From: Bacillota bacterium
Lineage (GTDB): Bacteria; Bacillota; UBA994; UBA5500
Direction: 5' to 3'
Length of the DNA: 64,000 nucleotides
Assembly (NCBI GenBank): GCA_012735505.1
Contig: JAAYHE010000025.1
Span: 10,414-74,413, forward strand
Both the position numbers and the translations under genes were made by a program. Positions 1 through 64,000 of the stretch are shown here, in pieces (positions within the stretch are counted from its first letter, which is position 1; the number at the start of each line of letters is the position of its first letter). The notes under the pieces are model-generated. The model was not told the DNA's origin and did not search any database. It saw only the letters and a program-made list of their open reading frames with translations.

Positions 1-1258
1 CACTAACCCTATCCAGCCCTGCCAGAAAGAATGAAAGGACTTGGTGTTAGTCGTGGCGTATGTTCGGATGTTATCAAATGCAACCCGTTCCTTGCCTTGA
101 CCAACCGTTTCAAAGATAAATTTCAGGGCATCTGCTTCGTATTGTCGGAGCGGAGGCCCTTCTTTCAGTTGCCGCACTAGAAAATATTCAGTGTCGGTAG
201 TCGTGCGGAATAGACCCTTCTTTTCACTAATAGCTTCTTCGATACGCAAATAGCCGCGGCGGGCTAAATCTAGAATCGTTGCCGAAAAATCATCGGTATT
301 TGGGTCGCCGAAACGCCATAGCACAGCTAATTCGGCAGGACCATAGGTTGCAGGGAGCTCTCGGTAATAATCACCCTGCCAACGAGTGGGATGTGGCCTC
401 CCACCTAGGCGCCAAGCACGTATGGACCACCATATAGCTATGATGGGGCTAACGACACCAACAGCCAAGCCGCCCTTAGACAAAAGGCGACGTTGATTGG
501 CTTGCCGAGCCCACTCGCCTTCTTCAGCCAAGATCCGGTCTAGGGCAGCAGTGTTAGTGTATTGGGCCTGCTCTCCCGTAATAAGGCGCGTAGGAAAAGT
601 GACGCGGCCTTCCAGAAAAGTGCGCGCTGGTAAATCATCTAGTGTCCAAGTAATCTGGCGTGGCCCGTCAATGCTAACCTTACCGGTGAGAGGGCCGTGG
701 CCCCAGGCGCGTAGCTCGTCTTGCGACGCACCTGCAGGCAAGGTCAAAGTGACCTTAACATTGTTTGTGCTTATATCCCACTGGTCGCCCACCCACTGGT
801 AATAAAGTTCTGCCACGTCTTGGTGCACCTTCACTTGCCCTAGTACTTGATAGTTAAGTATGAAGGTGCGAGTCTCGTTAGCGGCTTCGTAACTCCAATC
901 AACGTAAAAACGGCGACTTTCATCCACCACATAGTATGTGCCAGCTGGGCCATAAGTAGTGGCACCAGGCCGAAAACGGTAGGGCCCTGTTTCATCGCCC
1001 ACCTGCATATTGACGATAGAGACACCCGGTTCTTTGTTGATCCATTGATACATGCCGGAAAAGGCTCCGTCAAACTGGGCAGTACGGCGCTCAGTAATGT
1101 CTAAAGTTCCGTCGGCCAATATCTCCGCCTCTATTTCCAAGGCCGTAAATTTGACCGATCGCGCTGCGACTCGGCCGGTCACAGTAGTCATCAAACATAA
1201 GACCAGGAAAAGCCCCGTTAATAATCTGAGCCACTGCTTCGCACTGGTCTGTTTCATA
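1..1258 (-). CDS. DUF2207-family membrane protein (first 419 codons; 3' end runs off the left edge of the window)
   Basis: My own minus-strand translation from the ATG at 1258-1256 (MKQTSAKQWLRLLTGLFLVLCLMTTVTG...) stays open to position 2. It is absent from the ORF track because no stop lies in the window. It has an N-terminal signal/TM segment and a later TM run (GGLAVGVVSPIIAIWWSI). It lies 9 nt downstream of lemA, the usual LemA-DUF2207 pairing. Confidence 0.75.
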
Positions 1259-1267
1259 TGTCTACCC

Positions 1268-1828
1268 CTATTGGAAATTGACATTGATAGGGCCCCGTGC
1301 TTCTGGTTCGCCCTCGAGGTTGAAATAGTCAACGGGGGTAAAACCCATCGCTCTGGCTATCAGGTTGCTAGGGAACATTTCTGTATAGGTATTGTAACGC
1401 TGCACCGTATCGTTGTAAAACTGGCGCGCAAATGCAATTTTGCTTTCAGTGTTGCTGAGTTCATCTTGCAGCTGGCGGAAATTACCGTCCGCCTTTAACT
1501 GGGGATAGTTCTCAGCCACAGCAAACAGTGTTCTCAAAGCCCCCGACAGGGCATTTTCTGCCTGAGCTTGCTCGGCCAAACTGCCACCAGCAGCCATCGC
1601 CCGGCTGCGAGCCTGAGTAATAGCCTCTAGAGTTTCCCGTTCGTGGGTCATATACCCTTTAACCGTGTTGACTAGGTTAGGTATCAAGTCGTAACGTCGC
1701 CTTAATTGTACATCAATCTGGGACCAGGCGTTTCTTACCCGCTGCCTAAATCGCACCAAGTTGTTATAAACCGTCATGACATAAAGCACTAGCAGAACAA
1801 CTAGCCCCAGCAGAATCCATTGCAGCAT
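1268..1828 (-). CDS. lemA: LemA family protein
   Basis: 186-aa ORF with an N-terminal TM helix followed by YNNLV..R..V..AWSQIDVQLRRRYDLIPNLV, typical of LemA. RBS is AGGAGGTAGAAGTC before the ATG. Confidence 0.85.
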   Translation of the reverse strand: MLQWILLGLVVLLVLYVMTVYNNLVRFRQRVRNAWSQIDVQLRRRYDLIPNLVNTVKGYMTHERETLEAITQARSRAMAAGGSLAEQAQAENALSGALRTLFAVAENYPQLKADGNFRQLQDELSNTESKIAFARQFYNDTVQRYNTYTEMFPSNLIARAMGFTPVDYFNLEGEPEARGPINVNFQ

Positions 1829-2009
1829 GACTTCTACCTCCTATCTACCTTCTCGCTTATAAGTACGAAACAATACAAGATTAGTTTCACCAGAAAGCGA
1901 GAATTTTCACCGGCTTAACAATTCGTTCAATGCCTTGCTACGCCTTATTCAAGGTTACTACCATGGTTAAAAGGTTCCCCTAGCGGCAGTTGTTCCTTTT
2001 ACATCTGCT

Positions 2010-2046
2010 AAAAAGCAAAATACCGTAAGAGCTTAAACTCTTACGG
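2010..2046 (-). terminator. Intrinsic terminator after the tRNA cluster
   Basis: Minus-strand hairpin CCGTAAGAG-N6-CTCTTACGG (2023-2031/2038-2046) followed by TATTTTGCTTTTT. Confidence 0.6.
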
Positions 2047-2063
2047 CGTTGATGCTTCTTGTA

Positions 2064-2140
2064 TGGTGGGCACAACAGGGCTCGAACCTGTGACCTCTTG
2101 CGTGTGAAGCAAGCGCTCATCCCAACTGAGCTATGTGCCC
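2064..2140 (-). tRNA. tRNA-Val (anticodon CAC)
   Basis: Hand-folded cloverleaf: acceptor GGGCACA/TGTGCCC, D arm GCTC..GAGC, anticodon arm CTTGC-TTCACAC-GCAAG, T arm ACAGG-TTCGAGC-CCTGT, encoded CCA. 77 nt. Confidence 0.9.
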
Positions 2141-2150
2141 AATGAAATTT

Positions 2151-2227
2151 TGGTGGGCCCACTAGGACTCGAACCTAGGACCAATCGGTTATGAGCCGAC
2201 CGCTCTGACCAACTGAGCTATGGGCCC
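2151..2227 (-). tRNA. tRNA with CAT anticodon (elongator Met, or Ile2 if lysidinylated; not an initiator)
   Basis: Cloverleaf: acceptor GGGCCCA/TGGGCCC (1-72 paired, so not an initiator), anticodon arm GTCGG-CTCATAA-CCGAT, T arm CTAGG-TTCGAGT-CCTAG, encoded CCA. 77 nt. Confidence 0.85.
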
Positions 2228-2232
2228 AAAAA

Positions 2233-2307
<75 letters not shown>

Positions 2308-2320
2308 ACGGCATGTGTTT

Positions 2321-2349
2321 ATTATAGAGCAAACAGCATCGTTCGTCAA
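2321..2349 (-). promoter_or_regulatory. Sigma-A type promoter for the tRNA-Asn/Met/Val cluster
   Basis: Minus strand reads TTGACG (2349-2344), a 17-nt spacer, then TATAAT (2326-2321). The -10 ends about 13 nt before the tRNA-Asn 5' end, immediately after the rpoD stop. Confidence 0.65.
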
Positions 2350-2366
2350 GATGGAGTTATTACTTC

Positions 2367-3470
2367 TTATTCTAAGAAGTCCTTCAAACGCCTACTGCGG
2401 CTTGGGTGCCTTAACTTGCGTAAGGCCTTAGCTTCGATTTGCCTAATCCGCTCCCGAGTTACGCCAAACTCCTGGCCAACTTCCTCTAGAGTGCGCCCGC
2501 GCCCATCTTCCAAACCAAAGCGCAACCGCAAGACTCTCTGCTCACGATCGGTAAGCGTATCTAGAACATCATCAAGTTGCTCTCGCAATAAAACGAAAGC
2601 AGCCGCGTCGGCGGGAGCTAGGGCATCTTCATCGGGAATAAAATCGCCTAGGTGGCTATCTTCTTCTTCGCCGATAGGAGTTTCAAGAGATACGGGCTCT
2701 TGTGCTATTTTTAGGATTTCCTGCACTCGTTCAGGAGTGATATCCATCTCTGCCGCAATTTCTTCCGGAGTAGGCTCACGCCCGAGCTCTTGCAAGAGCT
2801 GCCGTGAAATTCTGATCAGCTTGTTGATAGTCTCAACCATATGCACCGGTATACGAATGGTCCTTGCCTGATCTGCAATCGCCCGCGTAATTGCTTGGCG
2901 AATCCACCAGGTGGCATAAGTGCTGAACTTAAAGCCTTTAGAGTAGTCGAACTTTTCGACTGCTTTCATGAGACCGAGGTTCCCCTCTTGAATTAAATCA
3001 AGAAATTGCATCCCCCGCCCCACATAACGTTTCGCTATGCTGACGACTAAGCGCAGGTTAGCTTCTACTAAGGCTCTCTTGGCCTCTTCGTCTCCTTGTT
3101 CCATTCGCTTAGCCAAATCCACTTCTTCTTCCGGTGTTAAGAGAGGAACTTTACCTATCTCCTTAAGATACATGCGAACTGGATCATCTAGTCGAACGTT
3201 ATCAGGGATCGATAAATCGGCATCCGCTTCTTCAGCTTCGTTCTCGAGTTCATCATCCTCATCTTTTTCCTCATCCGTTTTTACATCAGAGTCGTCGATA
3301 ACGTCAATACCCAATTCGGCTAGATTTTCATAAATATCTTCTATCTGGTCAGGGGTAAGCTCTATTTCTTGTAGGGCATCCATAATCTCCTCATAGGTAA
3401 GGACTCCCTGCTTTTTCCCCTTTTCCACCAGTTCCTTTACTAACTCTATTTGGGTTTCTTTCTTACTCAA
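2367..3470 (-). CDS. rpoD: RNA polymerase primary sigma factor (RpoD/SigA)
   Basis: Regions 1.1-4.2 are recognisable (acidic linker, [54 protein letters not shown]). The ORF track starts at TTG 3476, which abuts the RBS, so I prefer TTG 3470 (GAGGGGGG, 7 nt, TTG). Confidence 0.95.
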
Positions 3471-3496
3471 ACACAATCCCCCCTCTAGCGCACTGC

Positions 3497-5308
3497 CTAG
3501 TGCCGCAAACCCTTCTGCTTCTCTAATAACAATTGCAGTTCCTGCAATAATAACTTGCGCTGCACCGCATCTTTCTCGTTTCGTAGACGTTTCTCGGCCT
3601 CGGATATAGCTTGGCGTATAGCCAACTGTTTAAGTTTTCCTAGGCAGTCGCCTGCCACTACTACAGGATTGTCTAACTCAAAGCTCTCAGCCCAGGCAAT
3701 TTGCGCCAGGCGCTGGCCCACTTCTTCTCCTTCAAATTGCTCAATTAGCCGCCGTATGTCTAAAGTTTTTCCTTTCTGCAGTTCGTTAAGCAACAACTTA
3801 ACTACTTGCCGATCAACAGGATAAGCATAAACATCAAGTTCCTGCCAGGCTAGAAGCACTTCTTCTGCCTCTACTAAATTATTGATAACTAAACTGAGCA
3901 GCTTATCTTCTGCTATCTGGCAACCCTGCAAAACTGGGTCTTGGTCGAGCTCGATAGTGGGACTCATATCCCTAGTATTCCTGCTATTACCATCTTTATC
4001 CCCCATCCGGCTCTGTTTGGCTAATTCTGCAAGCACAGCCTGCTCCGGCACCTGCAGCTCTCGTGCAAGTTGCTGTGCATAGGCATTCTTAGCTACTTCA
4101 TTATTTAAGCGGCTGAGTACAGTTACGGCTGCAGTGACAAACCGTGCTTTTCCTTCAGGCTCGTTTAAAGGGTATTCGCGGCGTAACATATCCAGTTGGT
4201 AATCGACGGCCGACTTAGCTTTCCCTAAGACTTCATCGATAAAGAAGTCTAATCCTCGGCGACGCAAACAATCATCGGGATCTTCTCCCGCTGGTAAAGA
4301 TGCTACTTTCACTTGCAGGCCAGCCTGCACCGAAACATCTATGCCCCGTAAAGCTGCTCTCATACCGGCGCTATCAGCGTCGTAACACAGAATAACTTGA
4401 TTAGTATAGCGCTTTAGCAAGCGCGCCTGTGAGAGCGTTAAAGCCGTACCTAAGGAAGCTACTACATGCTCGACCCCGTGTTGCCAGGCTGACAAGCAAT
4501 CCATATATCCTTCAACCAAAACTGCAACACCAGCTCTATTTATGGCTGTATTCGCGCGATGCAAACCAAAAAGGAGTCTGCCTTTGTTAAAGAGCGGATT
4601 CTCGGGAGAATTGAGATACTTGGGCTGCGAGTCATCCAGGGCCCGCCCACCAAAAGCTACAACCCGGCCCCGCTCATCAGCAATTGGAATGATAACGCGA
4701 TTACGAAAACGATCATAATATCCGTGTTGTTTGCGTGGAATAATCAAACCCAACTTAGCCAAAGCTGGCATTGGAATTTGATTGCGTTGTGCTGCCTTAA
4801 TTAGACCTGACCAATCTGGTAAAGCAAAGCCCAGTTTCATTGCTTCTATAAGTGCGGGAGTCAGGCCTCTATTTTCTAGATAAGCCCTAGCATCCCTAGC
4901 TATAGGCGAACGCCGTAGTTGCGAATGAAAAAAGTCGGTTGCCCAGTGCGTCACCCGCAAGAGCAACTGTCGCTCTTTCTGCCGGGCTCGATCAGCCGGC
5001 GAAATAGAAGCATCCTCAGGTAAAGGGATGTTGGCACGCATAGCTAGAGTGCGCACGGCTTCAGGAAACGAAATCTTAGCCGTCTCCATGACAAAGTTAA
5101 ATACCGTTCCGCCAGCGTGGCAACCAAAACAGTAATACATTTGTTTATCGGGACTAACGCTAAACGAAGGTGTTTTTTCTGAATGAAAGGGACAAAGACC
5201 TATGTAATTTTGTCCCGACCGCTTCAGCTGTACCTCTTGCCCAATAATCTCAACAATATCATTAGCGTTACGGACCCGTTCGATAAACTCATCTGTAAAA
5301 ACAGGCAT
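3497..5308 (-). CDS. dnaG: DNA primase DnaG
   Basis: 603 aa with the zinc ribbon [29 protein letters not shown], a TOPRIM region ([18 protein letters not shown]), and the conserved position upstream of rpoD. Confidence 0.95.
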
Positions 5309-5557
5309 TACCTCTCCCCTTGTTATTCACTAGCCTTTACTTATCTAATATGTCTCTCTCTGTTGAAGTGTTTTTGCAGTCGGTTTAACATTATTCTTCA
5401 AACCTATACTATTTCCTTCTTATATTGGGATTTTGTCTAAATACTGTGGTTAAATCATTGTAACTATAGCTGAGAACGAAACGACCCCACCCCGCAGAGC
5501 GGGATGAGGAAGTTTCCTCTACTTCTATTTCGTTATCCACGATTTTATTCCTGCCTC

Positions 5558-6556
5558 TTACGGCGTCCAAGCTTGCGGAATAAACATTTGTTCGAACAGA
5601 TGAATAATAAAGCGGTCTGTCATGCCAGCAACATAATCAGCGACAGCACTTTCCAGGCCCTCTTGTTGCCAAATAACCTGATACGAAGCTGGCAGTTGAT
5701 CAGGGTGTTCCATATAGTGAGTGAAGAGAATCTCTATTATTTTTTCTGCTTTGCCTTCGTCTTTTTTTGCTGCCGATCCGATGTATACGTGTTCGAATAG
5801 GAAGTCGCGCAGCTCATCCATAGCGTCTTCTATTTCCTGGGACGCTTGAATTATGCCTCGCCCCTGGCTGTGGGTAATGATATCGGAAACCATGTTATGA
5901 ATTCTTTCGCTATGAGTTTCACCCAGAATGGCTAAAGTATCCCGGGGTAGCTGTTCTTTCTGTAATATTCCCGCCCTTAACGCATCATCGATATCGTGGT
6001 TAATATAAGCAATGCGATCTGCCAGGCGCACAATGCAACCTTCTGGTGTTGACGGGAGACTATCTCCTGTGTGGCAGAAAATACCGTCACGCGTTTCTAA
6101 AGTTAAATTTAGTCCATTTTCACCTTCTAACTTATCTACTACCCGCAGGGATTGTTCGTTATGCCGGAAACCTTTGGATAACAGCCGATTTAACGCCTGC
6201 TCCCCCGCATGGCCAAAAGGGGTATGTCCTAAGTCGTGTCCGAGGCTGATGGCTTCTGTTAAATCTTCGTTTAGGGCTAAAGACCGAGCGATGGTGCGTG
6301 CAATCTGTGATACTTCTAGTGTATGAGTGAGCCGGGTACGATAGTGATCACCCTCGGGACGAATAAAAACCTGAGTCTTGTGCTTGAGGCGACGAAAGGC
6401 CTTAGAGTGCAAAATGCGGTCGCGATCGCGTTGGAAGGCGGTGCGTATGGAACACTCGCTCTCAGGCCAGACCCGTCCTTGGGACAAACAAGCTTTTGTC
6501 GCATGGGGAGAAAGGAGCTTTAGTTCGCGTTCTTCTGTGATCTGTCTGATGTGCAC
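5558..6556 (-). CDS. dGTPase-like HD-domain triphosphohydrolase
   Basis: Contains FQRDRDRILHSKAFRRLKHKTQVF and HTLEVSQIAR...GHDLGHTPFGH (HD motif). The first GTG at 6565 is part of the RBS AGAGGTG, so I prefer GTG 6556. Confidence 0.85.
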   Translation of the reverse strand: MHIRQITEERELKLLSPHATKACLSQGRVWPESECSIRTAFQRDRDRILHSKAFRRLKHKTQVFIRPEGDHYRTRLTHTLEVSQIARTIARSLALNEDLTEAISLGHDLGHTPFGHAGEQALNRLLSKGFRHNEQSLRVVDKLEGENGLNLTLETRDGIFCHTGDSLPSTPEGCIVRLADRIAYINHDIDDALRAGILQKEQLPRDTLAILGETHSERIHNMVSDIITHSQGRGIIQASQEIEDAMDELRDFLFEHVYIGSAAKKDEGKAEKIIEILFTHYMEHPDQLPASYQVIWQQEGLESAVADYVAGMTDRFIIHLFEQMFIPQAWTP

Positions 6557-6582
6557 TATGATCACCTCTAATCACATTTAAC

Positions 6583-7410
6583 TCAACGACTCCTTTTGCC
6601 TGTATCCCTCTTAGCCAAAATGGCCATCACCTGACTAGCAGTTTCTTCTACAGCACGGCGAGTAACATCGATAACTGGGCAACCTATTTTGTCCATAATC
6701 ATACGTGCGTAAGCTAACTCCTCCTGAATACGTTCCCAGCTAGCATAGTTGGCATTAGGCTGCAGGCCTAAGACCTTAAGCCGCTCGGTACGTATTTGTT
6801 TTAGCTGGGCGTCGCTAATGGTTAGACCGACTATATAATCTGGTGGCAGCATTAATATTTCTTCCGGCGGGCTCACTTCAGGCACCAAGGGAACATTGGC
6901 AACCCGATAACCCCGGTGTGCCAAATACATGCTTAAGGGAGTTTTCGAGGTGCGGGAAACACCAATTAAGACTACATCGGCTTTGAGGAGCCCCCGTGGA
7001 TCTTTTCCATCATCATACTTGACGGCAAACTCCACTGCTTCGATTTCTCTAAAGTATTGTTCATCTAACTGATGCACTAAGCCTGGCTGTAGGCGCGGCA
7101 CATGGCTGCTGACGCGGCTGATCGCTTCCATAGTGGGTCCCATGATGTCTACACAAGGAATATTGTTATCAGACGCAAGTTGATTGATAAATTCCCGTAG
7201 CTCGGGAATGACCAAGGTGTGTACGATCAGGGAATTCACCGTTTTGGCTTCCTCTACCACCTCAACGATGGTTTCTTTCGTCGTAGCATAGGGGATCCGT
7301 CTAAACTCAAAGGGTTGCGTAACAAATTGGCTGGCAGCAGCGCGGGCTACTCTGTCGGCCGTTTCACCGATAGAATCTGACACAACGAAAATAAGCGTCT
7401 TCCTATCCAA
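6583..7410 (-). CDS. Pyruvate,phosphate/water dikinase regulatory protein (kinase/pyrophosphorylase, YqfL-like)
   Basis: 275 aa with VSDSIGETA at the N-terminus and a P-loop-like GVSRTSKTPLSMYLA. It is downstream of ccpN, as in B. subtilis ccpN-yqfL. Confidence 0.85.
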   Translation of the reverse strand: MDRKTLIFVVSDSIGETADRVARAAASQFVTQPFEFRRIPYATTKETIVEVVEEAKTVNSLIVHTLVIPELREFINQLASDNNIPCVDIMGPTMEAISRVSSHVPRLQPGLVHQLDEQYFREIEAVEFAVKYDDGKDPRGLLKADVVLIGVSRTSKTPLSMYLAHRGYRVANVPLVPEVSPPEEILMLPPDYIVGLTISDAQLKQIRTERLKVLGLQPNANYASWERIQEELAYARMIMDKIGCPVIDVTRRAVEETASQVMAILAKRDTGKRSR

Positions 7411-7423
7411 ATGCTTCCTCTCC

Positions 7424-8068
7424 TTAATGGCCTTCGCCGAGTTCTACAAACAATTTGGTGATAATACGCTGGGAAATCACCCCTACCACTTCGAGCTTGT
7501 TATCCTTCTCGGTAGGTTTTACAACCGGCAAACTGCTGATGCGGTAAGACATTAGTTTGCGAGCTGCCTGCATCACTGTCTCATCTAATGTCGCATACAC
7601 TACGTTAGCCAAACGAGTCATGACTACGCCTACAGGGATTTTTTCTAAATCTAAGGCACCCATACTGTGCTTCAGCAAATCACTGCGAGAAACTACACCC
7701 GCCAAGTATCCATCGGTATCAACCACCACGAGAGTGCCAACATCCTCTAGAAAAATAGTCACAATCGCATCGTAGACTGACCTCTCTTCGCTAATTACAG
7801 CAGGTACCGAACAAACTTCTTTTACCTTTGTGGTTCTAATGCGCTCAGAATTGAGAAAACTAACATTCCGGCCCGAATAGGTGTAACCAACCCGTGGGCG
7901 AGCATCTAATAAACCCGCCATCGTCAAGATTGCTAGATCAGGTCGTAACGCAGCTCTAGTAACCGAAAGGTGCCCCGCCAACTCTTCTCCGGTAATAGGT
8001 CCATACTCTTTGGCTAAATCCAGTATTTTATGCTGTCGGGGAGTAAGCTCGATGATCACCACCCCCAT
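7424..8068 (-). CDS. ccpN: CcpN-like transcriptional repressor (HTH plus two CBS domains)
   Basis: N-terminal HTH (LTPRQHKILDLAKEYGPITGEELAGHLSVTRAALRPDL) followed by CBS-type repeats. It is paired with the dikinase-regulator gene. Confidence 0.75.
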   Translation of the reverse strand: MGVVIIELTPRQHKILDLAKEYGPITGEELAGHLSVTRAALRPDLAILTMAGLLDARPRVGYTYSGRNVSFLNSERIRTTKVKEVCSVPAVISEERSVYDAIVTIFLEDVGTLVVVDTDGYLAGVVSRSDLLKHSMGALDLEKIPVGVVMTRLANVVYATLDETVMQAARKLMSYRISSLPVVKPTEKDNKLEVVGVISQRIITKLFVELGEGH

Positions 8069-8140
8069 TTAGACTACACGTTTTCTTAATTAGTATATAC
8101 ACCTTTGTTATGAGGGTTTCCTGCGTCGGGCCTAGGCGAA

Positions 8141-8164
8141 ACAAAAAGCCTGCCCAGGGGCAGG
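8141..8164 (-). terminator. Intrinsic terminator downstream of the DUF4342 gene
   Basis: Hairpin CCTGCC-N4-GGCAGG (8149-8164) followed on the minus strand by CTTTTTGTTT. Confidence 0.6.
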
Positions 8165-8169
8165 TTTTG

Positions 8170-8568
8170 TTAATTTGTTGTAGGATTGGGGGGCTCGTCG
8201 GCTCTTATTACCTCGATAGTACAACGAGTTAGTAGAGCCGCTATGACACCTACGGCTGCCAATTTGGGCGCTAATAAGGCTCCCAAGGCACCTGCCGTCA
8301 CTGGAAATTCTACTAGTACCTTGTCATCATGTAAAACCCGCACCCTGCGCACATTGCCTTGCTGTACTAACCGCCGTAGCTGTTCTACCAGTTCGCTCCC
8401 TTTCACTGAAGCATATTCGGCCCAATCAGCACGGGTATTTTTTTGTCCCTCGAGGTAAATAATTGCTTCTATTACGTCATCATCATGTTGCTCCAAAGCC
8501 ATTTTGGCCTGTCTATAGGAGCAACCAGTGCGCTCTCTTACGGTATCAATTTGTTCTAACGTTGGCAC
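8170..8568 (-). CDS. UBA/TS-N-like plus DUF4342 domain protein
   Basis: 132 aa. The N-terminus (LEQIDTVRERTGCSYRQAKMALEQHDDDVIEAIIYL) resembles EF-Ts/UBA folds, and the rest matches the DUF4342-type tail I recall. GTG start behind AAGGAGGTG. Confidence 0.55.
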   Translation of the reverse strand: MPTLEQIDTVRERTGCSYRQAKMALEQHDDDVIEAIIYLEGQKNTRADWAEYASVKGSELVEQLRRLVQQGNVRRVRVLHDDKVLVEFPVTAGALGALLAPKLAAVGVIAALLTRCTIEVIRADEPPNPTTN

Positions 8569-8600
8569 TCTGCCACCTCCTTGTGGATGATGAGATATAA

Positions 8601-9332
8601 TCAGCGGCGCATAGCGCTGAGAAAATCATAGGAACGAGGACGCGCAGCTAAGTGATAAAAGATAAATTGCTCTAGGACTTTTGTTAGCTGCCGTACGTAG
8701 GGATAGGCTTCAACCTGACCATAACCTTCCCATCCAACTTGCGCATAATACTGTAACAGCAATACGGTTTCTCGTTCTACAGGCATCCCGCCCACCTTTT
8801 GGGTGCAGGCAGAACATACTAACCCGCCGATGGCGGCATTGAGGGTCACCAAAGGTTTGTCACTAACCTGACAACAGGTGCAAGCCTCCCAAGCCGGTAA
8901 CAGGCCCATTTGTAGTAGCAGCTGGGTTTGAAAATAAGCCAATAAAGTAACAGGGTCGTCCTGTTCCAAACGGTATAAGGCCTGACTCAAGAGTTGATAG
9001 TTGGCTAACTGCACTTCTGCATCTATCGTGAAAAGATCTAACAGCTCTGCCATGAACAGCCCATAGGCGAGGAGGTCTAATTTCTCGCGCACCTGCCTAT
9101 GGCTGGTAACTAAAACTGCCTGATTTAGCGTATGTAGGTTCTTGCCAGTATAGATAGCCGCCTGCACTTCCACTAGGGGTTCTAAAGCTGCAAATCGGCC
9201 ACCTGGACGCCGAGCTCCTTTGGCTACTACTCGTATTTTCCCATGCTGCTTGGTTAGCAATACCAAAATTCTGTCTTTTTCACCGAGGTCATAGGTTTTG
9301 AGCACCAGCCCCTCTACATTTATTAGCGGCAC
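8601..9332 (-). CDS. recO: DNA repair protein RecO
   Basis: 243 aa with an OB-fold N-terminus (EGLVLKTYDLGEKDRILVLLT..GKIRVVAKGARR) and a Cys cluster (CTCC..C..C). It sits in the synteny after era. Confidence 0.9.
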   Translation of the reverse strand: MPLINVEGLVLKTYDLGEKDRILVLLTKQHGKIRVVAKGARRPGGRFAALEPLVEVQAAIYTGKNLHTLNQAVLVTSHRQVREKLDLLAYGLFMAELLDLFTIDAEVQLANYQLLSQALYRLEQDDPVTLLAYFQTQLLLQMGLLPAWEACTCCQVSDKPLVTLNAAIGGLVCSACTQKVGGMPVERETVLLLQYYAQVGWEGYGQVEAYPYVRQLTKVLEQFIFYHLAARPRSYDFLSAMRR

Positions 9333-9335
9333 CTG

Positions 9336-9983
9336 CTATTCTCCTATCTCGGCCAGAATACGCACGCCCGCACTCGCCCCAATCCGACTGGCACCTGCTT
9401 CTAGCATTGCCATCGCCGTCGCTAAATCACGAATCCCGCCAGCAGCTTTCACACCCATGTTAGGACCTACAGTTTTGCGCATAAGTGCTACATCCGTAAC
9501 CGTAGCCCCAGCGCTGGAAAAGCCGGTAGACGTCTTAACGAAATGGGCACCAGCCTCTTGGGCCGCCTGGCAGGCTCTAATCTTTTCAGTATCGTCAAGC
9601 AAGGCAGTTTCTATAATGACTTTGACAATATTGCCTTGGGCTGCTTCTACCACCTGCCGGATTTCCTGTTCCACCTGCTCCCAGGCGCCTGCTTTCGCTA
9701 GCCCCATATTCATAACCATGTCTATCTCACTAGCACCATCCGCGATAGCCTGAGCAGTTTCTGCTACCTTGATTTGGGTGCTTGTAGCTCCTAGCGGGAA
9801 ACCAACCACAGCTGTCACCGGTATTTGGCTATGCTGAGCGGCTAGTGCCACATAACAGCCATTTACACAGACGCTAGCAAAGCGGTGTTGGTTACCTTCT
9901 CGGCAAAGCTGCTCGATATCAGCTGGAGTTGCCACCGGGCTAAGCAGAGTGTGGTCAATGAGGGAGGCCAGTCGCAGCTTCAT
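9336..9983 (-). CDS. deoC: Deoxyribose-phosphate aldolase
   Basis: Contains IDHTLL, VCV, VVGFPLG, EIDMV, KVIIET, FVKTSTGF and KAAGGIR motifs. The ORF-track TTG start at 10052 overlaps era by 67 nt. ATG 9983 (MKLRLASLIDHTLL) abuts the era stop. Confidence 0.9.
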   Translation of the reverse strand: MKLRLASLIDHTLLSPVATPADIEQLCREGNQHRFASVCVNGCYVALAAQHSQIPVTAVVGFPLGATSTQIKVAETAQAIADGASEIDMVMNMGLAKAGAWEQVEQEIRQVVEAAQGNIVKVIIETALLDDTEKIRACQAAQEAGAHFVKTSTGFSSAGATVTDVALMRKTVGPNMGVKAAGGIRDLATAMAMLEAGASRIGASAGVRILAEIGE

Positions 9984-9985
9984 CT

Positions 9986-10894
9986 CTATCGCTCCTTTTC
10001 CATAAGCTCTTCGTAACCCAACTGGCGCAGGCCAGTCAGTTGATTGCGCCAATCTTTACGAGTTTTTACCCACAAATCCAAATAAATCTGAGAACCCAGC
10101 ATGCGCTCTATATCGGTGCGGGCCTCCTGCCCAATCGCTTTGAGCATACTACCCCGCTTGCCGATGATAATGCCCTTTTGTGACTCGCGTTCGACATATA
10201 TGGTGGCATGCACATAAACAATATCATCCTCACGGGCCGTCATTTCATCGATGACAACAGCAACAGAATGAGGAATCTCCTCGTGGGTCAAATGTAATAT
10301 CTTCTCTCTGATTAGTTCGGCCACAATAAACCGTTCAGGCTGGTCGATAACCATATCATCTGGATAATACTTGGGCCCTTCCGGTAAGACAGCCAATATT
10401 TGCCCTCGCAAATGGTCTAAGTTGTAGCTGGTAAGGGCGGAAATATGGCACACTGCCTGTACCTGGGGTAACAGGGTTTGCCATTGGCTTTCCAAACGCA
10501 CCAACTCCCCAGCTTCCACTAGGTCAATTTTATTAAACACTAGGAAAATAGGTGTACTAACTCGCTTAAGGTGCTCGGCGATATAGCGGTCGCCACCACC
10601 TAAGGGTTCACTGGCATCAACCATAAAAATAATGGCGTCGACATCTTCTAGGGTATTCAAGGCTGCCTGTACCATCCCTTCCCCGAGCAGCGACCTGGGT
10701 TTATGAATACCCGGCGTGTCGAGGAAGACTACCTGGTAATTCTCATCCGTAAGGATACAACGAATACGATTACGCGTCGTCTGCGGTTTATCGCTGACGA
10801 TGAGATATTTCTCTCCTAATAGGGCGTTTAGTAGCGTGGATTTGCCGACATTGGGTCTGCCGATCACTGTTACGAACCCTGAGCGGAAAGCCAT
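9986..10894 (-). CDS. era: GTPase Era
   Basis: G1 GRPNVGKST, G3 DTPG and G4 NKID motifs plus a C-terminal KH domain (GKRGSMLK). The start overlaps the cdd stop by 1 nt. Confidence 0.95.
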   Translation of the reverse strand: MAFRSGFVTVIGRPNVGKSTLLNALLGEKYLIVSDKPQTTRNRIRCILTDENYQVVFLDTPGIHKPRSLLGEGMVQAALNTLEDVDAIIFMVDASEPLGGGDRYIAEHLKRVSTPIFLVFNKIDLVEAGELVRLESQWQTLLPQVQAVCHISALTSYNLDHLRGQILAVLPEGPKYYPDDMVIDQPERFIVAELIREKILHLTHEEIPHSVAVVIDEMTAREDDIVYVHATIYVERESQKGIIIGKRGSMLKAIGQEARTDIERMLGSQIYLDLWVKTRKDWRNQLTGLRQLGYEELMEKER

Positions 10895-11295
10895 TAACGA
10901 GGTCCCTCCCCAAGCGATTTAGGCCCAAATGCGTAGGGTAACAACTGCCCCATGGTCATTTGTAAACGCTGGCCTTGACCTGAAACAACAACTATAGGTA
11001 CGTCAGGCGTAAACCATTCAGCCATGAATTGGCGACAAGCACCGCATGGCATGCCCGGGTCTCCATCCCCAGCAGCGATAGCTAGTGCCGTAAATTCCCG
11101 TTCGCCAGCGGCAACCGCTGTTGCCAAGGCCACCCGCTCCGCGCAAATAGTGAGTCCATATGAGGCATTTTCGATATTACAACCTGTATAAATCTTACCA
11201 CTAGTAGCCCGTACAGCAGCCCCAACCGGGTAGCGAGAATAGGGTGAATAGGATTTTTCCTGGGCTGCACGGGCAGCAGCTAAGAGTTGCTCCAT
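10894..11295 (-). CDS. cdd: Cytidine deaminase
   Basis: 133 aa with CAERVA and PCGACRQ zinc motifs. Confidence 0.9.
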   Translation of the reverse strand: MEQLLAAARAAQEKSYSPYSRYPVGAAVRATSGKIYTGCNIENASYGLTICAERVALATAVAAGEREFTALAIAAGDGDPGMPCGACRQFMAEWFTPDVPIVVVSGQGQRLQMTMGQLLPYAFGPKSLGEGPR

Positions 11296-11312
11296 TTAGC
11301 AATCGCCTCCTT

Positions 11313-12359
11313 CTATGGAGTCGTAGCCGCGGGTAGAACGATCTCCTCTTGTTTTTCTAAAACTATTTCTATTCCTCTCATAGCCCGCAAGGTATTAACC
11401 ATGATATCCATACTACTATATAAAACATCGGGATCCCCTACCGCCTGAATCCTAACGGGATTGACTACGATCTGCTTCTGATTGACCAGGATACTCGGGC
11501 CGGCACAACGCACAGAAGATGTGGTAGTCAAGCGCTGGTCACCTACCGCTATCCCGACAGCCCCTGCTGCAAACAGCTCGTTGACCACATCTCGAATATC
11601 TGCATCATGCACTATGTCACCACTGTTATAAGCGCCAGGCGCATCATAGAGCTCAACAACTAAACCCGGCCCGGTCATACTAGCATACCCACTGAGAGTG
11701 TTGAGTCTACGCAACTCGGCCTGTAGATTTTGCGTCTCCTGCTGTAAAACCTTTACTTGATCATAAAGGGTACGATAGTTAACGGCCCTTGCCTTACCCT
11801 CACTAATTTCAATCACAACTTCGTCAAAGGGCTCGTTACACAGTGGGTGGCCCTTAATCTGATCAATAGTATGTGCAGATAATAGACGGGCTCTATCAAC
11901 AACAGTCACTTCGTCTCCTGATTCATTGCTAATTAGGATTGATACTTTTTGCTGAACCTGAGGGATAGCAGGATCGTTATTAACTAATACTTGTAGAACC
12001 TCGCGCCTTTTAGCATCTCGTTCCATGTCCAAAAGCCCTATGGCTTGAGCGCCGCTATTAAGCATTACCTGGGCCAACTCTTCCAGAGTACGCGCCCGAC
12101 CGATATCATATTGCAGGCGGGCCACAAGGTCTTGTACTGCCGGTAATCCCCCTAGCCCTTGTTCGCTAGCCCACCTTTCGATGTAGCTAATCAGCATGTT
12201 ACTAGTTTCCTTGGCCATGGCTAAAGTATTTCTCTCACCTGGCAGGCGAAATAAGTTGAGTGAACGACCTAGCATCAAACTGTTGGCCAGCAACACCACA
12301 ATTAGTACTGTAACTAACCAAGTCTGCCGGGCAGATGAAGTCTCCAGTTTACGTACCAC
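11313..12359 (-). CDS. DUF881-family membrane-anchored protein (long form)
   Basis: 348 aa with an N-terminal TM helix and a C-terminal DUF881-like region (GPGLVVELYDA...DIVHDADIRDVVNELFAAGAVGIAV.DQRL). Roughly 100 aa longer than the forms I remember. Confidence 0.6.
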   Translation of the reverse strand: MVRKLETSSARQTWLVTVLIVVLLANSLMLGRSLNLFRLPGERNTLAMAKETSNMLISYIERWASEQGLGGLPAVQDLVARLQYDIGRARTLEELAQVMLNSGAQAIGLLDMERDAKRREVLQVLVNNDPAIPQVQQKVSILISNESGDEVTVVDRARLLSAHTIDQIKGHPLCNEPFDEVVIEISEGKARAVNYRTLYDQVKVLQQETQNLQAELRRLNTLSGYASMTGPGLVVELYDAPGAYNSGDIVHDADIRDVVNELFAAGAVGIAVGDQRLTTTSSVRCAGPSILVNQKQIVVNPVRIQAVGDPDVLYSSMDIMVNTLRAMRGIEIVLEKQEEIVLPAATTP

Positions 12360-12377
12360 TCGCTCCCCTCCCCTCTT

Positions 12378-13130
12378 TCAGAATTTAACAAAGTAGCTCC
12401 AAACCCAAACAAATAGGTGGACGACCACTACCGCATGCAAGCAAAATAGCCAAGAATACTGCCAACCATAGCTAAGCCACAGCCAAAACAGAGCGATCGC
12501 GGCAAGTTCTGCTATCAGTAAGGTTGGAAACAAGGCCAATGAGCCTGCAATAAGGAGTAAAGCTAGTAGTGACAATCCTAGGGACATGAAACGCTGGCTC
12601 CGGCGCCAAATTTCGCGGCAAAAGCCAGCGCAGCTGCTGAGGCCCACAAGCAATATCAGCTCTGTTGGCAAGGAAACCAGCCACTGCCGCCAGGCACGAG
12701 GAGCCTCTTTCAGATAAGGGTAAAAGATAATGTAGCCAAGAACCAAAGAGGTAAGTGCCGCTAAAAGCACCGCGCCAGCTGCCACGTCTTTAGCTTGGCG
12801 TGCTAGTTCCGCATAACTGGGTGAAGCCAAGTCGGTAACCCGCTCGATAGCAGTATTTAGCGTCTCGGTAATCACCACCAAGGCGATAGCAAGTGTCAAC
12901 AAAGCCCATTTGTTTGGGCTCAAGCGCACGTAAAAACCTATGGCTACAGTTAGAGCTGCCACCACTAGATGGAAGCGCAGATGTCGCTCTTGCAGCGCTT
13001 CTCCGATTCCCCGCGCCGCATAAACCCAATTAGCCCTGATCCTCTTGCGTTTAGCGCTGGATTCCCAGCTCTTGCAGGATGGCCTCTTGCTTGTCACGCA
13101 TTTCACCTTCAAATTCTGCATCATGGTCAT
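12378..13130 (-). CDS. dgkA: Diacylglycerol/undecaprenol kinase DgkA fused to an extra C-terminal multi-TM module
   Basis: The N-terminal roughly 130 aa is DgkA-like (AARGIG...RFHLVVAAL...ETLNTAIERVTDL...ARQAKDVAAGAVLLAA). It is followed by about 115 aa with around four hydrophobic helices. The start is uncertain, because the longest ORF overlaps ybeY by 80 nt. Confidence 0.7.
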   Translation of the reverse strand: MTMMQNLKVKCVTSKRPSCKSWESSAKRKRIRANWVYAARGIGEALQERHLRFHLVVAALTVAIGFYVRLSPNKWALLTLAIALVVITETLNTAIERVTDLASPSYAELARQAKDVAAGAVLLAALTSLVLGYIIFYPYLKEAPRAWRQWLVSLPTELILLVGLSSCAGFCREIWRRSQRFMSLGLSLLALLLIAGSLALFPTLLIAELAAIALFWLWLSYGWQYSWLFCLHAVVVVHLFVWVWSYFVKF

Positions 13131-13503
13131 AGCCGAGCAAGTGAAGCAGCCCGTGTACCAACAAGAAGGCTAATTCGCGCTCCAAACTATGTCCATAAGC
13201 TTCTGCTTGGCTTACAGCCCGCTCCATACTCACTACGATGTCCCCAAGTATTAATACGTTTTCTATGTCCAAAAGTTCCTCGCCTTCTAGTTGAGGAAAC
13301 GAAAGAACATCGGTAGGTTCATCTATTCCCCGGTATTCCCGGTTAAGGGCTCGAATAGACTCGTCGCTCACGAAAATAACACTCACTTCTGCATCATTCG
13401 GAACCTCTAAGAGCTCTAAAGCCCGGGATAAAGTCTGTTCGCAAAAAGCCAACATGGATTCGGAGCAAGCTACTTGCTCTTGATCATTGCTGATTAGTAT
13501 CAT
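13051..13503 (-). CDS. ybeY: rRNA maturation endoribonuclease YbeY
   Basis: 150 aa with the HGLLHLLGYDH metal-binding motif. Synteny is pgpH-ybeY-dgkA. Confidence 0.9.
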   Translation of the reverse strand: MILISNDQEQVACSESMLAFCEQTLSRALELLEVPNDAEVSVIFVSDESIRALNREYRGIDEPTDVLSFPQLEGEELLDIENVLILGDIVVSMERAVSQAEAYGHSLERELAFLLVHGLLHLLGYDHDAEFEGEMRDKQEAILQELGIQR

Positions 13504-15565
13504 TGGGTGCCTTCCCTTCCCCTTGCACTAGTTTTTCTGGATACTCGATCCGCTTATGAAAGATACCACTGAGGATATGCACAAAAGCTGTACCCACGCT
13601 GTCTAGCTCCTTCAAAGTGATATCACATTCGTCGAGCTGGCCATCATTCAGCCGTTCCTTAATTATTTTGCGCACCAAAGCATCGATGCGGCTAGGCGTT
13701 GGCTGAGCCAGGGAACGGACAGCTGCTTCCACACAGTCAGCCAACATGACGATTGCAGCTTCCTTGGTTTGGGGTGTCGGCCCCGGATAGCGGTAGTCGC
13801 TATCTTCAACATCACCCGCTTCTTTGGCTTTATGATAAAAATAGCCAACAAGAGTGGTACCATGATGCTGCTGAATCATGTCTATGATAACCTGGGGGAG
13901 CCTATATTCGCGTGCCAATTCAACACCGTCTTTAATATGCGCCGTAATCACCAAAGCACTCAATGATGGAGGATATTTGTCATGCGGATTTTCCATCATA
14001 AATTGGTTTTCGATAAAAAAGTAGGGCCGTTTGAGTTTGCCAACATCATGGAAATATGAGCCTACTCGCGCCGCTAGGCCGTCGGCTCCGATAGCCTCAG
14101 CAGCGGCTTCGGCCAGATTGGCCACGATAATGCTGTGGTTGTAAGTGCCTGGCGCTTCTATCAACAGGCGTTTCAGAAGGGGGTGATTAGGGTTAGATAA
14201 CTCTAGCATCTTAACTGTAGAGGCAATGCCAAAAGGCCTTTCAATGAACGGCACAACTCCGAAGCCGATAATAGCTGCTAGAACACCACCAGCGCCAGCC
14301 CGCAGAGCGTTACCGAGCAAAGTCGCCCATCCCTCACCGTAGAGCAAGCCAAAGGCTAAAGCCCCTAAACTAGTAGCGGCGGCAACTAAGGCACCAGCCC
14401 TTACTAGATCAAAGCGCTGGTTCATGCGGGAAACGCTAAAGGCGCCAACTACAGCTCCGATTAAACCTACTCCCATGAAGGTGATATCAAAACCAGCCAC
14501 TGCTCCCGCTATAAGCGCCATGGTAATACTGCCCACCACCGCTAAGCGTGGCTCGACCAACACGGCCATTAAGATAGAAGCTGTAGCTACTGGCATCAAC
14601 AGACCCGACATCGCACTGAATACCTTGCAGAGTGCTCCGTTCAACAGCAAGATCAAGCCTAGTAGCACAATATGTTGCGGGTTTTCCCAGGAATGGCGCA
14701 AAAACAAGCTAAGATAGAGAACCATAGGCAACAGGGCTACCAGCATATAGATGAGCACGCCAAAGGCGAGTGGCCAGTTAATACCTTGGTTCAGGAGGCC
14801 TAAGTCACTAAGTAGCATAATCTCCCGCTCGGTCGCTATCTCACCTTGACCGATAATCTTCTGCCCCTTTTGCACCATTACAGGCAGGACTCGAGCCACA
14901 GCTTCCTGGCGCAAGCGTTCAGTGGCAGCGCTATTATAAAGCATGTTAGGCTTCAGCAAAGAGCTCGCTATTTGGCGCAGGAAATTTTTTTGCGCAGCCG
15001 GCAGATAGAGATTGTCAATATCACGGTGTATCTGTTCTTCGGCAGTGCTTAATGCCTCGGCTTTGATCCCTCGCGCATATGCCTGCTCCATAATGGTAGC
15101 CAAAGCGGTAGCTAATTGACGATTCATATCTACTGATAAATTCAAGCCCGCACGCAAGGCAACATCGGTAAGGGTCACTGGTAGTGTCTCGCGCAGCAAT
15201 TGGAGTTTAGATTCCAGATCGGTTTCTAAATCAGCTACAGTGAGAAACTGTTCGAAAATCTCGTTAAGCTGGTTGAGACTAGACAAGGCGACATTCGGAT
15301 CCTGTTCAAAGATGTCTTTGACGCTTTGTGCAGCCTCTTCGCGTGCTTTCTGCGTAGTATAACGGTCTTCAACAGTACGTGGTGCCCCTATATAACGAGG
15401 GCTAGCCTGCCCCACCTCTAATTGAACCGATTCTGGTAAAATACACAGAAACAAGAACAAAGACAAAGCCAGATAAACCCCTGATAGTAAAAGAGCCCGG
15501 CGTACTACCGGGCGGCGCCAAAACCGTTGCGTAAATATGTGGGCTCTTCTGGGTTTCCTAGACAT
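13484..15565 (-). CDS. pgpH: 7TM-receptor HD-domain phosphodiesterase PgpH (YqfF-like, c-di-AMP phosphodiesterase family)
   Basis: About 693 aa with an extracellular N-domain, seven TM helices and a C-terminal HD domain (HSIIVANLAE...HDVGK). It follows phoH as in Bacillus. I prefer ATG 15565 over GTG 15568. Confidence 0.85.
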   Translation of the reverse strand: MSRKPRRAHIFTQRFWRRPVVRRALLLSGVYLALSLFLFLCILPESVQLEVGQASPRYIGAPRTVEDRYTTQKAREEAAQSVKDIFEQDPNVALSSLNQLNEIFEQFLTVADLETDLESKLQLLRETLPVTLTDVALRAGLNLSVDMNRQLATALATIMEQAYARGIKAEALSTAEEQIHRDIDNLYLPAAQKNFLRQIASSLLKPNMLYNSAATERLRQEAVARVLPVMVQKGQKIIGQGEIATEREIMLLSDLGLLNQGINWPLAFGVLIYMLVALLPMVLYLSLFLRHSWENPQHIVLLGLILLLNGALCKVFSAMSGLLMPVATASILMAVLVEPRLAVVGSITMALIAGAVAGFDITFMGVGLIGAVVGAFSVSRMNQRFDLVRAGALVAAATSLGALAFGLLYGEGWATLLGNALRAGAGGVLAAIIGFGVVPFIERPFGIASTVKMLELSNPNHPLLKRLLIEAPGTYNHSIIVANLAEAAAEAIGADGLAARVGSYFHDVGKLKRPYFFIENQFMMENPHDKYPPSLSALVITAHIKDGVELAREYRLPQVIIDMIQQHHGTTLVGYFYHKAKEAGDVEDSDYRYPGPTPQTKEAAIVMLADCVEAAVRSLAQPTPSRIDALVRKIIKERLNDGQLDECDITLKELDSVGTAFVHILSGIFHKRIEYPEKLVQGEGKAPNDTNQQ

Positions 15566-15593
15566 CACAACCCCTCCCCCATCGGATCAACTA

Positions 15594-16571
15594 CTACTTC
15601 TTCTTTTGATAATCTTCGTAAGCTTTAATAATGCGCTGTACGAGTGCATGTCTCACAACATCTTGATCGGTCAAATAAACAAAACCAATTCCCTTGACTC
15701 CTTTGAGAATCTGACAAGCTTCCACTAGCCCACTGGTTTTCCCTTTAGGCAGATCTATTTGGGTAATATCGCCGGTAACAACCGCCCGCGAACCAAAGCC
15801 GAGTCGAGTGAGAAACATCATCATTTGCTCAGGCGTAGAGTTCTGTGCCTCGTCGAGAATAATATAGGAGTCATCCAGGGTGCGCCCCCGCATATAGGCT
15901 AAGGGGACTACTTCAATAATACCCCTTTCCATATACCTTTGAAAAGTTTCTTGGCCTAAAATGTCAAACAAAGCGTCGTAAAGCGGCCGCAAGTAGGGAT
16001 CTACCTTATCTTGCAGATCACCAGGTAAAAATCCCAACCTTTCCCCAGCCTCTACGGCTGGGCGCGTTAGAATTAGACGGCTCACTCTGCGGGCGCGTAA
16101 GGCAGCTACCGCCATCGCCATAGCAAGGTATGTTTTACCAGTTCCGGCCGGGCCGATCCCAAAAACGATGTCTTGGTCACGCATTGCCTGCACATATTGG
16201 CGTTGCCCACGGGTTTTCGGACGCACCTGTTTTCCTCGGCTAGTTGTGACAATAACATCAGCATAGATCTCCGGCAGGTTAGGTTCTTGCCCTGCTAGGA
16301 TCAGACGTAAGCCATAGGTTACGTCTCGGGCGCTAATAGCGATACCCTGCCTGAGCAAAGTAAATAACTGTGACAACAGGCTCTCGACCTGTAAGACAGC
16401 TCTGCTTGGTCCTGTAATGGTCAACTCGTTATCTTGTACTGCAATCATGACTGGCAAAGCTTCCTCAATCATTCTCAAATGCTCGTCATGACGACCAAAA
16501 ACCGCCTGTGCTTCAGCAATATCACGTAAGTATAACTTGTTTGTCTGGGTCTCCAGCTGCGAACTGCTCAA
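15594..16571 (-). CDS. phoH: PhoH-family ATPase (PhoH/YbeZ)
   Basis: Walker A GPAGTGKTYLAM and Walker B ILDEAQN. Confidence 0.9.
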   Translation of the reverse strand: MSSSQLETQTNKLYLRDIAEAQAVFGRHDEHLRMIEEALPVMIAVQDNELTITGPSRAVLQVESLLSQLFTLLRQGIAISARDVTYGLRLILAGQEPNLPEIYADVIVTTSRGKQVRPKTRGQRQYVQAMRDQDIVFGIGPAGTGKTYLAMAMAVAALRARRVSRLILTRPAVEAGERLGFLPGDLQDKVDPYLRPLYDALFDILGQETFQRYMERGIIEVVPLAYMRGRTLDDSYIILDEAQNSTPEQMMMFLTRLGFGSRAVVTGDITQIDLPKGKTSGLVEACQILKGVKGIGFVYLTDQDVVRHALVQRIIKAYEDYQKKK

Positions 16572-16592
16572 CGATGGCTTGCCTCCTCGGTT

Positions 16593-17789
16593 CTATTCTT
16601 CAATTAAGGGCATAAACTCGCCAATCGGCTCTATGGCTTCAATAATGGCTCGAACTTGTACTGTATTATTATCTGATAGAATCTGCGTTTCAAAACTGCT
16701 TGCAAGCATGGTAGCGTCACTAGGTAACTGCATAACGGCCAAAGCGTGGGCCAGCTCGGCAGCTTCTGCCTGAGCTACTTCTAACGATACCTGCTCCCAT
16801 TCTTCCTCAACTTCAAAATAGGTTCTTCGCATATGTTCAACAGGCGCCCCCAGACTCCTCCACAATAAGGGCAGACTTTGGCAATCAACTTCATATAAGG
16901 GAAAAGGCGGCTGTTGGGGGCCAGCGATTACTATCTCTTTGTCGCCAAATACTAACACTTCGCTAGTCGCAGTGCGACCAGTTCGCCGTCGGGCTAACCG
17001 TTCCCTAGCGCTAGTAGCTGAAGCTTCATACCAGACGCTGGCCTCGGCTATCCCTTCGGCATGAACATATCTAATTTCTGCATCGTCGTCAACAGTAAAT
17101 GCACCGCTGATCAATATCTGCCCCTGCTCAACATTATCGCCAACCTTGACCATAGATTTTCCGGTGGAGGCCACAATTTTTTGGATTACCCCCGCTTTAG
17201 ATGCTATCACATGCCCGATAGGCTTCGGCTCGACCACCACAATTTTCTTCTCGACCACTTCGATCACAGCGCAAGAACCTTTTACCTCCACTCCTACCCA
17301 AGAGAGTTCTGGTACTTTAATAGCCAGAGAACGCGAAAGTTGTCCAGCTATTAACCGCTTGCGCCAAACACCTGGTTTTAGCCCCAGCTCTGCAGCCGCT
17401 TGCAAAATGGTGGATGTTGCTACTTGCTCGTTGCCGCGCACCTCTACAAACCAAACAATCGAACCCAAGATATATAAACTGGTGATAAACAACAAGGCAC
17501 CGCAAACAAAAGCTGTGCGCTGCCAGAGGCGACTCAGTATGAATGGCAGACCGCGCCGCTTGAGGATTCTGACGCGCACGCCAGAGCGGCGAGCTACGGG
17601 ACGCATTTGTTTAAACCCTTCAATACTGGTCTTGCCCACCACGGTGCCATTTTTGGTAGTGTAAATGTCCCAGATAGGGATGCCTGACTGTAGACACAGA
17701 TTGATAAAGCGCTCAACCCACTCTCCCCGGAAGTGGATAATAAGGTAGCCCACAAACAAGGCAAAAATACGATTTAGAAACACAGTCAT
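16593..17789 (-). CDS. yqfD: Sporulation protein YqfD
   Basis: About 398 aa of YqfD-type size, with a TM segment near residue 100. Position is between yqfC and phoH, as in Bacillus and Clostridia. Confidence 0.8.
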   Translation of the reverse strand: MTVFLNRIFALFVGYLIIHFRGEWVERFINLCLQSGIPIWDIYTTKNGTVVGKTSIEGFKQMRPVARRSGVRVRILKRRGLPFILSRLWQRTAFVCGALLFITSLYILGSIVWFVEVRGNEQVATSTILQAAAELGLKPGVWRKRLIAGQLSRSLAIKVPELSWVGVEVKGSCAVIEVVEKKIVVVEPKPIGHVIASKAGVIQKIVASTGKSMVKVGDNVEQGQILISGAFTVDDDAEIRYVHAEGIAEASVWYEASATSARERLARRRTGRTATSEVLVFGDKEIVIAGPQQPPFPLYEVDCQSLPLLWRSLGAPVEHMRRTYFEVEEEWEQVSLEVAQAEAAELAHALAVMQLPSDATMLASSFETQILSDNNTVQVRAIIEAIEPIGEFMPLIEE

Positions 17790-17850
17790 CACCCCTATTC
17801 ATTCGGCTCATAACGACAATTATCAGTTACTAACACGGCCGGAAATACCC

Positions 17851-18138
17851 TTAACCTATATATGAAATACCCGTGATAGTACCGTCGATGATAATGGCAT
17901 CAGGCAAGATAGAGCGCAAGGTCAGTTTTTGGCCTTCGATAATAAACTCGCCCCGGGAAACTGCTACCCGAATACGGCGGTCGCTATACAAAATCACCCC
18001 ACGGTGGTTTTCTATTGTCAGCTGAATATTGCCGACCATAGTAATACGCGGCAAGTTTAACACCAGGTCTTTCGGCAGCTCTAACACGTCGGTCATCAGC
18101 TTCCGCACCCCAGTTTGCAGCCTTTGTCGCCTTGCCAC
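17851..18138 (-). CDS. yqfC: Sporulation protein YqfC
   Basis: 95 aa with LELPKDLVLNLPRITMVGNIQLTIENHRG, very like B. subtilis YqfC (LDLPQDV..LPRITMIG...IENHRG). GTG start behind GAGGGGG. Confidence 0.85.
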   Translation of the reverse strand: MARRQRLQTGVRKLMTDVLELPKDLVLNLPRITMVGNIQLTIENHRGVILYSDRRIRVAVSRGEFIIEGQKLTLRSILPDAIIIDGTITGISYIG

Positions 18139-18244
18139 CGGCTCGCCCCCTCACCCTCATTCTCTTCTTTAACTTTATGCAGATTGTCCCGGCAAAAGAA
18201 GCAACCCATCGGCGAGGCCGCTGAAAAAGCCCTGTCTGGGCGAA

Positions 18245-18280
18245 TAAGAGGGTACAACACGCGAGGATGACCGCACCGCC
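18245..18280. repeat. Copy A (partial) of the GCGGTCATCCTCGCG intergenic element family
   Basis: Exact 15-mer CGCGAGGATGACCGC at 18260-18274. The flanks GGGTACA..ACA and ACCGCC match the right-hand module of the copies at 39041-39230 and 57193-57423. Confidence 0.6.
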
Positions 18281-18314
18281 CACCTCTCCATCTGTACCTG
18301 ACTTCTTCGAAACT

Positions 18315-18344
18315 GCAAAACAAAAAAGCACCTGACGGTGCTTT
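18315..18344 (-). terminator. Intrinsic terminator of rpsU
   Basis: Hairpin AAAGCACC-N4-GGTGCTTT (18325-18344) followed on the minus strand by TTTTTTGTTTTG. Confidence 0.75.
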
Positions 18345-18365
18345 CTTTGTTCTTAGTATTACAAC

Positions 18366-18545
18366 TTAATAGCGACGCCTCTTTTTCCTTGCGGCTTCTG
18401 CCTTTTTCTTGCGCCTTACGCTTGGCTTCTCATAATGCTCACGCTTTCTCGCCTCAGAAAGGACACCAGAACGCTGGCACTGACGCTTGAATCGCCGCAG
18501 CGCGCTATCTAAAGATTCGTCTTTACGCACTCTTACCTCGGTCAC
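18366..18545 (-). CDS. rpsU: 30S ribosomal protein S21
   Basis: Not in the ORF track (59 codons, GTG start). My translation is (M)[61 protein letters not shown] is GGAGGGAGGGAAACTAA before the GTG. Confidence 0.9.
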
Positions 18546-18622
18546 TTAGTTTCCCTCCCTCCGCACCCAAAAAATGTTCGGAGTTATGCACTATCTATAT
18601 TACTGCGGAATGAACTCCTGCT

Positions 18623-18651
18623 ATTATATCTTGCGGCAAAAGTCGTGTCAA
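18623..18651 (-). promoter_or_regulatory. Consensus sigma-A promoter for rpsU
   Basis: Minus strand reads TTGACA (18651-18646), a 17-nt spacer, then TATAAT (18628-18623). The -35 overlaps the stop codon of the HIT gene. Confidence 0.65.
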
Positions 18652-18992
18652 CCGAGGGACGGCAACTCAGCTAACGGCCTTCCACCGATGACATGAAAGT
18701 GCAAATGCTCGATCACTTGCCCCCCATCTTTGCCAATGTTGGTAGCCACACGATACCCCTCTAGCCCTTGCTCACTGGCCACTTTCCTAGCAACGCTTAA
18801 TAGCGCCCCCAAAAGTTGTTCATCTTGCGGTTCTGTGTCCTGCAGCGATTTGATGTGGCGTTTGGGGATGACTAAAATATGCACTGGAGCAACCGGATTG
18901 ATGTCACGAAATGCTATGATGGCATCATCTTCGTAAACAACATCAGATGGTAACTCCTTGGCTACGATCTTACAGAAAACACATTCACTCAC
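18648..18992 (-). CDS. HIT-family (histidine triad) nucleotide-binding protein
   Basis: 114 aa with CVFCKI near the N-terminus and the HLHFHVIGG histidine-triad motif. Confidence 0.9.
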   Translation of the reverse strand: MSECVFCKIVAKELPSDVVYEDDAIIAFRDINPVAPVHILVIPKRHIKSLQDTEPQDEQLLGALLSVARKVASEQGLEGYRVATNIGKDGGQVIEHLHFHVIGGRPLAELPSLG

Positions 18993-19016
18993 TTTATCAC
19001 CCCCTGCTCCCTATAC

Positions 19017-20387
19017 TTATTCGACACGCCCAAAGGTTATCCTGCTGCGAGGAGGCAGTCCGCCCTGTGCCTTTATCCAGGCGACCACATCTGCCTTTGT
19101 GGTCGCAGCTGGGGTAGTTGGGTTTTCCTTAATTAGTGCCGAGGTAATCAGGTTGGAACGCAAATTGGGCGCATCGCTATGAACGGTTACATAGGTGTCG
19201 GTATGACCCGTCCAGATACCGTCGTCATCTTGATTTTCCCACAGTACCTCTTGCTCTGTTCCGACCAGTCCCAGGGCAAATTCTCGCGACAATCTTTCCC
19301 CAAGGCTAATTAAAGCACGGCTGCGTCGTGTTTTCTCCTCTTTTGGCACCTGCTTTGGCAGGCTAGCAGCCGGTGTGCCCGGGCGCCTAGAATAGCGGAA
19401 GACATGCAAACGACTAAAGGCTATAGACTCGACAAAGCTATAGGTAGCCGCAAATTCTTCGTCTGTCTCGCCCGGAAAGCCAACGATTACGTCGGTAGTA
19501 ATTGCTATTTCTGGCATATAACTGCGCACCAAATCGATAATACGCCGATAATCTTTTGTGTCGTACCGCCGATTCATCGCTTTCAGCACGCGATCCTGCC
19601 CCGCCTGCAGAGGAATATGCAGGTGGCGGCAAAAATTTGGGTACTTTTGCATGAGCTCTAACAAAGACTCGGTAATTTCGTTAGGTTCGATAGAGCTCAG
19701 CCTTAAGCGCCTTAATCCTGGCACTTGCAGCAGATGTTCGAACAAGCACGCCAAATCGGGCTGCCCGGGCAAATCCCGTCCATAGTTACCAACGTGAATC
19801 CCAGTTACTACTATTTCTTGAAAACCAGACTGCACTAGATCGGTAGCCTCTCGTACTACGTCAGCTAGCGGACGACTTCGCTCGGGGCCACGGGCATAAG
19901 GAATAATGCAATAAGAGCAAAACTGCTGACACCCATCTTGCACTTTCAAAGTGGCTCTAGTGCGGCCTACTTCTTGGCTAGCACTAATCATTTCAAAGCT
20001 AGTTTCGCTAGACCAATCGGAAACAGCAATCAGGGGTGAGCTAGCTTGTCTAGCCCTTTCCACTAATTCCACAATGCGTGGCTTATCAGCGCTGCCAACC
20101 AAAAGATCGATATCTGTCGGCAACTCTCCCCGCCCCTGCGCAACCTGCGGATAGCAGCCCACCATTACGACCATCGCTTGCCGATTGCGTTGCCGCGCCC
20201 GCCGGGCTAACTGCCGGGATTTTTGTTCAGCCTGAACAGTCACAGCACAGGTATTGATTATATAAATATCGGCGGCAGCAGAAAAACCTACTAGTTCGTA
20301 GCCCGCTTCTTGGAAGAGGTGAGCCATGGCGGCCGTCTCACCTTGATTGACTTTGCAGCCTAAAGTATGAAATGCAACTGTGGGCAT
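19017..20387 (-). CDS. mtaB: tRNA (t6A37) methylthiotransferase MtaB
   Basis: N-terminal TLGCKVNQ.E, a radical-SAM CxxxCxxC (CQQFCSYCIIP) and a TRAM-like C-terminus. It has the B. subtilis yqeV position next to rsmE. Confidence 0.88.
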   Translation of the reverse strand: MPTVAFHTLGCKVNQGETAAMAHLFQEAGYELVGFSAAADIYIINTCAVTVQAEQKSRQLARRARQRNRQAMVVMVGCYPQVAQGRGELPTDIDLLVGSADKPRIVELVERARQASSPLIAVSDWSSETSFEMISASQEVGRTRATLKVQDGCQQFCSYCIIPYARGPERSRPLADVVREATDLVQSGFQEIVVTGIHVGNYGRDLPGQPDLACLFEHLLQVPGLRRLRLSSIEPNEITESLLELMQKYPNFCRHLHIPLQAGQDRVLKAMNRRYDTKDYRRIIDLVRSYMPEIAITTDVIVGFPGETDEEFAATYSFVESIAFSRLHVFRYSRRPGTPAASLPKQVPKEEKTRRSRALISLGERLSREFALGLVGTEQEVLWENQDDDGIWTGHTDTYVTVHSDAPNLRSNLITSALIKENPTTPAATTKADVVAWIKAQGGLPPRSRITFGRVE

Positions 20388-21121
20388 TATTTGCCGCCTC
20401 CTAAATCGCCTAATTCATATTGAACAATAGCTAAAAGGGCCAGCGGTGCCGTCTCTGTGCGCAGAATACGCGGCCCTAAAGAAATGCTGCGCCAGCCCCG
20501 CTCGCGCAGCCAGTCTACCTCCCTAGGGGTTAAACCTCCTTCCGGGCCCACAAGTAAATGTACGGCAGCAACATCTTGCCCAGAAAGGGCAACCCGCAGA
20601 GGTGCGCTATCTTCTTCCCAGGCTACAAGCGCTAAGTGGGATTGTGGCACTGGCGGTAGTTCTCCCAAAGAGATGGGAAGCCCTATGGTGGGTATCTTGC
20701 CCCGCCGGCTCTGTTTCGCCGCCTCTAAGGCAATCCGTTGCCAACGAGCCAGCCTCTTAGCCAAGCTATCTGGTTTCAATTTCACTACCACACGCTCGGT
20801 AACAACGGGAGTAATACTTTCCACCCCTAGTTCGGTTGCTTTTTGGATGACTAACTCTAGCTTATCGCCTTTAGGTAAGGACTGATAAAGGTGGATAGGC
20901 AAATCAGATTCACCACTATTGGCTAACACGTCGCCCACCTCTGCTGTGACGCGGTTTGGACTTACCTCCGTCAGGGTAGCAAGGTAAACACGACCTGCAG
21001 CCACAACTTCGATGCTAGCACCAGGCTTAAGGCGTAAGACTTTGGCGATGTGGGCAGCGTCGTCACCCTCAATGACGGCGTGTCTGCCGAGTAGAGCTTG
21101 CTCTAAGAAAAATCTGGACAT
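20387..21121 (-). CDS. rsmE: 16S rRNA (uracil1498-N3)-methyltransferase RsmE
   Basis: 244 aa with a PUA-like N-terminus (RFF...H..KVLRLK.G) and the SPOUT C-terminal motif LLVGPEGGL...E. TAATG overlap with mtaB. Confidence 0.88.
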   Translation of the reverse strand: MSRFFLEQALLGRHAVIEGDDAAHIAKVLRLKPGASIEVVAAGRVYLATLTEVSPNRVTAEVGDVLANSGESDLPIHLYQSLPKGDKLELVIQKATELGVESITPVVTERVVVKLKPDSLAKRLARWQRIALEAAKQSRRGKIPTIGLPISLGELPPVPQSHLALVAWEEDSAPLRVALSGQDVAAVHLLVGPEGGLTPREVDWLRERGWRSISLGPRILRTETAPLALLAIVQYELGDLGGGK

Positions 21122-21125
21122 AATC

Positions 21126-22052
21126 CTACCTCTGCCGACAAACTAGAGCATGCCAATCGCTTTCGCTAAGTTCTTCTATTACCTGAAAATCATGCTCGGC
21201 TAAAGTAGCAATAACCTGCTCCCGACGTTCGCCGATAATACCAGAAGCAATGAATAGACCATCAGATCGCAAGAAAGCTTTGACAGCGGGGGTTAACTCT
21301 ATAATGATGCGGGCGATAATATTAGCCACGATAATGTCTGCCGGCCCGGAGGCAGCCTGCAACAGGTCACTTTCTCTGACGCTAACCTGCCCCTCTACCT
21401 TGTTAATAGCAACGTTTTCCCGGGCAATCCGCACGGCTACAGGGTCGTAATCGAGGGCCTCGACCTCTGCCGCACCCAGCCGGGCAGCCGCAATTGAGAG
21501 AATGCCGGAACCGCACCCGACATCAATCACCCGCTCGCCTCCGCGGATGTAGCGTTCTAAGATATCCAGGCACATGGTGGTAGTCGGATGGTTCCCCGTG
21601 CCGAAAGCCATGCCAGGATCGAGTTCAATTACGAGACGATCCGTGGGCTTTATTTCTTCCCAGCTAGGTTTAATGAGTAATTTTTCTCCCACAGCAACGG
21701 GTTTGTAGAACTCCTTCCAAACAGTAGCCCAGTCGGTATCTTCCACCTCAGATAAGGACACTTCCGCCCGACCAGGGTCGAGGTCAAAATCGGCCAGAGC
21801 AGCCAACGACTGCCGAATGGACTCTACTTTGTCGGCTAATTGAGAATCGACAGGTAGATAAGCGATCAGCCGTACCTCTTCCAGAGGAAAATCCTGCACC
21901 GACAATGGCATATAGTCTTCAACATCAGGATCTAATACCGCCGGTTCGCTGTCTTCGATAACTAACCCATTAACGCCCTGTTGATAGAGAATATCAGCGG
22001 CAGCCTCTTTAGCTTCCTGCGAGGTAATGACTGTGATCTCCATCCATTTCAT
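21126..22052 (-). CDS. prmA: Ribosomal protein L11 methyltransferase PrmA
   Basis: Contains LDPGMAFGTG.HPTT and the SAM motif DVGCGSGILSIAA. Position is dnaJ-prmA-rsmE. Confidence 0.9.
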   Translation of the reverse strand: MKWMEITVITSQEAKEAAADILYQQGVNGLVIEDSEPAVLDPDVEDYMPLSVQDFPLEEVRLIAYLPVDSQLADKVESIRQSLAALADFDLDPGRAEVSLSEVEDTDWATVWKEFYKPVAVGEKLLIKPSWEEIKPTDRLVIELDPGMAFGTGNHPTTTMCLDILERYIRGGERVIDVGCGSGILSIAAARLGAAEVEALDYDPVAVRIARENVAINKVEGQVSVRESDLLQAASGPADIIVANIIARIIIELTPAVKAFLRSDGLFIASGIIGERREQVIATLAEHDFQVIEELSESDWHALVCRQR

Positions 22053-22069
22053 GGCCGTGCCCCCTTGAC

Positions 22070-23194
22070 TTAGTTTTTGCCAAAAATCTTCCCGAAAATG
22101 CCCTTACCTTCAGTATTAACACTGTCCCCCATTGTTTCAGCTAACTCGACTAGGAGTTCTCTTTGCTTTGCAGTTAAACGCCGGGGAGTTTCGACGATGA
22201 TACGTACCAACAGGTCGCCCCTCTGCTTAGAACCTAGACGTGGAACGCCATGCCCTCGAATTCTGAGCATAGTGCCGCTTTGAGTCCCCTCAGGTACGGA
22301 TAAGGTCACAGTTTTTCCATCGAGCGTCTTCACCTTGATGTCCCCACCTAGAGCAGCCAAGGGAAAACTAATTTTTTCTTCTCTGATCAAGTTCAATCCA
22401 TCACGCACAAACTCGCGGTGAGGACGCACCCTTATATAGACAAAAAGATCTCCTGGGGGGCCCCCGCGCAAACCACCTTCGCCTTCACCGCTTAAACGCA
22501 GGCGCGTTCCATCATTGACCCCACCAGGCACCTTGACGGTGACCCGGCGTGTGCGTCGCACCGTTCCTTGCCCTCGACATTCGCGGCACGGCGTCTCTAT
22601 ATAGGTACCAGTCCCGTAACAGCGATCACAGGTGCGACTAGTCATAATGCGCCCAAAGGGGGTTGTCTGTGCATATTGGATCTGCCCAGAACCATGGCAT
22701 TGGGGACAAGTAATAGGGCTTGTGCCGGGCTCGGCCCCGGTGCCATCACAGGTTGGGCACTTTTCTGTGCGCGGCAATTCAAGCTCGACCTCTTTACCAA
22801 ATACGGCGTCAACAAAATCTATTTCTAGTTCGTAACTAAGGTCAGCGCCCCGCTGAGGACCTTGGGCCCGTCGCTGCCTAGGCCCCCCGAAGCCACCGCC
22901 AAACATCATTTCAAAAATATCATCTAAACCGAAGCCTGAAAAGTCGAAGCCTTGACCAAAGGCTTGCTTGTCAAAGGCAGCATGCCCCATTTGATCATAT
23001 TGCGCTCTCTTTTGCGGATCACTGAGCACCTGATAGGCCTCGGTGACTTCCTTAAATTTGTCAGCAGCATTGGGATCTTCTTTATTTACGTCTGGGTGAT
23101 ATTTGCGTGCCAGACTGCGGTAAGCTTTTCTTATTTCGCTTTCGCTAGCATCTCTACTTACCCCTAGCACTTCATAATAATCGCGCTTAGCCAT
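22070..23194 (-). CDS. dnaJ: Chaperone DnaJ
   Basis: J domain (DYYEVLGV...HPD), a G/F region, and four CxxCxGxG zinc repeats. Confidence 0.95.
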
Positions 23195-23384
23195 ACGGAA
23201 CCTCCCTTAACACCGCTACCTTCGGCGTACCTGCCTGCCGCCACAGGCGTCAACTATTCGCTACGCTCTGCATAACATAGCAACTCGAATGTAGCCTCAT
23301 GCTGCAAGGGCTGCCCCATCATAATGGGACAGCCCCATTTGCAGAAACCGCTGATGGCGGCAGTAGCGGCCTTAACGACGCCTA

Positions 23385-25217
23385 CTAGTTTTGAGGCTCG
23401 TCGTCTACTTTGTATTCGGCATCGACCGTCTCCCCGTCTGTGGGAGATCCATCCTGAGCAGCGTTTTGTTGTTGCGCTTCTTCAGCTGCTTGGCTATATA
23501 GCATGGTGGAAAGCTCGTTGACGTACTTAGTCAGTTCTTCTGTAGCTGCTTTGATAGCATCAACATCATCCTGTTTTATTACTTCTTTGACCTTGTCTAC
23601 TGCCTTGTTGATTGCCTCCGCCTTGTCTGCCGGCACTTTATCGCCCAGATCTCGCAAAAGCTTTTCCGTGGAGTAAACTAGGTGATCACCATTGTTCCGC
23701 AGCTCAGCTAATTCTTTGAATTTAGCGTCTTCCGCCGCATGCTGTTCAGCATCCTTAATCATGCGTTCGATCTCTTCTTCAGATAGGCCGGTCGACGAGG
23801 TAATCGTAATGTGTTGCGACTTACCCGTAGCCAAATCTTTAGCCGAAACGTTCACGATACCATTGACATCAATGTCAAATTTGACTTCAATCTTAGGAAT
23901 ACCCCGCGGTGCCGGTGGAATACCATCGAGAGTGAAGCGGCCTAAAGTCACATTTTGATGAGCCATCGGTCTTTCACCCTGCAAGACATGGATTTCCACT
24001 TGGGTTTGGTTGTCGGCTGCCGTCGAGAAAATCTGGCTTTTCTCGGTGGGGATTGTAGTGTTGCGTTCAATAAGCTTGGTAAACACCCCGCCCAAGGTTT
24101 CAATACCTAACGAAAGCGGCGTAACGTCGAGGAGTACGACACCCTTAACGTCACCAGCAATCATCCCCGCCTGCAAAGCTGCACCCATGGCTACAACTTC
24201 ATCGGGATTGACTCCCTTATGGGGCTCCTTGCCAATTAGGTTCTTAACAGCTTCTTGAATGGCAGGGATGCGGGTCGAACCGCCGACTAGGATGACCCTA
24301 TCTATATCAGAAGGCTTTAAGTTAGCGTCAGCTAAAGCTTGCCGAGTCGGCCCCATAGTTTTTTCTACTAAGTCCCGAGTCAATTCCTCAAACTTAGCGC
24401 GGGTTAATGTCATATCCAAGTGCTTAGGGCCGTTTTGATCAGCCGTGATAAACGGCAGATTGATATTGGCGCTGACAAGGCCCGATAATTCGATTTTGGC
24501 TTTTTCGGCTGCTTCCTGCAGACGCTGCATGGCCATGCTGTCCTTACTGAGATCAATACCTTGCTCTTTCTTAAACTCGCTAACCAAATAGTCTACAATG
24601 CGTTGGTCAAAATCGTCGCCACCCAAACGATTGTTACCAGCCGTGGCCAAAACTTCAAAAACGCCATCACCTAGCTCGAGAATAGAGACGTCAAAGGTGC
24701 CTCCACCTAGGTCGAAAACTAAAATGGTTTGGTCTTGGCTCTTGTCTACACCGTAGGCTAAAGCAGCTGCTGTCGGCTCATTGATAATGCGGAGCACATC
24801 GAGACCAGCAATCTTGCCTGCATCTTTGGTGGCTTGCCGTTGGCTATCGGTAAAGTAAGCCGGCACCGTAATTACAGCTTGGGTAACGCTTTGCCCCAAG
24901 TAGGCCTCTGCTTCTTGTTTGAGCTTGCGTAAGATGAAGGCCGAAATCTCTTGGGGTGTATATGTTTTATCATTGAGCTTAACCGTATAATTGGTACCCA
25001 TATGACGTTTGATCGAAAGGACGGTGCCCTCCGGGTTGCTAACCGCCTGCCGCTTGGCAACGGCTCCAACTAGTAGCTCGCCATTCTTAGCGAAGGCCAC
25101 CACCGAAGGGGTAAGACGCGATCCTTCTGCATTAGCAATAACAGTAGGTTCGCCCCCTTCTAAAACTGCAACTACCGAGTTAGTAGTGCCTAAATCTATT
25201 CCAATTACTCTCGACAT
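23385..25217 (-). CDS. dnaK: Chaperone DnaK (Hsp70)
   Basis: Contains [18 protein letters not shown] and [11 protein letters not shown] signatures. 610 aa. Confidence 0.97.
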
Positions 25218-25238
25218 GTGTACCTACCTCCTCAAAAC

Positions 25239-25799
25239 TTAGCCTCTCGCTGCTACTTTAACCTTACTAGGGCGCAATAGCTTACCCTTATACATATACC
25301 CTTTTTGGAATTCTTGCAGGATAGTACCATCTTCTACATCAGAATCGCAAGTTTCCCGCATAACCGCTTCATGCACATTCGGGTCAAAGGGCCGCTGGCA
25401 GTCGATCAGCTCTAGCCCTTGTTGCTGCAATACATCTAGCAACTGTCGATAAACTAATTGCACGCCTTCTGCCCAGCCTGCCTCCGCCTCGGGCAAGTTA
25501 GCTAAAGCCCGGTCAAAATTGTCGAGCACCGGCAGTAAGTTGGATACTAAGGCGGCCTCGGCTAAAACAGCCTGCTCTAGCCTTTCCCGCTGCGTCCGTT
25601 TCCGGTAGTTATCGAAGTCGGCTTGTAACCGCAATAACCGATGTTCCATTTCCTGCAAGGTTTCTTGCAAGGCCTGCTGTTGCTCAGCCCCAGCTGCCGG
25701 GCAATCTGCTTCATCCGTTGTTGTGTCTGGTTCTGTAGCCTGCTGTTCTTCTACCGTTTGCTCCTCGGAGCAAATCTTTTCTTCTTTCAACCATGCCAC
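25239..25799 (-). CDS. grpE: Nucleotide exchange factor GrpE
   Basis: Contains RLQADFDNYRKR and a C-terminal beta domain (FDPN.HEA...GY...R.LRP..V.V). The start is uncertain (GTG 25799 or TTG 25790). Confidence 0.9.
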   Translation of the reverse strand: MAWLKEEKICSEEQTVEEQQATEPDTTTDEADCPAAGAEQQQALQETLQEMEHRLLRLQADFDNYRKRTQRERLEQAVLAEAALVSNLLPVLDNFDRALANLPEAEAGWAEGVQLVYRQLLDVLQQQGLELIDCQRPFDPNVHEAVMRETCDSDVEDGTILQEFQKGYMYKGKLLRPSKVKVAARG

Positions 25800-25803
25800 C
25801 TCA

Positions 25804-27387
25804 CTAAAAGTCTGTATTAGCTACTGATTTACTAATGTTATCATCGCTATCATCTTTTTTCTTGATGATAGTATCTATTCTCAGAATGGCCTCGGCAATT
25901 TCCCCGGCTGCCTTTAAAGCATGTAGTTTTACCAGAGTAGGGTCTAAGACCCCCAATTCGAGCATATCAGCTATCTCACCGCTATCACAGTTGATCGCTA
26001 AAGCATCGCTGCCTTGCTCAGCTTGCGCGGCGATCACATCTTCAACCTTTTCCAAAGGATTGAAACCAGCATTAGCCACTATCTGCGCCAGAGGTTTGCG
26101 TAAAGCACTACTGACGCAATCTAGGCCATAGGCTGCCATTCCTTTAACTGTCTCACGAGCCCGTTCTACATCGCGACAGACAGCTATTTCAATAGCCCCT
26201 CCCCCAGGCACGTAACCTCCTCGGACTGCAGCCTGGACCGCCGACGCAGCATCTTTTGCGATGCGTTCGCGCTCGCCCACAACCTCAGCAGTAGCCGCTC
26301 CTACTAGCACCGTAGCCATCGGTTTGCCAGCTCCCCCTAATAGGCGGACCTGTTTCAGTTTCTCATCCTCCATAACCACATCCGCTCGCCCCAGATAGCC
26401 GGCCAAGTCTGCCTTGCTCTTGTTGAGACCAGTACGTTTTATCATGCGCGCCCCACAATGTTCAGCCACCTGCCGCAGTTCCCTGCTAGCCACACGGCTA
26501 ACCACCATTACGCCGGCATCGGTCAGCATTTCTTCGGCCATGTAGTGGACGCCACGGTCAACCAAGACTAAGCCTACACCCATGTCGATCAGCTTAGCTA
26601 TGTTGGCCTTAAATTCCCGTTGCAGTTCCAAATAACGGGCAAAGCCAGCTTCGGTGCCTAGGGCCTCATCTTCTATTTCCTCGGGCTCTAAAGCATCGTC
26701 AACAACCAAAATCTGCACCTGTTTCAGCTCTCTTGGCATCTGCTTATTCAAACGCTGCTTGTCGATGATCACGCCCATAAAAACTTCGTTTCGGGCACCT
26801 TCCTGGGCAACAACAGTATCTGCTAACTTGAATGCTTGTTCCTGCAGTTTCTCTTGGCCAGTCAAACGCACGGCTTCTACCACTAGATCGGCGATATCAG
26901 CGTGCTCGCGACCGGCTATGTAGGCGATCTGGCGCAAGGCTGGGTCGTCGAGACCGGCTAAAGGACGGCTACGTTTAGTCAAAGACGCTTCAGCCGCCCT
27001 CAGGCCCGCCCGCATGCCTTCGATTACACGGGCTACCGGCACTCCTCGAACTACTTGATCAACGCCCACAGCCACCAAAGCACCAGCCATAATAGTAGTG
27101 GTAGTAGTGCCGTCACCAATTTCTTCTTGCTGTGCCTTGGCTGTATTGATGAGCATGCGGGCTGCAGGGTGGTTAACCTCCATCTTGTCTAAAATAGTGA
27201 CACCCGCATTAGTAATGGTCACATCGCCAAAACGATCTACCAACATAGTATCTAGACCTTTTGGCCCTATGGTCCCTTCCACAGCACCAGCGATGGCCGC
27301 GATAGCCGTGGCATTAGTCATTAGCGCCGCCAGCTTTTCATCAACTTCGCTACTCCCACTTACTTGCTTGATAGAGATGGTGATCAC
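25804..27387 (-). CDS. Thermosome-like (archaeal-type group II/III) chaperonin, Cpn60/TCP-1 family
   Basis: 527 aa with TIGPKGLDTMLV, the GDGTTT nucleotide-binding motif and VPGGGAIE. It has no GroES partner and sits between hrcA and grpE. The start codon is uncertain because GTG 27387 abuts AAGGAG. Confidence 0.85.
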   Translation of the reverse strand: MITISIKQVSGSSEVDEKLAALMTNATAIAAIAGAVEGTIGPKGLDTMLVDRFGDVTITNAGVTILDKMEVNHPAARMLINTAKAQQEEIGDGTTTTTIMAGALVAVGVDQVVRGVPVARVIEGMRAGLRAAEASLTKRSRPLAGLDDPALRQIAYIAGREHADIADLVVEAVRLTGQEKLQEQAFKLADTVVAQEGARNEVFMGVIIDKQRLNKQMPRELKQVQILVVDDALEPEEIEDEALGTEAGFARYLELQREFKANIAKLIDMGVGLVLVDRGVHYMAEEMLTDAGVMVVSRVASRELRQVAEHCGARMIKRTGLNKSKADLAGYLGRADVVMEDEKLKQVRLLGGAGKPMATVLVGAATAEVVGERERIAKDAASAVQAAVRGGYVPGGGAIEIAVCRDVERARETVKGMAAYGLDCVSSALRKPLAQIVANAGFNPLEKVEDVIAAQAEQGSDALAINCDSGEIADMLELGVLDPTLVKLHALKAAGEIAEAILRIDTIIKKKDDSDDNISKSVANTDF

Positions 27388-27611
27388 TCCTTATCCGGTT
27401 ATGACACAGGCTATGCCGCAAGCATCCCTGATGCAGAGTAAAGACCCCTACTCTGTGCAAGACGCATAAACTCGCAACTAAAGGGCCAGGAAGCAAATAC
27501 TCAGAGCGGCAATACACCCCGCTTGCGAGTGCTGCCGCTCTCCCCCTACGTTAGCAATAGCTCGCCAATTTACACAGCAGCATCTTTGCAAACTCCAGCA
27601 GCACTTAGCTC

Positions 27612-28634
27612 TTACATGTTAAACAACTGCTGTAGCGTGGTGCAAACGCCTTGCACCAGAGCTAAAACTCGATCGTAATCCATGCGCGTTGGGCCTAGCA
27701 AGCCGAAATGCCCCCTGAGGCCATCGCCCAGTCGATATTCGGCCGTTACTAGGCTACATTCCTGCATTACTCCTTCGGGGTTCTCAGAACCGATAGAGAC
27801 AGTTATGCCGTCACCGCTTGCCTGCGACACAGCCTCCCAGACAAGGACGTCTTCCTCCAACAACTCTAGAATAGCCCTGACTTTCTGCAGATCATGAAAT
27901 TCGGGCTGGTTCAAGATGTTGGTAGTGCCACCTAAATATACCTTGCCCACCTCATGTTGATTGACGCTACCCAGCAATTCATCCATTACAGACTCAATCA
28001 GGTCGATGCTGACTTGCATCTCATATTTTAAGGCGTGCAGATCGTTAGTCTGGATTTGGTCGAGGGGACGCCCAGCTAATCGCTCGTTTAACCAACGCTG
28101 CAACGACTCTAAAGTTTCCGCATCGACCCCGCTCGGTATGTCAATCATACGATTCAGCAACAAACCCCCGTCGGTGACACCTACCAGGTAGAGTTGATAA
28201 TCGTTTAAAGGAATGAGTTGAACTTGACGCAGCTTCACTTGCGTTTCCCTTGGCCCTAACACGATGGCTGTATAGTTAGTAAGGGCCGACAATAACTTAG
28301 CCAACTGCTGCACAATTTCTTCCGCACTCCGCATACGCGACGACAAAATCCGTTTCATTAACGTTATTTCTTGCTTCGTCAGTGCGGGAATACGAAGCAA
28401 GGAATCTACGTAGAAACGGTACCCTCGGTCGGATGGTATACGGCCGGCAGAGGTGTGAGGCTGTTCCAGTAACCCCATCTCCTCGAGGTCCGCCATTTCG
28501 TTGCGAATAGTAGCAGGGCTGACGCCCAGGTCATAGCGCCTGGAAATAGTTCGAGACCCCACCGGCTCGGCCGTTTGAATGTAATTATGGACGATAGCAT
28601 AGAGCACCTGACGCTTGCGCTGATCCAGTTTCAC
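27612..28634 (-). CDS. hrcA: Heat-inducible transcription repressor HrcA
   Basis: 340 aa with an N-terminal winged helix (RKRQVLYAIVHNYIQTAEPVGSRTI...SPATIRNEMADLEE.G.L.QPHTSAGRIPS). A CIRCE operator lies upstream. Confidence 0.93.
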   Translation of the reverse strand: MKLDQRKRQVLYAIVHNYIQTAEPVGSRTISRRYDLGVSPATIRNEMADLEEMGLLEQPHTSAGRIPSDRGYRFYVDSLLRIPALTKQEITLMKRILSSRMRSAEEIVQQLAKLLSALTNYTAIVLGPRETQVKLRQVQLIPLNDYQLYLVGVTDGGLLLNRMIDIPSGVDAETLESLQRWLNERLAGRPLDQIQTNDLHALKYEMQVSIDLIESVMDELLGSVNQHEVGKVYLGGTTNILNQPEFHDLQKVRAILELLEEDVLVWEAVSQASGDGITVSIGSENPEGVMQECSLVTAEYRLGDGLRGHFGLLGPTRMDYDRVLALVQGVCTTLQQLFNM

Positions 28635-28731
28635 GACCTCACCGTTCCTTTCTATTTAGTGAAATCCCTGCCGCAATAACCCGATTGCATCATGCTAAAC
28701 TTAGCTCCTCCAAACCACTCTTACCCTCTTG

Positions 28732-28758
28732 TTAGCACTCTCCTAACGAGAGTGCTAA
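28732..28758. promoter_or_regulatory. CIRCE operator (HrcA binding site)
   Basis: Perfect TTAGCACTC-N9-GAGTGCTAA inverted repeat, 13 nt downstream of the predicted -10. Confidence 0.9.
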
Positions 28759-28771
28759 TATTCCTAGCTCT

Positions 28772-28800
28772 AAGATACACCCGGCATTTTCGGTTGTCAA
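28772..28800 (-). promoter_or_regulatory. Sigma-A type promoter of the hrcA heat-shock operon
   Basis: Minus strand reads TTGACA (28800-28795), 17 nt, then TATCTT (28777-28772). The -35 overlaps the hemW stop codon. Confidence 0.6.
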
Positions 28801-29939
28801 GTATTGGTGTCTGTCAGAAAGCAGCGAAAAACTACATTCGCTAACGGCACCATATGGGCAGATAAGGCATAACCTTTTTCGGTAGACACAAGCCAACCTC
28901 GCTGCAACAAGTCGGTAATGGTATCGCCAAAAACATCCTCTAAAGTAACTCCAAAACGCTGGACAAACTTGTGGGCATCTACCCCAGACATTAGGCGTAA
29001 GCCCAGAATCACTGTTTCGGCTGCGCTTCCTCTCACATCCAGGCATTCGCTACTGCCCACTGGTCTCTGACCAGATTGCACCAGGCAAGCATAGGTATCC
29101 ATATCGGCTACATTACATGCGCGCACCCCCGATCGATAAGAACAAGCAGCCGGACCCAAGCCCAGATACTCATCGTTATGCCAGTAGATGAGATTGTGCC
29201 GACATTCAAACCCTGGCCGGGAAAAATTCGATATTTCGTACTGCACTAAACCCTGCTGGGGCAAGAATTCGCGCGCCCAATCGTACATATCTGCTGCCAG
29301 ATCCGGGTCGGGCAGCTGCATCTTGCCACTATTAATCGCCTGGCCTAAGGGTGTTTCGTCATGAACTTCTAAGCAATAGAGAGAAAGATGAGGCAAGCCT
29401 CTAGCAGTTATAGTCTGCAAATCATGTTGCCAGCCAACCATGGTTTGCCCTGGGATACCGTAAATCAAGTCGCAACTAAGGTTTGTAAACCCAGCCGCTT
29501 GTGCCCGCGTAATGATAGTTAAAGCATCTTGGGCTGTATGTCGCCTACCGAGATGAGGTAACAAGTCGTTATCGAGGACTTGCACGCCTAAGCTCAGACG
29601 GTTAATCCCAGCTACACGATAAGCGGCCAAGTCGGTGTTTAGTAATGTTTCAGGATTTGCTTCCATACTGATCTCGGCGTCTTTGGCCAAAAGAAAATAT
29701 CGACTGACCCCATCCAGGACAGTCGATATCTGACGGGCGGTCAAGAGACTCGGAGTCCCGCCACCCAAAAAAACTGTACTTATTAGTTGCCCCTGCCCCT
29801 GCAGCCTCATCTCGGCTGCAAGCGAGTTCAGATATCGATCAATAGCTCCAGGCTGGGCAAGCACCGAGTAAAAGTCACAGTAGGCGCATTTTTGGCGGCA
29901 AAAAGGTATGTGGATATAGAGACCGATGCCTGTTTCCAT
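28797..29939 (-). CDS. hemW: Radical-SAM heme chaperone HemW (HemN-like, coproporphyrinogen oxidase family)
   Basis: Contains YIHIPFCRQKCAYCDF (CxxxCxxC). 380 aa in the lepA-hemW-hrcA order. Confidence 0.88.
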   Translation of the reverse strand: METGIGLYIHIPFCRQKCAYCDFYSVLAQPGAIDRYLNSLAAEMRLQGQGQLISTVFLGGGTPSLLTARQISTVLDGVSRYFLLAKDAEISMEANPETLLNTDLAAYRVAGINRLSLGVQVLDNDLLPHLGRRHTAQDALTIITRAQAAGFTNLSCDLIYGIPGQTMVGWQHDLQTITARGLPHLSLYCLEVHDETPLGQAINSGKMQLPDPDLAADMYDWAREFLPQQGLVQYEISNFSRPGFECRHNLIYWHNDEYLGLGPAACSYRSGVRACNVADMDTYACLVQSGQRPVGSSECLDVRGSAAETVILGLRLMSGVDAHKFVQRFGVTLEDVFGDTITDLLQRGWLVSTEKGYALSAHMVPLANVVFRCFLTDTNT

Positions 29940-31735
29940 TATTCGTCGACCTTAAGAACCGCCATGAAGGCTTCTTGCGGTATTTCCACATTACCCACCT
30001 GCTTCATGCGCTTCTTTCCTTCTTTTTGTTTCTCTAACAGCTTCCGTTTGCGGGAAATGTCGCCTCCGTAACACTTGGCTAGTACATCTTTGCGCAAAGC
30101 CTTTACGGTCTCGCGCGCAATGACCTTATTGCCGATGGCCGCCTGCACCGGCACGTCGAACATCTGTCGCGGAATGATACGCCTGAGTTTCTGCACCAGG
30201 GCCTTACCCTTACTATAGGCGCGATCCTTATGCACTATAGTAGAAAGGGCATCGAGCACCTCACCATTGATCAAAATATCTAGGCGCTCTAAGTCGCTGG
30301 GCCGATAGCCAATTATCTCATAATCGAGAGAAGCGTAGCCTTTACTACGCGACTTTAACTGATCATAAAAATCGTAGAGGATTTCCGAGAGAGGCAACTC
30401 ATAAATGAGAACAACCCGATTAGAATCGAGGTAGTCCATGTTGACGAAATTACCCCTCTTATCTTTGCACAACTCCATCATGTTGCCGATAAATTCCGAC
30501 GGCACAATGATCGATGCCTTGACATACGGTTCAGCCAGTTCTGCTATGCTGCCAGCAGGTGGTAGATCAGACGGATTATCCACCTTGCGCACGCTGCCAT
30601 CGTTCAGGGTAACTTGGTAAACGGTATTCGGTGCAGTTGTAATCAAATCCAGACCATATTCCCGCTCGAGGCGCTCCTGCACCACTTCCATATGCAGTAG
30701 TCCTAAGAACCCACAACGGAAGCCAAAACCGAGGGCATCAGATGTTTCTGGCTCAAAGACGAGGCTAGCATCGTTAAGCTGCAACTTTTCAAGGGCGGTC
30801 CGTAAGTCTTCGTATTGTACTGTGTCTATCGGATAAAGACCGCAATAGACCATGGGCATGATTTGTTTGTAGCCTGGTAGTGGCTCCTTTGCCCCGCCTT
30901 TGGCGAGGGTAATAGTATCGCCTACCCGCGTGTCTTTCACGTTCTTTATGCTAGCCGCCATATAGCCTACTTGCCCCGCCGTCAGCTCCGGCAAGGGGGT
31001 CTGAGAAGGTGTAAAGATCCCAACATCATCTACTTCAAACTCGGCTCCTGTTGCCATCATGCGAATTTTTATGCCGGGAGCCAAAGTCCCATCTACCACC
31101 CGTAAATAGGTAATTACACCTCGGTAATCATCGTAAATCGAGTCGAATATTAAGGCGCGTAGTGGTGCCTCGGGATTGCCGCTGGGAGGCGGCACCTCCG
31201 TTACAATACGTTCGAGAATCTCAACAATACCAATGCCTTCTTTGGCCGAACAAAGAATAGCATTTTCAGCGTCAATGCCGATCACATCTTCGATTTCGCG
31301 TTTCACCCGTTCCGGGTCGGCTGCTGGCAAATCGATTTTATTAATGACAGGAATAATTGCTAAATTATGCTCTAGCGCTAAGTAAACGTTTGCAAGCGTC
31401 TGCGCCTCGATACCCTGCGCCGCGTCTACGACTAGGAGAGCACCTTCGCAAGCCGCTAAGCTACGGGAAACCTCATAAGAAAAGTCAACGTGGCCGGGGG
31501 TATCAATTAGGTTCAAAACATACTCCTGCCCGTCTGCGGCCTGATAAAGGAGTCGCACCGTCTGCAACTTAATTGTAATACCCCGTTCCCTCTCTAAATC
31601 CATATTATCAAGAACTTGATCAACCATCTCTCGCTGAGACAGCGTACCGGTAGTTTGAATTAGCTGATCAGCTAAGGTTGATTTTCCATGGTCAATATGA
31701 GCAATGATACAGAAATTACGTATGTTTTGCTGCAT
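29939..31735 (-). CDS. lepA: Translation elongation factor 4 (LepA)
   Basis: Contains [24 protein letters not shown] and NKID. The ORF-track start at 31828 adds 31 non-homologous residues. ATG 31735 has the RBS AAGGAGAA. Confidence 0.95.
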
Positions 31736-31831
31736 CCTTCGATTCTCCTTTAAGATGCTGCCAACGACCAAAAGTCTGGCCCCAAAATGGCTGATAGAAA
31801 CACATGCGCCGAAACGGCGCACTGTCAAAGT

Positions 31832-31860
31832 ATTATATCACACCCAGCATTTTCTCTCAA
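31832..31860 (-). promoter_or_regulatory. Sigma-A type promoter upstream of lepA
   Basis: Minus strand reads TTGAGA (31860-31855), 17 nt, then TGaTATAAT (extended -10; hexamer at 31837-31832). A GC hairpin GCGCCG-AAA-CGGCGC (31806-31820) follows in the leader. Confidence 0.55.
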
Positions 31861-31895
31861 GAAAAGGTAAAGGCCGCCTCACCGGCGAGACGGCC
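31858..31895 (-). terminator. Intrinsic terminator of spoIIP
   Basis: Hairpin GGCCGTCTC-N6-GAGGCGGCC (31872-31895, one G-U pair) followed by TTTACCTTTTCTTG on the minus strand. Confidence 0.65.
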
Positions 31896-33017
31896 TTATG
31901 TTCCAAACTGCTGCTCCCGAATCACTTCAGCCAGGGCCCGAGCCAACATCTTGGTGGTGCGGAGGGCTTCCTCCATGGTATTCTTATCGCCACCGATTTC
32001 TATTAGGAGAGCATAGTCGCGCACATGTTGGTTAAAACGAGTGGTACTCCGCTGCAATATGCCCCGCGAGAGGCCGGGGTACAGTTCCTCCACCTTGTTA
32101 TGCAAGGCTTGCGCAAAAGCCAAGTTCTCTCGCCACCGGGGATGCCCTAAAGATTCGTTGGTGCCAACTAGAAAAAAAAGACGCCCTACCGTTTGCCCAT
32201 CGATCACGGTGGTTGTGGCCGAACGTGGCACTGCATCTCGATGTACATCAAACACATACTCAATACTAGGTTTTTCCTTCAGGGCGGCAGTTACCGTTTT
32301 CAAAGACTCGGCATAAGCCGCCGTGTAGTTATCTTTTACATGGCCTGCGCGTGAGGGGGTAACATCCATACCTAGTTCGCGCAATTCTTCGGCCAATTTA
32401 GCCCCTACCCTGACTATAGTTTGTTCAGGGTCATCATACACGTGGGGCTTGCCCGAGGTAGGTGTAAACGCTTCTACGTCATGGGTGTGATAGATCAACA
32501 CATGGGGCGTATATTTCCAACCAAATGCTGCCGCTTCCTCCGACGTACCTTCGGGGAGCACCAGGGAAGGGACTACCGGCTCGTTGGCTGGCAGCAATTC
32601 TATTTCGTGACCAGCTCCCGTTAGCCCCCGCAAAACGGGAACCCCCCAAGCCAAAAAGGCACGCGGTGTAGTAAGCCCCTGTTCGGCCAACCAAAGCGCA
32701 ACTCCCTGCCCTAAGCTGCCTGAAGCGGTTGTTCCCTGCCATAAGGGTTTAGGGAAAGCACTGCGTAACAAACCTTGCCACAAGACCGAGCCGCCGCGCT
32801 GCCACAGGCCTGCTAGCAGGCTTGTTCGTGGTACGGGGCCTAGGCTCCCCTGCGTCACACCTTCTACCTCGCGTCCCCATCCCCAAATAGGCAGTAACGA
32901 ACCTACCAGTAACACGGTGGCCATAAGTGCTAACAAAACCCTATTTGATGGAGCTAACGGCAAACCGCGATTATTGCGCTCTAATCGTATAACTATCACC
33001 TGCCTTTGCCAAATCAT
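31896..33017 (-). CDS. spoIIP: Stage II sporulation protein P (SpoIIP)
   Basis: N-terminal TM helix and an amidase-like core with LIYHTHDVEAF (compare IYHTH.SE). Position is between lepA and gpr as in Bacillus. Confidence 0.85.
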   Translation of the reverse strand: MIWQRQVIVIRLERNNRGLPLAPSNRVLLALMATVLLVGSLLPIWGWGREVEGVTQGSLGPVPRTSLLAGLWQRGGSVLWQGLLRSAFPKPLWQGTTASGSLGQGVALWLAEQGLTTPRAFLAWGVPVLRGLTGAGHEIELLPANEPVVPSLVLPEGTSEEAAAFGWKYTPHVLIYHTHDVEAFTPTSGKPHVYDDPEQTIVRVGAKLAEELRELGMDVTPSRAGHVKDNYTAAYAESLKTVTAALKEKPSIEYVFDVHRDAVPRSATTTVIDGQTVGRLFFLVGTNESLGHPRWRENLAFAQALHNKVEELYPGLSRGILQRSTTRFNQHVRDYALLIEIGGDKNTMEEALRTTKMLARALAEVIREQQFGT

Positions 33018-33096
33018 ATGAGCAAGGACAGGCCATTATGCCGTAGTAACAATCGCAAAACAAAGAACGAAGGGACTCGCCCCTTCGTTCTGTAAG

Positions 33097-34095
33097 CTAT
33101 TGTAAATACTTTAGTGTATCACTCGACTCTAAACCTGGTTGCAGGGCAACATTCAAGCCACCTGCTATCACTTTGCTCAGTTGTCGGATCTGTTCGTCAG
33201 TTTCCTTGGGTGTAACTACTAGGTTGCCCCAAAAGGGGCTAAGGACCTCGTGCACCAGTTGACCTTGTTCCTCAGGCGCAAGCTCTCGTAGCATGCTGCC
33301 TATCCCAGAATGTCCACCTGCCGCTTGGCGCAAGGCTTCCGTCAACTTTTGGATAGCATCGACTACAATAGTATTGGCATAAACAACCGACGGCGCCCCA
33401 ATGGCGATTACGGGCACTCCCAAGGTCTCTTCTGTTAAAGCTTGGCGCTTGTTACCCACACCTGACCCGGGACTAATACCGGTATTAGAAAGTTGTATCG
33501 TTGTGCCTAGGCGGTCCATGCTACGGGCTGCCAGGGCGTCCACGGCAATAACAACTCCAGGGCACACTTTGTGTACTACACCTTGGATGATATCGCCGGT
33601 TTCGATGCCAGTTATTCCTAATACCCCGGGAGCAAGGGCACAAACGGAACGCATCCCTCCATCCACAAACTGGGGAGCGTGTTCAAACAGGTGTCGGGTG
33701 ACCAACAATTCGTCAATAACGCGAGGACCTAAAGAATCTGGCGTCACATGCCAATTGCCGAGGCCAACTACTAAAGTTGGTCCCGAGGCAGTCTGGGGAA
33801 GCAAATAACCTAGCTCTTGTGCGAGCACTTGTGCAACCCTTTCACGCAGTTCAACATCGTGCTCACGCAAGCCAGGTGCCTCGATAGTGATGTAAGTACC
33901 AGGCGGCTTGCCTATTTGCCTAGCTCCCTGCACATTTACATGTACGCGGGAAACATTGCCCCCATGGAAAGGCTCACTGACACGCTCTACCCCTTGCTTG
34001 TCCCAGCCAGCCCTAATGGCAGCATCATGCGCTTCTAGAGCTAAGTCAGTATGCACCGACACATACTGACGCAGCATTTCAACTGTAGGTTTCAC
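33097..34095 (-). CDS. gpr: Germination protease GPR
   Basis: 332 aa containing HTDLALEA and LVVGLGNW..TPD.LGP, characteristic of GPR endopeptidase. Confidence 0.88.
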   Translation of the reverse strand: MKPTVEMLRQYVSVHTDLALEAHDAAIRAGWDKQGVERVSEPFHGGNVSRVHVNVQGARQIGKPPGTYITIEAPGLREHDVELRERVAQVLAQELGYLLPQTASGPTLVVGLGNWHVTPDSLGPRVIDELLVTRHLFEHAPQFVDGGMRSVCALAPGVLGITGIETGDIIQGVVHKVCPGVVIAVDALAARSMDRLGTTIQLSNTGISPGSGVGNKRQALTEETLGVPVIAIGAPSVVYANTIVVDAIQKLTEALRQAAGGHSGIGSMLRELAPEEQGQLVHEVLSPFWGNLVVTPKETDEQIRQLSKVIAGGLNVALQPGLESSDTLKYLQ

Positions 34096-34421
34096 TAGCG
34101 TAATTCAGTGGGGACAATAGCATCAATTAGTCCAATGACAAACGAAGCCAGTAAAGCTCCCACTATGTCAACCTGGAATCCCCCGACTAGCATTCCAGCC
34201 ACATAGATGACAACAGCTGCAGTAATAAAGCCTACCCAGCCCCGGCTACGGGGAGAAATGCGGTCCCCCAACAGCATCTCGACAACCCAGCCTAGGAAGG
34301 CGATAACCAAAGCAGTGATTACGGCTGTGGTGAAATTGGCCACCCTTATTCCTGGTAGCAAAAATCCGACAAACATGAGCACTAGAGCAGATACCACAAA
34401 ACGAAGAATTGCTCCTAACAT
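34095..34421 (-). CDS. Small four-TM membrane protein, phage-holin-4_2/YvlD (DUF360)-like
   Basis: 108 aa and very hydrophobic. The N-terminus has the pattern ..V.SAL.L.....LPGI.V..F..A...AL, resembling the YvlD family. 1-nt overlap with the gpr start. Confidence 0.45.
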   Translation of the reverse strand: MLGAILRFVVSALVLMFVGFLLPGIRVANFTTAVITALVIAFLGWVVEMLLGDRISPRSRGWVGFITAAVVIYVAGMLVGGFQVDIVGALLASFVIGLIDAIVPTELR

Positions 34422-34526
34422 CTTGCCACCTCCTCGGTTCTTTGTTAAAATCTGATGGACGATTTTAGTCTATCCGCTCGGTTCCTGCTATATTCCCGAC
34501 ATAGTAAGAGCTTGGCCGTTGATTAA

Positions 34527-34556
34527 TTGCTAATGCAATACCTACCATGATAGAAT
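34527..34556 (+). promoter_or_regulatory. Sigma-A type promoter of rpsT
   Basis: TTGCTA (34527-34532), 18 nt, then TGaTAGAAT (hexamer at 34551-34556). Confidence 0.55.
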
Positions 34557-34575
34557 GGCCGAGGAGGTGAATCTT

Positions 34576-34845
34576 TTGGCTAACAGTAGATCTGCTATTA
34601 AGCGCATCAAAGTAGCGGCTAAACGTGCCCAGCGCAACCGTCATGTTAAATCGACAGTTCGTTCTGCTGTGCGCGCTTTCCATACGGCACTAGAAAACGG
34701 TGATAACGCAGAACAGCAGCTCCGCCTAGCAATTCGTCGCATAGATAGAGCTGTAAACAAGGGCGTCCTACACCGTAATACTGCTGCTCGTAAGAAGTCT
34801 CGCCTGACCAAGAAGCTGAACAAAATGCAAGCTATGACCGAATAA
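34576..34845 (+). CDS. rpsT: 30S ribosomal protein S20
   Basis: (M)ANSRSAIKRIKVAAKRAQRN.. is a typical S20 N-terminus. I prefer TTG 34576 behind GGAGGTG over the longer ATG 34555 ORF. Confidence 0.9.
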   Translation: MANSRSAIKRIKVAAKRAQRNRHVKSTVRSAVRAFHTALENGDNAEQQLRLAIRRIDRAVNKGVLHRNTAARKKSRLTKKLNKMQAMTE

Positions 34846-34865
34846 AATAGACAACACCAAAAAAA

Positions 34866-34893
34866 AACGGCCCTATGATGGTGGCCGTTTTTT
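34866..34893 (+). terminator. Intrinsic terminator of rpsT
   Basis: Hairpin AACGGCC-N10-GGCCGTT followed by TTTT. An A-run upstream makes it potentially bidirectional. Confidence 0.7.
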
Positions 34894-34977
34894 GCTGTCT
34901 TCATAACAATCAATTTTGCCCCTGGACGAGTATTGGAAATAACAGTCAGGGTAGACTAGCAGCTGGGAGGGTTGCCC

Positions 34978-35595
34978 ATGGCTGAGCAAAATAATTATAG
35001 CCAAGGTCCTGCCGGCAAGATAGCTGCTTTGCTGCTAGTACTCTTAGTCGCTGGGGTCTCTATTTTTTACCTGAGATTAATGCCAGAGCAATTACCAGTG
35101 GAAAGTCCCTCAGGTTTGCAGGAGGCAAAGATAGCCGAAGCTGACAAGGAAGAGACGGAGGGCGCAGCTGGGTCGACAGAAGCAAAGCCAGAAGCTGAAG
35201 CCGCTGCCAGCTCAGAGGCAAGCGCTGCAGCGGCAAAACGAAAGTTGGTAAAACTGCGCGCGCCCCAGGGAGAGCGAGTGGCAGATATCATCCGCACGGA
35301 TTCGGTCACCCCTCCTATCACTCCGGATACAGCAACACACGAACCGCCCCGAGCTATCGCTGCAGCTGATCGAGCCAACTTTCTGGCCATCGTAGCTAAG
35401 ATGGACCTGTCAGAAAAAGCCATAGTAGCTCGCACCATAGCCAAACTGTCGCCCAGTGAAATACTGGAGATTTACCGGCTTTATAAACAGGGCAGTAGCG
35501 AGGCTTACAGGAACCTAGATGAAATCCTGATGCAGAAAATGTCAGATGAGGATTTCGAAAGACTACGAGCCTTAGCGGCTAAATACGGCCCGTAG
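34978..35595 (+). CDS. Hypothetical membrane-anchored protein (acidic/Ala-rich linker, helical C-terminal domain)
   Basis: ORF with RBS GGGAGGG 6 nt before ATG 34978. It has one TM helix (IAALLLVLLVAGVSIFYL) and a low-complexity EA-rich stretch. I recognise no family. Confidence 0.55.
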   Translation: MAEQNNYSQGPAGKIAALLLVLLVAGVSIFYLRLMPEQLPVESPSGLQEAKIAEADKEETEGAAGSTEAKPEAEAAASSEASAAAAKRKLVKLRAPQGERVADIIRTDSVTPPITPDTATHEPPRAIAAADRANFLAIVAKMDLSEKAIVARTIAKLSPSEILEIYRLYKQGSSEAYRNLDEILMQKMSDEDFERLRALAAKYGP

Positions 35596-35634
35596 GAGGC
35601 GAGGATTGGCAGTTCGCCAGCAGGCCAGCCAGGT

Positions 35635-36663
35635 TCAACTAGGATTAGCCGTCAGGTCCAGCAACAACTGGTGAAGGGCACTGGGGCCTTTCAAATCGCC
35701 GGACTTAATATTTTCATCGGCCTGAAGGCAATTCAACAAGGCAGCATTTAATTTGGGTATTGTCCAGTGTTGAGCCTGTTGCACGCATTTGCCCGCTGGA
35801 AAGGGATGAATACCTAAACGAGCTGCCGCTTGCCGCTGGCTAAGGCCAGCATCAAGGGCATGGCGAGCGACTAAGAGCAAGCGCAGTTGCCGACCGATCA
35901 TAGATATCAAATAGACCGGGTCGTTCCCTTCATCTAGCATCCGCACCAACAATGGCCAGGCGCGGCTAAAATCTTGCAGGCCGATAGCATCAACTAGATC
36001 AAAAATATTGGTTTCCACGTCATCGCGGACTAGTAAGTCGAGGTCGGTCTGGCTGAGGGATTTCCCCGCAGCAAAGCTAACCATCTTTTCTACTTCTAAA
36101 CGCAGTAGTTCTAAATCTGTCCCGCAGCGGTCGACTACGAAGCGCCCGGTGCGGGCAGGAAAACTAATTTTAGCTCGGCGCAAACGACCTTCTACCCAGT
36201 TGGCAGCCTCGACAACGGTGAGTGCTGGGAATTCGTAGCTGGCAGCGCGCTCTGCCAATGTCTTGAAAGCACGCAAGCGCTTGTCAACATCTGGTGCTAA
36301 CAGTACAACGCAAGTAAAGGCCGGCCAATCTTTAAGTAGGGCTTCCCATTGCTCGTAGCTGGCTCCTTTACGTGGTTTAACAAAGGCTGGCTGTTCGATA
36401 ACCACCAGCCGCTTAGCTCCAAACATGGGCGGAGTGACGATAGCTCGCACTATCTCGGCTTCTGTCGCTTTTTGCCCATCTATTCTTGTATAGTTAATAT
36501 CTTCCATGCCTGGTGTGATTAGTTCTTCGCGCAATACGCTAGCAACATATCTGGCTAAGACTAGCTCTGGCCCATAGAAAAAATAAAGGGGCTCAATTTG
36601 GCCTTGTCTAATATCTCGCACCAGATTTTGATAGTTGGTTAAGGCCTTAGCCACCGACATCAT
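35635..36663 (-). CDS. holA: DNA polymerase III delta subunit HolA
   Basis: 342 aa with a YFFYGPE start typical of HolA. Position is between rpsT and comEC as in B. subtilis. Confidence 0.8.
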   Translation of the reverse strand: MMSVAKALTNYQNLVRDIRQGQIEPLYFFYGPELVLARYVASVLREELITPGMEDINYTRIDGQKATEAEIVRAIVTPPMFGAKRLVVIEQPAFVKPRKGASYEQWEALLKDWPAFTCVVLLAPDVDKRLRAFKTLAERAASYEFPALTVVEAANWVEGRLRRAKISFPARTGRFVVDRCGTDLELLRLEVEKMVSFAAGKSLSQTDLDLLVRDDVETNIFDLVDAIGLQDFSRAWPLLVRMLDEGNDPVYLISMIGRQLRLLLVARHALDAGLSQRQAAARLGIHPFPAGKCVQQAQHWTIPKLNAALLNCLQADENIKSGDLKGPSALHQLLLDLTANPS

Positions 36664-36706
36664 CCCCTCTCGCCTTTATAATAGCATATTTGAAAATGCC
36701 TCCACC

Positions 36707-38938
36707 TCAGGGGCGAAGAAAAGGTATTACCTTAGAACCACGATGGCTATTAATAACGGTGATAGCGCCCGAATGATCGGTTCGCCAAACAAAATCTCCA
36801 TAGTGTTGGAGGCGTTGTAGGGTGGCCTCTGCCGGGTGGCCGTAAAGATTGCGCCCAGTAGAGATGACGGCATGCCGGGGACGAAGCAGGCGCAAGAAGG
36901 ATTCTGAGCTACTATTAGCACTACCGTGGTGGGGCACCAGCAGGACATCAACTGCTGCTGGCAAGTAGGGCAACAATTCTTCTTCGCGCGAACCAATATC
37001 GCCTGGAACCAACAGCGTCAGATTGGGCCACTCGAGAACCAATACGAGGGAATCTTCATTTTCATCTTGCGGAGCCCCAGGCTTAGGGTTGATAGCTGTC
37101 ACTCGTAGGCCTTCGTACACTTCCATATCTCCGAGCTTCCATGGATATACCGTTACGCCATGCTCTTGCAATAACGGAGCTAGATTACTATAGGCCGGGG
37201 TGCTCAGGCTAGTGGTAGGGAGATATATAGCTGCTACTGGGAAAGCAGCTAGAACATCAGCCAGACCATTAATATGGTCCTCATGTAAATGAGAAAGATA
37301 AATTGCACGGATGCGCCATGTACCCCGGTAGCGTAAATATGGCACTATTACCTGCCGCCCTACCGCCGGGTAGCCACCGCCTACGTCGAAAAGGATAATT
37401 TCGCTTCCCGGCAAATGTAAGGCCGCAGCAGCACCCTGCCCCACGCTGAGAACAGTAAAATTATATACATTTCCTACCCACCGCGTCAGAGGCTGCCATG
37501 TCAGCAACAAGATAAAGGTCAAGGCCAAGGTTCCAGCCACGACCGGCCGCCAAGCGTCGCGCCCGGCGAAAAACAGAAGTAAGAGGCCGAGGTAGAGGGC
37601 AGTTAACACTAGAGGGGGTAAGCCCGGGTTAAAGCTAGCTAAAGGCCAGGTTGCCCACCACTGGACCAGCCGCAGCAGCCAGGCGTAGAAGAACTGTAAG
37701 AGGGGCAACAGTAGCTCGCCCAAACCCGGCAGGAGCAGATAGAGCAAGCCACCGATCAGGGCCGGAGGCAGAAGTGGGGCCAAAAAGATGTTAAAAACGA
37801 GCGTCAGAGGCGGAAACAAATAGAAATGATGCAACACCAGCGGCAAAGTGGCCAACTGGGCTGCTAGACTAGCGCTTATAGCCCAGTCGAGCCTAAAGGG
37901 TAATAACGGCAAGTATTCTCTTATGCGAGGGGCAAAGTAGAGCAGCCCGATGGTAGCAGCAAATGACAGCTGCCAACCTGCATCCCATAAATAATGGGGA
38001 TTATACAGCAACAGCAAGATAGCCGCAATCGCCACGGCACTCGGCCAATCGTGGGTGCGGCCGCTCGTTACCGCCAGCATCCCTGTAAGCGCCATGATAA
38101 TAGCCCGCCACACGGCCGGTTTAGGACCTAGAACATAGCCATAAACTAATAACACCAGAGCAGCTACAAAGTTTGCCTGTCGCTGTGACAAGCGGCAAAA
38201 GCGCAAGAGACCAAGTAAAGGTACGAGAACAAGCCCCACATGCAAACCGGAAATGGAAAGCACATGGGCTAGACCTGTGCTACGCCAAGCCTCAGACCAC
38301 AGGCCCGGCCGCGTACCTAGGGTAAGAGTACCTAATAGCTCACCTGGCTCCCCTGGCACCCGTGCTGCCCGAGCTAAAAGCCAGTTTCTGAGAGGCCAAG
38401 GCCGACGCAAGCTAGGCTCATGCTCGAGCCTGCTGGCTTCCCCTATATATGCCGAAGCCAAGATACCTTGTCGTCGCAAATATTGCGCATAGTTAAATTC
38501 ACCTGGGTTAAGCGGCTGGCTCAGTGCCTGCCAATTGACTTCACCCCTAAGCTTATCTCCTACCACTAAGTCGACGTCTAGCGGAAAAGTGATTTGCGCT
38601 TTGACAGGATTCCAACGGGGTAGCTGCTGCCCACCAAGGGCTTCCACCTGCACCGTTAGTTGAGTGGAATTGGCCGTATGGGCGATAGACAAAATGCGCA
38701 TATCGGACCAAGAAGCCGTATAAGCACCAGGCCAAACAGGGGTTCGGATCACAAACCAAACCAGGCCGCAGATGGCTGCGGCCAGAGTGAGCAAAGAATT
38801 TTGTGGCCGACGGCGTTGCCAAACAAGCATAACAAGGCAAGCACCGGCCAAGCAGGAGAAAGCCCACAGCCCTTGCTGGGCACCAAGGAAAATGCCAAAA
38901 GCGAAACCTGTGGCGATAAAGACTAACGGTCGATGCAT
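36707..38938 (-). CDS. comEC: DNA internalization competence protein ComEC/Rec2
   Basis: Multi-TM competence domain (SGLHVG..) plus a C-terminal metallo-beta-lactamase domain (SHLHEDHINGL ... VPHHGS). I prefer ATG 38938 (GAGGTG, 9 nt) over TTG 38983. Confidence 0.88.
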   Translation of the reverse strand: MHRPLVFIATGFAFGIFLGAQQGLWAFSCLAGACLVMLVWQRRRPQNSLLTLAAAICGLVWFVIRTPVWPGAYTASWSDMRILSIAHTANSTQLTVQVEALGGQQLPRWNPVKAQITFPLDVDLVVGDKLRGEVNWQALSQPLNPGEFNYAQYLRRQGILASAYIGEASRLEHEPSLRRPWPLRNWLLARAARVPGEPGELLGTLTLGTRPGLWSEAWRSTGLAHVLSISGLHVGLVLVPLLGLLRFCRLSQRQANFVAALVLLVYGYVLGPKPAVWRAIIMALTGMLAVTSGRTHDWPSAVAIAAILLLLYNPHYLWDAGWQLSFAATIGLLYFAPRIREYLPLLPFRLDWAISASLAAQLATLPLVLHHFYLFPPLTLVFNIFLAPLLPPALIGGLLYLLLPGLGELLLPLLQFFYAWLLRLVQWWATWPLASFNPGLPPLVLTALYLGLLLLFFAGRDAWRPVVAGTLALTFILLLTWQPLTRWVGNVYNFTVLSVGQGAAAALHLPGSEIILFDVGGGYPAVGRQVIVPYLRYRGTWRIRAIYLSHLHEDHINGLADVLAAFPVAAIYLPTTSLSTPAYSNLAPLLQEHGVTVYPWKLGDMEVYEGLRVTAINPKPGAPQDENEDSLVLVLEWPNLTLLVPGDIGSREEELLPYLPAAVDVLLVPHHGSANSSSESFLRLLRPRHAVISTGRNLYGHPAEATLQRLQHYGDFVWRTDHSGAITVINSHRGSKVIPFLRP

Positions 38939-39040
38939 AGAGATAGACACCTCATTCGGGAGCAAAAAATGCCGAGCGCACAAGCTCCTATTGCGGAATG
39001 CGGCGCGCTAGTCGTGGCCTATTTCGCCCCTTTGCTTTCC

Positions 39041-39230
39041 GCGGCGTGCGGTCATCCTCGCGCGTGCCCCTTTCGCCCATGAATGTACCCGGCCTGGGGC
39101 AACTCCCCGGTCGGTCTCTGTGGCCTCCCGTGCGGGCGTGATTCAAAATGCCCCGCCAAGGGCGCCTCATTTTTCATGACCCCCCACTGGCCTGGATCCT
39201 TGGCTACCAGTCCACGAGGATAACAATGCC
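39041..39230. repeat. Copy B of the GCGGTCATCCTCGCG intergenic element family (inverted relative to copies A, C and D)
   Basis: Exact 15-mer at 39048-39062, with a degenerate partner arm at 39213-39224 that still pairs via two G-T wobbles. The reverse complement shares GGCATTG, CTGGTAGCCAA and AGGCCGGGTACA...CGCGAGGATGACCGC with copy C. Confidence 0.7.
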
Positions 39231-39321
39231 GCTGAGGGGCATCACCGCTCGACTTTTGCAACAATTTAAAACTCCTGGGATCTATTTCCGCATCGACGGC
39301 CATTTTCCTGCCTATTGAGTG

Positions 39322-40686
39322 CTATGGTAATGCCATAGTCTGTCGGGGCAGATCTGACGTATCCAAACGGACGATTTGCACTTCCTGCCCGGTCTGGGTG
39401 TCGACATATATAAGAAATTGGTCAGCCCCTCGCTTGGCCGGGATTTCGTATACGAGAGCCTCTTGGGCGCTGGAATCAAACACAACTGCTAGCTGGACAG
39501 GGCCTATCAATTCCAAACCCTGAGCCAACTTCTCCAGGGCTTGCCGGATGCTGATTTTGGGTGTTGGCAGCCGACGTAGATCCTGATGCCAGGCTGTATA
39601 ACCGTTTCCTTCAAAACCGATAACACTCCCGTCGTCACGAGCGACTCTGACTCGCAAAAGGTCAGGGTAAATGAGTACCCCATCTTGCTCGTAAACATAA
39701 GCAAACAATACCGAACCTTGATATTCGTGCTGCCCGACTAATTGCATGTTCTTAAAACCCCGGCGCCGCAAGAAATCGGCTGCTCGTTGTTGTAGGGCTG
39801 CGGTGGGTAACACAGCCGTTTCTGGCTGCCTGTTATCTAGCATCCACAGGACCCGCCCCTGCACTTGGGTGATCTCTACGTTGACTCGGCGGTCGGCCTC
39901 CTTAGTTGTAAGCACTAGATTATAGGCCGGAATTATACCATCGGTCAGTTCAGACGATACTACTTGGTATTGGGATTTGTCATTGGGCGATAGGAACCAT
40001 AATGCCCTTTCTTGCGCTTCCGCCAAAGAGATCTTAGGGCCCTGCAAGTTGGGCTGTGGTTGGACCACGCCAATCCGCTGGTCAAACTGTACCTCTGGAT
40101 ATTCCTGTACTTGTTTATTTACTAAACTTAAGCCGTTGAGCACCGTATTATCTTGCACTTGCTCCTCTCGGCGAGCCTGCACCAGTGCTGCCTCGACATC
40201 GGTCCAACGCAAATTGCGAGTTAGGACTGTTTGCTGCAACGACGCTAGTTCACTGGCAAGTTGAGCGGCACCGCGTTGCATTTTGTCCACCTCGGCCCGC
40301 TCAGCTGCGCTTAGGTTGCTTCCCCGCCGCACCAGGGCAAAAATTTGATCCCCCGTGGTGCTCAAGTATTTTTCTGCGTTCTCCAAGGGCACTAAACCTA
40401 GAGGCAGCTGCCCCACCTTCTCTTGCGCTGCATATAGCTGGCGCCAAACGGTCGCAAGCTTCTCTCTCTCCTGCTGAGCAGAACCTGCAGCACTAAGCAT
40501 GGCTAATTCGTTTTCTACTGTTTGGATATGCCACACCAATTCGTGAAAAGCCCGCTGATAGTTATTCTCCAACTTAATGGCAAAATCCTTATGTAGACGC
40601 AGCTGGGTGACACCCCACCATATACTAGCGCCTAAGGCAATTATCAAGGCGATGGTGACCCAACGTAGACTTTGGTCAAAGCGCAT
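39322..40686 (-). CDS. ypeB: Germination protein YpeB (PepSY-domain protein)
   Basis: N-terminal TM helix, a long coiled region and C-terminal PepSY-like repeats. It lies immediately downstream of sleB, as in the B. subtilis sleB-ypeB operon. I prefer ATG 40686 behind AGGAGG over the ORF-track start 40770, which overlaps sleB. Confidence 0.8.
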   Translation of the reverse strand: MRFDQSLRWVTIALIIALGASIWWGVTQLRLHKDFAIKLENNYQRAFHELVWHIQTVENELAMLSAAGSAQQEREKLATVWRQLYAAQEKVGQLPLGLVPLENAEKYLSTTGDQIFALVRRGSNLSAAERAEVDKMQRGAAQLASELASLQQTVLTRNLRWTDVEAALVQARREEQVQDNTVLNGLSLVNKQVQEYPEVQFDQRIGVVQPQPNLQGPKISLAEAQERALWFLSPNDKSQYQVVSSELTDGIIPAYNLVLTTKEADRRVNVEITQVQGRVLWMLDNRQPETAVLPTAALQQRAADFLRRRGFKNMQLVGQHEYQGSVLFAYVYEQDGVLIYPDLLRVRVARDDGSVIGFEGNGYTAWHQDLRRLPTPKISIRQALEKLAQGLELIGPVQLAVVFDSSAQEALVYEIPAKRGADQFLIYVDTQTGQEVQIVRLDTSDLPRQTMALP

Positions 40687-40712
40687 TAGGGTTGCCTCCT
40701 TTCTGGACCGAC

Positions 40713-41417
40713 CTAACGGCAAAACCGATGCCGACCTATAGTTTTTATATATGGGCGCGACCAAATCCAAGGCGAAGTCGCAGTAGCTGGATTAAAGTAA
40801 TAGAGAGCACCGCCGGTCGGGTCCCACCCGTCGAGTGCCAATTGGGCCGCGCGGTATGCCTCCTCGTTAGGGGCCAAATAGAATTGCCCATCTGCAACTG
40901 CGGTAAAGGCCAAAGGTTCGAAGATTACTCCAGCTATGGTATTGGGAAATAATGGGCTGCGTACCCGATTGAGGATCACGGCAGCGATAGCAACTTGCCC
41001 TTCAAATGGTTCGCCACGGGCTTCGCCATAAATAGCTTTGGCCAATAAATGCAAGTCGTTGGCACTGACCGTTCCCGGTGCTTGCGTAGCAGGCGTTTTG
41101 TTAACAGGCTGCGATGCGGCTCCGCCCATTTTGGGCGTAAAACCGAGGGCGCGAAAAGTAGCAGCATCCACATTGCCTGTCACTGGCAGGCCGTTGCGCC
41201 GCTGAAACAGCTGTACGGCAGCAAAAGTCTTTGCCCCATAAATGCCATCGGCCCAACCACTGAGGTAGCCCCATTTGATTAGCTTTTGCTGTACTAAGCG
41301 CACATCTTCACCACTATTTCCCCAGTACAAATTGCGCTCGCCTACAGCGTACGCCGGTATTGCAATTAGCATGGCTAGTATGATGCTCATAGTTATTGCC
41401 ACAAGCCGCTTCAACAT
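40713..41417 (-). CDS. sleB: Spore cortex-lytic enzyme SleB
   Basis: Signal peptide, a PG_binding_1 domain (G.DV..VQ..L...GY....DG.YG..T..AV..FQ...GL...G) and a Hydrolase_2 domain (ARGEP..GQVAIAAVILNR...FPNTI..V). Confidence 0.88.
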   Translation of the reverse strand: MLKRLVAITMSIILAMLIAIPAYAVGERNLYWGNSGEDVRLVQQKLIKWGYLSGWADGIYGAKTFAAVQLFQRRNGLPVTGNVDAATFRALGFTPKMGGAASQPVNKTPATQAPGTVSANDLHLLAKAIYGEARGEPFEGQVAIAAVILNRVRSPLFPNTIAGVIFEPLAFTAVADGQFYLAPNEEAYRAAQLALDGWDPTGGALYYFNPATATSPWIWSRPYIKTIGRHRFCR

Positions 41418-41451
41418 AAAATTCCCTCCTTCAAGCCAAGGGTGCTAAAAA

Positions 41452-41656
41452 GGCACAGTCGGTCACTGATTTATGCTTTCCAGCCGCTTTACGGAAGACG
41501 CACGCCACCGCTGTGTACTGGCTGGCAGGCAGTCAGGCGGACCTGGGGTTACTGATTAGGCCCGTTGGAACCTGCTCCAGGTCCAAGCAGTTGCCCCAGG
41601 CCTGACATACATGTGGCGTAAGAGACAAGTGCGCGAACATAACTGCGCATCTCGCC
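41452..41656. repeat. Copy D (diverged) of the intergenic element family
   Basis: 41590-41622 (GTTGCCCCAGGCCTGACATACATGTGGCGTAAG) matches the reverse complement of 39070-39103 (first 13 nt identical, about 27 of 33 overall). Arm-like ends GGCACAGTCGGTCAC... and GCGCGAACATAACTGCGC resemble the family arms, but the 15-mer itself is not conserved. Confidence 0.45.
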
Positions 41657-41740
41657 CTGGAAAGATTCCTCAGTAATTCCTTCGAGCAAGGATGGCTATT
41701 TGCTTCTCGCCCTATTCTTTCCGCAAAGAGGGCAGCTTAT

Positions 41741-41788
41741 GAAAAGTCAAAAGCTACAGGCGCGCCTCTACTAGACGCGCCTGTAGCT
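41741..41788 (-). terminator. Intrinsic terminator after the small Cys-containing ORF
   Basis: 13-bp hairpin AGCTACAGGCGCG-N11-CGCGCCTGTAGCT (41752-41788) followed by TTTGACTTTTC on the minus strand. Confidence 0.75.
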
Positions 41789-41980
41789 TTAACCTTCTTT
41801 TTTTTCTCGTTGGTAGATATCGCATTCGCCACCCTGCCAGTGAATACAAAAATCACAGCGTCTAATACCTTCGCCTCCGACAGCGAAAGTCATTTGTCCG
41901 CCCGCATCATAATGGGTAGCAAATTCACTACATTCCTCAGCTATAGCCTTCAGTTCGGCTGGAGTTGCTGGTGATGACAT
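41789..41980 (-). CDS. Small hypothetical Cys-containing protein (63 aa)
   Basis: Strong RBS GAGGAGGTG 6 nt before the ATG and its own terminator. Contains ..EECSEF...RRCDFCIHWQGGECDIY... I recognise no family. Confidence 0.55.
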   Translation of the reverse strand: MSSPATPAELKAIAEECSEFATHYDAGGQMTFAVGGEGIRRCDFCIHWQGGECDIYQREKKEG

Positions 41981-42038
41981 CTAAGACACCTCCTCGTCAG
42001 GGTATAGTATGCCCCGATTAGGAGGTAGAAAAGTTACA

Positions 42039-42596
42039 TCAGCGAACCGTTATTAGGTCCTTTAGCTGAGCAAAAGTTTTTTCTCCAATGCCCGAAACTT
42101 TCATCAGGTCTTCAATCCGAGCGAAAGCGCCATGTTCTTGCCGATAGTTGATTATAGCTTGGGCCTTAGCGGGGCCGATACCTGGTAAGGTCTGCAACTC
42201 TACGGCCGAGGCTGTGTTTAAATTCACCAGGGGCTTGGCGGTATGAGCTGGGAGCACATCGTCATTGCCGTCCTGGCTGGGAGCAAAAGCTATATACACT
42301 TGTTCACCGTCGAAAAGTGGCTTAGCTAGATTGAGATTGCCGAGCCAGGCCTCGGGCAAAGTGCCGCCAGCTAGGTTGAGGGCATCGGCAACCCGAGCAC
42401 CAACATCCACCGAATAGACGCCCGGTCGTGCTACCGCGCCGGTAACATGAACTTGCAAAACCCGCTCATTAGCAGGTTGCCAGGAGGCAAGTAGTTGCCT
42501 GTTTTCTTTTAGTAACCATATGTTGCAGCCCAGCGAGATGAAAAAGAGGCAACAAAGAATAATTAAGGGCCAGCGCCGCTTCTCCATCCTGATCAC
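42039..42596 (-). CDS. comEA: Competence protein ComEA (SLBB plus helix-hairpin-helix DNA-binding domain)
   Basis: N-terminal TM helix, an SLBB-like VHVTGAV.RPGVY, and the C-terminal LNTAS..ELQTLPGIGPAKAQAII.YR...G.F..IEDL..V.GIGEKTF..L. Confidence 0.88.
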   Translation of the reverse strand: MIRMEKRRWPLIILCCLFFISLGCNIWLLKENRQLLASWQPANERVLQVHVTGAVARPGVYSVDVGARVADALNLAGGTLPEAWLGNLNLAKPLFDGEQVYIAFAPSQDGNDDVLPAHTAKPLVNLNTASAVELQTLPGIGPAKAQAIINYRQEHGAFARIEDLMKVSGIGEKTFAQLKDLITVR

Positions 42597-42620
42597 CTCG
42601 GCCCTTAATTATCCGTCTAA

Positions 42621-44378
42621 TCATTGTTTTCCTGCTTGACTAGGCAAATGCACATAAAAAGCAGTTCCTTCGCCGACCTTACTCTCTACCCAAACTTTTC
42701 CCTCATGCAATTCTACAATGTGTTTCACAATAGACAAGCCTAACCCGGTACCACCGTTCTGTCGGCTACGCGCCTTGTCTGTTCGATAAAACCGCTCAAA
42801 AATACGGTTCAAATGCTCTGCCTCGATACCGATACCGGTATCATACACAGCAATCTGAAAGCCGTTGGCTTTATACTCTAGGTTAACCCTAACCTCGCCC
42901 CCTGGCGGTGTATACTTGATCGCATTGCCAATCAAATTGTCCACCGCTTGGCTCAAACGATGTTCATCGCCTATTAGTATGGCTTCCTCTACACCTACGG
43001 CCAGCTTTAAGGTTATTTGATTAGCAGCGGCCAAGGGTGTATCTCGCTCTACGACCTCTTTCAGGATACGCACTAAGTCAACAGGGCGTTTATCCATAAC
43101 ATTTGGATCCAGTTCTAGACGCGAGAGGTCGAGAAGATCATTGACAAGGCGCAAGAGTTTGCGCGACTCGCGATAAATGATCTTTACAAACCGCCGGCCG
43201 TCGGCGTCTGTCACTAAATCCCCGTTCAGTATGGTTTCGGCAAAACCATGTATCGAAGTCACCGGCGTCTTAAGTTCGTGGGAGACATTAGTTATTAAAT
43301 CAGCACGAATTTGTGCTAGGCGACTGGCTTCACTGATATCGTAGAAAACAACAACAAAACGATCACTGGCCACGAGCGGTATTACGTTTAATTCCACGAC
43401 ACCCTTAGTAGGGGTAGAAATGGTGACATATTGTTTCAGCGGCTGCTTTTGCGCCATAGCTTCTTCTAAAGCTTGGCGCATGCTGGCATCATTCACTAGA
43501 CGGCAAAAATGATCTGGAATATCTTCTTGCGGATCAAAACCTAGAGTTCGCCCTGCGCTCGGATTAGAAAGAAGCACCGTACCGTGTGCATCCAACAAAA
43601 AAATGCCGCTAACAGTATTTTGAATTACAGTTTCAAATTCTTCCTTAGCAGCCACAATCTGTTGATACCGTTTCCTGTTAGTATTGGCTAACTGATTGAA
43701 GCTAGTCACCAAAGCACCAAGCTCATCTTGACGCTCGATGGTAATCCGCTGCTGCAAATCGCCAGCCACAATCTTTTGTGCCGCTTCTGTTACCTTTTGG
43801 ATGGGCTTAATTAAATCATTGGCCAACCTAATAGAAACATAGAATGTCGCAACCGCAATCAAGAGGAAACCAAAGCCCACCATACTCCAAATGCTGCTAT
43901 TAGCCTCTTGCAAGGTCTCATAGGGTAATGCCAGGCGTATGACAGCGCTTCCTTCTGGCAGTTCATCTTGCCAGGCTACAAAAAGAACAGTCTGTTGCGT
44001 AGCTTCGTCGAAGCGCACCTCCCAACCGCTCCCTTGCCTCCAGGCCGTCTCTACTTCTGGCTGCGAACTAACCTCGGCTGTTGGTGTTGCAGCAACCTGA
44101 TCCGAATCAAGGTAAATTTCCCCCGCAGCATTCAACAGAGAGATGCGCATCCCACCCGCTAGTGCCAACTCTTGAACAAATGCTGCGCGATCAGTGTTGC
44201 TAGCTACGTGCCGCATACTAGCAGCTATCTGCCGCGCCTGAGCAAAAAGTTGTTCTCGGGCGGCGCGCGTAAAAAGTGACCCGATCTGTAAGGACTGCAA
44301 TAGGCCTTGCAGCAGGGCGCTGCCGAGCAACAAGCAGATCAAGGTTATAGTTAATCGGGCTTTTATGCTACGCTGCAT
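42621..44378 (-). CDS. Sensor histidine kinase (extracytoplasmic loop, HAMP, PAS, HisKA, HATPase_c; PhoR-like architecture)
   Basis: H-box NVSHELKTPVTSI, N-box LIGNAIKYT, G-boxes DTGIGI and GGTGLGLSIV. Two TM helices flank a roughly 150-aa loop. Confidence 0.85.
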   Translation of the reverse strand: MQRSIKARLTITLICLLLGSALLQGLLQSLQIGSLFTRAAREQLFAQARQIAASMRHVASNTDRAAFVQELALAGGMRISLLNAAGEIYLDSDQVAATPTAEVSSQPEVETAWRQGSGWEVRFDEATQQTVLFVAWQDELPEGSAVIRLALPYETLQEANSSIWSMVGFGFLLIAVATFYVSIRLANDLIKPIQKVTEAAQKIVAGDLQQRITIERQDELGALVTSFNQLANTNRKRYQQIVAAKEEFETVIQNTVSGIFLLDAHGTVLLSNPSAGRTLGFDPQEDIPDHFCRLVNDASMRQALEEAMAQKQPLKQYVTISTPTKGVVELNVIPLVASDRFVVVFYDISEASRLAQIRADLITNVSHELKTPVTSIHGFAETILNGDLVTDADGRRFVKIIYRESRKLLRLVNDLLDLSRLELDPNVMDKRPVDLVRILKEVVERDTPLAAANQITLKLAVGVEEAILIGDEHRLSQAVDNLIGNAIKYTPPGGEVRVNLEYKANGFQIAVYDTGIGIEAEHLNRIFERFYRTDKARSRQNGGTGLGLSIVKHIVELHEGKVWVESKVGEGTAFYVHLPSQAGKQ

Positions 44379-44381
44379 CGT

Positions 44382-45050
44382 TTACTCCCGTAGCTTATAA
44401 CCGAAGCCACGCACCGTCTGGATCAGGTTGCTAACTGGCCCTAATTTTTCACGCAAATGGCTAATATGCACATCTACAGTACGTTGGTCACCAAAAAAGT
44501 TTTCCCCCCATACCTGAGATAGCAGTTCTTCGCGCCCGAAGGTTTGCCCAGGGTTCATGGCTAAAATTCTAAGTAACTGATATTCCATGGGGGTCAGATT
44601 CAGGGCTTTGCCTTCTAGAGTCACCTCATGGCTACGAAGGTCAATAGTCACTGGACCAATCTGAATATAATCGCTTTCTTGCACTCGCCCTGCCCGCCGT
44701 AGAATCGCCTTCACCCGCGCCATTAGCTCCCGGGGGCTAAAGGGCTTAGTCACATAATCGTCAGCTCCTAGTTCCAGCCCTAAGACGCGATCAACTTCAG
44801 CATCTTTTGCGGTCAAAAACAAAATGGGCACGTCGTTGGTTTCCCGAATACGCTGACAAACCTCCCACCCATCCATGCCAGGCAACATGATATCCAGTAA
44901 GACTAAATGAGGTTCTTCTGTCAGAGCGAGTTGGAGGCCAGTCTCACCATTAAAAGCAACTAGAGTTTCGTAACCCGCTTGTTTAAGGTTATAAGCAATC
45001 AACTCGGATATCGACTCGTCATCTTCCACTATCAAAATTCTTTCCGCCAC
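44382..45050 (-). CDS. OmpR/PhoB-family response regulator
   Basis: Receiver domain (ILIVEDDES...LLDIMLPGMDG...LTAK) plus a winged-helix output domain (LTPMEYQLL..L......R..L...VWG......RTVDVHI..LR.KL). I prefer GTG 45050 behind GAGGAGGGG over the ORF-track start 45122. Confidence 0.88.
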   Translation of the reverse strand: MAERILIVEDDESISELIAYNLKQAGYETLVAFNGETGLQLALTEEPHLVLLDIMLPGMDGWEVCQRIRETNDVPILFLTAKDAEVDRVLGLELGADDYVTKPFSPRELMARVKAILRRAGRVQESDYIQIGPVTIDLRSHEVTLEGKALNLTPMEYQLLRILAMNPGQTFGREELLSQVWGENFFGDQRTVDVHISHLREKLGPVSNLIQTVRGFGYKLRE

Positions 45051-45162
45051 CAGGTCCCCTCCTCGAGATAGTCTTCTCTTTATATTATAACAGTGTTCTA
45101 TCCTAGAATAGGGAGCCTCCACAGAACAAATTCTATTCTTGCCTGATTGCCCTCTATTTGCT

Positions 45163-45202
45163 TAAAAAAAAGCAAACCCCAGACCCGATGTCTGGGGTTT
45201 GC
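45163..45202 (-). terminator. Intrinsic terminator of the four-gene membrane operon
   Basis: 13-bp hairpin GCAAACCCCAGAC-N5-GTCTGGGGTTTGC (45172-45202) followed by TTTTTTTT on the minus strand. Confidence 0.8.
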
Positions 45203-45217
45203 CACTGCTGTCTGTTT

Positions 45218-45820
45218 TTATAATAGGCCTAGCCAGTTGCCAAGGATGGTTTCGAAGGCGCCCAGAAGCAAGGAAATACGCCCCATCACCACGTTACCAA
45301 AGGATACACCGAAGGTAATCATCATCAGCCAGCGGCCTAAGCTAGCTCCATGCTTGACAGCACCCTTCTGCTCCACAGAGAAGAAGAAGTAGAGCAAGAC
45401 CGAAAGCACACCGAACACCATCAAGATGTTATTGACACTGTTCAGAGGCAGCATAGAACTACGAACCTGCTGCAAGAGCTGGGAGTTGACTACACCGAAC
45501 ATGGACAAACCGGAACCGATACCTACCATGTAAGCCATGCTCCAACGGCTTAACCAAGCAATGCTCTTGAAGAAACGAGCGTATAGTAAGATACCTAGAA
45601 TAACTGGAATTAGCAGAGATAGCTTACCTTCCTTAGTGATCGGATCCCAGGCATTATCCACTATCGACTTAATATTAACGCTCAGAGCATATCCTGCTGA
45701 TGCACCAACGAATACGTGCTCGCAGAAACGATATACTGGGTTCTCTTTAAAGATAAAGGAGAAAATAGCGATCATACCAAGGGCTGAGATCCATGCCCAG
45801 ATGTCGTTAGAAATGCTCAT
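45218..45820 (-). CDS. Hypothetical polytopic membrane protein (gene 4 of the four-gene membrane operon)
   Basis: 200 aa with about six hydrophobic helices and RBS TAAGGAGGTG. I recognise no family. Confidence 0.7.
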   Translation of the reverse strand: MSISNDIWAWISALGMIAIFSFIFKENPVYRFCEHVFVGASAGYALSVNIKSIVDNAWDPITKEGKLSLLIPVILGILLYARFFKSIAWLSRWSMAYMVGIGSGLSMFGVVNSQLLQQVRSSMLPLNSVNNILMVFGVLSVLLYFFFSVEQKGAVKHGASLGRWLMMITFGVSFGNVVMGRISLLLGAFETILGNWLGLL

Positions 45821-45866
45821 CTTCTCACCTCCTTACATCGGAAAAGTAGTTATAGAACCAGCCCTT

Positions 45867-46679
45867 TTACCGTTTCTTATCTAAGAAGAAAGCAATGTTA
45901 CCAACAACGATGAACAGAATGATAACAATATGCCCCAAGGACTGTGCGTCCATCTTAGCAACCGAGGCACCAGGCTTACCCATAACGAGTTCGTACTCAG
46001 CTGCACCTCTTAAGCCGGCTAGCATAGCCTTAACCTGCCCAGAGTCCACAAAAGGCATGGTCTGTGGCACGTTAACGGTAGAAGAACCAGCTAGCAAGGT
46101 AATACCGAGAGAGCCCTGGACCTGTCGCACCCATTCCTGAATTCCTGGGTTACCTGCAACAAAGTCGATTACTAAAGCAAAGTCGCGGGTGTCCTTGATA
46201 CCTTCCATAATGGGTAAAGAGCTAACAGGATTACCACGGAAGTCACGAGATACAGTGCCTACATTCTCACCAAAACGCTTGATTGCCGTTTCCTGTCCGG
46301 GAACAAAGCCGAGGTTCGCAAAGTGAACACCATACTCATAACCTAGTTCTTCGTAATGGCGCATCAATTGCTCGCCAAACATGGGACCAGCATCCCAGAA
46401 GGATACGCTTACAACGTTGACACCCTTGTCCATCAAGTGCTCCATAACAGCAGCAGCGATCGGATGAACGTCGGGGGCTCCACTCGGAGCGTAGTCTAAC
46501 GAGAAGAGTACTGTATCGCCTGGCTCTAGAGCGTCCACAATGTTGAAGAACTCAGTAGTCCCTGGACTGATAGACAGAGGCAGATTCAATGGCGAAATCA
46601 TGGGCACTGCCGTAACTAGAATCAAAAGAATATAGATAATCCGACGATCAACGTTCTGGAGTCTGGAGACAAAATCCAT
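45867..46679 (-). CDS. Hypothetical bitopic membrane protein with a roughly 200-aa extracytoplasmic domain (gene 3 of the operon)
   Basis: 270 aa with TM helices at both ends (IIYILLILVTAVPMI; IVIILFIVVGNIAFF) and RBS AAAGGAGGTG. Confidence 0.7.
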   Translation of the reverse strand: MDFVSRLQNVDRRIIYILLILVTAVPMISPLNLPLSISPGTTEFFNIVDALEPGDTVLFSLDYAPSGAPDVHPIAAAVMEHLMDKGVNVVSVSFWDAGPMFGEQLMRHYEELGYEYGVHFANLGFVPGQETAIKRFGENVGTVSRDFRGNPVSSLPIMEGIKDTRDFALVIDFVAGNPGIQEWVRQVQGSLGITLLAGSSTVNVPQTMPFVDSGQVKAMLAGLRGAAEYELVMGKPGASVAKMDAQSLGHIVIILFIVVGNIAFFLDKKR

Positions 46680-46711
46680 CCTTTCGGCACCTCCTTTCTG
46701 TCACTATTGAA

Positions 46712-47344
46712 TTATTCAGCGCCACCCAAGTGGCCGCGTTCGAGACCAAGTAGGATACGAAGCGATGTGGCAAACGCACCTATAGCAGCACCGATCATGA
46801 TAGCACGCTGACCAGCTGTGTTAGGGATATCAATCAGCCACTCTGCAATTACAGGGAACTTATTCCATATCAATTCGCCGATAGGAGCCTTACCAATCAT
46901 GGTTAGGATAGCAGCAATCAGCATGACTGTTGCTTCGGCACTACGCATACGGAAAGCCCTATAAGCAGCCGATGCGACGTAGAAGGCTAGCATCGCAAAC
47001 ATGGCAGCACCCAGCGGTCCGATGATCGAGTCGTACAGGTTCTGGTTGAGGTTGTTGATTTTCTCATCGCCGCCCAACCGAGCCATAGTACCGATGACTG
47101 CAAAAACGATAAGTGCAACTATCAGTGCCAAGCTGTTAAACCAGCCTGGGCGCATACGCATGAGCGCCGTACCATGGATACGGAACAGGTTGACCGATGC
47201 CAAACCAACGGCGAAGGCCGAAACGATAATCAGCCAGCCTGTCAGTTCAGAAGACCAAGCCTGTAATGGACCTTCAAACATGTTGGCAAAGAGAACGATG
47301 ACACCAACTACGAAGGTAATTATCAAGGGAACCTCTCTACGCAC
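46712..47344 (-). CDS. Hypothetical polytopic membrane protein (gene 2 of the operon)
   Basis: 210 aa with about six helices. GTG start behind AAGGAGGTG. Confidence 0.7.
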   Translation of the reverse strand: MRREVPLIITFVVGVIVLFANMFEGPLQAWSSELTGWLIIVSAFAVGLASVNLFRIHGTALMRMRPGWFNSLALIVALIVFAVIGTMARLGGDEKINNLNQNLYDSIIGPLGAAMFAMLAFYVASAAYRAFRMRSAEATVMLIAAILTMIGKAPIGELIWNKFPVIAEWLIDIPNTAGQRAIMIGAAIGAFATSLRILLGLERGHLGGAE

Positions 47345-47405
47345 AGGTTACACCTCCTTTTCTGGATACTTGATACGAGTCAACGCTACTGAAAGCGGTT
47401 TGTTA

Positions 47406-48188
47406 TTACTTCTTTAATAGGTTAGCAAGGAAGTCGATCTCAGCGGTTGCTAGTAAGGAACCAACAAAGATCAACACCATAGCAATACCCTTAACAATAT
47501 CCTGAGCAGCAATAGAACCGAGCTTCACCCTATCCTGGGAGAGATAAGCACCAGCGGCATATAGCTCCTCACCGATTAGGGTGTAGTCACAAGCAGCAAC
47601 GAAGAAAGGAATCTGACCCATCGCAGCAGTACCTGCTACCTGGATAGCGCCGACCTGAGCACCAGCTTCTGCGAAAAGCAAAGACTCGGCCCAGAAAGCA
47701 CCCATCATGATGTTGGCAGCAACATGACGACGGTTCATGATACCCATAACACCAGCTGCATAAGCGAACTGCTCGTTAGAGAGGAACTGGACAGTGTCCT
47801 CCTGGAACATGTCTGGACGACCAGCAGTCATATAGCCTTGACGCACGATTTCCTGAGCTAGCGGGAAAACGTTAGGCTGACGAATGGTAACGATGATCTC
47901 GGTGTTGTACTTGGCGGTTAGCTGAGTTACATAACCGAGAACCTCCAAGCCAGCAAAGGTCTGCGGAGCAGAGTCGTCGGTAGCAGCACCGATACCAGGC
48001 GAATAGTGCACTGGGCTACCCATCTCGGTTGCACGACCAACTGCTTCCTCGATAGCGTCCAAGCCAGCTAGACGACGGATGGTAGGAGTCCAAGCACCCG
48101 ACTTAGACCGATTGATCCCAACAAGTGCGATAGCAGCCATGGTCAGGATGGTCACTAGTAAGGTTGCGGTGTTAGGAATAAGAGACAT
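47406..48188 (-). CDS. Hypothetical bitopic membrane protein with a central soluble domain (gene 1 of the operon)
   Basis: 260 aa with an N-terminal TM helix (TATLLVTILTMAAIALV), a C-terminal TM helix (IAMVLIFVGSLLA) and RBS GAAAGGAGGTG. Confidence 0.7.
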   Translation of the reverse strand: MSLIPNTATLLVTILTMAAIALVGINRSKSGAWTPTIRRLAGLDAIEEAVGRATEMGSPVHYSPGIGAATDDSAPQTFAGLEVLGYVTQLTAKYNTEIIVTIRQPNVFPLAQEIVRQGYMTAGRPDMFQEDTVQFLSNEQFAYAAGVMGIMNRRHVAANIMMGAFWAESLLFAEAGAQVGAIQVAGTAAMGQIPFFVAACDYTLIGEELYAAGAYLSQDRVKLGSIAAQDIVKGIAMVLIFVGSLLATAEIDFLANLLKK

Positions 48189-48717
48189 TCGATTGCACCT
48201 CCTTTCGTTGAGTTACAAAGTGCCAGTATACAGCCTGCGCGTGTAACTGTTACACTCTGTTAATAAAGGAATTCGACGAAGGGTGACATTCTCCTGCTGA
48301 CAATGTGTCCAAATGAAACTTTCTTTTTCATCGTCACCTCCGGCTGTTGCGCTGTTGACACCAGAGCGCATACTCTAGTCAACTCGCACAATGTGCAATT
48401 TTCAAATTAGCACAAAGAGGACTGTTTCGTGCTAGCTTTAGTTTACATAAAACACAATGTGCTGACAATGGAAATGTTATCCCCCTATTGCTGTTAACCC
48501 ATTCCAAGAAGGACAAAAAGCTGCACACACTAAAGATCATCAAAAAGGCCCAATACACATTTGCACAAGCGTGCTTTCCCTCACACTAAAAGTGCATTTT
48601 CAATACCTCTAGTATGAACAGCTTTTAATTTATGAAGTTTTAAAAGCAACCGGGGGAAGCAGGATTTCTTCCCAGAAAACAGAATAGCACCCAAGAGCAT
48701 GTCAAAGGAGGTTTACA

Positions 48718-50034
48718 ATGACCAAACAAGAGCTAAAAGCTAAAGTCTTACAAGCTATTGACCGACGCCGCGATGAAATCATCGCCTTGGGGGAGCAAAT
48801 CAGACTTAATCCCGAACTAGGTTATAAAGAACACAAGACGGCAGCTTTGGTGGAAAAAACCTATGAAGCGCTCGGGCTAAAACACACCCGCGGCCTAGCT
48901 ATCACCGGTTCTAAGGCAGAAATACCCGGGGCAGAACAGCGGGTAAGAATAGCTGTCATGGGGGAGCTAGACGCTGTTGTCTGTCCCGAACATCCCGACG
49001 CCGACCCAGAAACAGGTGCTGCCCACTCCTGTGGCCATAATGCCCAAGTAGCAGCCATGCTAGGTGTAGGAATGGGCCTAATAGATGCCAACGTCATGCC
49101 TCATTTGGCCGGCGATGTAGTCTTGATGGCTGTTCCGGCAGAGGAGCCCGTGGAAATTGAATGGCGCCAGCGCATGCGGGAAATGGGTAAGATTAGCTTT
49201 CTCGGAGGCAAGCAAGAGCTGATCAAGTTAGGCGCCCTTGACGATATCGACATGACCATTATGTTTCATAGCACTAGTACAGCACCTGGTCGCCATGCTG
49301 TTGTCGGCGGCACAGCTAACGGTTTCATAGCCAAGTTTATCCGCTACCGCGGCAAAGAAGCTCATGCCGGGGGCGCGCCCCACTTAGGTATTAATGCTCT
49401 TAATGCTGCTATTCTCGGTTTACAGGGAATTCACGCCAACCGAGAGACGTTTAAGGACGAAGACACCATTCGCATCCACCCTATCATTACCAAAGGGGGC
49501 GACTTGGTTAACATCATTCCAGCAGACGTACGCATGGAAACCTATGTGCGGGGTAGGACCATGCCTGCAATCCTGGATGCCAGCCGCAAGGTCAATCGCG
49601 CCTTACGTGCAGGTGCGCTAGCTGTAGGCGCCGAAGTCGACATTATTGAAATTCCTGGTTTCTTGCCACGCGTTAATAACCCCGACATGAGTGAAATTTT
49701 CCGCAAGAATGTTGCCGAACTTGTTGGCGCAGAGAACGTTGCCACCGGCGGACATGGGACCGGTTCTAGCGACATCGGCGACGTAATGCATATCATGCCG
49801 GCTATCCATCCGTATGTTGGCGGTGCGGCCGGGGCTGGCCATACCAAGGACTATACTGTGGCTGATCCTGAGCTTTTCTACATTGTGCCAGCTAAGGCTA
49901 TGGCCATGACCATCATCGACCTACTGGCCGATGGTGCGGAAGAAGCCTTGAACATCAAGCGCAACTATCCGCCACTATTGACCAAAGAAGAATATCTGCG
50001 TCAATGGGAGGAATTCTGCAGCGCAGAGGCCTAA
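48718..50034 (+). CDS. M20-family amidohydrolase/peptidase (AbgB-like)
   Basis: 438 aa with AHSCGHNAQ and MGELDA metal-ligand motifs and a GKEAHAGGAPH.GINAL dimerisation-domain motif. RBS AAAGGAGG. Confidence 0.8.
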   Translation: MTKQELKAKVLQAIDRRRDEIIALGEQIRLNPELGYKEHKTAALVEKTYEALGLKHTRGLAITGSKAEIPGAEQRVRIAVMGELDAVVCPEHPDADPETGAAHSCGHNAQVAAMLGVGMGLIDANVMPHLAGDVVLMAVPAEEPVEIEWRQRMREMGKISFLGGKQELIKLGALDDIDMTIMFHSTSTAPGRHAVVGGTANGFIAKFIRYRGKEAHAGGAPHLGINALNAAILGLQGIHANRETFKDEDTIRIHPIITKGGDLVNIIPADVRMETYVRGRTMPAILDASRKVNRALRAGALAVGAEVDIIEIPGFLPRVNNPDMSEIFRKNVAELVGAENVATGGHGTGSSDIGDVMHIMPAIHPYVGGAAGAGHTKDYTVADPELFYIVPAKAMAMTIIDLLADGAEEALNIKRNYPPLLTKEEYLRQWEEFCSAEA

Positions 50035-50065
50035 AGGCATGAAATTACTCTTTCCGCTTACACAT

Positions 50066-50099
50066 AAGGGGCTGCTCCGAGTCAACGGAGCAACCCCTT
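50066..50099. terminator. Shared hairpin between the convergent M20 and murA genes
   Basis: 14-bp stem AAGGGGCTGCTCCG-N6-CGGAGCAACCCCTT with one mismatch. The U-tracts are weak on both strands. Confidence 0.5.
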
Positions 50100-50159
50100 A
50101 TATCGGTCTTTCACAGATCAATCTAAGATGTTCTGGGAGCAAACCGCTCCCAAGCGCCT

Positions 50160-51416
50160 TTATGGCAAGCGCTCTATTTGTGCCCCCAAGGAGCGAAACT
50201 TTTCATCTAAGCGTTCATAGCCCCGATCTGCATGCTCAAAGCCGGTGACAATGCTTTCGCCTCTAGCGGCCATAGCAGCTATTAACAAAGCAGCACTGGC
50301 ACGTAAATCGGTGCCATGCACTTCCGCCCCGGTTAAATAGGGCACACCTTGAATAATGGCAGTGCGTCCATCAATGCGCACCTGCGCCCCCATGCGCACG
50401 AGCTGGTTTAGATGTTCAAAGCGCTCGTCCCAAATAGTTTCAGTCACCATACTGATGCCGTCAGCTGTAGTTAAAAGAGCGCTCATAGGGGCTTGGAAAT
50501 CAGTAAAGAAACCTGGTAAGGGCAAAGTTTTCACATTCACTGCGGACACACGTCTATCACAACGCACACGAATTTTATCTTCACACTGGTCTATGGTAAC
50601 GCCTGCTTCTTGTAGTTTAGCGATAATGGATTCTAAATGGTCGGGGATAGTATTAAGTAGGGTGACATCGCCCCTAGTCATGGCAGCGGCTACCATCAGC
50701 GTAGCTGCTTCACTCTGGTCGGAAATGATGGCATGCCGACAACCGTGCAACTTAGGTACGCCTTGGATACGAATAGTTTCAGTCCCCGCGCCCAATACAC
50801 GAGCTCCCATAGCATTAAGAAAGTTGGCCAGGTCTACAATAAAAGGTCCTCGATAGGCGTTAGAAATTATGGTGGTTCCTTCCTTTAAAACCGAAGCCAA
50901 CATCAAGTTAATGGTGGCACCGACGGTCAAAACATCTAGGTATATCGAGTGATTACCCGCAAGCCTATCGGCTTGCACTTTAACTAAGCCGTGCTCAATG
51001 CTAGCTTCTGCGCCCAGAGCACGAAAGCCTTTAAGGTGCTGATCTATTGGCCTAGGACCAATGTCGTCTCCTCCCGGCAGGGCAACTTCGGCTTTACCGA
51101 AGCGAGCTAAGAGAACTCCTAATAAGTAATAGGATGCCCGCATACGCTTCACTAGCAGTTGGTCAGCGACCCAACTGTTTAAGCCAGATGGATCGATAGT
51201 CATCCAGCCCTGCCGTGTATATTCTACCTTCGCGCCCAACTGACGGAGAATCTCGGCAAAGACTGCCACGTCGCTAATATCTGGCACGTTTTCAATAGTA
51301 CTTGGGGTGTCTGCCAGTAAGGCTGCCGGAATTATAGATAAGGCAGAGTATTTTGAGCCTCCAACCGAAACTGTTCCGGTTAAGCGCGTCTGACCTCTTA
51401 CGCGCAAACAAGTCAT
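50160..51416 (-). CDS. murA: UDP-N-acetylglucosamine 1-carboxyvinyltransferase MurA (Asp at the position of the catalytic/fosfomycin-target Cys)
   Basis: 418 aa with ..RGQTRLTGTVSVGGSKYSAL..IPAALLA.., LPGGDDIGPRPIDQHLKG and a typical MurA length and C-terminus. Confidence 0.9.
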   Translation of the reverse strand: MTCLRVRGQTRLTGTVSVGGSKYSALSIIPAALLADTPSTIENVPDISDVAVFAEILRQLGAKVEYTRQGWMTIDPSGLNSWVADQLLVKRMRASYYLLGVLLARFGKAEVALPGGDDIGPRPIDQHLKGFRALGAEASIEHGLVKVQADRLAGNHSIYLDVLTVGATINLMLASVLKEGTTIISNAYRGPFIVDLANFLNAMGARVLGAGTETIRIQGVPKLHGCRHAIISDQSEAATLMVAAAMTRGDVTLLNTIPDHLESIIAKLQEAGVTIDQCEDKIRVRCDRRVSAVNVKTLPLPGFFTDFQAPMSALLTTADGISMVTETIWDERFEHLNQLVRMGAQVRIDGRTAIIQGVPYLTGAEVHGTDLRASAALLIAAMAARGESIVTGFEHADRGYERLDEKFRSLGAQIERLP

Positions 51417-51632
51417 GGCATTCGCTCCTTAAAAAGATGCAGTGATTTTGTCCTCATTATCCTTTACCGAGGGCTTAAAGTCAACTAGGCAGCCACGCAA
51501 TTCCAGTACAAGCAACAATTGTGCAAATATTGCTGGCGGGGCTATTCCCCTATTCGACCTGCCGCAAGAGATTCAGCCCATGTCACAGGACAAACTAATA
51601 ATCAACCAGAAACAGATGAATGGGGTGTCAAC

Positions 51633-52901
51633 ATGCAAACTAGTCCTGCTATTATAGCTACAACCATCTTCCTCATTACCTACTTCTTCTTGATTACGAG
51701 GCTAGCCCGCCCCGTTTTCGCCACCAGTGCAGCGGCTATTGTTTTACTATTGACGGGAACTTTAACTATCCAAGAAGCCCTAGCTGCTATCAATTTTAAT
51801 GTCTTAGGCATAGTTGGCGGTATGATGATCCTAGCAGAGCTTTTTATTGCCTCGCGTGCACCTGAATATTTTGCCTCATTGCTCGTAGGGCGGGTGCGAA
51901 CGGCAGGCGTAGCTTTGGTAGTTGTCAGCGCTTTTGCGGGTGTCATCTCAGCCTTCGTGGATAATGTAGCCACAGTACTCATTGTCGCCCCGATTGCCTT
52001 CGATATTGCTAAACGCTTACATACATCACCGGCGCCCTTTCTCATCGGTATTGCCATATCGTCTAACTTACAAGGCACAGCAACCCTGATTGGTGATGCT
52101 ACCAGCGTAATGCTAGCAACCGCAGCCAACCTCAACTTCTTAGACTTTTTCTGGTTAGAAGGCCGACCCGGCATATTCTTTGTCGTTGAAATAGGTGCTG
52201 TAGCAGCAACCTTGATCTTATGGTTTATGTTTCGCCATCTCAAGCAGGAAATCAACTTTGAACAGACTAACCGCGTGCTGACATGGGTACCTACTGCCCT
52301 ACTAGGCGGCGTCATTGCTACATTAGCCCTAAGTTCTTTTATTCCCAATCGACCTGACAATCTGCTCGGACTGATCACTATAGGTTTTGGGTTGCTCGGT
52401 ATCCTCTGGAACACACTCTGGGGCCATCTTGATTTTAGCTGGCAAGATCTCGACTGGGAAACACTAATGTTCTTGACTGGTGTGTTTATCTTGGTGGGTA
52501 GCCTATCTGCAACGGGAGTAGTCAGCAGTATCGCTAGTTGGATCAGCCAGCTAACTGGCGGCAGTATATTGATTACCTTTCTAGTGCTAGTCTGGATGTC
52601 AGTACTCGTTTCAGCTTTTGTCGATAATATACCCTACACCCTTGCCATGCTGCCCGTGGCACAACAAGTAGCCGCCAGTGTAGGCACTTCTCCTTACCTT
52701 TTAATGTTTGGCCTGATGATAGGAACCACACTAGGAGGTAATATTACCCCCATAGGAGCCTCTGCCAACGTGGTAGCCGTGGGACTGCTACGCAAACAGG
52801 GAGTAGACGTTTCTTTTGGAGAATTTGTGCGCATCGGCCTACCCTTTACCCTTACTGCCGTGTTAACGGCCTCTATCTTATTGTGGCTATTCTGGGCGTA
52901 G
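51633..52901 (+). CDS. ArsB/NhaD-superfamily (citrate-transporter-like) permease
   Basis: About 422 aa with 10-12 TM helices and repeated FVDN(V/I) motifs (SAFVDNVATVLIVAPI; SAFVDNIPYTLAMLPV). I prefer ATG 51633 because the ORF-track N-terminal 38 residues are non-membrane junk. Confidence 0.75.
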   Translation: MQTSPAIIATTIFLITYFFLITRLARPVFATSAAAIVLLLTGTLTIQEALAAINFNVLGIVGGMMILAELFIASRAPEYFASLLVGRVRTAGVALVVVSAFAGVISAFVDNVATVLIVAPIAFDIAKRLHTSPAPFLIGIAISSNLQGTATLIGDATSVMLATAANLNFLDFFWLEGRPGIFFVVEIGAVAATLILWFMFRHLKQEINFEQTNRVLTWVPTALLGGVIATLALSSFIPNRPDNLLGLITIGFGLLGILWNTLWGHLDFSWQDLDWETLMFLTGVFILVGSLSATGVVSSIASWISQLTGGSILITFLVLVWMSVLVSAFVDNIPYTLAMLPVAQQVAASVGTSPYLLMFGLMIGTTLGGNITPIGASANVVAVGLLRKQGVDVSFGEFVRIGLPFTLTAVLTASILLWLFWA

Positions 52902-52917
52902 GTAAAAGACCAAGAAA

Positions 52918-52955
52918 ATAGAGGCAAGGGATTCTGGAACCTCCCTTGCCTCTAT
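52918..52955. terminator. Bidirectional terminator between the permease and the NYN gene
   Basis: Perfect 14-bp hairpin ATAGAGGCAAGGGA-N10-TCCCTTGCCTCTAT, with TTTTCTTGG following on the minus strand. Confidence 0.75.
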
Positions 52956-52960
52956 TACTA

Positions 52961-53806
52961 TTATACGGTTTGTTTTTCTAGTGGAGATATTTTGTTAAGT
53001 ACTTTTTGCACCAACTCGTGCTTAGGATTAAGCTTGACTGCTGTCGTCGGGAACTCGGGCTTATACGGATTAGGAACTGTATAGGTGACTACTATTTCTT
53101 CTGCAATAGCTTGGTTAATCAAAGCTTGCGGATCACCAATACCAGTAAGCAAACGATTAATAAGCATTTTCAACCCTACAAACGGTAAACTTCCCGACTC
53201 GAGTGCTTCCAACCTTTGAATCAGCATCTCCATTTCACTTTGTCTATCGCCTGGTGTCGGCAATAAGCGGCTAGGGGTAATGCCTAAAAGGGTTTCTACT
53301 TCTGTGTAGCTGTCGGCAAACATCACTAGATCACTGCTCGTAGTGCGCGCTACCCCGATAACGTTTACGCGTTTATTGCGAGTATGAAGCTTTCGGATCA
53401 ATTGAATTAGGTCACGATCGCCACAAACAAGGACATACGTGTCAATGTCTTCTCTCGTGTACATCAACTCCAAAGCATCTAGGGATAGTTCTATGTCGGC
53501 AGCGTTTTTCCGAACACCTTCGGGAAAGGATTTGGAAAACACATGCCGGGGCTCTACACTACGTCGCTGCAAATCGGTTTGCAAACCTTTGAACTCTGGT
53601 TGGTCAAAATCAGCATAAGCGAGCATGAGGACGACTTGACCTTCTTTCTGGGCCTCCTGCTTAATCAGTTCTATAAGGCGGCCCGGTTGAGGCACTAGCA
53701 TATAGTTGTTCTTCATACTCCAGTAAACATTCTCGTAGTCGATAAGTACAGCAACATTTTTCTCCACGAGGCGAGCTTCAACTCCTTTCTCTGTCAGCTC
53801 TACCAT
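52961..53806 (-). CDS. NYN-domain (LabA/DUF88-like) protein with a C-terminal helical domain
   Basis: Contains VAVLIDYENV..., NAADIELSLDAL and YVLVCGDRDLIQLIRKL...V.VIG, the NYN/LabA acidic motifs. Confidence 0.75.
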   Translation of the reverse strand: MVELTEKGVEARLVEKNVAVLIDYENVYWSMKNNYMLVPQPGRLIELIKQEAQKEGQVVLMLAYADFDQPEFKGLQTDLQRRSVEPRHVFSKSFPEGVRKNAADIELSLDALELMYTREDIDTYVLVCGDRDLIQLIRKLHTRNKRVNVIGVARTTSSDLVMFADSYTEVETLLGITPSRLLPTPGDRQSEMEMLIQRLEALESGSLPFVGLKMLINRLLTGIGDPQALINQAIAEEIVVTYTVPNPYKPEFPTTAVKLNPKHELVQKVLNKISPLEKQTV

Positions 53807-53973
53807 TAGCCTGCCCAGTTTACCCCGCCTCTATGTTGCCAAGCCCACACTCCACCAACCAATCTATAAAGAAAATTCCTTCACAACTAATAAAGGTGTT
53901 TGCTGCCTCGATGTTAAATATAAGGCTAGAATGTGTCTTCACTAAGCTTCATTATAAGGAGGCAATTATGTGA

Positions 53974-55206
53974 ATGAACCGGCTGGATCTTTGGGCTAAA
54001 AAGTATCGTTTGTCCCCTAAACTAGTATTGATAGCAACACTGTCTGGGCTAATTGCACTTCTATTTTTGCTATTCATTTTTCCCTCTTGCCTTAACCAGA
54101 TGGAGAGAATCGCTATAGAAAACAACCTTGAGAACCTAGGAAGTTTTCTCTTAGGCCACGCAGCAGCAGACGAAGGGCCATTACCTCTATCAGAAACCCT
54201 AGCCCAACTCATAGAACAAGCCGATTCGACTCTTAGTGGGATATCCATTAGAATTTTGCCTCGAAACGAAGCTTCCAAGGAGCAAGAAGTCGATATGACC
54301 CGGCGCGGGGATGTCTACTACACCAAATTCTTCACTGATGAATTAGGAAACGAATACGAGCTAGTGTTAGCTGCTAAGCCCAATTATCACCTACCAGCTG
54401 GCTATCGTGTCTGGCGCCTGCTGATAATCGGTATATATTTACTCGGCGTCTGGTACATCCTCTTCCGACGGGTTGACCTGCCAAAAACACAAACAGTTCC
54501 AGCAACAACAGCAGAGCCTGCGAAACATTCTCTAGAACGGCAAGCCCTCATTAGTGGCATAGCAGCCGGAACCATCCATGAAATTCGCAGCCCCCTCACA
54601 GCTGCCCGCGGTTTTGTGCAACTGCTGGCCACCCTCATGCCAGAGAACGAGTTGACGCATAAATATAGTGAATATGCTCTATTAGAGATGGACCGCATCG
54701 AACAATTGTTGCAAGAATATATGCTTTTGTCCGAGGCAGTCGTCCCCGAATCTGTGCCCCTCAATTTACTCGACATAGCCCACAACTCATATTTGCTAAT
54801 GGAAGGCGTAATGAGCCAAAAGCAAATACGTTTCCAGTTTGAAGGCAAACAACCAGCCTGCATCTTGGGCGACGCCTTGTATTTACAGCATGCTTTACAA
54901 CACCTGCTTTACAATGCCGCCGAAGCTACCCCACCCAATGGCTATGTTAGGGTCACGGTTGATACTACCGAGACCACTGTCATCTTAACTATTAGCGACA
55001 CCGGGACAGGCATTGAACCAGAGGTACTGGAACACTGTTTCGACCCCTTCTACAGCACCAAACCCTCGGGCATTGGTTTGGGTCTCGCTATTTGCCAACG
55101 CATTGTGACCCATATGCAAGGAACCATCGACATCACGAGCCAAGTAGGACAGGGCACCACCGTACGCATGATCTTCCCGCGCGTCGCCAATTGCTCGCAA
55201 GAATAG
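53974..55206 (+). CDS. Orphan sensor histidine kinase (two TM helices, HisKA, HATPase_c)
   Basis: H-box GTIHEIRSPLTAARG, N-box LLYNAAEAT, G-boxes DTGTGI and GIGLGLAICQ. No adjacent response regulator. Confidence 0.85.
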   Translation: MNRLDLWAKKYRLSPKLVLIATLSGLIALLFLLFIFPSCLNQMERIAIENNLENLGSFLLGHAAADEGPLPLSETLAQLIEQADSTLSGISIRILPRNEASKEQEVDMTRRGDVYYTKFFTDELGNEYELVLAAKPNYHLPAGYRVWRLLIIGIYLLGVWYILFRRVDLPKTQTVPATTAEPAKHSLERQALISGIAAGTIHEIRSPLTAARGFVQLLATLMPENELTHKYSEYALLEMDRIEQLLQEYMLLSEAVVPESVPLNLLDIAHNSYLLMEGVMSQKQIRFQFEGKQPACILGDALYLQHALQHLLYNAAEATPPNGYVRVTVDTTETTVILTISDTGTGIEPEVLEHCFDPFYSTKPSGIGLGLAICQRIVTHMQGTIDITSQVGQGTTVRMIFPRVANCSQE

Positions 55207-55218
55207 CCGTATAACACT

Positions 55219-55244
55219 AAAGAGGCACCGGACAGTGCCTCTTT
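55219..55244. terminator. Bidirectional terminator between the kinase and the methyltransferase gene
   Basis: 10-bp hairpin AAAGAGGCAC-N6-GTGCCTCTTT flanked by A- and T-rich tracts. Confidence 0.7.
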
Positions 55245-55247
55245 ACC

Positions 55248-56267
55248 TTATTCGCTTATTCTAACCAAGTGTAAGGTTATTTCCTTCCGATTGTGAAAGA
55301 GATGCTGGGCATGCTGCACCCGCAACTTGGGGTCGAGGCTAGCCATGACGCGGCGAACGGTGGGCAGAGGCTTACGCCCCATCAACTTTACTGTCAAGAT
55401 GACTTGCCCACCAGGACGCAGATACTCGACCAGCCGATTGATCATACTTACCGTAAAAAATGGATCCCAGCTTATATCACTCGTAATCACATCAAACTGT
55501 GTTCCTGCCGGGAAGCGCAGATCTTTTACATTGGCCCGACGGAAAACTAAACCTGCTTTTCCTCGCAGACGAGGATCTAGTTCACCGGTGTCTACAGCCA
55601 ACACGCGCAAGCCTCGAGCTAGCAATTCTTGCGTCCAGCCGCCAGGTGCTGCCCCCAAATCTAGGGCGTGCCCGCCAGTTGGAAAGTCAAGCTGAAAGCG
55701 GACGATCGCTTCCAGCAGTTTGTATTTAGCCCGGGAAACGTCGCCAGGTTCTTTGCGGAAGTGGATCATGCCCCCGGCCCAGTCGGAAAGGTTATCTCGC
55801 GCTAAGGCTAGGCCATAATAAACCATTGGACCTGCCTGTGTAACAGAAATTACCCATTCTGGTCCTTTTATTTGGGGTTGGTAGCCATGGGCTAACAAGA
55901 GCTCGTCACACATCTCTTTCAGCTGGCGGGGCTGCCAGGCAATGGCTTTGTCGATGACCCGCCCCTGGGTGGCTACTTTCGCTCCAGGCGGGACTCGAGG
56001 CAAATCCGCCAAAAGACGCTCCCTCACACTCTGGATTATTTCTTCCTCCGTGTGCACAGGCCATCTTGCTGCCGCATGCATATGATGCACAAAAATTGGT
56101 GGCCGCATCAATAGCTGCTTTTGGGCATATGCAGGATCTGTTTCAGTTGGCAGCCAAAACACACTATCTCCTAGATTCTCAAGTTTGCTTGCAGGAAAAA
56201 CTTCTAGGACCTCTTGTTTGGCAGCTTCTAGAAACTCAGCGCTGGCCGTCAACACTATCCCTTGCAT
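55248..56267 (-). CDS. SAM-dependent RNA methyltransferase, RlmM/FtsJ-like with a THUMP-like N-domain
   Basis: Contains SRAKYKLLEA and ALDLGAAPGGWTQ (FtsJ/RlmM SAM motif). I prefer ATG 56267 behind GGGAGGTG. Confidence 0.7.
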   Translation of the reverse strand: MQGIVLTASAEFLEAAKQEVLEVFPASKLENLGDSVFWLPTETDPAYAQKQLLMRPPIFVHHMHAAARWPVHTEEEIIQSVRERLLADLPRVPPGAKVATQGRVIDKAIAWQPRQLKEMCDELLLAHGYQPQIKGPEWVISVTQAGPMVYYGLALARDNLSDWAGGMIHFRKEPGDVSRAKYKLLEAIVRFQLDFPTGGHALDLGAAPGGWTQELLARGLRVLAVDTGELDPRLRGKAGLVFRRANVKDLRFPAGTQFDVITSDISWDPFFTVSMINRLVEYLRPGGQVILTVKLMGRKPLPTVRRVMASLDPKLRVQHAQHLFHNRKEITLHLVRISE

Positions 56268-56394
56268 ACGGCACCTCCCATAACTTGCTGGTCTTATCTT
56301 AGCTGTTGGCAAAGGTGCCAGTCAAATATTTCATATATCCTCAGAGATATTAAGCATCCAAGGAGTTAGAGGGGCCGCAAAAACAGCATAAATT

Positions 56395-57111
56395 TTAGCG
56401 ACGACGCAATTCCACTTGGCGCTTTTTGTCATCCCAGATCACTATCAAACCAAGAGCTTCGGCCAAGGCTCGCACGGGCGCAAAGGTCACGCTATTGATC
56501 AAACGCCCAGGAACGGGCAACAGTTCTCCGTCTAAGCTGATAGGAACCAAATCAGAGATTTGAGGGCCAATATAGGCACGAATACCGTTGGCGATAGCTT
56601 CGGCCAAAAGCTGACGAAATGCAGGTGTTTTCAGCAAGGCTTCTTCGGTGGGGTTTGTGTGGAAAGCGCATTCTACTAAGACTGATGGCATCTTAGCCTC
56701 GCGGATTACGTGGTAATAGTCGCGGCCATCTGCCAATTGCCGCGTACGCACACCCCGACTAGGACGACCAGCCTGACGCAATGCCTGCTCGATAGCCTCG
56801 CCTAAGCGACGGCTTTCACTATCATGCGCCGAGCAAAAGACGGTGCAACCATGAGCCGTTGGAGTGGTGGCGGCATCGGTGTGAATACTCACGAAAAGAT
56901 CGGCCTTTTGCTTGGCAGCAAAATCTGTTCTCGCTGCTAGGGAAAGGTAAGTGTCTTTTTCCCTCGTCATAACCACTTCGATACCTACCGCCTGCAATAC
57001 GGCGCGTGTCCGCAGGGCAATATCGAGCACACCGTCAGCTTCCACATAGCCAGTCGGGCCACGATTGGCTCGATCGATTCCCCCGTGGCCGGGGTCTAAA
57101 CAAACGCGCAA
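56395..57111 (-). CDS. N-acetylmuramoyl-L-alanine amidase (Amidase_3) with a C-terminal copper-amine-oxidase-N-like stalk domain
   Basis: Contains CLDPGHGG, ADLFVSIHTDA and VLVECAFHTN. The C-terminus (FAPVRALAEALGLIVIWDDKKRQVEL) resembles the Cu_amine_oxidN1 repeat common in Clostridia. TTG start behind AAGGGGG. Confidence 0.82.
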   Translation of the reverse strand: MRVCLDPGHGGIDRANRGPTGYVEADGVLDIALRTRAVLQAVGIEVVMTREKDTYLSLAARTDFAAKQKADLFVSIHTDAATTPTAHGCTVFCSAHDSESRRLGEAIEQALRQAGRPSRGVRTRQLADGRDYYHVIREAKMPSVLVECAFHTNPTEEALLKTPAFRQLLAEAIANGIRAYIGPQISDLVPISLDGELLPVPGRLINSVTFAPVRALAEALGLIVIWDDKKRQVELRRR

Positions 57112-57192
57112 CTAAAACGACCCCCTTTCTAGATGGTTCAAAAACAAGGCACTATCGGTAGCGGTCAAGCTCTAAGCGCCGCACCTGTTGCA

Positions 57193-57423
57193 GGCATTGC
57201 GGTCATCCTCGCGCGCTGGTAGCCAACGACTGTCGGTAAGAGCTCTAGCGCCAAGGAGAGCGGCCAGAAGTCTGGAAGCCTTAACTCATTGCCTGCCGCT
57301 CCTTTATCCTTGGCGCCTCCGTTCTTTTGATCTATAGCTCCCATGCGCTTTACAGATGACGGGCACCGCCGCTTGCTGCTAGGCCGGCTACACATACACA
57401 CACGCGAGGATGACCGCGACGCC
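57193..57423. repeat. Copy C (complete) of the GCGGTCATCCTCGCG intergenic element family
   Basis: 23-nt inverted repeat 57193-57215 / 57401-57423 (20 Watson-Crick pairs, 1 G-T, 2 mismatches) containing both orientations of the exact 15-mer. The 185-nt insert holds a 17-bp hairpin (57248-57264 / 57295-57316). Confidence 0.75.
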
Positions 57424-57597
57424 AACATATCGCGACTGACTGGACCTCTTTTCAGCAACCCCGTCAGACTCATTTCCCTTTCTGCCATAGGATAAGGCTT
57501 GTTGGCTACAGGCTGCAAAACACGAGTTTAGCATAACTTGCCCCGTTATAAGGTGAGGGTCGACGCAAGGTCGACCCCCAAGCCCTTAACACAAGCA

Positions 57598-57927
57598 CTA
57601 CATTTTACCGTTGAAAGCCCGAGAATTTTCTTTGGCTGCATTCACCCAACCGATAAGATCATGAATGACGCCCGACCCGCCTACCATAAAAAACGCACTC
57701 AGTAAAGGACCAATGGCTGGCCACTGAAAGCTCACACCAAACATTTGAAAGAAGTCTAGCTGCGCTCCATAGGATAAGACTAAGGCGACAACAAAAGCTA
57801 ACAGGCCTGGAACATTGATGCCCGCAATCTGCCGCTTTGCATCCAGCTGAGGTATAAGGCACAAAATTAACTCTACGATGCGCTCGACGGTAAAGGAGAG
57901 AAATAACCAGACCATCAAAGTATCCAT
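57598..57927 (-). CDS. Small three-TM membrane protein (holin-like size and topology; function unknown)
   Basis: 109 aa from ATG 57927 (RBS GAGGGGG, 6 nt). Hydrophobic helices are followed by a polar C-terminal tail (NAAKENSRAFNGKM). It is the gene upstream of the amidase. Confidence 0.55.
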   Translation of the reverse strand: MDTLMVWLFLSFTVERIVELILCLIPQLDAKRQIAGINVPGLLAFVVALVLSYGAQLDFFQMFGVSFQWPAIGPLLSAFFMVGGSGVIHDLIGWVNAAKENSRAFNGKM

Positions 57928-58044
57928 ACGTAGCCCCCTCACAGCTATACTGTTTGCTATATCAGTATATTGCAGCTAGAGGAAGCTCGTGCATACACAG
58001 ACGATATTCTGTCGGCCCGAGTCTAGTATGTTGTATGTAGCAAA

Positions 58045-59403
58045 TTAAAGTTGGAGTAAATCAACAGGCTGTAAATTAGGGTTAGTAGCGGCGCCACGAC
58101 CAACTTTGGCCAAGGGATACCATTTGCCATCTATCTGGATGCGTACAATGTCAGCCGTATAGTCGTTGTTGGTACCATTAGCCCTACTATTCTCTAACAA
58201 GGCGGAGCCAACGCCGTAAATGTCTACCGGCACCTTTAGTTCTTCAAATTCACGGATACGTGCCGCATCAAAACCGCCCGTCGCCACAATTTTCACTTCA
58301 CGACACCAATCTCGAGCAACTTCCCGCGCCTCCTCGGGTATTGACCAATTCTCATAGGCCTTGTCAATAGCCTCACGCACTATCCAAACCAACCGCGGGT
58401 TTACACCGCAATCGAGTTCCTTCTTGCCTAAAGGAGGAACCGAACGATCTCGCATATTTCCAGAAGTATCCAGCCTGACTGCTGCCAATTTATACTTTGC
58501 AGCCTCGTCCATATCGCCTTGGGAATAATACTGCCAGTACTCGGTAAACAGTCGCGTCATCACGCGCAAAGAGTCTCGCACACAATCATTGTGAAAATCT
58601 ACTAAAGCGATCCGCGGAATAGAAACCGGCATAATACGGCAAAACTGCAACATGGTTTCAGCAGCGTCACCTAAGAAGCAAGCAATCGAAGCATGAGCAA
58701 TAGTACCCCCGCCCTTGCCTCCCCACCAGCCGCCTTGATCATCGGTAGAAACAATCAGCTGGGAGTTGGTGCCATATTGGGCATTATAGGCTTGTACGGC
58801 CAAAGAGTAGGCGTAACCATGCAATGCCTGTAGCTTATAGTGGGCGAAACGAGCCGGGAAAAACAGGACATCTTTGCCACCAGCGGCAGATAATACTTCA
58901 TAAACGTTGGTAGCTACCCGCGTGGCTTCAGTCAGCACTCCTAACATAGGAGTTTCCAAGCACGCAAAATCACGATAGCGCCCGCGAACTTTTAGTACAG
59001 GTTCTACCCGCAAGTTATTACCCTCATACGAGACAAAGGTACCATCATGTACAGCCTCTACCTCTAATTGGTCGGCGGTATTGACAAAAGTATCATCGTC
59101 GGCAAAATAGCCGGCGCAGTATTTCAGAATTGCCAGGGCTTCATCGACCCCAGCTACCAGCGAAAAAGGCTTGCGCCGGGTGAAAAACTGCATCTCTACC
59201 ACTAGGTCACCATTCTTTACAGTACGGGGGTCAAAACTATTGAGATTCGTTTCACCTTGAAATGTATAGCCTTCTTCCGCAAGGGTTTGTAAAATGCGCA
59301 CCGTGTTAGAAAAATATTCGTCAGAATACCATCCTCGCCGCATGCGTTCAGCGTCGATCTGAAAAATCTCCGGGTCGAGCCGCTTCCCCGTAAATATGCT
59401 CAT
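58045..59403 (-). CDS. pncB: Nicotinate phosphoribosyltransferase (NAPRTase family)
   Basis: 452 aa from ATG 59403 (RBS GGAGGTAAG) with ..WYSDEYF.NT..IL.. and the VRLDTSG barrel motif. Confidence 0.8.
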   Translation of the reverse strand: MSIFTGKRLDPEIFQIDAERMRRGWYSDEYFSNTVRILQTLAEEGYTFQGETNLNSFDPRTVKNGDLVVEMQFFTRRKPFSLVAGVDEALAILKYCAGYFADDDTFVNTADQLEVEAVHDGTFVSYEGNNLRVEPVLKVRGRYRDFACLETPMLGVLTEATRVATNVYEVLSAAGGKDVLFFPARFAHYKLQALHGYAYSLAVQAYNAQYGTNSQLIVSTDDQGGWWGGKGGGTIAHASIACFLGDAAETMLQFCRIMPVSIPRIALVDFHNDCVRDSLRVMTRLFTEYWQYYSQGDMDEAAKYKLAAVRLDTSGNMRDRSVPPLGKKELDCGVNPRLVWIVREAIDKAYENWSIPEEAREVARDWCREVKIVATGGFDAARIREFEELKVPVDIYGVGSALLENSRANGTNNDYTADIVRIQIDGKWYPLAKVGRGAATNPNLQPVDLLQL

Positions 59404-59438
59404 CGTTCTTACCTCCACACTTGAATATTTCTTACGTT

Positions 59439-59466
59439 ATTATATTAGTTCGCCAAACACTTGCAA
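59439..59466 (-). promoter_or_regulatory. Sigma-A type promoter upstream of pncB
   Basis: Minus strand reads TTGCAA (59466-59461), 16 nt, then TATAAT (59444-59439). Confidence 0.5.
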
Positions 59467-59517
59467 AAGCTTATCGCTAATGCTAATACTATGTAATAGT
59501 TTTTTCACCTTAGGTAG

Positions 59518-59544
59518 CAAAAAAACCGCACACTGCGTGTGCGG
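59518..59544 (-). terminator. Intrinsic terminator after the tRNA-Leu pair
   Basis: Hairpin CCGCACAC-GCA-GTGTGCGG (59526-59544) followed by TTTTTTT on the minus strand. Confidence 0.75.
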
Positions 59545-59556
59545 GATATAAACTCT

Positions 59557-59639
59557 TGGTGTCGGAGGGGGGACTCGAACCCCCACGGTTGCCCATACGC
59601 CCCTCAAACGTACGCGTCTGCCAGTTCCGCCACTCCGAC
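59557..59639 (-). tRNA. tRNA-Leu (anticodon GAG)
   Basis: 83-nt class II tRNA: acceptor GTCGGAG/CTCCGAC, anticodon arm TACGT-TTGAGGG-GCGTA, a long variable arm, T arm GGGGG-TTCGAGT-CCCCC, encoded CCA. Confidence 0.88.
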
Positions 59640-59649
59640 TTTTTCTGAA

Positions 59650-59736
59650 TGGTGCCGAAGGTGGGATTCGAACCCACACGAGCGTGCGCCCACTGCGCCC
59701 TGAACACAGCGTGTCTGCCAGTTCCACCACTTCGGC
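59650..59736 (-). tRNA. tRNA-Leu (anticodon CAG)
   Basis: 87-nt class II tRNA: acceptor GCCGAAG/CTTCGGC, anticodon arm CTGTG-TTCAGGG-CGCAG, a long variable arm, T loop TTCGAAT, encoded CCA. Confidence 0.88.
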
Positions 59737-59757
59737 AAAGGTTTTGTCACGCTTATT

Positions 59758-59786
59758 ATCTTACGCCTATCTACCCAAATTGTCAA
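59758..59786 (-). promoter_or_regulatory. Sigma-A type promoter for the tRNA-Leu pair
   Basis: Minus strand reads TTGACA (59786-59781), 17 nt, then TAAGAT (59763-59758), about 22 nt before the tRNA 5' end. Confidence 0.5.
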
Positions 59787-59796
59787 GGGTTCTTTT

Positions 59797-60372
59797 TTAT
59801 GGCCAGCGATAAATGCGGCTATAGATTTGCTGTTGTGCCTCTACTTTTAAAACATAGCGCCGTGTTTCGCCGAAGGGAATAGCCTCAACAGTATCTTTGC
59901 TGCCATCCCATACACCTTCATTCAACCAGCTACTAACGTTGCCACGGCCTCCGTTGTAAGCTGCTAGAGCAATAGTCGTATTTTGCTCAAAGTTTTCTAG
60001 CAGATCCGCCAAATAGGATACGCCTAAGCGAATATTTTTTTCAGGAATAAAAAGTTCTTGCTCGCTTACATATTCTAGTCCCATTTTGTCTGCAATCCAA
60101 GCTGCAGTTGTTGGCATAAGCTGCATCAACCCGCGGGCACCTTTAGGTGAGACGGCATTTTCCTGCCAGCGGCTCTCCACGTTGATGATGGCAGCCACCA
60201 AGCTAGGGTCCACCTCCAGTTTCTGGGCCTCTTGAGTAATAAGATCTTGATAGCGTAACGGATAAAGCAACCGCCAGGGAAAGGGAGTCAAAGCTAATAC
60301 TAAGGCTAAGATAAGGGTAGCTACGCCCAGCAATAATAGCCTTCTGATAGCCTTAGTTAGATAATGTAGCAT
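59797..60372 (-). CDS. Lytic transglycosylase (SLT domain), membrane anchored
   Basis: N-terminal TM helix and the SLT catalytic region NVESRW....SPKGARGLMQLMP.TA. Confidence 0.85.
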   Translation of the reverse strand: MLHYLTKAIRRLLLLGVATLILALVLALTPFPWRLLYPLRYQDLITQEAQKLEVDPSLVAAIINVESRWQENAVSPKGARGLMQLMPTTAAWIADKMGLEYVSEQELFIPEKNIRLGVSYLADLLENFEQNTTIALAAYNGGRGNVSSWLNEGVWDGSKDTVEAIPFGETRRYVLKVEAQQQIYSRIYRWP

Positions 60373-60394
60373 ATCTTAATCTCCTTGTATAAGT

Positions 60395-61006
60395 TTAGCG
60401 GAGACCCAAGTCAATAAGCAGCTGATTCCAGTGCTTTTCTACATGCTGTCTAGTCGCTGCTATGCTACCGCTATTGTCGATGATAACATCTGCCCATTGT
60501 TTTTTCTCCGCCAGCGGCATTTGTGCCTTGATACGCGCACAAGCTTCCGCATAAGTCAGTTGGTTGCGCGCCATCAAACGCTGCAATTGCGTTTCTGCGT
60601 CAGTAATCACCAACCATATCGCATCCACAGAAGATGCCATACCGGCTTCAATGAGTAATGGGACGTCTAGAACAATAGGCAAGCGATAGCCGCTCGTAAT
60701 TGCTGCGTCTACTAATTCTTCTATGCGAGCTATCACCCGCGGATGCGTCGCTTGGTTCAAAAACTGGCGCGCTTCCGGGTTGTTAAAAATAACCTCAGCT
60801 AAACGACGGCGATTGAGCTGACCATCAACTAATAGCACGTCAGGTCCAAAATACTCAACTATATCGTGATAAGCTGCCTGCCCTGGCTGTACTATTTCCC
60901 GGGCAATCTTGTCGGCATCAATAACTTTGGCCCCTAACTCGCGCAGCATTGCGGCCACGGTGCTCTTGCCGGTCGCAATTCCCCCCGTTAGCCCAATCCT
61001 ATACAT
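60395..61006 (-). CDS. coaE: Dephospho-CoA kinase
   Basis: Contains IGLTGGIATGKST (P-loop). 203 aa in the polA-mutM-ytaF-coaE synteny. Confidence 0.9.
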   Translation of the reverse strand: MYRIGLTGGIATGKSTVAAMLRELGAKVIDADKIAREIVQPGQAAYHDIVEYFGPDVLLVDGQLNRRRLAEVIFNNPEARQFLNQATHPRVIARIEELVDAAITSGYRLPIVLDVPLLIEAGMASSVDAIWLVITDAETQLQRLMARNQLTYAEACARIKAQMPLAEKKQWADVIIDNSGSIAATRQHVEKHWNQLLIDLGLR

Positions 61007-61010
61007 TAGA

Positions 61011-61673
61011 TCACCTACTAATACTGGTATATAAATTAACTAACCCTAGACAAATCAAGAGTATCCCCGGCAGGTTAGCCAGGTGTGACCCTAACCGATG
61101 TTGCCGTAAGCGATATCCGAGCTCCCATCCTAGTAAGAGAGATAAGAGCATGGCTACTCCTGCCACGACAGCCGTTCGGCCTGCCGCCAAACCAGTCATA
61201 GCGGCGCCAATACCGGCACCAAAAGAATCAAGGGCCAAAGCTAAACCTAACAAGCCTGCTTCTTGCCAGGTTATCGTACCGCTTTGGTCTTGGTCGGCTG
61301 CCATCGGGTCTCGCAAGATTTGTATTATCAGACCAAAGGGTCGCAAATTGAGTTGTACAAGCGGTTGGCTGTTGGTAACCGCTGGACTCGGCGCCACTCG
61401 ATTGCCGACAGCCTTCCCACCCTGCTGGTAGAGCAAATAACACCCGAGGAGTAATAGGATTACGCCCCCTAGGTATCTGGTAGCAATAGGCGGTATGAGA
61501 TGACCTAGTAACTGCCCGAGTAACATTGCTACGCCCATCATTACGGCGGAAGCTAGACTAACTAGGGCCACAGCCAAGGGTGTGAGCCTAACGCGGCGAG
61601 CCCCATATGCTAAAGCAGCAGCAAACCCATCTAGACTAACTACAATTCCTAGTAACAAAATCATCAAATTCAT
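61011..61673 (-). CDS. ytaF: Sporulation membrane protein YtaF (MntP/DUF204 family)
   Basis: Two DUF204-type halves (VSLDGFAAALAYG ... LALDSFGAGIGAA). I prefer ATG 61673 (AAGGGG, 8 nt) over GTG 61682. Confidence 0.8.
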   Translation of the reverse strand: MNLMILLLGIVVSLDGFAAALAYGARRVRLTPLAVALVSLASAVMMGVAMLLGQLLGHLIPPIATRYLGGVILLLLGCYLLYQQGGKAVGNRVAPSPAVTNSQPLVQLNLRPFGLIIQILRDPMAADQDQSGTITWQEAGLLGLALALDSFGAGIGAAMTGLAAGRTAVVAGVAMLLSLLLGWELGYRLRQHRLGSHLANLPGILLICLGLVNLYTSISR

Positions 61674-61797
61674 TGCCTTCACCCCTTCCCCTCATCATAT
61701 GAGGGGGCAAAAGCAAAACGTTCAGGGGGAAGCAACGCTCGGGTCCGGCACTTGCAGCAGCAAGCGCCAGGCGATTACCTCAAAAACCGACGCCTTA

Positions 61798-62634
61798 TTA
61801 TATCTGCTCGGGTGCAGACTGACAACAGGGACAAAAGTGAGAACTGCGGCCACTAACCTTAATGCGTTGAATCTGCGTACCACAACGAGGGCAAGCCTGA
61901 CCCTCCCGCCCATAAACGGCAAGCTGATGTTGAAAGTCTCCCGAACGACCTAGCCCATCAACATAATCGCTAAAGCTAGTACCCCGCATTTGCACCCCAG
62001 CCCTAAGCACCTGTACTAACGCTGTGTGCAGCCGCTCCCCTTGTTCAGCAGTAAGACTTTTAGCTGGTTGCTCTGGGTGAATACCAGCTGCAAACAAGCC
62101 TTCGTCAGCATAAATGTTGCCAATGCCGGCGATAAAGTGCTGGTTTAGCAACAAGCTTTTGATCTTCGCAGAACGGCGAGCCAACTCCTGACAGAATTCA
62201 GCAAGCGGGAAATGCTCTAGGGGCTCCCAACCCAAGCGGTCCATGCCTGCTACTTGCCCTATCTCGGCGTGGCTAGCCAAATACATGGCGCCGAATTGGC
62301 GCATATCGGTAAAGCGCAGCTCCCATCCATCAGATAAATTGAAGATTACATGGGTATGCCGAGGCAGCGGGTTGTCGGGACAAGCATAGCGCAACTGGCC
62401 TGTCATTCGCAGATGAATAACTAGGGTTTGCCCACCCGACATAATAAATTTGAGATATTTGCCTCGGCGTTGGATGTCGAGGAAAGTCTGCCCCTTCAGC
62501 TCTGTCGTAAACTCTGATACCGCTGGATACTTAATCAGGCGAGGAAGACGCACATCAACTCCGGTTATTGTCAACCCAGGCAAATGAGCTAATAGGCTTC
62601 TCCGGACAGTTTCTACTTCAGGTAATTCAGGCAT
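61798..62634 (-). CDS. mutM: Formamidopyrimidine-DNA glycosylase (Fpg/MutM)
   Basis: Contains MPELPEVETVRR (the catalytic Pro2 requires the start at ATG 62634, not the longer ORF), H2TH, and a C-terminal zinc finger CPRCG....R...GRSSHFCP.CQ. Confidence 0.92.
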   Translation of the reverse strand: MPELPEVETVRRSLLAHLPGLTITGVDVRLPRLIKYPAVSEFTTELKGQTFLDIQRRGKYLKFIMSGGQTLVIHLRMTGQLRYACPDNPLPRHTHVIFNLSDGWELRFTDMRQFGAMYLASHAEIGQVAGMDRLGWEPLEHFPLAEFCQELARRSAKIKSLLLNQHFIAGIGNIYADEGLFAAGIHPEQPAKSLTAEQGERLHTALVQVLRAGVQMRGTSFSDYVDGLGRSGDFQHQLAVYGREGQACPRCGTQIQRIKVSGRSSHFCPCCQSAPEQI

Positions 62635-62700
62635 AGTTTTCGTCGAGATCACTGCTAAAGTCGTAAGCCCTCGTCAGCTCTCTCTACTCCCTTCCTTTCC

Positions 62701-64000
62701 TTACTTATACGGTTTTACATTATACCAATTGGTACCCACCTTGATATCTACGCGCAGGGGGACCAGTAACTCTATTGCCTTCTCCATTTCTTCTCTCACT
62801 AAGCTAACGAGAGAGGCTAACTCTGACTCGTATACCTCGAAAATAAGCTCATCGTGCACCTGCAAGATCATCTTACTAGCAAAACCTTCTTCTCGCAGGC
62901 GTCGGTCGATGTTGACCATGGCTAACTTGATCTGATCGGCGGCGCTACCCTGAATAGGAGTATTGACAGCGGTGCGTTCAGCGAACGACCGCAAATTATA
63001 GTTACGGCTATTGATATTAGGCAGGTAGCGACGTCGCTGCAACAAGGTAGTGACGTAGCCGTCTCGACGTGCTTGCTCAATAACACTATCAATATAGTTG
63101 CGCACACCAGCGTAACGCTGGAAGTATCGTTCTATATAAGCTTTAGCTTCAGCGCGTGTGATTTTTAGGTCGCGGGACAAGCCATAATCGCTAATTCCAT
63201 AGACGATACCAAAGTTGACAGCTTTAGCCCGCGAGCGCATGTCAGGCGTAACTGCAGCTAAATCAACTCCAAATACTTCAGCTGCCGTGCGCGCATGAAT
63301 ATCTTCATCTTGGCGAAAAGCCTTAATTAGAATGGGGTCCTGCGAGAGGTGCGCCAAGATCCGCAGCTCTATCTGCGAATAGTCGGCAGTTAGAATATAA
63401 GTCGCTCCCGCGCTAGGGGCAAAGGCTTTACGAATCTGCCTGCCTTCTTCCAGTCTCACAGGGATATTCTGCAAATTAGGCTCACTGCTGCTCAAACGCC
63501 CCGTAGTAGTTACGGTCTGATGGTAGGTCGTATGCACCTTTTGGTCGCGCGGATCGATTACCTGCAGCAGCCCATCCAAATAGGTGGATTTCAGCTTAGC
63601 TAGTTGCCGATACTGTAAGATTTTGTTCACCACGACGTGTTCATCGGCCAGTGCTTCCAACACCTCGGCATCGGTTGAATATCCTGTCTTGGTTTTCTTA
63701 ATAACCGGCAAGCGTAGTTCTTCGAATAAAACCTGACTCAACTGTTTGGGCGAGTTGATGTTAAACTCGCGCCCAGCAGCTTGGTAAATCTCGTCCATAA
63801 TGGTAACTAAGCGTTGCTCTAAGTCAGCCTGCATGCTGGTCAGAGTATCACTATCGACATAAACACCCTGCTTTTCCATACCGGCCAAAACACCACTTAA
63901 CGGCAATTCAATATGACGATACAAATAGTCGAGGTCAGCCTCGACCAATTTTGCTTCCAAGGCAGTCAGTAAAGGCCGAACAGCCGAGCAGGCTGCTGCC
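62701..64000 (-). CDS. polA: DNA polymerase I, C-terminal polymerase domain (5' part lies beyond the right edge)
   Basis: Contains RLSSSEPNLQNIP (motif A region), DYSQIELR, RSRAKAVNFGIVYG (motif B) and QVHDELIFE (motif C). The reading frame stays open to position 64000. Confidence 0.95.
   Translation of the reverse strand, partial: AAACSAVRPLLTALEAKLVEADLDYLYRHIELPLSGVLAGMEKQGVYVDSDTLTSMQADLEQRLVTIMDEIYQAAGREFNINSPKQLSQVLFEELRLPVIKKTKTGYSTDAEVLEALADEHVVVNKILQYRQLAKLKSTYLDGLLQVIDPRDQKVHTTYHQTVTTTGRLSSSEPNLQNIPVRLEEGRQIRKAFAPSAGATYILTADYSQIELRILAHLSQDPILIKAFRQDEDIHARTAAEVFGVDLAAVTPDMRSRAKAVNFGIVYGISDYGLSRDLKITRAEAKAYIERYFQRYAGVRNYIDSVIEQARRDGYVTTLLQRRRYLPNINSRNYNLRSFAERTAVNTPIQGSAADQIKLAMVNIDRRLREEGFASKMILQVHDELIFEVYESELASLVSLVREEMEKAIELLVPLRVDIKVGTNWYNVKPYK

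Follow-up and report, generated by a model that had tools for sequence, protein, structure and literature searches.

The sequence family described here is probably a non-autonomous, non-coding palindromic mobile repeat, similar in kind to MITE, ERIC and BIME elements, that is dispersed in an uncultured Firmicute and its relatives. As such, it is a selfish repeat of the ordinary kind in a new lineage, and is neither a leader RNA of spore genes nor an invertible promoter.

A first-pass annotation of the window, i.e., the whole stretch of 64,000 nucleotides analysed, had pointed to four exact sites of a 15-mer, GCGGTCATCCTCGCG, on either strand. We recovered all four, at 18260 (minus), 39048 (plus), 57199 (plus) and 57403 (minus); none of 100 shuffled windows reached four matches, and a search across the window for further sites with up to three mismatches returned none. 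The 15-mer is the most conserved part of an end motif of ~40 nt, which is not a hairpin by itself. The family occupies four loci in the window, termed c18, c39, c41 and c57, with the following parts.

57199 to 57373, plus strand: module A of c57, an imperfect palindrome of ~175 nt, GCGGTCATCC…CACCGCCGCT (blastn, nhmmer, alignment and consensus fold)
57379 to 57424, minus strand: inverted end-motif fragment of c57, ~45 nt, GGCGTCGCGGTCATCCTCGCGTGTGTGTATGTGTAGCC (end-motif profile, E 2.7e-07)
39197 to 39235, minus strand: degenerate end motif of c39, GGCATTGTTATCCTCGTGGACTGGTAGCCAAGG (82% to 57202-57229)
39089 to 39185, minus strand: module B of c39, an alternative interior (blastn, 80% to L138 and 73% to L135)
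39046 to 39087, plus strand: intact end motif of c39, inverted relative to the c39 body (end-motif profile, E 8.2e-07)
41454 to 41650, plus strand: c41, which has no exact 15-mer and was overlooked in the first-pass annotation (blastn to L132, L128, L123 and L129; nhmmer, E 9.7e-07)
18238 to 18281, minus strand: c18, a solo end-motif fragment (end-motif profile, E 7.1e-08)

At c57, the reported inverted repeat with a nested hairpin is real: its arms (57193-57213 and 57403-57423) are 21 nt long and 90% complementary, and the inner GCGCCAAGGAGAGCGGCC hairpin was confirmed. The 246 nt from 57185 to 57430 fold far better than shuffles, with z = -5.0 on the plus strand and -5.9 on the minus strand. 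The repeat unit, in contrast, is not the 231-nt piece bounded by this inverted repeat, as had been proposed, but the ~175-nt palindrome at 57199-57373. The second arm, with the 15-mer at 57403, belongs to the adjoining end fragment outside module A; a short motif-D remnant (…CTAGGCCGG) links this fragment to the module. This layout of module A, D and inverted end recurs in L124 (753..517). Module A of c57 is 81-87% identical to the other full copies and is the most diverged of the six. About 120 nt of lineage-specific extra spacer beside c57 (57424-57545) match no module found; they hold TTGGCTACAGGCTGC, faintly like TTGGCTACCAGCGCG of the end motif, with no significant score against the end-motif profile, and may be an older decayed fragment.

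The elements GGCATTG, CTGGTAGCCAA and AGGCCGGNTACA are common to c39 and c57 in opposite orientation, as the first reading had it. Between its ends, c39 carries module B, which it has in common with L135 and L138 (GGGGCGTCATGAAAAATGA…GGGGCATTTTGAATCACGCCC…GACCGACCGGGGA..GTTGCCCCAGGCCGG). The claim that all copies are structured did not hold: c39 (z -0.4/-1.2) and c18 (z about 0) fold no better than shuffles, which leaves c57 as the sole structured copy among those first listed in the window. Public records (L154 and L155, 1884-2135, corresponding to 39052-39303 of the window, minus strand) place an 83-aa gene wholly over c39; it has no family match and is almost certainly a spurious call. Family matches were likewise absent for ORFs overlapping the elements, and a protein database search with the ORF over c57 (57165-57518, minus) gave no match.

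The layout of c41 runs from the 3' third of module A (41454-41520) through a C/D module (GGACCTGGGGTTACTG…CAGTTGCCCCAGGCC, to ~41606) into a decayed inverted end, GCAGTTATGTTCGCG on the minus strand at 41632-41646, where the 15-mer has four mismatches. The end of c41 lies 42 nt upstream of sleB (40713-41417, minus; SleB by Pfam match). In the same region, just downstream of a 63-aa ORF, a perfect 18-bp inverted repeat at 41746-41810 (AAAGCTACAGGCGCGCCT / AGACGCGCCTGTAGCTTT, 5-nt loop) is followed by a T-run and looks like a bidirectional intrinsic terminator. The ORF (41789-41980, minus) contains cysteine (…RRCDFCIHWQGGECDIY…) and has no Pfam match; because the relatives L150, L151 and L152 have a 62-66-aa gene annotated in its place between comEA and sleB, it is probably a real conserved small protein.

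The bare 17-mer GCGGTCATCCTCGCGYG gave at least 119 matches in reference genomes, which were single chance matches in high-GC genomes. For a metagenome scan we used a more specific end pattern that fits all four window ends, and it returned 22 contigs. Four of these are the window's own loci (99.8-99.9% identity) and six are high-GC chance matches, while the other 12 carry family copies that resolve into nine distinct new loci of the same organism, an assignment made on GC content (0.51-0.55) and occurrence in the same metagenomes. LSQX01 yielded six loci with intact ends and Ga0116179/80 yielded nine, three of them in common, from which a Lincoln-Petersen (capture-recapture) calculation gives a rough estimate of ~18 intact-end loci per genome; this number is biased low, since the pattern demanded an exact end motif and misses decayed copies such as c41. 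Extension of the window by 7.6 kb at one end (L153) added no further copies; for the protein at the opposite end, no database record was found. Contigs L128, L141 and L144 begin within an element; such breaks are only weakly supported as an indicator of high copy number, the MAG being fragmented elsewhere too. Plasmid, phage and viral collections held no match to module A or the end pattern, and the literature contained no paper with the 15-mer or the MAG accession.

Six copies of module A are full (c57, L129, L132, L131, L122 and L124). They align over ~175 nt with sharp ends, a mean column identity of 86% and pairwise identities of 81-95%, and the two halves of their consensus, 5' and 3', pair with each other end to end to give one long rod. 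The ends, GCGGTCATCC and GGATGACGCGC, pair in eight of eight copies. No reading frame is open throughout all copies, and the copies differ by indels of 1-2 nt, which shows that module A is non-coding. None of the copies are near-identical (maximum 95%), and there is therefore no sign of recent activity. A small toxic peptide or type I toxin-antitoxin system was rejected, given the frame-shifting indels and the lack of a conserved start codon or of a conserved or hydrophobic ORF. An independent sRNA gene was rejected as well, with no conserved upstream promoter and no U-tract terminator after the sharp 3' end. A rolling-circle single-strand origin, a DNA-uptake sequence, the 5' end of a group II intron (GUGYG) and Tn3-type GGGG inverted repeats were dropped too, as they misfit in copy number, context or consensus motifs.

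Around module A the family is variable, with units of 175-237 nt. The 21-nt inverted end motifs are present in two composites, c57 and the 237-nt L124 that resembles it. Solo end motifs occur at c18 and L123, and tandem or inverted end fragments in L131, L135 and c57/L124; L135 and L122 have an additional, degenerate end motif 37 nt upstream. An internally deleted mini-copy in L131, at 109, has the 15-mer fused directly to the 3' terminus. The alternative interior B was found in c39, L135 and L138, and a second palindromic module, C/D (GACCTGGGGTTACTG…CAGTTGCCCCAGGCC), lies in either orientation in c41, L132 and L128. A direct-repeat target-site duplication was visible at no copy, where the extra modules blur the outer boundary and the empty sites are too diverged to define a junction.

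The inverted repeats of 21-23 nt around ~185 nt at c57, with the similar 237-nt unit at L124, would fit invertons, i.e., promoter cassettes that share the inverted repeats of one recombinase. In size and in shared inverted repeats such units resemble the polysaccharide promoter switches of Bacteroides fragilis. Yet four of the six full copies lack the second arm, there is no sigma-70-like promoter inside c57, c39 or c18, and no recombinase was found among the scanned window ORFs or the flanks. The orientation at c57, c39 and c18 is also constant in the window, the MAG GCA_029549805.1, LSQX01, Ga0116180 and Ga0116250 wherever these loci are covered. Base-by-base comparisons are fully colinear with 0 indels and scattered SNPs, none inside c57 or c39, and the c39 locus of the MAG and Ga0116250 has the gene layout of the window; the evidence on inversion comes from the assembled contigs of three or four independent assemblies. 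With a single orientation, no internal promoter and no recombinase in these contigs, we regard the inverton reading as scarcely credible.

All four window loci and all nine new loci are intergenic. In the window, c18 is flanked by rpsU (18366-18545) and yqfC/YabP (17851-18138), c39 by ypeB and comEC, and c57 by the gene of a conserved 114-aa protein without Pfam match (57598-57942, minus) and an Amidase_3 gene. Next to the 114-aa gene lies a gene (58045-59418, minus) for a 457-aa protein whose sole match, to QRPTase_N, is weak, and the order of these two genes upstream of the amidase is kept in all relatives examined. Clusters of tRNA genes are found on the minus strand at 2064-2307 (Val-Met-Asn) and 59557-59736 (Leu-Leu), the latter pair also at the same place in the relative L143.

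Each window locus lies 42-122 nt upstream of yqfC, comEC, sleB or the Amidase_3 gene. This proximity, together with the c57 fold (z = -5 to -6) and the absence of an Rfam match, speaks for a new class of structured ncRNA or 5' leader that regulates spore and envelope genes. The absence of a known RNA family is upheld: at gathering score, Rfam covariance models found only five tRNAs in the whole window, and relaxed scans of c57, c39-c41, c18 and the nine new loci gave nothing relevant. The proximity to spore and envelope genes is literally true of the window, where it is explained by a gene array that runs in one direction and has many such genes, with nearly all genes around the four loci on the minus strand; it fails at the nine loci elsewhere. 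Three of these lie between the 3' ends of convergent genes (NusG_II/DHDPS, purD/TusA-DsrE and ileS/GerAC), and the neighbours of others include ligA, a formate/nitrite (FNT) transporter, an amidohydrolase, a response regulator and DUF1177/PHP. The orientation of copies with respect to neighbouring genes varies, and even in the window c57 and c41 are antisense to the downstream gene while c39 and c18 are sense. Given this variation and neighbours that are housekeeping genes of unrelated function, the link to spore and envelope genes characterises the window and not the family. Furthermore, both strands of the copies fold about equally well with no consistent preference, G-U pairs are not in excess over A-C, module A has no conserved promoter or terminator at its bounds, and three relatives have no c57 ahead of their orthologous amidase gene. 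A leader RNA is therefore very improbable and has largely been refuted already.

The comparison with relatives favours a mobile repeat. Contigs of the MAG GCA_029549805.1 match the window at 99.9% identity, and the closest other genomes are MAGs of uncultured Firmicutes/Bacillota, with identities of 73-78% for the amidase and 62-72% for YpeB. Presence and absence of copies were compared between species only. The spacer that contains c57, from a 106-aa gene to the amidase gene, measures 486 nt in the window as opposed to ~77 nt in L143, L146 and L148, with the same gene order; the c57 position is lineage-specific, its site being empty in these three relatives. The ypeB-comEC spacer, which holds c39, is 338 nt long in the window, 93 nt in L151, 223 nt in L152 (without similarity) and 327 nt in L150, where it contains a diverged C/D module and an inverted end. 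That this site is filled in both the window and L150 could reflect long retention rather than insertion. At least five family pieces lie within 17.8 kb of L150 and form a diverged subfamily with a consensus of its own (GCGGTCATGCTTTGAGCGCGTGTGGCC … GGCCCCAATGCGCTTTACGCATGACACGCGGCC); besides the pieces in the ypeB-comEC spacer, two neighbouring spacers hold at least four more. The spacers flanking holA in L150 (GCA_019137235.1, 10385-10833 and 11849-12190) measure 340-450 nt and are filled with family pieces; their counterparts in L151 are 30-50 nt, and the repeat load differs strongly between close genomes. L144 starts (1-127) inside the 3' half of a diverged module A just upstream of the QRPTase_N-like gene, whereas L143 (7976-8099) and L145 (1-95), sister samples from one project, have a tRNA-Leu and a terminator at this site; the disagreement reflects either a strain-level rearrangement at the repeat or an assembly join. 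On this distribution, the family is old, clade-wide and positionally unstable.

We then considered base pairing in the module A copies of the window genome together with two copies from L150 (L150a and L150b). Across lineages, 93% of the cells are paired over 46 pairs, and 14 of the 46 pairs have compensatory changes, with both sides altered, a number reached by none of 500 shuffles and compared with 0-4 in slid controls. Four terminal-helix positions distinguish L150a from L150b, with the opposite arm carrying the matching change in every case; the differences of these two copies from the window family, at several positions of this helix, are likewise compensated. Within the genome, deviations from the consensus pair comprise nine A-C, eight other non-pairs and five G-U, and the copies decay neutrally. 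Pairing across lineages combined with neutral decay within the genome is the pattern expected of a palindromic mobile element. Folded as DNA (z = -5), the sequence stands out just as much as when folded as RNA.

The compensatory changes would also fit a selected structure of RNA or single-stranded DNA. In quasi-palindromes, template-switch correction can yield paired changes without selection, and the covariation is for this reason no proof of a functional RNA; the same process offers a neutral alternative for the changes in L150a and L150b. It is conceivable, if doubtful, that the hairpin itself rather than its sequence is selected or recognised, either by a hairpin-reading single-strand transposition system so far undescribed in this uncultured Bacillota clade or as a family of functional RNA or single-stranded DNA hairpins retained by the host, for example as modulators of mRNA 3' ends.

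Domestication of the repeat, with the end motif or hairpins bound by a host protein or acting as RNA 3'-end stabilisers or terminators between genes, and with copies kept by selection, is unlikely. Host roles as stabilisers, terminators or protein-binding sites have been proposed for REP/BIME and ERIC. The pairing kept across lineages with its 14 compensatory pairs, the position of three among the nine new copies between convergent genes, a setting in which a hairpin that works in both directions would be of use, the exact 15-mer in four otherwise very different window copies and the filling of the ypeB-comEC site in two diverged genomes are all consistent with such a role. Nevertheless, of the deviations within the genome, 17 cells lose the pair and 5 retain it as G-U; c39 and c18 show no more structure than shuffled sequence; the hairpin is not followed by a U-tract; and orthologous sites in relatives are without copies.

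A mobile repeat of REPIN or MITE kind, the second of three options named at first sight of the sequence, is thus the one that the dispersed copies, the empty orthologous site, the mosaic, truncated and deleted variants and the neutral decay bear out. Module A combines with modules B and C/D, with solo or inverted ends and with deleted copies to form intergenic mosaic clusters. The family would have spread by transposition in trans, with the enzyme presumably encoded elsewhere; candidates are a DDE transposase acting on the inverted ends or a single-strand enzyme of the Y1/RAYT type that recognises hairpins. In agreement with the first-pass annotation, no transposase was found in the scanned window ORFs or the syntenic annotation, and neither the flanks of the new loci nor these ORFs contained a transposase, recombinase or reverse transcriptase; an autonomous parent element or a transposase with family ends was also absent from the flanks and ORFs scanned. 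Palindromic complementarity may be needed, or regenerated, at the time of spread, after which copies would decay neutrally, and most copies are probably relics by now. Any effect at present may be passive, as is known of repeats of this kind, in that a co-transcribed long hairpin can modulate the stability, processing or read-through of mRNA 3' ends.

For annotation, the repeat loci should be masked, as gene callers already place the false 83-aa gene over c39. The family adds a G+C-rich, mosaic, ERIC/BIME-like repeat to a poorly known lineage of uncultured spore-forming Bacillota, and the end motif and module A provide a handle for strain typing and for finding the mobilising enzyme. It opens no new class of regulatory RNA and no phase-variation switch. 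What interest remains concerns the agent that mobilised a G+C-rich hairpin of 175 nt in these uncultured bacteria and the possibility that the hairpin is recognised by its structure.

Among known repeats, the ERIC/IRU elements of Enterobacteria and Vibrionaceae are similar in being imperfect palindromes without coding capacity, about 100-200 nt in length, that form one long hairpin, in lying in either orientation in intergenic, often transcribed DNA, and in numbering tens to hundreds of copies per genome, with sub-families that differ between related taxa (PMC10969869 for ERIC copy numbers and RNase E effects). Size variants by insertion or deletion are a further likeness, represented here by a 66-nt apical insertion in L150a and by the deleted copy at 109 of L131. 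The sequences are unrelated, however, and the present host is a Firmicute where ERIC hosts are Gammaproteobacteria; the unit measures ~175 nt instead of 127 nt, it lies in mosaics with other modules, and no target-site duplication was seen.

MITEs, as defined in PMC10969869 and including Correia/CREE of Neisseria, QMITE2 of Coxiella and RUP of pneumococcus, are likewise small and intergenic with inverted ends and no transposase; their would-be transcripts are very stable stem-loops, and they vary in presence between related genomes. The present family has the size (about 50-500 bp), the non-coding nature and the lack of a transposase of a MITE, along with terminal inverted repeats, dispersed intergenic copies and presence or absence at orthologous sites. 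It differs in being G+C-rich (~55-60%) and not A+T-rich, in a complementarity that runs through the whole element and not the termini alone, and in that no direct-repeat target duplication or parent IS was found in the loci examined.

With BIME, REP and REPIN elements (features and definition of REP/REPIN from PMC3733652) the family has in common mosaics that join a short conserved motif, alternately oriented, to further conserved spacers, a frequent position between convergent or co-directional genes and the maintenance of hairpin pairing. The conserved CTGGTAGCC contains the GTAG of REP sequences. A REP is a palindromic unit of 20-40 bp with a GTAG or CGTC tag, mostly paired in inverted orientation and associated with a RAYT (Y1 transposase) gene that the repeats flank, whereas the end motif here has GTAG and no hairpin of its own, the motif-bearing unit is ~175 nt, and there are ~20 copies rather than hundreds; membership of REP/REPIN fails on unit size and copy number.

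The BOX elements of Streptococcus pneumoniae are modular intergenic repeats of a Firmicute, with boxA/B/C-like parts. A variable module composition, a predicted stable RNA structure and a Firmicute host link them to the family described here, and they differ in their unrelated sequence and in having shorter modules in tandem, where this family has one long palindrome (comparison in part from PMC10969869).
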